The notes under the pieces are model-generated. The model ran no database searches. It was not told the origin of the DNA and was given only the letters and a program-made list of their open reading frames with translations. From Saccostrea echinata (Eukaryota), in contig NW_026889778.1 of the NCBI RefSeq assembly GCF_033153115.1, forward strand, positions 44,206,001 to 44,270,000: a DNA stretch of 64,000 nt, written 5' to 3'. The position numbers and the translations under genes were made by a program. Positions 1 through 64,000 of this stretch are shown here, in pieces; position 1 is the first letter of the stretch; every line of letters begins with the position of its first letter.

Positions 1-13974: not shown

Positions 13975-14400
13975 TCACTGATTGGTGACGTGACACCGAA
14001 TCAAAGTTTACTGATTGATGACGTGACAACAAGTTGTGCTGGGATGTCCAAATAATGCATTTATATTGCTGGCTTCCTATTAAATATTGTGTATGGTGAT
14101 CTCTGATTGATAAAGTGATTGCTGTCTTATTTGGGATGCCTTAGTAAAGGAGAATTGCTGCTGGCTTCCATTTGTGTGTTGTTGCATGGTGTTCACTGCC
14201 TGATGACGTGACACATAGTTGTGTTGGGATGCCCATATGTAGCAAATTTGTTGCCGGCTTCTTATTAAATGATGTTGGCTGATGATCATAATGACGTGAT
14301 TTTTTACTTTGTTTGGCATGTCCTAATAGAGCAAAATTTTTACTGGCTGTTAATTGTGTTGCCGCATGGTGTTCACTGTTTGACGATGTGTTCACTGCGT
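13975..14400. repeat. Diverged ~90/180-bp tandem repeats containing TGACGTGA
   Basis: Recurrent tgatgacgtgaca...gttgtg(c/t)tgggatg(t/c)cca and gcatggtgttcactg blocks. Confidence 0.55.
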
Positions 14401-15459
14401 TTTGTTTAGTGGGCTTTATCTAGCAAAAAAGTCTTTGTTTTTGTTTTCTTTAGGTTCACATTATTTGTTTTATAATTTACAATCCCAGTAGTTCGTTCAT
14501 TTTGGTTTCTTCATCAGTTTTTGTTTGGGGTGTTTAGCTTTAAGGTGGCAAAGACTATCCAGCTGGTGCATGGACTCTAGAGCTGCTACAGAGTCCGTGC
14601 CAGATATTCAGCTTTCCAGTATAGATCACATGGATACATCATTCAATAAATTTATATGTCAAAATCTTAATTGACATGGTCTAACTTGTCCTTGGTGAAC
14701 ATATGGACCCAGGGTTCACTGTGAACAATTTTTTTTTTAAATTTTGTATTTGTATTGACAATCAACAGACATGGTCATTACCACCAATAAATCTATAAAT
14801 TTGCAAGCAAGTGTAAGTCTTATAGTCTGAAGTATAAAGTTTGTCTTTGATAAACAATTTTAACCTGTCAGTAATTTTTTCCAGAAAATTAGCTAAAAAA
14901 TAACGTGTCTATATAACTGGCAAGAATAAAGTGAAATGGTCTTTTTTTTTCAAAATTAAGGAAAAGGTAATTCTAAAGAGTTGATAACATTTTATTGATG
15001 ATAAGTTATCAAATCAGTGCTAAATTGTATTTATTGCATTTATCACCATATTGTGATAAATGCTTTTAATACCAGTGCAAGAGCGATAACTCGTGCGTTC
15101 TTGGTAGTGGTTAAACATTATTGAGACCATGAGTTTTAAATAGAGGACGCAATATAATCAAGCACCTTATGACCCCGATTTTCATAGTCTACCGAAAAAG
15201 TTAGAAGGGCAAACATGTTGCAAAATTTCATCTCTAGTCTGCACACTTTGTCTGGAAAATGTTTTGACCCACCGTTCAGCAAAATTATTTCCATTTTTGT
15301 GCATTATTTTGTTCCAAGGATACGGTTTATAGACACTGTAAGTAATTTTTGCGAACAATAACATGATGCCCCTAGTTATAAAGGCTTGGATTTATAATCG
15401 TTGCACTTTGTGGTATCTGTGACTGTACATCATGCGGTGATGCTGAGGATAGAATGACA

Positions 15460-16030
15460 TTAAAAGTCCTTATTCTGGGGCATTCATTTATACGCAGATT
15501 TGAGAACTTTGTTTGTATCAACTAGTTCTGACCATCGGGTGACGCCGAATTTAAATCTTAATTCAGAGGAGCTACAGATTTTTTATTTAGGTTATGGGGG
15601 AGCGTCACTGGCTCAAATTCGCGCGAGGAACTCGTTACGTAAGAGACTTGCGTCCAGATGTTGTTTTGTTACAAGCTGTATCAAACGATTTGTGTCGGAG
15701 AAACACATCAGTGGAAGACATTTTTCATGAACTTGCGGACTTTGTAATTTATCTCCGTGATGCGGAAGATGTGGAAAAAAGTAGTGGTGCTTCAGACATT
15801 GCATAGAATTCCCCCGACAAGACGTATCAGGTTTCATTTGGACACAGAGTGCAAGAGAGTTGATGAATTAAATAGACGCATGTCCTATTACTTGCAGATT
15901 GTAGAGGGAGCAGCATTCTTTCACCATCTGGTTTATCATAGGTATTTCTGGCGGATGGGGTCCATTTAAATAATCAGGGAAATAAGGAATATTATAATAA
16001 TTTGAGAGCTGTTATTGTTTCCTTGATAAA
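15460..16030 (+). pseudogene. SGNH/GDSL-family hydrolase (frameshifted) inside the YR retrotransposon
   Basis: Block I KVLILGHSFIRRF, block III PDVVLLQAVSNDL and block V DGVHLNNQG occur in order across frameshifts. Confidence 0.8.
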
Positions 16031-16289
16031 GTCTATCAATAATGGTGGGTACATGTTTGTGCAGCATTTATATGTAGTCTAACGATACATTTTTCAATTT
16101 TCATCTGTTTATTTTCAAAATCCACATATGCAGTGGTGATTTAATGCAATTTAATATAATGATGCATATAGCCATATAAATATTATATCATTTAATTAAT
16201 ACATTTATGACACCCCCGTAAAGTTGGGGTTGTTTAATTGGATCCTGTGTATTATTTATTAACAGTTTATTTAAGACTAACCATAAATT

Positions 16290-16762
16290 TTAGTTTTAGC
16301 AGGATTTTACACCCCTATATGGTCGGGGTTTAGTTTTAGCAGAATCTTGCACCCCTATATGGTCGGGTTTGAATTATAGCAGGTTTTACACTCCTTTATG
16401 GTCGGGGTTTACTCGAGCAATATCCTGCAGCCCTATATGGTTGGGGTTGAATTTTAGCAGGATCCTGCACCCCTATATGGTCGGGTTTTACTTACGCGAT
16501 ATCCTACACCCCTATATGGTCGGGGTTTAATTTTAGCAGAATTTTGCATATGTATGGTTGAAGTTTACTTAAGCAGAATTTTGCACCCCTATATGGTCGG
16601 GGTTTAATTTTAGCAGGATTTTTCACCCCTACATGGTCGGGGTTGAATTCAAACAAGACGTTGCACCCCTATATGGTTGGGGTTGAATTCAGACAAGATG
16701 TTGTACCCCTATATGGTCGGGGTTTTATCTCAAAGGATTTATCCCCCTAAATATTGGGTTTG
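16290..16762. repeat. ~39-40-bp minisatellite, ~12 units, conserved hairpin core CACCCCTATATGGTCGGGGTT
   Basis: Cores at about 16310, 16350, 16389, 16428, 16468, 16507, 16547 (degenerate), 16584, 16624, 16664, 16704 and 16742 (degenerate), with more variable ~19-bp linkers. Confidence 0.92.
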
Positions 16763-17924
16763 TTTAACTGAATATATTGCATAAAATGAATAAGATACAT
16801 ATATTCCAATAGTGTTGAGATTTCTAGAGGTTTCTTATCTATAGAATTGTCAATGATGTAGATATTTTTGGAATTCTGCATATATAACCACCTCGCATTT
16901 ATACAGCAGAATTTAAAATATAAAAAGAAATGACATAATTTTAGACACAGTTATAATACACTCCATTGTCATTTATTCTTATCCGGTGAAGTATCATAAT
17001 TGCAAATAAATGTAGCTGTAAGGTTAGCTAGAATTATATTACCAATATGGATTAGGCATTAAATGATTTAGATTTCAGAAATATCCAATGATATTAAACT
17101 TCATAAAGTGTATATTTAATTAAGAATTAAGAAATTCTATTGGTGCCTTCATTGGTCTTTAAGAGCTCTGAAATATTTTTATTGATAATGTTATTACATA
17201 GTGTATATTACATAGATGATTTTTTATTTTTACAGGAAAATTGGGAGACACTATTTGTAAACATATGCTAGATATGTGGCACTAGGTTTGTGTTGAACGT
17301 GGAATATCTAATGACAAGACCGCGGAACTCTCATCAGGTTTGACTCTAAAGGATAGAATAGAGACAATTATATCTATGCTTATGTTTTACCTCAAGATAC
17401 ATTGACTGAGCTATGTAACAATCCCAGGATAGGTGTCTAGAATGCTAAACACAAATTAAGGTAAATAACTAAAAATAAAAGTAGATGAAGTTATGTAGCT
17501 GATTTTCGTAATCTTGAATATCCGCTCCCCAGGCAAGAAGGATAACTCTTTAAAAAAAAAGATCATTTAATCAAGAAAGACTCAAATTAAGCTTGAAATT
17601 CAATCTTTTCGTGCAACAATTTTTATTCACGCAACTCAAGTTCTTCGTAGTCTAGAAACTGGGAAAAGTTGACATTTGTGTCCCATAAGAGTATTTAAAA
17701 AATCTTTAGATAAATCGAATTTTCTTCAAGCTTGCTTTGCTAACCATGATATGAAATTTGAAGTGATATTTGATGTCTTCCAACGATAGCACATGCTTTT
17801 TACACTACAGGTATGTGTTATATAATGATTGAAAAAAAATATATAAGAAAAATACCATTATGATATGAGTATTAATAACATGCAATTTTTTCCAAATTCC
17901 GGGATACTTATAAATGTTTATTCA

Positions 17925-18130
17925 GGTACCTTTGGCTAACAACAGGATATTATTGCATTCTGACAAGCAATCGGTCGTGCAAAAAGTCAATTCTGCTAAA
18001 GTCAGACTATTGGTTAGAAACTTGTAGTTAATAACACTTATTTCACTATTATATTTAAGCAGAGTTCATTAGTTAGTTATTATATCAAATTAAATTGCAG
18101 ATTCTATTTTGCATTGACAGTGGCTTCATT
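17925..18130 (+). pseudogene. DIRS-type RNase H remnant
   Basis: Translates as LANNRILLHSDKQSVVQKVNS...LVRNL*LITL...IADS, resembling the DIRS RNase H (HxDN...ADxLS) region; it contains stops and frameshifts. Confidence 0.6.
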
Positions 18131-18261
18131 TTTGGGCAATATTGGAAACAATAAGTTTCAATAATTGATTCACACCTTTTCAACAATGTCACATTGGCAT
18201 CATTAAGCTAGATGGATGAACATATCCTTAACAATAGAGTCTGAACTTGGTACACCTAGCC

Positions 18262-18470
18262 ATGGCCAATATTTGGTACATTTCAATGGTAATCCCCTAA
18301 CTACTAACGTGTTATTAGTTATCAAACCCTAATTGCAATACTATTCATTTCTGTAACATAAACACATACTGTTTTAGATCACACTCTTTTCAGCAGCAGT
18401 ATTATAGGGCATTCCTGAACAAATTATTAAACAATTGGGCAGGTGGAATCCATAACAATATATGCCTCAA
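18262..18470 (+). pseudogene. Tyrosine recombinase C-terminal remnant
   Basis: GQYLVHFNGNPLT...FRSHSF...GIPEQIIKQLGRW, corresponding to the HSFR and LGRW catalytic boxes of DIRS YRs. Confidence 0.75.
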
Positions 18471-21400
18471 ACATTGGGGTGAGATTTGTATAATTAAAAT
18501 ATTATAGCTCAATTTCAATTTTGGCTTAGAAGTATTATACATCTATCCATTTTAGTTTTTGTAGATTGTGTGTAGTCTGGGATATGGCATTCATAGGATA
18601 CTGAGCTACCCAAAGTGACACCATTTGTCCTTGAGGAAAAAGCCCTCAATTTAAAAAAAAAATGGGTTTGGAGTCAGGGAAATTAGATTGAAGGAATTTA
18701 ACTCTTTGTTTTAGAATAAATTTAAATGCACTTGGGTGGTACATTAAGGTTTCAAGGACCTGGGCACCTCGCCTGGATCATTATTGTTTCATAGTATGGA
18801 ATGCTCCTGCTTGTGCAGCAAGTTATTAGTCCAAAGTATGTCAATTATTTGCTCTGATATAAGTTTAATCCAAGATGAGTCTTGATTTATTACATGGAAC
18901 AACTAACAAGTGTCTATTATACATGAACACTTATAAAATTTGAAATTTAAAGGTCAGGTGGGTGAAATGGAATGAATTAAAAACTAACATGTATACACCT
19001 AACACGTTAGTGGCGGGTGAACTTGTATAGACAAGTTCATTTGGCGGAATTTGGGGATTACCACGACTGAGGAATTCTCTCATGTCTGGCTCAAAACTCT
19101 GGGTAATCTATCCTCAGTACTGGGGAGGATTAATTTGGGGTTACCTCAGCGGTACCTGAGGGACCAGCTTGATCTTTGTGGGTACCAAAGGCAAGTTTTG
19201 GGGCCTACCCCTGGGGGTATTATCCCCATGTTGTTGTTGTATTCCAGGGGAGGCAGGTATAGAGTTAGGGCCTGAGTCAGAACTTGAATTCATTCATTTG
19301 ATGTGGCAATCACTCTTGTTGGTACCAAGAGGTCTGTTCCCACCACAGTCACCTGTGGGGGCGCTATCGCGCCAAGGATCTAGGGAGGTCATCCCGGTAG
19401 GCAGGCAGTGATTCATTGGGTTCCGTCGAGGTATTTACACCTATGTATATTAAATAGATTGTGACAAATAGTCGCCACAAAATGTAATAATTGTTTCACA
19501 ATAAATGTGTAAAATTAATATTTGTTACTATTCATTGCATCTGGGATTAATTGCATTTATCACCATATTGTGATAAATGCTTTTAATACCAGTGCAAGAG
19601 CGATAACTCGTGCGTTCTTGGTAGTGGTTAAACATTATTGAGACCATGAGTTTTAAATAGAGGACGCAATATAATCAAGCACCTTATGACCCCGATTTTC
19701 ATAGTCTACCGAAAAAGTTAGAAGGGCAAACATGTTGCAAAATTTCACCCACCCACTTTCCCTAAAATATGTGTACAGATTTTTGCTGCTTTCTCTTCTG
19801 TAATTTCAGTGACAGAAGCCTATTCTTACATGGAAAGAGATGTGTATGTGGAACACCCCAGCGGTTGGAATCATTAGCAAAGAAAGGATGTGGTCATTAT
19901 GTATATGGTGGGACCATTTGGTGTCAATTGGGCATTTTCTGTTGAAATCAATGTAAATGATTCAATCCTGAGTTTTATTGGACCTTTCTATGGTGTGATA
20001 CATAATCATTACTTCAGTGAAATTGGTGATCATTGATGATTATGTGTTTACATACAGTGTTACTGTACAGTGTTACTTTTAATAAGTATTGTAAGCAAGT
20101 ATAGCTTGTAAATATATATTGGGAATTTTCTAGCTTTGGGATTATGGTAAAGTTTCTTAAGTCACAATCTGGGATGGGGGCGGTGGAATTCGGGGATTAC
20201 CACGACTGAGGAATTCTCTCATGTCTGGCTCAAAACTCTGGGTAATCTATCCTCAGTACTGGGGAGGATTAATTTGGGGTTACCTCAGCGGTACCTGAGG
20301 GACCAGCTTGATCTTTGTGGGTACCAAAGGCAAGTTTTGGGGCCTACCCCTGGGGGTTTAATCCCCATGTTGTTGTTGTATTCCAGGGGAGGCAGGTATA
20401 GAGTTAGGGCCTGAGTCAGAACTTGAATTCATTCATTTGATGTGGCAATCACTCTTGTTGGTACCAAGAGGTCTGTTCCCACCACAGTCACCTGTGGGGG
20501 CGCTATCGCGCCAAGGATCTAGGGAGGTCATCCCGGTAGGCAGGCAGTGATTCATTGGGTTCCGTCGAGGTATTTACACCTATGTATATTACATAGATTG
20601 TGACAAATAGTCGCCACAAAATGTAATAATTGTTTCACAATAAATGTGTAAAATTAATATTTGTTACTATTCATTGCATCTGGGATTAATTGAGAATTGA
20701 ACATGAATTGATGGAATATCAATTTATAAATAGAAAACAATCCCAGCGTTTATTTCAAAAAAATACATTTAACACATTACATGTAGGAATTAATCGGTTT
20801 CTTTTTTAAAGATACATGTACACTTTTATAAAGTTATTGGAAAAAGATCACTTCTTAATACTGAAGCCAGGATGCAAATGGTTCGTAAAGAAATAAAACA
20901 AAATTTAGAATGAAAGACAAGTTAAATACAACATATGGATGATCTAGTTAATTGTCTACTCAAGGGTTTTTGTTGTTGTTGTTTTATATTATCGTCATAT
21001 AAATCTCAATTATCTACTTTATCCAAGTTGTCGTTTCTGTTGACACTTATATTAACTACTGCGAATCGTTGGCAGTAGAACAGTGTAGAATTAAGGAACA
21101 CAAAGAACAAATACAAAAAAAAAATTGTGTTCATTGACAAATTACATCGATTTACGTTTATTTTTTTCTTAAAATTACGGATTTTTTCCTGCACGTTTTT
21201 AAATAAAATAACATCCTGACCATTTCAAAATTTCTACAATTTGTCAATATGCGTTCTTGTAAACCAAGTGTAAATCTTATGAGCTCATGAAAATGAAGTG
21301 AACACTGTTCAAAAATGAAATGGCTTTAAATTCAACAAGTTTATTATTCACTTGCACGGGGGAAGATAAGAATATGCAATAAAAATATTTATGCTAAAAC

Positions 21401-21661
21401 CTCACTGTAAATAAAAAAAAACCTCTATTTATTTTCATAACTCATGCCAAAAACATGTTTAAGTGTAAAATACTTTTCTACAACTAGACAAAGAAATTAT
21501 GTAAAAATGTAAATAAAATGCCATGACGGGTTATATTATTGGTTGAAAAAAGAAACATGAGATATTTGATATAAATCAGGGGGCATATAAAAAGGGATTC
21601 GTTCAAAATTAAAATTTCCTTCTTCTTTATTTATAAATTATGTCGTGTAAGACTGACTGCA

Positions 21662-22500
21662 TAATAGGAATCCTTATGGAGCGTACCAATTGCGCCCCGT
21701 TATTAGCAGACATTTTTTCTATTCATATGAAGCAGAATGTGTCCAAAATCTTATACGTGAAAAGAAGAAAACACTTGCTGTGGGCTTTAACTCGACATTA
21801 AATATATCGACGACGTATTATCAATTAACAATGGTTATTTCTATTCTTAGGTCGATACGATATATCCCGGTGAGCTTGAGATAAAAGATACCACAGAGTC
21901 TGATACATCTGTTTCATATTTGGATATTTTACTTGAAAAAGACGTTAATGGTAATCTAAATACCAAGCTTTATGATAAACGTGATGACTTTAATTTTTCA
22001 ATCGTCAACTTCCCTTACTTATGCAGCAATATACATTCATCACCTGCATACGGGGTTTATATCTCTCAGTTGATTCGATACGCCAGAGCATGCTCTACGT
22101 ATGTACAATTTCTAAAACGAGGTAAATTATTGACAAACAGGTTGATGAAACAAGAATATCAGCAGTCTCGTTTAAATTATCATTTCGTCAGTTTTATGGT
22201 CGATACAATGACCTTGTCAGCAAATACAATTTATCATTGAGTCAAATGCTGACTGACGTTTTTCATACTAATTGTTAAGCCATTATTTACACACTGAATT
22301 GTCGAGGGATTTTTCCGTTATTTCCCTATCATAACAAGGAGCACACGGCGGGTATGACCGGTCGGCAGGGGATGCTCAGTCCTCCATGGAACCTGATCCC
22401 ACCTCTGATGTTCTGTAGGTCTGTGTTTGCTCTGCTCCTATTTTATAATGTTTAGTGGACTTTTGAGCTTGAATACTGTTCTTTATCGTCATATATTTCA
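21662..22500 (+). mobile_element. 5'-truncated Penelope-like RT (Naiad-like, RT at C-terminus) plus 3' UTR
   Basis: Frameshifted GIxMG.NCAPLLAD and YIDDVL motifs, then TKLYDKRDDFNFSIVNFPYLCSNI..SPAYGVYISQLIRYARAC. No endonuclease follows the RT. The clade assignment is an inference. Confidence 0.85.
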
Positions 22501-22593
22501 TGAAAAAGACTTCCAAAAAATGCAAACAATCAAGGATGAGATCTGAATAGAATTTTACGTAAATTTTACTCAGCCCTCCTGCCATAGTCCTCA

Positions 22594-22738
22594 NNNNNNN
22601 NNNNNNNNNNNNNNNNNNNNNNNNNNNNNNNNNNNNNNNNNNNNNNNNNNNNNNNNNNNNNNNNNNNNNNNNNNNNNNNNNNNNNNNNNNNNNNNNNNNN
22701 NNNNNNNNNNNNNNNNNNNNNNNNNNNNNNNNNNNNNN
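22594..22738. other. N run (one of five: 22594-22738, 36391-36572, 42523-42666, 50717-50856, 52877-53064)
   Basis: Unresolved or masked bases. Confidence 0.98.
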
Positions 22739-23708
22739 TATCACAGTGTCCGGTAATTAATATGAAAATTAAAAATAACAAGGCAACAATGTTAGTAAAA
22801 CTAACACTTTTATATAAAATATATATATTTATTTATTTATTTATTTATTTATTTGGTAATGAAGAAATTCAAACATGAGAAATGTCTTGTCTCTAAGAAG
22901 CACATACTATAAAAGACTTCAAAAATAACACTGCTGAATCAAAGTCATTTTTCTTGTATTCCGTATTTATACATAAGGTTGCAAATTTAACGATTAAAAT
23001 TTAAGCGGGCTACAATAAAACCTCTACCTTAAGCAAAAATTAGAACCCCGCTCAAAATTCTTGATATATGTGATTATTTTCGTTTTGCAATAGTTTACGT
23101 AAAAGTTGACTTGTTTTGTCTCTATCTTTACTTACTATACTTTACGAAAAAAAGACTGACAATGAACTATAGTATCATTTGAATTTTTAATTTAAAAGAA
23201 GACAAAGAGGGACTGGATAAGATGTGATTAAGACTTGTTTATCATTGCATCTTGCTCATAGACATGACAAAGCGGTTACATTTCCCATTTTTTTAAAATG
23301 AAAACAAAGTCATGATACATATAAATTGCTTCCTGATACTTATTTCCAGATCACATTTCGATGATTTAGAGTATGAATGGTGATTAGTGATTAATTTTGT
23401 AAATAGCTAACAAAACACTTCAGTTAAAGTTATCAGGAAACTTTCAAAAAGCTTTTACCAGTAAGTGGAAATATATTGAAGCACAAATACAGGGAATAAC
23501 CCAAATTCATATAAAAGTGTTTTAATTCGTAAAAATAGGTCTTTACATGATTGTTATACTACCAGGAAATAAATTGTCCTGAAATTAAATAAAAGGAGAT
23601 CTACACACTTTATTGTGACAGCATCTCTTTTTTAACCTGAAGATATCATCTTCGGATTTTGTTTAAGACACATTTTCTGTAACATTGATAGTTGAATGAT
23701 CATAATCC

Positions 23709-25860
23709 ATGTCGATCACATCTCTTGTACACCGTAAGTAGTGAAATTTAAGATATATTTCTATATATCATGTGAATTTGAATTGCGTGGGATAAAAGTT
23801 CGGTCAATCAGGCAATCTGTTTAAGTATGACATTGGACGTTTAACATTATTAATATCATAGAAGGGAATCTTTCAATACGTCATTATTGTCTTAAAACCA
23901 TGTCAGAATCCTACTTTACGGAAACATTCTAATATTCAGCATTATTCTTGAGAGCTGTTGAAAACGCATCTAGAATCTTTAACTATTTAATAATGTCACT
24001 AGGTATCTAATCTCCTTTATAAAAAAAACTTACTTATAAATAATTTAAGCAAAGTCAACCACTTGAATCTATTTATAATTTTTTGTCAGTTGTTAAGGAA
24101 ACTTCCATGAATTTTTCATTTTGAAATTGAAATGAATATTGGTAATTTTTTTAAAAAAATCTTCGAATTTTGAAATTTCTGGGACACTGGTGGAAATATC
24201 ATCTTATCTATTTTCTACAGATATTCTGTCGGCGATTATATTTGTAATCTTCATCGTTTGTAACGCTGACTCTCAAAACGAAACAAGGTAATGAATGTTT
24301 CAACTATCTATAATCTCCTTTTTTTTTAATCCTGCAATGGTTGTAAAGTATTCTCCTATATAAAATAAGTTTTTGTCTTTTTCTATTCTTATATTGACGA
24401 AATACCTTTTGTTGTGTATTCATGTACCATATTAATAATAAGTTTGATTTGTTGAATTGCAGTTGCTTTTCCTTCTTTTATACTGATGAAAAAAGTCCAG
24501 CAAATTTGGAGAAGACCTGTTTTGAAATGACAAGTAGCAGTGTAAACAAATGGTACCAAGGTATTGTTGCTTAGACATTTAATTGCTGGATTGGGGGAAA
24601 TGTGGGAAAGGGAGAAAAGTTTTGAATTTCAATCGACAAACACAATGAATATTTCTGCATCTACTATTGAATTCTTTTACCAGGTGTATCTATGTATATA
24701 ATGCGTATTAACAATGAAAAGCCTTCTTCGTGTTCTTTTGGGGACATCAAACTGGAAACCATACAAAAATACATTATAGAAGAAGGAACCCGTCAACGAA
24801 GATTGTGTAGGACAAAGATGATTTTCTCCGTCAATACGACCACATGTGAAGACGAGATTAAATATCTTGATTTCTATTGTATTGGAAACGTTCAAAGATC
24901 AAAGAGCCTATTTTTCCAAGGTAAGACATAATTGGAATCCAAGGAGAAATTCTTAATATTTTTTTTACAAATAAATATACCCAGACATTTACGTTAGAGA
25001 ATGAAATGTACTGATTACCTTTATTTTCAGATTGTGCTTCTGCAAACTGTCCTAGAGAAATGGATGAGAGTAGAGAACACCGAAGTGGTAAAAAAAATAC
25101 TCACAGTTGAAATTTTATATCAATTTATTAATTTAAAATTGTAAGGATCTTTAACATGTTTTCATCAAAATACAGAGGCTCTGGTACTGTCTCAATTCCC
25201 TGAACCGACGGTTTCTCAGTCTGGATTATTTGCTTATGATATACCAGCGTCACATTGTGACATGAAGCAGTGTAGACTAGAGAACTGTTCTACTGAACAA
25301 CTGAAAAAATTTAAGGAGAGTACTGTAGGTAAGTAAGCTTAATGCGATTTTCAAGCCCAGTCGGATGTTATCTTGCACGTTTATTTCCCCCATAGTGTAG
25401 TTGTGGCTGTATCAGTGAATGTTTTTGGATTATATGAAAATGTTTAGCTATTTATGGTAATTGATGTTCTTTTGTCACGTTTTATTTAATACTTGATGCT
25501 TATTCCTCCATAATACGTGATCCCGCTTCTAGTGTTTTTAGAGCCCCGTGTTTGTTCTGTTCCTATTTTGTATTGTTCTTAAAATAGAATTGCAAAATTA
25601 CACAGAAAGCAAGGCGAACCCAACTAAAGACCAGAACAAGGAGTGTTTGCTTTTTACAATTGGAAGTGGAGGTGGTGGTCTTCTAGTCGGAATTTTATCA
25701 ACATCTGTCACGTGTTTTCTTCTTAATAAATATAAGAAAAATTACAGGTTTGTATATTTTAATTACTTGCTTAAATCGATAATATTTATTGTATGTATGA
25801 AGAACTCTATCGATAGCTGCATGAGGTACCTACTTTCGGAGATCTAATTTGTACAAATGT

Positions 25861-25936
<76 letters not shown>

Positions 25937-38644: not shown

Positions 38645-41324
38645 ATGAAATTGCTTGATGTGTTCACCGGCATACACATTATAAATCTTGTCAGTTATGT
38701 AACTGTATGGAAACAGGAGAAAAGATATTTTTCTGAACAACATTTTTCTAAATTTTTGTGAAAAAAGTGAGAATTTCCGTAATTAAAATTCTTTTTATGA
38801 AAGATTTGTTTTTGGATAATTTTGCCAGATTTTTTTTATCTCAAAAAATTGTATGTTTAAAACAACACGTAAATTAATGTCTAAGATATTAACTTAATTG
38901 TTTGAAACGTTAAATTGCTTTTTTTCCCACTTTCAGATGTTTTGTGTTTACACAAAGGAAAACATATTACGAACCCGAGACTTGTTCCACCATAGACAGC
39001 ATCATCATCAACATGATGTTTACCGGTATATATGCCCAGAAAACAAAAGTTATTTGATCTACCTGTCTGTCTACATCCATACAACTTAAGGGATCCTGAG
39101 TCGACGCATTGCCGTTGGATCCCTGACAAATTTCATTCGATATTCTACGTGCTTTTGCAGCGATATCTTTCAGGGAAAGTAAAACTCTGAATTGTTTTCT
39201 CATCTCTCGACCATTCACGTGAATCCTTTCGCTGATAAACCACCTGTAGCATGTGCATTGATGTGTCAACTGCTTTCTTCATGTTTACCTTTTATATCAA
39301 CTGATAAAAGCCCTGATCTGATTTATGCTTCAAAATAAGAGAAGCAAGCTCGTAGAATATCAAATGAAATTTGTCAGGGGTCCAACGGCAGCGTGTTTAC
39401 TCAGGATGTCTGACGTTGTGAGGATGGTTTTCTCTATCTACAATATTAATATTGCCCTTGGCAGTGGAAGTACTTTACTAATGTCATGCATAATAATGGT
39501 TTGTTGAAGTCAAGAGGTAGATAATTTTCTGATATGACTTCTACATGTAACCAATGTCATTTGAAAGGAGTCAAGGTCACGGGAATTATATGGAAGCAAG
39601 AAACGCGCAAGGGGCCAAAAACTTTGTATCGTAGAAATCTAAAATTATTGTCCTTGCCTCAATGGTAGCTTGTGACTAGAAATCATAAGTGTTGGAAAAT
39701 ATCATAATGTTTACAGTAAATTGTAGAGCTACAAGTGTACTTATGTGCACAGGATTTACAACAAATCTACGTAAATGATGGGCTTTGAAGGTCGAAGAAT
39801 TGACAACGTAGAGGTTACACGATTGCTGCCAGGGTTAGAATAGATCTAGTCTGGTCAAGTTTGTATGCATTATAACTGTCGGGGATATTTCAAGTTCACA
39901 AACACATCTTAACTACATATGTTTTCATTATTGATGATTTTGTTATGAAATTTAAAGGTAGAGGAAATAAAGCTTTCATAGCCATCTTTATTATTGTTAA
40001 TTTACTGGATATTTTTATTCTAGGTATTGCTATTGAAGCTAGTGCAATTTCTGGTAAAAATCAATGCTTAATTGATGAGTTTGCTGCGAACGTCGGGGTT
40101 TTTCAAATCGCAAGATATGTGATACTTGATAAGCAACATAGAAAACTTTGTCCTTTGCGGATGGATCTCTTTCTGATAGACTCATCAGATGAACAAAAAT
40201 GTAATTTATGGAATCTGTGCAATAGACAAGTTATCTCAATATATTTTCAAGGTAACATATAAATCAGTTACAAGTTTCAATTGCTGTACATGTCAATATT
40301 TCTGTCTCAATCATATCTAAATAATGTTCTAGATGGAAGATATCACCATTCTCTCATAGTTTAATTATAATACACCGTTAAAATGTACTAAAATACTAAT
40401 CTTGTAAATAAAGTTGATTTATACATCTATCTAATATAAAGCGTTTAAAAAGCTGACATATTTGCATGAAAAGCATAAATATTGAATCCGACGGAAGAAG
40501 AAGCTATAAAACAAAACAAAAAGCCCATCTTTCAAGGTTATAGCAGAACTTTTTTTTTCAATTGTCAGAAAACATATTTTTATTTCTTCTAAATAAATCA
40601 TTTCTATTTCCCATCTGCGATGACAAAATACCACTCAGTATCTCGTTCGGACGACTTAGTGTCTTGTACGTACATGTATAAAATAGCAAAAAAAATGTTT
40701 GGCAGCAATACATGCACCAAGGCGAGACAGAATTTCTTTAGTTTTTACAAATCACGGAAAAACATTAATTCATAGCGTCAATCTCGACATGGAAAATTCT
40801 TTTTAAATGAATATGTACAAAAGATATTTTGACAATTCCTACAGAAAAAAAAGTTATTGAACACTTGCTACTTTCAAAAATTTGGAACTGTACAGATCAA
40901 TTAGGAAGTTCACCTGAGCACACCCGGTTAATACTCCTATATACGCAAATAATATGACTTTCAACGACTCAAACATATAGTTAAATTATAAACAAATCGC
41001 GTTTGCATGGATATCTAGGGATTACAATATTGTGTAAGTCAGAGGTCTATCATTACATTGTGATATTCAGTGACCTTTGAGATATTGTCAGAATCCTAAC
41101 TATTTGTTTAATTAACCCTATTTTGAAGAATTCGAAAGTTAAATATCAAATAAAAAAGTAAAAATGTGTAAATTTTGGGAAACTTCCTGTTCATTTCTTT
41201 TTGAAAATAATAAACTGTAAGTACGTTATTTAAATATATTAAATAACTTACAGTTTAATATTTCTAACAAAAAAATGAACAGAAGGTTTCCCAAAACATA
41301 TATATGTTGAAGAAAAATGTACGA

Positions 41325-41358
<34 letters not shown>

Positions 41359-43225
41359 TAAGAATGTTTACTAAAATATGCAATTTGTTTAGGATGTGAA
41401 GTAACAATGTGTTCTTCTTCTAACAAATATAATGGTAAGTCAGTAAAAAAAAACATTAGTAATTCATTGCAATCAATAATGTACAATATACGAGTGCATA
41501 AAGTTTTCGGAAGATTTCGGAAATGAAGATGATTAAATTTACTACTCAAGCCATTTTCATAAGATGCTTTATCAAATGATTGCCAATGTGAAAAACCTAC
41601 GCGACGTCCCCCGCGAACTTTTCATATTAATGTTTGGGTTTTTTTTATTCAAATGAACATAAATTGAAAATACGTAAACTGCTTATTTCTTTTTTTGTCT
41701 GGAACGTATTTGGTAAAATAGCATTTTTTCTATGTGGACTAGGAATTGTCATGTTTCTGTGACGTCTGAATTGTAACGGAATATATTTTTATGATCACTA
41801 TTCCTTGCATGTTCAGCTTTATGTGACATTCAGGCATATTTTGAAAAAAAAAAACTGCTTATCTTTTCAGACTCGGACAGGATTACAATAACGGATTTTT
41901 CAAAAGCAACTACCTTGAAAAAGAAATGGAACTTTTTTAACATACCTACTGCTCAATGTAATTTCAAACAAACGTGTAATTACAACAAAAATAATAACTG
42001 CGAAGAAAAAAGGTCAAATGATACCAGTTATATCCTTACAGAAGGTATTCAAGATTTACTCTTGATTTGATCGTAATATTCACGTGTAAATCTCTAATTT
42101 TGTCTTCATCCTTCCATCCTAGAAATGTCATTAAATATATCATTATAATGATTCAAATTCTAGTATTTCTATAATTATGATGGATTTGCATTAAAGCATT
42201 TAATAACAATACAAATAGTCAGGTGCATGCTTTGCATGATTTCTTAAGATATCTGCAGAGTACTCTATTGTTTGCCGTTTGCATCACGGACTGCATATAC
42301 TGTCATTGAAGACTATTTTTATTCGTTATTAAACGTTACAAGTTGAAACTCAATTGCAGGAAATGTATCACATATATTTACTGCAGCGAATATCGGAGGT
42401 TCCCTTACTGGTTTTGTTACTGGGGTGATTCTCGCGTCACTGTCGTGCCTTATCTTTCAACAATGCAGGTTCATATATTTTATAAAATATAACATTAAAA
42501 ATAAATGGAAAAAAGTGTGGTTNNNNNNNNNNNNNNNNNNNNNNNNNNNNNNNNNNNNNNNNNNNNNNNNNNNNNNNNNNNNNNNNNNNNNNNNNNNNNN
42601 NNNNNNNNNNNNNNNNNNNNNNNNNNNNNNNNNNNNNNNNNNNNNNNNNNNNNNNNNNNNNNNNNNTACAGTATGTACATGTATAAAAAGGATTACAGAA
42701 TTACATCTTAATGGTCAAATATTAAATATGTTTTTGTCATTTTAAGCAAGCTTAATTATAAAATCACTTGACACTATTTTTAAGAATGGAAATCAAACGT
42801 TTTGAAAAATCTTTTTTTTTAAATGATTGTTGCACTTATTGTGTGATTTGCTTTCAATGTTTTTCAGTTTCATAATACATGTACGTATGTTTGCATTTCA
42901 AAATGAATAGGAAAACAAAACTCAAAGCTCGCATAATTGCTCCCTGGGTGCTAGGAAAGAACTTGGATCTCCCCTTGAGAATAATAAATTTTTCCCAAAA
43001 GAACATAAAGCGACTGAAAATCGCTTGTTTGAAGTGACGTCATCAGATTCTGAGAAAATATATGAAGACTGCATTTCCAGAAGGGGTCTTCATAATAAAA
43101 ATAACTTTAGTCAAAACATTCGATGTTCAAGTGTTTCCAGTTCAGATGAAGAATGTTCTAAAATGATTGAAACTGATGCAGCTTATCTGGAAGTTATTTG
43201 TAATGACTACATTTATGTCGAGTAA
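38645..43225 (+). CDS. Paralog of gene 1: Cys-rich type I membrane protein (gene 2; splicing of the first and last coding exons ambiguous, possibly a pseudogene)
   Basis: Exons 38645-(38724 or 38757), 38937-39025, 40024-40251, 41393-41434, 41871-42044, 42360-42468 and about 42911-43225. Same intron phases and Cys pattern as gene 1 (CFVF..ETC; RYVI..RKLC..RM..YFQ; CxxxxC; IP...C..KQ.C...NC). TM IGGSLTGFVTGVILASLSCLIF. Confidence 0.78.
39076..39428. mobile_element. MITE with ~75-bp imperfect TIRs in a gene 2 intron
   Basis: tgccgttggatccctgacaaatttcattcgatattctacg is inverted as cgtagaatatcaaatgaaatttgtcaggggtccaacggca. Confidence 0.75.
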
Positions 43226-44739
43226 TGAGTCAAAGTATGGTGCAGTTTGATCTGTACGTACCAACCACTGGAATTCCTGATGTATTATTTGATTTACAAA
43301 CTCTATCGCTAAGGTTCGACGAGACATCAGGATAAACTGAATTGGCAGGGTGTTTGGACATACCAGGTGATCCTTTTTACTAGTCTAAGTATATAGAGCT
43401 CTACCTTTTTCTATGTACCAAACAAGAAATGTCAAGCAATGTGATATATCTCGCCCTCGCCAGATCTTGACATGACATGCAAATAAAATTATACAGGCAG
43501 GGAATTCAACACATGCAGATACCAATCATTTTGTACATTTGAGTGGAATTTATGGAAATTCGTGTGTGATGAATTCAAATAGTAAATTTAAATGTAATGT
43601 AGCATTACAGAAGACATTTGTTTTGTGTCATGTTTTAATTATATCATTACAATGTAAAATATTTTTTTTCAAATCCAATTATATGTCACTTATTGGACAC
43701 TTTGTCACAATTCACCATTCTTTTGATCACTTTTGCTCTTATTTCATCGTCTTTACATGTACGTTTATATGCAGCATACGAAATAAATGTCATCTTCCGA
43801 TGTAACGCCGCCTGTTGTTTAATACTTCTTAAAAATGATCTCTCGTAACAAAGAACGCTGGTATCCAACGTTAATAAAATTTATCTCGGTATATTTTTGA
43901 TATAACTGACTAGTCTGGATACAGAGGAAAAAAAGTCATTAATTATTTTTTTATTCTTCGTGAAAATAATTCTATCAAAATCGACCAGGTATTTGAAAAA
44001 ATGACTAAATTAAATAAATTATTGGATAAGAAAGTCTTTCAAAGATACTGTATTTATAAACGTTAAAAATAATCTGCCTCCCGATTCATTAAATCAACCT
44101 AAACAACTTTCTTCTGTCTGCAAGAGTTTGCTTATGGCTTGCCACATTTTTAGAAAATTTTATTTTTGCAATGAATGGTATTTCCTTCACTACATACATG
44201 TATACATGTGTACAATATATTTTATCTAATGTACTCTTGAAATTACAGAAAATTAAGGCATCGACACAAGCAGTGAAAACTAGCAATATTTCTGTGGATG
44301 CACTGATTTTGCCTCTTAGCAAATGTTTTTTAAGATGGGTTGATTAACGATTAGCCAATTTAGAGCAGGTTTCTATTTGAGAGGAATTACAGAGCTGCAT
44401 ACTAAGGAGAATTCAATTATTTCCAGTTCTTATTATCAACTTATATTTATGCAGAAATACTTTGATGACTAATTACATATATGTCTTTTTCGATTTAAAT
44501 TGTAAGGGCATCAAAATAATTTTCATCTCATTTCATTTCATTTAATAAAGAATTGAACATTTTAATTTGATAATTGGAGTGTGTGTGTGTGGGGGGGGGG
44601 GGGGGGGGGTATTTTATCAATCATACATGTTAATATTTCATTTCCATTGCATCAGGTATACAAAAATACACAAAAGTAAATTTTGTAACACCTTGTAATT
44701 CAACTATAGTGATGAAGCAGACAATAATCTAACTAATAA

Positions 44740-45060
44740 TGAACTGTAAAACTGAGGCCCCAAGGGGGCATTATTTCAACAAATTTTAAACTATGATACC
44801 CCTATGTCAGAAAACTTTGTCATTAGTTTCAGCTTTTTGGGGTTTTTTCTAGAGAAGAATTCGAAATGACAGAGCCAAAATTTCCTTAATTTAAACTCTA
44901 TTTCTTAATTATTTCCCCATTTTCAATTTCTTAATTATCTCCCCTTGGAAGAAGGTGTGACTGTCATTTGAATAAAGTTTAATCCCATTATTCAATTGTA
45001 CTTCATGTCAAATTAGATTGAAATGACCCCATGGTTCTGGAGAAGAAGATGAAGTTGAAA
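44740..45060 (-). mobile_element. HINE/Cg170-type fragment
   Basis: aattatctccccttggaag ... ggttctggagaagaag is the reverse complement of the 5' part of the 62513 element. Confidence 0.65.
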
Positions 45061-45157
45061 GAGTTGTACTAATAGATATTCACGAGCACAACCAAACACT
45101 AAATTTCTAAACATGTTTTTCTGTTGAATAAAAAAGTTTGGACACACTTCACGATAT

Positions 45158-45420
45158 ACGCAATGAATGAGATATTTGAAACACTTCCAGAAACAGTAAA
45201 GTTCCAGGAATTCCCGTTTAAATTGCCAGTCTGCACCACCCAGAAAATGATCGTTTTCATGAGATATGAAAACACTAATGGTTTTTCCTTTTTAGCATTT
45301 TAAAATTATCTCTTTTAAAAAAAACTTTAAAATCCCATAGCAAAGAAATTGAGTATGAGTCATTTCATAAACTAGTTTCTGTTTGGCTTCAGAAAACGAC
45401 ACACACACTATCTCTCTCTC
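45158..45420 (+). repeat. Diverged ~270-bp non-coding block, copy 2
   Basis: Collinear similarity to 33720-33990; contains TTCCAGGAATTCCC at 45202-45215. Confidence 0.8.
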
Positions 45421-45626
45421 TCTCTCTCTCTCTCTCTGCTGATTCACATCAAGGAGGATTTTATTTTTATTTATTGTATAAGTAATAAAAATAAGTAGTC
45501 TCCACAAGATGTTTGACATATAAAATTTGTCATTAAATGTGTCAGAACGCTTTTGCAAATTCCCGAGTCTTAACTGTACTTTTTAGTGTTATGTGTCCGA
45601 ATGTTTAAAAATGAATTGAAGCAACC

Positions 45627-45876
45627 ACTGATGATAAAAAAACCGCTTAATGATAGAAATATCAATAAGCGTTGCAATTGCAACGCTTAATGTCAGAAAT
45701 TAGCGCATTTATAGTTGATATTCTCAACCGCTAAAACTAAATCGCCGCTTAATGAAGGAATTTTATCATTAAGCGTCAGAAATGCAGAGCAGCCACAACG
45801 CTTAATGAAACAAGCAAATACCTACAAGGTCGACCACTAATAATACAAACTAAATGTACCATTAAGCGTTGCAGTA
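45627..45876. repeat. CGCTTAATG/CATTAAGCG motif cluster (small TIR-element remnant)
   Basis: About 7 copies in both orientations, ending cattaagcgttgcagt. Confidence 0.55.
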
Positions 45877-46059
45877 TCACTCTCAATGATACATATTTTC
45901 ACCCCTCCCCAACTCGGGGACTTGACGTCATGAACATTGTAATTTGTGTGAATATGTAATTATTAGGCGGGGGTCTATATCATATTTCATTTCTAAACGA
46001 TCTTGACTGGTGAGATATATTAAGAAGTCCCCCCCCCTTCATATCCGAAGCCCCCTTTA

Positions 46060-46770
46060 ACAGAGCTGCGTGAATACAGATTCCAATTGGGACATCAACT
46101 GTGTCAAGAATTTTTCTGACAACCCTTCTTGTACTGTATATGCGGTTGAAAGACTTCATCTATTGGCCAAGCAGGGAGGAACTTTGGAAAATAATGCCAA
46201 TGGAGTTTCGAAAATTCTTTGGCATGAAAATGGCTGTTGTGATTGACTCCTTCGAGATATTGATCGAAAGACCATACAATTTACTCGCAAGAGCTGCTAT
46301 ATGGTCCTCGTACAAACACAATAACACCATAAAATATTTGATCGGCATCACAAATCAAGAGTGCATTTCATTCATATCAGATATAAGGGGAGGTCGAACA
46401 AGTGACAAATACAACACTGACCACAGGGGATGTATAAATAGACTTTTGCCAGGAGATATCGTTCTCGCAGGCAGGGGATTTGATATCCAGGAGAGGATGG
46501 GACTTATGTGTGCTAAAGAGAAAATTCCAAATTCTCAAAAAACTCAACTTTCTGCTAGAGAAATTGAGAACACTAGTAAAACAGCCAAAGTTCGTATCCA
46601 TGTTGAGAGAGTTATTGGACTGTTGCGAAATAAGTATATGATATTTTCTGATACCATGCCATTTGACTTTTAAGTGACTTCTGAGGAAAATCAGGTTCCA
46701 GTGGTTGACAAAATTGCTACTATATGTTGTGGACTTAGAAACTTTTGCCAATCTGTAATTCCATTTAACA
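46060..46770 (+). pseudogene. ISL2EU/IS5-like DDE transposase (DDE_Tnp_4), N-terminally truncated
   Basis: VVIDSFEILIERP, WSSYKHNNTIKYLIGI, GGRTSD, PGDIVLAGRGFDI (expected catalytic D of ADRGF reads G) and RIHVERVIGLLRNKY. Confidence 0.88.
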
Positions 46771-47467
46771 AATGAACACGGTATGTTTTTGCATTGTATG
46801 TAACATGTGTAACGTGGAATAAATCCCATGTGGTTGATAAACCTGTAACTGGATGTTGTGGACATACAAACTTATGCCATTCATTAACATGATTAATGAA
46901 TGTTTTCGCATGTTTTTATATGTAGAAAAAATCTCAAGATTTCACTGAATGTGATTGAGATTTGTTGTGTTCAGGTAATATCCATTTTAAATGACCAATT
47001 TAATCATTAGTAAGGACACGGGATAGTCAGAATGACTTGCTTAGAAAAATGTGATGTGTTTTAGCAATATGAAAATCTGTGCAAACTGTTTCAGATTGAC
47101 AAATTTATGCATTTCTGTTCGAGTATCCTGTGTCCATACTTTGAGTTTGAACCATTCCCGCTCCTTTCTTAAACTTTCTTAAAGCTGTTTCCTCATGTTC
47201 ACATCCCCAGCGAGTTGCATTTTTGGAGCATTTTTCTGTGGTTGAGTGGCAGATGGCATTTACCAAACTTTTTGATGGATTGTCAATGGATGTACCACAC
47301 ACATTTTTTATTCGAGAAGTGTAATCCTCCCTGTTCGCATATGATGCCATATTTTGTTCCTAGACTGATTTGTAGTTTCTACTTCTGAATCAGTTAACAT
47401 GCATCGCTCCCCTGTCACACACAAGGAAGCAATTATATATTCACATTTGGCCAAGCACTCGTCCTTA

Positions 47468-50128
47468 CCCAGATAGCAAGACATTGTTGGGCCAACGTTG
47501 GCCCAATTTTTTTCCAACGTTGGCCCACTGTTGGTAGTCCTACGTTGGCCCACGGTCATTTTGTTCATCGGCCCAACGTTGGTCCAACATGATGGCATAT
47601 TGTTGGGCCAACGTAGGTATAATTGTAAGCCAACTAACAGCCAACCTTAACAACTGGTTAGTTAGGTTGGCCCAATGTTGGGCCTTTGTTGAAATGTCAG
47701 ATGGCATATTGTTGGACCAACGTAGTTATTATAGTAAGCCAACTAACAGCCAACATAGAAACAAAATTTGCAATCGGTTAGTTAGGTTGGCCCAACGTTG
47801 ACCCTTCCTTGAATGATTGGTCCGATATTTACGGTTTATTGGCCTTAAGCTTCTTTCTGTTGGGCAATTGTTGGATGAAACTTACATCTGTTTAAATAAA
47901 TTGAATGAATACTACTGAAAATACATTTATAAATAATTCTTTATATAGACCTTTCTCATAATTGTTTTAAAAAAAATAATACACACTTCAACCTGCATTC
48001 ATAATGCATACGTGTTCAAAGAAAACATAACAAGTGATTCACTGTAAAATTATTTTATAGATATATATCAATTCAATCAGAATTTACAAAATTACTTTTA
48101 AAATAGATAATGGTGGAAATGTATGAAAAAATATTGATTTAAAGTTCTTAATCCTGGCTCACTTCCTCTATCACTGTCCTTTTGTTTTGTTTCTCGCTCT
48201 TTCTTTTTTCCTCCCTTTTTCGCCTCCCCAGGCCTCCATCTTGATCTTAGGCATACGTACTTCATACAGTCCTTTATGTTCTTCACTTTCATTGTCAGTT
48301 ACCGCTACAACATTTGTTTTCCTTACAGTCTCTGATTGAAAATACAAATAATTTGGTGTTGGAAACAAAACAAATACTGGTACAGACTCCAATATAATCA
48401 TGTAATTAAGTCTTTTAAAGACAACGATGTAAAATACTACTAGTACATGTTGATCTATAAACCTTAGTATCCTTGTTAAAATCATAATCGTGTATGCAAT
48501 AGGCAATAGATGGAGACAAGTTGAAAGATGTTTTTTACCTTACTTATTATTGTATTTCTTAATGAGCACTAGAAGTTATTGTAAATAAAAGTTTAAAGTA
48601 CATGTACATGATGTATGTGTAAACTGTATACACATATATAATTCATATTTACATTAACTTATATAGTGCTTGTGAGCATAAACAAGAAAAGGATGAATTC
48701 CGAAATTTTAACAGTAAACTTGAATTAATAAGAATAATTATACTTACATCGCTTCTAAGATGCAGCTGTAACAACGGTATAATCCATAGTTTTAAATCTC
48801 CCTTCTTACTTGCTCTGCATTTTGAGTCTATCACCCACCTGTGAGCAATTGAATCTGACAGCTCACTCAACAGTTTGGTGTTTTAATCGCCGCGACTCTC
48901 CAAGCATTAGCGAACGCCTAACTTCTGTTTCAATTTAATTATAAAGCTTTGTTATCTTGATTTATGTATATGTAGGCTTCATTCAGATCCTGTTCTTGGG
49001 AACTTTTTAAATGTTATTCAGTCTTCTCTTATTCTCATGAATACAACGCTCATGAAATAATTCATAATTTAGAGCTAAGGATTTTAAAACTAATAAATAA
49101 TCATGCACCCACTTAAAAAAAAACAGAACAAAAAACTATTGGTGCTGTGATCACTTTAGTTCAAAGATAAAAATGGTGAAAATATCAGATCTAAATAGAT
49201 GCAGTCATCCAATTAAAAGCAAAGACAGCGAATGCCCTCTATTATTTCAGAATGTGCATCTAAATTAATGTTTTGCATTCAAATAAGCTTGCAACACAAC
49301 AGTTCAATGGGACAACATTGGGAACATAACGATTTAAGAACTTGGAACCAACGTTGGCCCAACGTAACGCTCATCAGCTTACACCATCATTTAGTTGGCA
49401 GTACAATAATTGGGCCAACATTGGCCCAATATAAATATCCCATCTTGAAACACTTATACAGTGATCCCCCGTTATAACGCCAACATTTGTACCTTGGTCA
49501 TTTTGGCATTATAACGGGGTTGGCGTTATATCGGGGGGAGAGAAGTGACGTGCACAAATAAATGAAAACAAATTTATTATCAATGTACTACATGTATTTC
49601 AAGATTTTAATGCCTTTATATCAAAAAAACAAATATAGAAGCTTACGTATGCTTGTCAGAAAATCACTGTTTTTTGAAAAACATATAAATTGTTGATTGT
49701 TTTGATGGTTTTATTTTAATAGCTACATGTAATCGCAGTAAAAAGTTTATTTCAGATTCAGTTGTTGATTCTTTTGATTCTAAATGCCGTAACAAACATT
49801 CAAGTCCCTGTCTGGCCTCTACGTATGTAACATCGGGCCAACGCTGGGCCGACGTACTACTACCAACTTGATTAGACATTTTCAGTAAAGGTGTATTACA
49901 AACGTTGGGCCAACGTTGGGCCAACATTAGAATCCTAACTCCCTTTGAAAGTCGAGCGAATATAAAAGTTGGTTACGTTGGACCAACGTTGGGCCAACAT
50001 AGCAATCCCAACATGATCAAGAAGGTTGTCATGGTTACATTGGTCCAACGTTGACCCAACGTTGTCCACCCAACGCCAACCATACAACCATTTACAAATG
50101 TTGGCCCAACGTAGTCATGCTATCTGGG
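47468..50128. mobile_element. Non-autonomous TIR element (EnSpm/CMC-like) with CCAACGTTGG subterminal arrays
   Basis: TIR CCCAGATAGCA / TGCTATCTGGG; TA TSD (47466-47467, 50129-50130); many ttgg(g/c)ccaacgttgg palindromes near both ends. Confidence 0.85.
49459..49828 (-). mobile_element. pogo/Tigger-like transposon 3' fragment
   Basis: TA|CAGTG terminus. Minus-strand C-terminus ...EARQGLECLLRHLE...KQSTIYMFFKKQ* includes a PIP-box-like QxxIxxFF, as in pogo transposases. Confidence 0.65.
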
Positions 50129-50910
50129 TAAATAGTGTCTCACATTCCTCGCTATACAGTTGTGAAAGTAGAGTTGGAAAGGCTTCTTCAGTGCACTTTG
50201 GTACATAATTATGCATTTGAGAATTCCTCCTTCACAATCAGAATGACTGGATTAGTATTATAGCTGTGGAGTTTTCTAAGAAATGTAGAGATTTCGACTT
50301 CAGTAGGTGGAGGAACATCTGGAAGCGTCATCCCTCCTGCTCGCCTATTGGTGTTACCAGCAGTTATGTTGTCCTTCAGAGTTTTCTTATTTGACTTTGC
50401 TCACTGAAAGTTTATGTCTTTAATAGTTTGTACTGCGCTTTCTGCAAGCCGGATGTGTGTTTCCAATATGTAGGTACTTCTGTCACAGTCTTTGAGTTTT
50501 TGATTTTCCCTCCTGCTTCGATATAAAATAGCAGGGCACCAACATAGCTACAGGCCTCTCTGAGTCATGATTTGCAGTTACAATGTGTAGTTTCTATTGT
50601 TCTATATTTCTCTGCTATCGTCCATGGTTTCAGAGGAGCGTCATTCATTCTCTGCGAAGGACGAACCTAAAAAAGAAGATATTTATATATAGCTATTTCG
50701 TATAAATTTAAGACATNNNNNNNNNNNNNNNNNNNNNNNNNNNNNNNNNNNNNNNNNNNNNNNNNNNNNNNNNNNNNNNNNNNNNNNNNNNNNNNNNNNN
50801 NNNNNNNNNNNNNNNNNNNNNNNNNNNNNNNNNNNNNNNNNNNNNNNNNNNNNNNNCAGTGTCCGGTTTTTATATAGATAAAATTAAAAAAAAGAAAGGC
50901 AACACAGGTG

Positions 50911-50948
50911 AAAACGTTAGCGCTTTCATTATTATCTTCAGACGTTTT
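50911..50948 (-). ncRNA. Minimal type I hammerhead ribozyme (inverted pLTR copy)
   Basis: Reverse complement reads AAAACGT-CTGAAGA-TAATAAT-GAAA-GCGCT-A-ACGTTTT. Confidence 0.75.
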
Positions 50949-51805
50949 ACAAATACATAATAACGTTTTCCTGACTGTAATGTCTAACAAAACTATTAAT
51001 ACTTTAAAAATCATTATCTATAATTGAATCTGACTATAAAATGCTTTGAACATTTTAAATGATATCTTGAATGAATTAGACCCAGATATTAAATTTACAT
51101 TGGAAAAAAGTTCCATTCAACTGCCATTTTTAGATGTGTTAATCTGTAAAGATAACAACAAAATTTCTACAGATATATTTTATAAAAATACTGACACTCA
51201 TCAGTATTTGCATTCTGGTTCTTCCCACCCACGACACATTAAAAGAGCAATCCCATACAACCTAGCCCGAAGAATATGCACAATAGTCAGTGAGGAAGAA
51301 ACCAGAAATCAACATCTGGAGGAATTTAAAATATATCTCACATACCAACATTATCCTTTAAACTTAATTAACGACGGCATCAAGAAAGCAAAGGAACTAG
51401 ACAGGCAAGAATTAATTAACCCAACTGCTAAGGGTGTAGAAGAAATTAAAATATTACCACTAGTCACAACTTACAACCCTGACAACCAAAATATTACTCC
51501 TATCGTTCAAAATCTCAATGATATCCTCAAAACAGATGAAGAAATGTCAAGTGTTTTATCAAAATTTAAATTTATAAACAGCAAAAGGTAGCCAAAAAAC
51601 TTCAGAAGAATGTTCTGTCCTTCCAAAATAAGGAAATCTGCAAAATCCGTGACGAAGTGTAAAAACCCGCGATGTGGCACATGTCCTTTTTTAAGACAAG
51701 GAACGTCATTCAATTTCAGAGGAAAAGATTTTTTTTAATTAATTCAGACATGACATGTGAGTCCAAAAATTTAATATATGTTATTACTTGCGCAGGATGT
51801 AACCA

Positions 51806-63783: not shown

Positions 63784-64000
63784 AGACATTATGAAAATAT
63801 TATAGATTTTAGATTTATGCTGTATATTAAATTAAACCATATGCAATTTAATATTGTTATGGGATTTCTCAGTAATGCACTATGCAGTGACAATATATTG
63901 TATGTATTTAAAAGAGGAACGGCAAACATTTACACTTTTTAAGATCAAATTTAAGGATGTGAGCTTCAATGGGGGTGGGGGGGGGTGGGGGGGGGGGGTG

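What the first reader, a model, noticed from the sequence alone, without database searches (positions are those of the whole stretch)
23709..43225. Tandem pair of orphan Cys-rich receptor-like genes: candidate undescribed bivalve immunoreceptor family
Seen: two multi-exon genes share intron phases (2,1,1,1,1,2) around the ectodomain and TM exons and an identical 2+4+2+3 distribution of 11 ectodomain Cys, despite low residue identity. Examples: CFSF..KTC vs CFVF..ETC; IQKYII..RRLC..KM..FFQ vs IARYVI..RKLC..RM..YFQ; IPASHCDMKQC..NC vs IPTAQCNFKQTC..NC. Each has an N-terminal hydrophobic leader, N-glycosylation sequons and one TM helix. I cannot match the ectodomain to Ig, C-type lectin, EGF, TNFR, SRCR or LRR patterns. 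The ORF track shows only fragments, so this pair is easy to miss. Inference: a fast-evolving, tandemly expanded cell-surface receptor family with a possibly new disulfide-bonded fold.
Basis: partly seen in the sequence, partly recalled or inferred. Interest (0 to 1): 0.85.

Follow-up and report, generated by a model that had tools for sequence, protein, structure and literature searches.

The report
Oyster-only receptor gene family cluster
The two genes are real, related members of a 14-copy tandem family found only in oysters. The family encodes single-pass membrane (and probably secreted) glycoproteins with an unnamed cysteine-rich outer domain and, in about half the copies, a tyrosine-motif signalling tail. 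No function is known.

Summary
Gene 1 (23709-27842) is an intact 9-exon gene of 513 codons. Gene 2 (38937 to at least 42468) has the same five ectodomain and TM exons, the same intron phases (2,1,1,1,1,2) and the same 2+4+2+3 pattern of 11 cysteines.

Pairwise BLASTP finds no similarity between the two. A profile built only from other oyster species hits gene 2's exons as the best non-self matches in the window (E 4.7e-6 and 0.0036).

It is not an orphan pair. The genome holds 14 copies, all on one strand within 0.95 Mb. RefSeq lists relatives in Saccostrea, Ostrea and Crassostrea, all as "uncharacterized protein". There is no Pfam match, no PDB sequence match and no paper.

AlphaFold models of two relatives give a confident β-α-β-β-α-β (ferredoxin-like, SEA-like) ectodomain. 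That is a common arrangement, not a new fold, and no specific structural relative stands out (best Z 6).

The tail carries four tyrosines that are invariant across three genera, three of them as YHx[IL]. Gene 1 has an ITSM-like TVYHDI. About half the copies lack the TM and tail exons.

Both assembly gaps lie outside the modelled exons. Gene 2's 5' and 3' ends are unresolved. RNA evidence could not be obtained, so immune function is untested. This scan found other oyster-only receptor families earlier, on other DNA.

The parts
23709..23733 (+). Gene 1 exon 1: ATG plus 8 codons (MSITSLVH), donor C|GTAAGT, phase 1
   Evidence: With the next exon it gives an N-terminus that parallels the RefSeq S. 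cucullata model P0001 (MSSLINVHHVL..C.AD).
24221..24287 (+). Gene 1 leader exon: hydrophobic signal-peptide core ILSAIIFVIFIVCNADSQNET, donor phase 2
   Evidence: Conserved in paralogs L016-18, L022 and L023.
24463..24560 (+). Gene 1 exon E2: CFSF...KTCFE, 2 Cys, phase 2 in and phase 1 out
   Evidence: Conserved in 11 of 12 paralog loci. Other-species profile E 2.2e-13.
24684..24920 (+). Gene 1 exon E3: IQKYII..RRLCRTKM..FFQ, 4 Cys; the core of the predicted alpha+beta domain
   Evidence: 13-14 copies in the genome. Other-species profile E 2e-25.
25031..25087 (+). Gene 1 exon E3b: DCASANCPREMDESREHRS, a C-x4-C mini-exon, phase 1/1
   Evidence: The same mini-exon is present in public relatives.
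25176..25328 (+). Gene 1 exon E4: EALVLSQFPEPT..IPASHCDMKQC..NCS, 3 Cys. A stop follows the donor within 2 codons if the intron is retained.
   Evidence: Conserved in 12 of 12 paralog loci.
25606..25747 (+). Gene 1 TM exon: juxtamembrane Cys, Gly-rich TM helix IGSGGGGLLVGILSTSVTCFLL, then NKYKKNY; donor phase 2
26038..26158 (+). Gene 1 cytoplasmic exon C1: ..ERKLSIHSKEGETVYHDISDIP (ITSM-like TxYxxI)
   Evidence: 7 copies in the genome. The motif is invariant across three genera.
27201..27842 (+). Gene 1 last exon C2: 213-aa tail, low-confidence in the models, with EQRYSESPKSS, FYHTL, YSVYESPV, GVYHAL and EYYVIM; ends in the stop codon
38937..39025 (+). Gene 2 exon E2 candidate: (R)CFVF..ETC.., 2 Cys. 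Acceptor sits directly before the Cys codon (phase 2); donor is phase 1.
   Evidence: Profile support is weak (E 0.47, but at the correct profile positions 33-67). There is no hit with the paralog-only E2 HMM.
40024..40251 (+). Gene 2 exon E3: IARYVI..RKLC..YFQ, 4 Cys
   Evidence: E 0.018 and 4.7e-6. An in-frame upstream ATG at 39945 followed by a hydrophobic stretch is an alternative start.
41393..41434 (+). Gene 2 mini-exon E3b candidate: (G)CEVTMCSSSNKYN, C-x4-C, donor GTAAGT
   Evidence: Chosen by phase, motif and donor. An alternative acceptor lies at 41363.
41871..42044 (+). Gene 2 exon E4: ..NIPTAQCNFKQTC..NNC.., 3 Cys
   Evidence: E 9.7e-7 and 0.0036.
42360..42468 (+). Gene 2 TM exon: IGGSLTGFVTGVILASLSCLIF. 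The donor TGCAG|GTTCAT (phase 2) is at the family's position.
   Evidence: E 0.11, the top non-self hit.
42523..42666 (.). Assembly gap inside the intron after gene 2's TM exon. It may hide a C1-type exon.
42955..43225 (+). Gene 2 putative last exon (open frame 42911-43222 plus stop). It contains KIYEDC, AAYLEV and DYIYVE. The acceptor is unresolved and homology to the family tail is not shown.
   Evidence: (E 3.3).
36391..36572 (.). Assembly gap between gene 1 and gene 2's first supported exon, in no modelled exon

Best explanation
Both genes belong to an unnamed gene family seen only in oysters, arrayed in tandem. There are 14 copies on the + strand of G000 contig C29, between 43.45 and 44.40 Mb.

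The full-length form, which gene 1 has, is a type I membrane glycoprotein made of these parts:
- a signal peptide;
- one compact, disulfide-stapled alpha+beta domain, predicted as beta-alpha-beta-beta-alpha-beta (ferredoxin-like/SEA-like), encoded by exons E2-E3;
- a Cys-containing stalk, encoded by E3b-E4;
- a glycine-rich TM helix;
- a cytoplasmic tail of about 250 aa, low-confidence in the models. Its only strongly conserved islands are tyrosine motifs: ExxYHDI (ITSM-like TVYHDI in gene 1), RYSESPKSS, QxYHxL and PxxYHxLQ. Saccostrea and Ostrea also have YESPV and YYVI.

Inferred mechanism: an unknown ligand binds the ectodomain. The tail tyrosines are then phosphorylated and recruit SH2-domain effectors, which could be phosphatase, kinase or adaptor. 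The copies that stop after E4 would act as soluble binders or decoys.

Gene 2 is a divergent member. It keeps the ectodomain and TM architecture but has a different or unresolved tail.

Shown: homology, exon structure, copy number, restriction to oysters, coding constraint, absence of any named domain, and motif conservation.

Inferred: the fold (from models only), membrane topology, signalling, and any role in immunity.
For: Family and cluster:
- The E3 exon of gene 1 hits 13 places, and the profile hits 14. All are on C29, on the + strand.
- Exon borders are conserved across 12 paralog loci.

Gene 2 membership:
- Profile E-values are 9.7e-7, 0.018 and 0.11, and 4.7e-6 and 0.0036 from a profile built only from other species.
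- Intron phases and Cys counts are identical to gene 1.

Public relatives:
- Only 22 clusters match among 1.84 billion representative proteins.
- All labelled ones are from Saccostrea cucullata, Ostrea edulis, Crassostrea gigas or C. virginica, named 'uncharacterized protein', with no Pfam domain.
- RefSeq models have the same exon junctions and N-terminus as gene 1.

Coding constraint: ectodomain dN/dS has a median of 0.35 over 45 pairs.

Fold:
- AF2 on P0008 gives pLDDT 80-93 over residues 41-150 of the ectodomain (60-66 from there to about 180).
- AF2 on P0002 gives the same topology with pLDDT 73-94 over residues 1-100.
- The best structural matches are generic ferredoxin-like domains (Z up to 6.0). 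Among them are the extracellular SEA domains of MUC16, Gpr126 and TMPRSS6, dystroglycan and the TROP2 C-domain, at Z 4.1-5.2.

Tail:
- Four tyrosines are invariant across three genera, within 48 invariant columns of 280.
- Seven C1 exons are present in the genome.

Ecto-only copies:
- L016-L018 have no TM or tail exon within 6 kb, and there is none in window 1-23 kb.
- Relatives of 211-233 aa that end after E4 exist in Crassostrea and Saccostrea.
Against: - There is no RNA evidence for these two loci.
- The fold is a prediction from a shallow, single-family alignment (71-84 rows, many of them exon fragments).
- The E3b/E4 stalk has lower confidence.
- No canonical ITIM or ITAM is present. O. 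edulis has PVYHDI, not TxYxxI.
- Nothing links the family to hemocytes or infection.
- Gene 2 lacks a located leader and a family-type tail, so it may be a pseudogene or incompletely assembled.
Confidence: 0.85

Rival explanations
1. The family is real but is not an immune receptor. It could be an adhesion, developmental, gamete-recognition or epithelial barrier protein, in the manner of SEA-domain mucins or EpCAM/TROP2, and the tail tyrosines would serve endocytic sorting (YxxPhi) rather than SH2 signalling.
For: - YHxL and YHDI also fit the YxxPhi sorting consensus.
- The weak structural neighbours include the TROP2 C-domain, dystroglycan and mucin SEA domains.
- There are no expression data.
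- dN/dS of 0.35 is not the signature of an arms race.
Against: - A tandem array of 14 divergent copies, with membrane and soluble forms and with tail loss or swapping, is typical of multigene immune-type receptor clusters.
- Four invariant tyrosines embedded in longer conserved acidic or serine contexts across three genera go beyond a simple sorting signal.
Confidence: 0.3
2. The ectodomain is a highly diverged SEA domain, so it is a member of a known superfamily rather than a new domain family.
For: - The predicted topology is beta-alpha-beta-beta-alpha-beta, and the domain sits near the membrane in a type I glycoprotein.
- SEA domains of MUC16 (Z 4.3 and 4.1), Gpr126 (Z 4.6) and TMPRSS6 (Z 4.3) appear among the matches.
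Against: - These scores tie with ribosomal protein S6, ACT and Cas6 domains, and all are below Z 8.
- Foldseek finds nothing at E<=1e-3.
- Pfam SEA gives no hit even at E<=10.
- There is no G-S-V-V-V-type cleavage motif.
- The family's invariant cysteines have no detected counterpart: neither Pfam SEA nor any solved structure aligns with the family by sequence.
Confidence: 0.15
3. Gene 2 is a decaying or incompletely assembled copy (a pseudogene) rather than a functional paralog.
For: - No leader exon was located.
- There is no family-type C1 or C2 exon.
- The tail acceptor is weak.
- An assembly gap lies right after the TM exon.
- It is the most divergent copy (26% identity in E3).
- It has no close paralog in the genome.
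Against: - All five modelled exons are open.
- Splice sites are canonical and phases are kept.
- All 11 cysteines are retained. That is unexpected for a copy drifting neutrally to 26% identity.
Confidence: 0.3
4. The similarity between the two genes is chance, produced by reading ORF fragments selectively.
For: BLASTP finds no pairwise alignment. An unbiased tblastn of region against region shows only E 0.067.
Against: - Independent profiles place gene 2's exons as the top non-self hits, in the right order and on the right strand.
- Intron phases and positions match.
- 12 other paralogs bridge the two genes.
Confidence: 0.01

Closest known systems
RefSeq 'uncharacterized protein' models of oysters, e.g. 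Ostrea edulis XP_056000835.1 (LOC125654064, 492 aa), Saccostrea cucullata XP_062596606.1, Crassostrea virginica LOC111110035, C. gigas XP_034306501.1
   Same: True homologs. They have the same exon junctions, Cys pattern, Gly-rich TM and conserved tail motifs. Gene 1 is 65-71% identical to the S. cucullata copies.
   Different: None has a name, a Pfam domain or a paper. Crassostrea members keep only 7 of the 11 cysteines. The 1165-aa S. cucullata model fuses two full copies and part of a third.
SEA domain and other extracellular ferredoxin-like domains (MUC16 SEA, Gpr126/ADGRG6 SEA, TMPRSS6 SEA, dystroglycan, TROP2/EpCAM C-domain)
   Same: The predicted alpha+beta sandwich has beta-alpha-beta-beta-alpha-beta order and sits in the ectodomain of a single-pass glycoprotein. 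Z is 4.1-5.2.
   Different: There is no sequence or profile similarity, no autoproteolysis motif, and 7-11 conserved cysteines. The match strength is no better than to ribosomal S6 or ACT domains.
Vertebrate ITIM/ITSM-bearing immunoreceptor clusters (SLAM family, PD-1, LILR/KIR-type multigene families; background knowledge)
   Same: Type I topology. Tandem multigene array with divergent ectodomains. Membrane and soluble or tail-less members. A TxYxxI motif in gene 1, plus further conserved YxxL motifs.
   Different: The ectodomain is not Ig-like. There is no canonical ITIM or ITAM spacing. The TM has no charged residue for adaptor pairing. Phosphorylation and SH2 binding are untested.
Other oyster-only single-pass receptor families noted by this scan in the same genome (CUB-like ectodomain with tyrosine-motif tails; 10-Cys ectodomain with ankyrin tail)
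   Same: The same general design and the same restriction to oysters (these are AI notes and were not checked here).
   Different: They lie on other contigs and have other ectodomain folds. The C1 tail exon of this family occurs only in this cluster.

Membership tests
Unnamed oyster family (XP_056000835.1-like) | Significant match of the E3/E4 ectodomain exons to the family profile | tested here: met
   Gene 1: 2e-25, 4e-17 and 2e-13. Gene 2: 4.7e-6 and 0.0036, using a profile from other species only.
Unnamed oyster family (XP_056000835.1-like) | Conserved exon structure, with phases 2,1,1,1,1,2 from leader to TM | tested here: met
   for both genes.
Unnamed oyster family (XP_056000835.1-like) | Cysteine framework 2+4+2+3 (Saccostrea/Ostrea type) | tested here: met
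   In gene 2 two of the positions are shifted by a few residues.
Unnamed oyster family (XP_056000835.1-like) | Family-type cytoplasmic exons (ERKxSIHSKExExxYHDI; EQRYSESPKSS) | tested here: met
   Gene 1 has them. Gene 2 does not: it has no C1 hit, and its tail scores E 3.3. 7 of the 14 copies have C1.
SEA domain (Pfam PF01390) | Sequence or profile match to SEA | tested here: not met
   There is no Pfam hit at E<=10 for the exons or for full-length relatives.
SEA domain (Pfam PF01390) | Ferredoxin-like alpha/beta sandwich superposable on solved SEA domains | tested here: inconclusive
   Z is 4.1-4.6 to the MUC16, Gpr126 and TMPRSS6 SEA domains. This ties with many unrelated ferredoxin-like folds.
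SEA domain (Pfam PF01390) | G|S-V-V-V-type autoproteolysis motif (not universal) | tested here: not met
   A regex over the exons and six relatives found none.
ITIM/ITSM immunoreceptors | ITSM TxYxx[VI] in the cytoplasmic tail | tested here: met
   Gene 1 has ETVYHDI. C. virginica has ETTYHDI, ETFYHDI and ETIYHDI. O. edulis has EPVYHDI, with P at position -2.
ITIM/ITSM immunoreceptors | ITIM [SIVL]xYxx[IVL], or ITAM YxxL-x6-12-YxxL | tested here: not met
   None of the gene 1 tail tyrosines has S, I, V or L at position -2. The YxxL motifs are more than 60 residues apart.
ITIM/ITSM immunoreceptors | Tyrosine phosphorylation and SH2-effector recruitment; immune-cell expression | not testable with these tools
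Biochemistry would be needed.
Ig, C-type lectin, EGF, TNFR, SRCR, LRR, CUB ectodomains | Pfam or PDB sequence match, or an all-beta or repeat fold | tested here: not met
   Pfam gives none. The PDB profile search gives none. The models are alpha+beta.

The most novel reading that the evidence does not exclude
The cluster encodes a previously undescribed, oyster-specific immunoreceptor system. It would be built on a new extracellular domain family: a disulfide-stapled, ferredoxin-like module unrelated by sequence to SEA. Membrane members would signal through conserved ITSM-like/YHxL phosphotyrosine motifs, and tail-less secreted members would act as decoys or opsonins. This would be an independent invention of the paired or soluble multigene receptor logic known from vertebrate Ig-type clusters.
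Probability: 0.3. Interest if true: 0.7.

Novelty: new variant of a known kind. Interest (0 to 1): 0.5.

Why it matters
Oysters have no adaptive immunity and rely on expanded, lineage-specific receptor repertoires. Most of these sit in databases as 'uncharacterized proteins'.

This work defines one such family. It sets out the exon structure, cysteine framework, predicted fold, conserved signalling motifs, membrane and soluble forms, copy number and location. That gives clear handles for expression, ligand and SH2-binding experiments.

It also corrects public annotation: one RefSeq model fuses two full tandem genes and part of a third. If the immune reading holds, the family adds a non-Ig ectodomain to the known solutions for tyrosine-motif immunoreceptors. 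If it does not, this is still a new extracellular domain family for Pfam.

Tried and rejected
- Region-against-region tblastn and pairwise BLASTP found no similarity between the two genes. Profiles were needed.
- One search was a mistyped reference.
- One search used an out-of-frame query for exon C1 by my error. One search repeated it in frame, and only one search is used.
- The search for gene 2's leader exon, by hydrophobicity plus donor phase, gave only a weak candidate near 38209-38246. I do not claim it.
- The acceptor of gene 2's tail is unresolved.
- A minus-strand profile hit at 55851-55964 is a poly-lysine artefact.
- Pfam, the PDB sequence profile, the ESM Atlas, Foldseek against PDB and Foldseek against viral structures gave no significant match.
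- Paper searches for 12 LOC identifiers and for oyster ITIM/ITSM receptors found nothing on this family.
- The joined (spliced) protein models of genes 1 and 2 were never assembled for any search or fold. All searches used single exons by reference, or public proteins.
- One script printed long translations because a motif look-up failed. Nothing from that output was used.


Full report
**Setting**

The window is G000:C29:44206001-44270000 of a 923-Mb, 425-contig assembly with about 32% GC. I did not verify that. The closest public proteins are from S. cucullata, at 65-71% identity, which fits a congener.

**Gaps first**

N runs lie at 36391-36572 and 42523-42666.
- The first gap is upstream of the first supported exon of gene 2 (38937).
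- The second begins 55 nt after the donor of gene 2's TM exon (42468|GT), so it is in an intron.
- No exon in my models is read across a gap. The bacterial-style ORFs that cross them are artefacts.
- In gene 1 the next exon (C1, 121 nt) lies 290 nt after the TM exon. An equivalent exon of gene 2 could therefore be hidden in the second gap.
- I did not try to fill either gap.

**Gene 1**

I compared 9.5-kb stretches around 12 paralogs and read the splice sites. This gives nine exons:

| Exon | Coordinates | Content |
|---|---|---|
| exon 1 | 23709-23733 | ATG, MSITSLVH |
| leader | 24221-24287 | hydrophobic signal-peptide core |
| E2 | 24463-24560 | 2 Cys |
| E3 | 24684-24920 | 4 Cys |
| E3b | 25031-25087 | 2 Cys |
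| E4 | 25176-25328 | 3 Cys |
| TM | 25606-25747 | TM helix |
| C1 | 26038-26158 | cytoplasmic, TVYHDI |
| C2 | 27201-27842 | tail, stop |

- All exons have AG/GT borders and open frames. The lengths sum to 1542 nt, or 513 codons.
Exon 1 plus the leader exon give MSITSLVH-H-ILSAIIFVIFIVCNAD. This parallels the N-terminus of the RefSeq S. cucullata model (MSSLINVHHVLMATFHLLFLICAAD).
- I checked phases arithmetically and exon by exon.

**Gene 2**

Five exons have the family's acceptor and donor positions and phases:

| Exon | Coordinates | Content |
|---|---|---|
| E2 | 38937-39025 | (R)CFVF..ETC |
| E3 | 40024-40251 | IARYVI..RKLC..YFQ |
| E3b | 41393-41434 | GCEVTMC.. |
| E4 | 41871-42044 | IPTAQCNFKQTC..NNC |
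| TM | 42360-42468 | IGGSLTGFVTGVILASLSCLIF |

- Cysteines number 2+4+2+3.
- The leader exon was not found. An in-frame ATG at 39945, followed by a hydrophobic stretch running into E3, is an alternative start.
- The terminal ORF ending at 43225 has only weak phase-compatible acceptors and is not detectably related to the family tail (E 3.3).

**Is the resemblance more than chance?**

- Pairwise methods fail. tblastn of region against region gives E 0.067 for one exon. BLASTP gives nothing. Smith-Waterman against shuffles gives p 0.0065, 0.02 and 0.55.
- The family bridges the two genes. HMMs built from the paralogs without gene 2, searched against all 4001 six-frame pieces of the window, rank gene 2's exons as the top non-self hits: E4 9.7e-7, E3 0.018, TM 0.11.
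- An HMM built only from proteins of other oyster species gives E3 4.7e-6, E4 0.0036 and E2 0.47 at the right profile positions.
- The hits are collinear and on the same strand, and intron phases are identical. Homology is secure.

**Not a pair**

- The E3 exon of gene 1 has 13 matches, and the E3 profile has 14. All lie on C29 between 43.45 and 44.40 Mb, on the + strand.
- One copy ends about 0.5 kb before the window starts (L017).
- Only 7 copies have the C1 cytoplasmic exon.
- The three copies closest to gene 1 (L016-L018, up to 94% identical in E3) have leader and E2-E4 exons. They have no TM, C1 or C2 exon within 6 kb, and none is present in window 1-23 kb.
- In every copy a stop follows the E4 donor within a few codons, so ending after E4 gives a secreted protein. 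Public relatives of 211-233 aa have just that form.

**Public relatives**

- An E3 profile search of 1.84 billion representative proteins found 22 clusters.
- Every cluster with a label is an oyster: S. cucullata, O. edulis, C. gigas or C. virginica. All are named 'uncharacterized protein LOC...' and have no Pfam domain.
- The rest are unlabelled single-exon fragments from Logan, ENA or JGI contigs.
- The O. edulis protein XP_056000835.1 (P0008, 492 aa) has every module of gene 1, joined at the same places.
- The 1165-aa S. cucullata model is a fusion of two full tandem copies and part of a third.
- No paper mentions 12 of the LOC identifiers.

**Selection**

Nei-Gojobori dN/dS was summed over exons E2, E3 and E4. 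The median is 0.35 over 45 paralog pairs, with 0.6-0.7 for some younger pairs and 1.3 for the youngest (L022-L023, few changes). The exons are therefore under coding constraint. The data do not show pervasive positive selection.

**Domain identity**

- Pfam gives nothing for any exon or for seven full-length relatives.
- A profile search of all PDB sequences gives nothing.
- The ESM Atlas gives nothing.
- AlphaFold2 with the family alignment gives two concordant models.
  - P0008: ectodomain pLDDT is 80-93 over residues 41-150, 60-66 from there to about 180, and below 50 beyond.
  - P0002: pLDDT is 73-94 over residues 1-100 and lower over the E3b/E4 stalk.
  - Both show beta-alpha-beta-beta-alpha-beta plus one or two extra strands.
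- Foldseek finds no PDB or viral match at E<=1e-3.
- The exhaustive aligner gives at best Z 6.0, to ribosomal protein S6, ACT, MORF and Cas6 domains, all ferredoxin-like.
- Extracellular ferredoxin-like modules score Z 4.1-5.2: dystroglycan, Gpr126 SEA, MUC16 SEA, TMPRSS6 SEA, the TROP2 C-domain and SorCS2.
- By the tool's own calibration, Z below 8 means only a common arrangement.
- The predicted fold is therefore not new. The sequence family is unplaced, and SEA membership fails on sequence and motif.

**Cysteines**

- Saccostrea and Ostrea members have 11.
- All Crassostrea members examined lack the same four: the first of E2, the second of E3b and the last two of E4.
- This suggests two dispensable disulfides and a conserved core around the four E3 cysteines.

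**Tail**

- I aligned eight full-length tails from three genera. Of 280 columns, 48 are invariant, and they cluster in ERKxSIHSKE..YHDI, EQRYSESPKSS, YHxL and YHxLQ. Four tyrosines are invariant.
- Gene 1 has ETVYHDI (TxYxxI, ITSM-like), FYHTL, YSVYESPV, GVYHAL and EYYVIM.
- There is no canonical ITIM and no ITAM spacing.
- The TM helix is glycine-rich (GSGGGGLLVGIL) and has no charged residue.
- Reading these motifs as phosphotyrosine docking sites is inference from the general behaviour of such motifs. A sorting role (YxxPhi) is the main alternative.

**Verdict**

- The interpretation needs widening: a 14-copy, oyster-wide family that is already in RefSeq but unnamed.
- It also needs tempering: a common predicted fold, moderate constraint, and an untested immune role.
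- This scan had earlier noted other oyster-only single-pass receptor families on other contigs of this genome. This family is distinct from them in predicted ectodomain fold, and its C1 tail exon occurs only in this cluster.

Noticed in passing
G000:C29:44204650-44205544 (L017:2650-3544), just upstream of window base 1; window 1-23000: A third family member, 93% identical to gene 1 in E3, ends about 0.5 kb before the window starts. No TM or tail exon of the family follows it anywhere in window 1-23 kb, so it is probably an ecto-only (secreted or truncated) copy.
   Followed up: partly
window 25329-25335 and the same position in all paralog loci: A stop codon follows the E4 donor within 1-10 codons in every copy. 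Retaining that intron would give a secreted protein of about 215 aa, like the 211-233-aa public relatives. This may be a built-in switch between membrane and soluble forms.
   Followed up: partly
P0001 (S. cucullata XP_062596606.1, 1165 aa): This RefSeq model strings together two complete family members and part of a third. It is probably an annotation fusion of tandem genes.
   Followed up: partly
Crassostrea relatives P0015, P0021, P0026-29, P0038-39: All Crassostrea members lack the same 4 of the 11 ectodomain cysteines. This looks like a lineage-wide loss of two putative disulfides.
   Followed up: partly
window 25848-25976 and 35353-35663: Long (GA/CT)n and (CA/GT)n microsatellites. The first lies in gene 1's intron between the TM and C1 exons. 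They produce spurious LSLSLS/ERERER ORFs and spurious similarity between the two regions.
   Followed up: yes
window 55770-55964 (-): A poly-lysine ORF piece gives a false weak hit (E 0.036) to the family profile.
   Followed up: yes
window 39945-40023: An in-frame ATG, followed by a 25-residue hydrophobic stretch, runs directly into gene 2's E3 exon. It could give an alternative, E2-less start for gene 2.
   Followed up: no
window 15033-20692: Another first-reader note places a tyrosine-recombinase retrotransposon here, between the upstream paralog and gene 1. I did not examine it.
   Followed up: no
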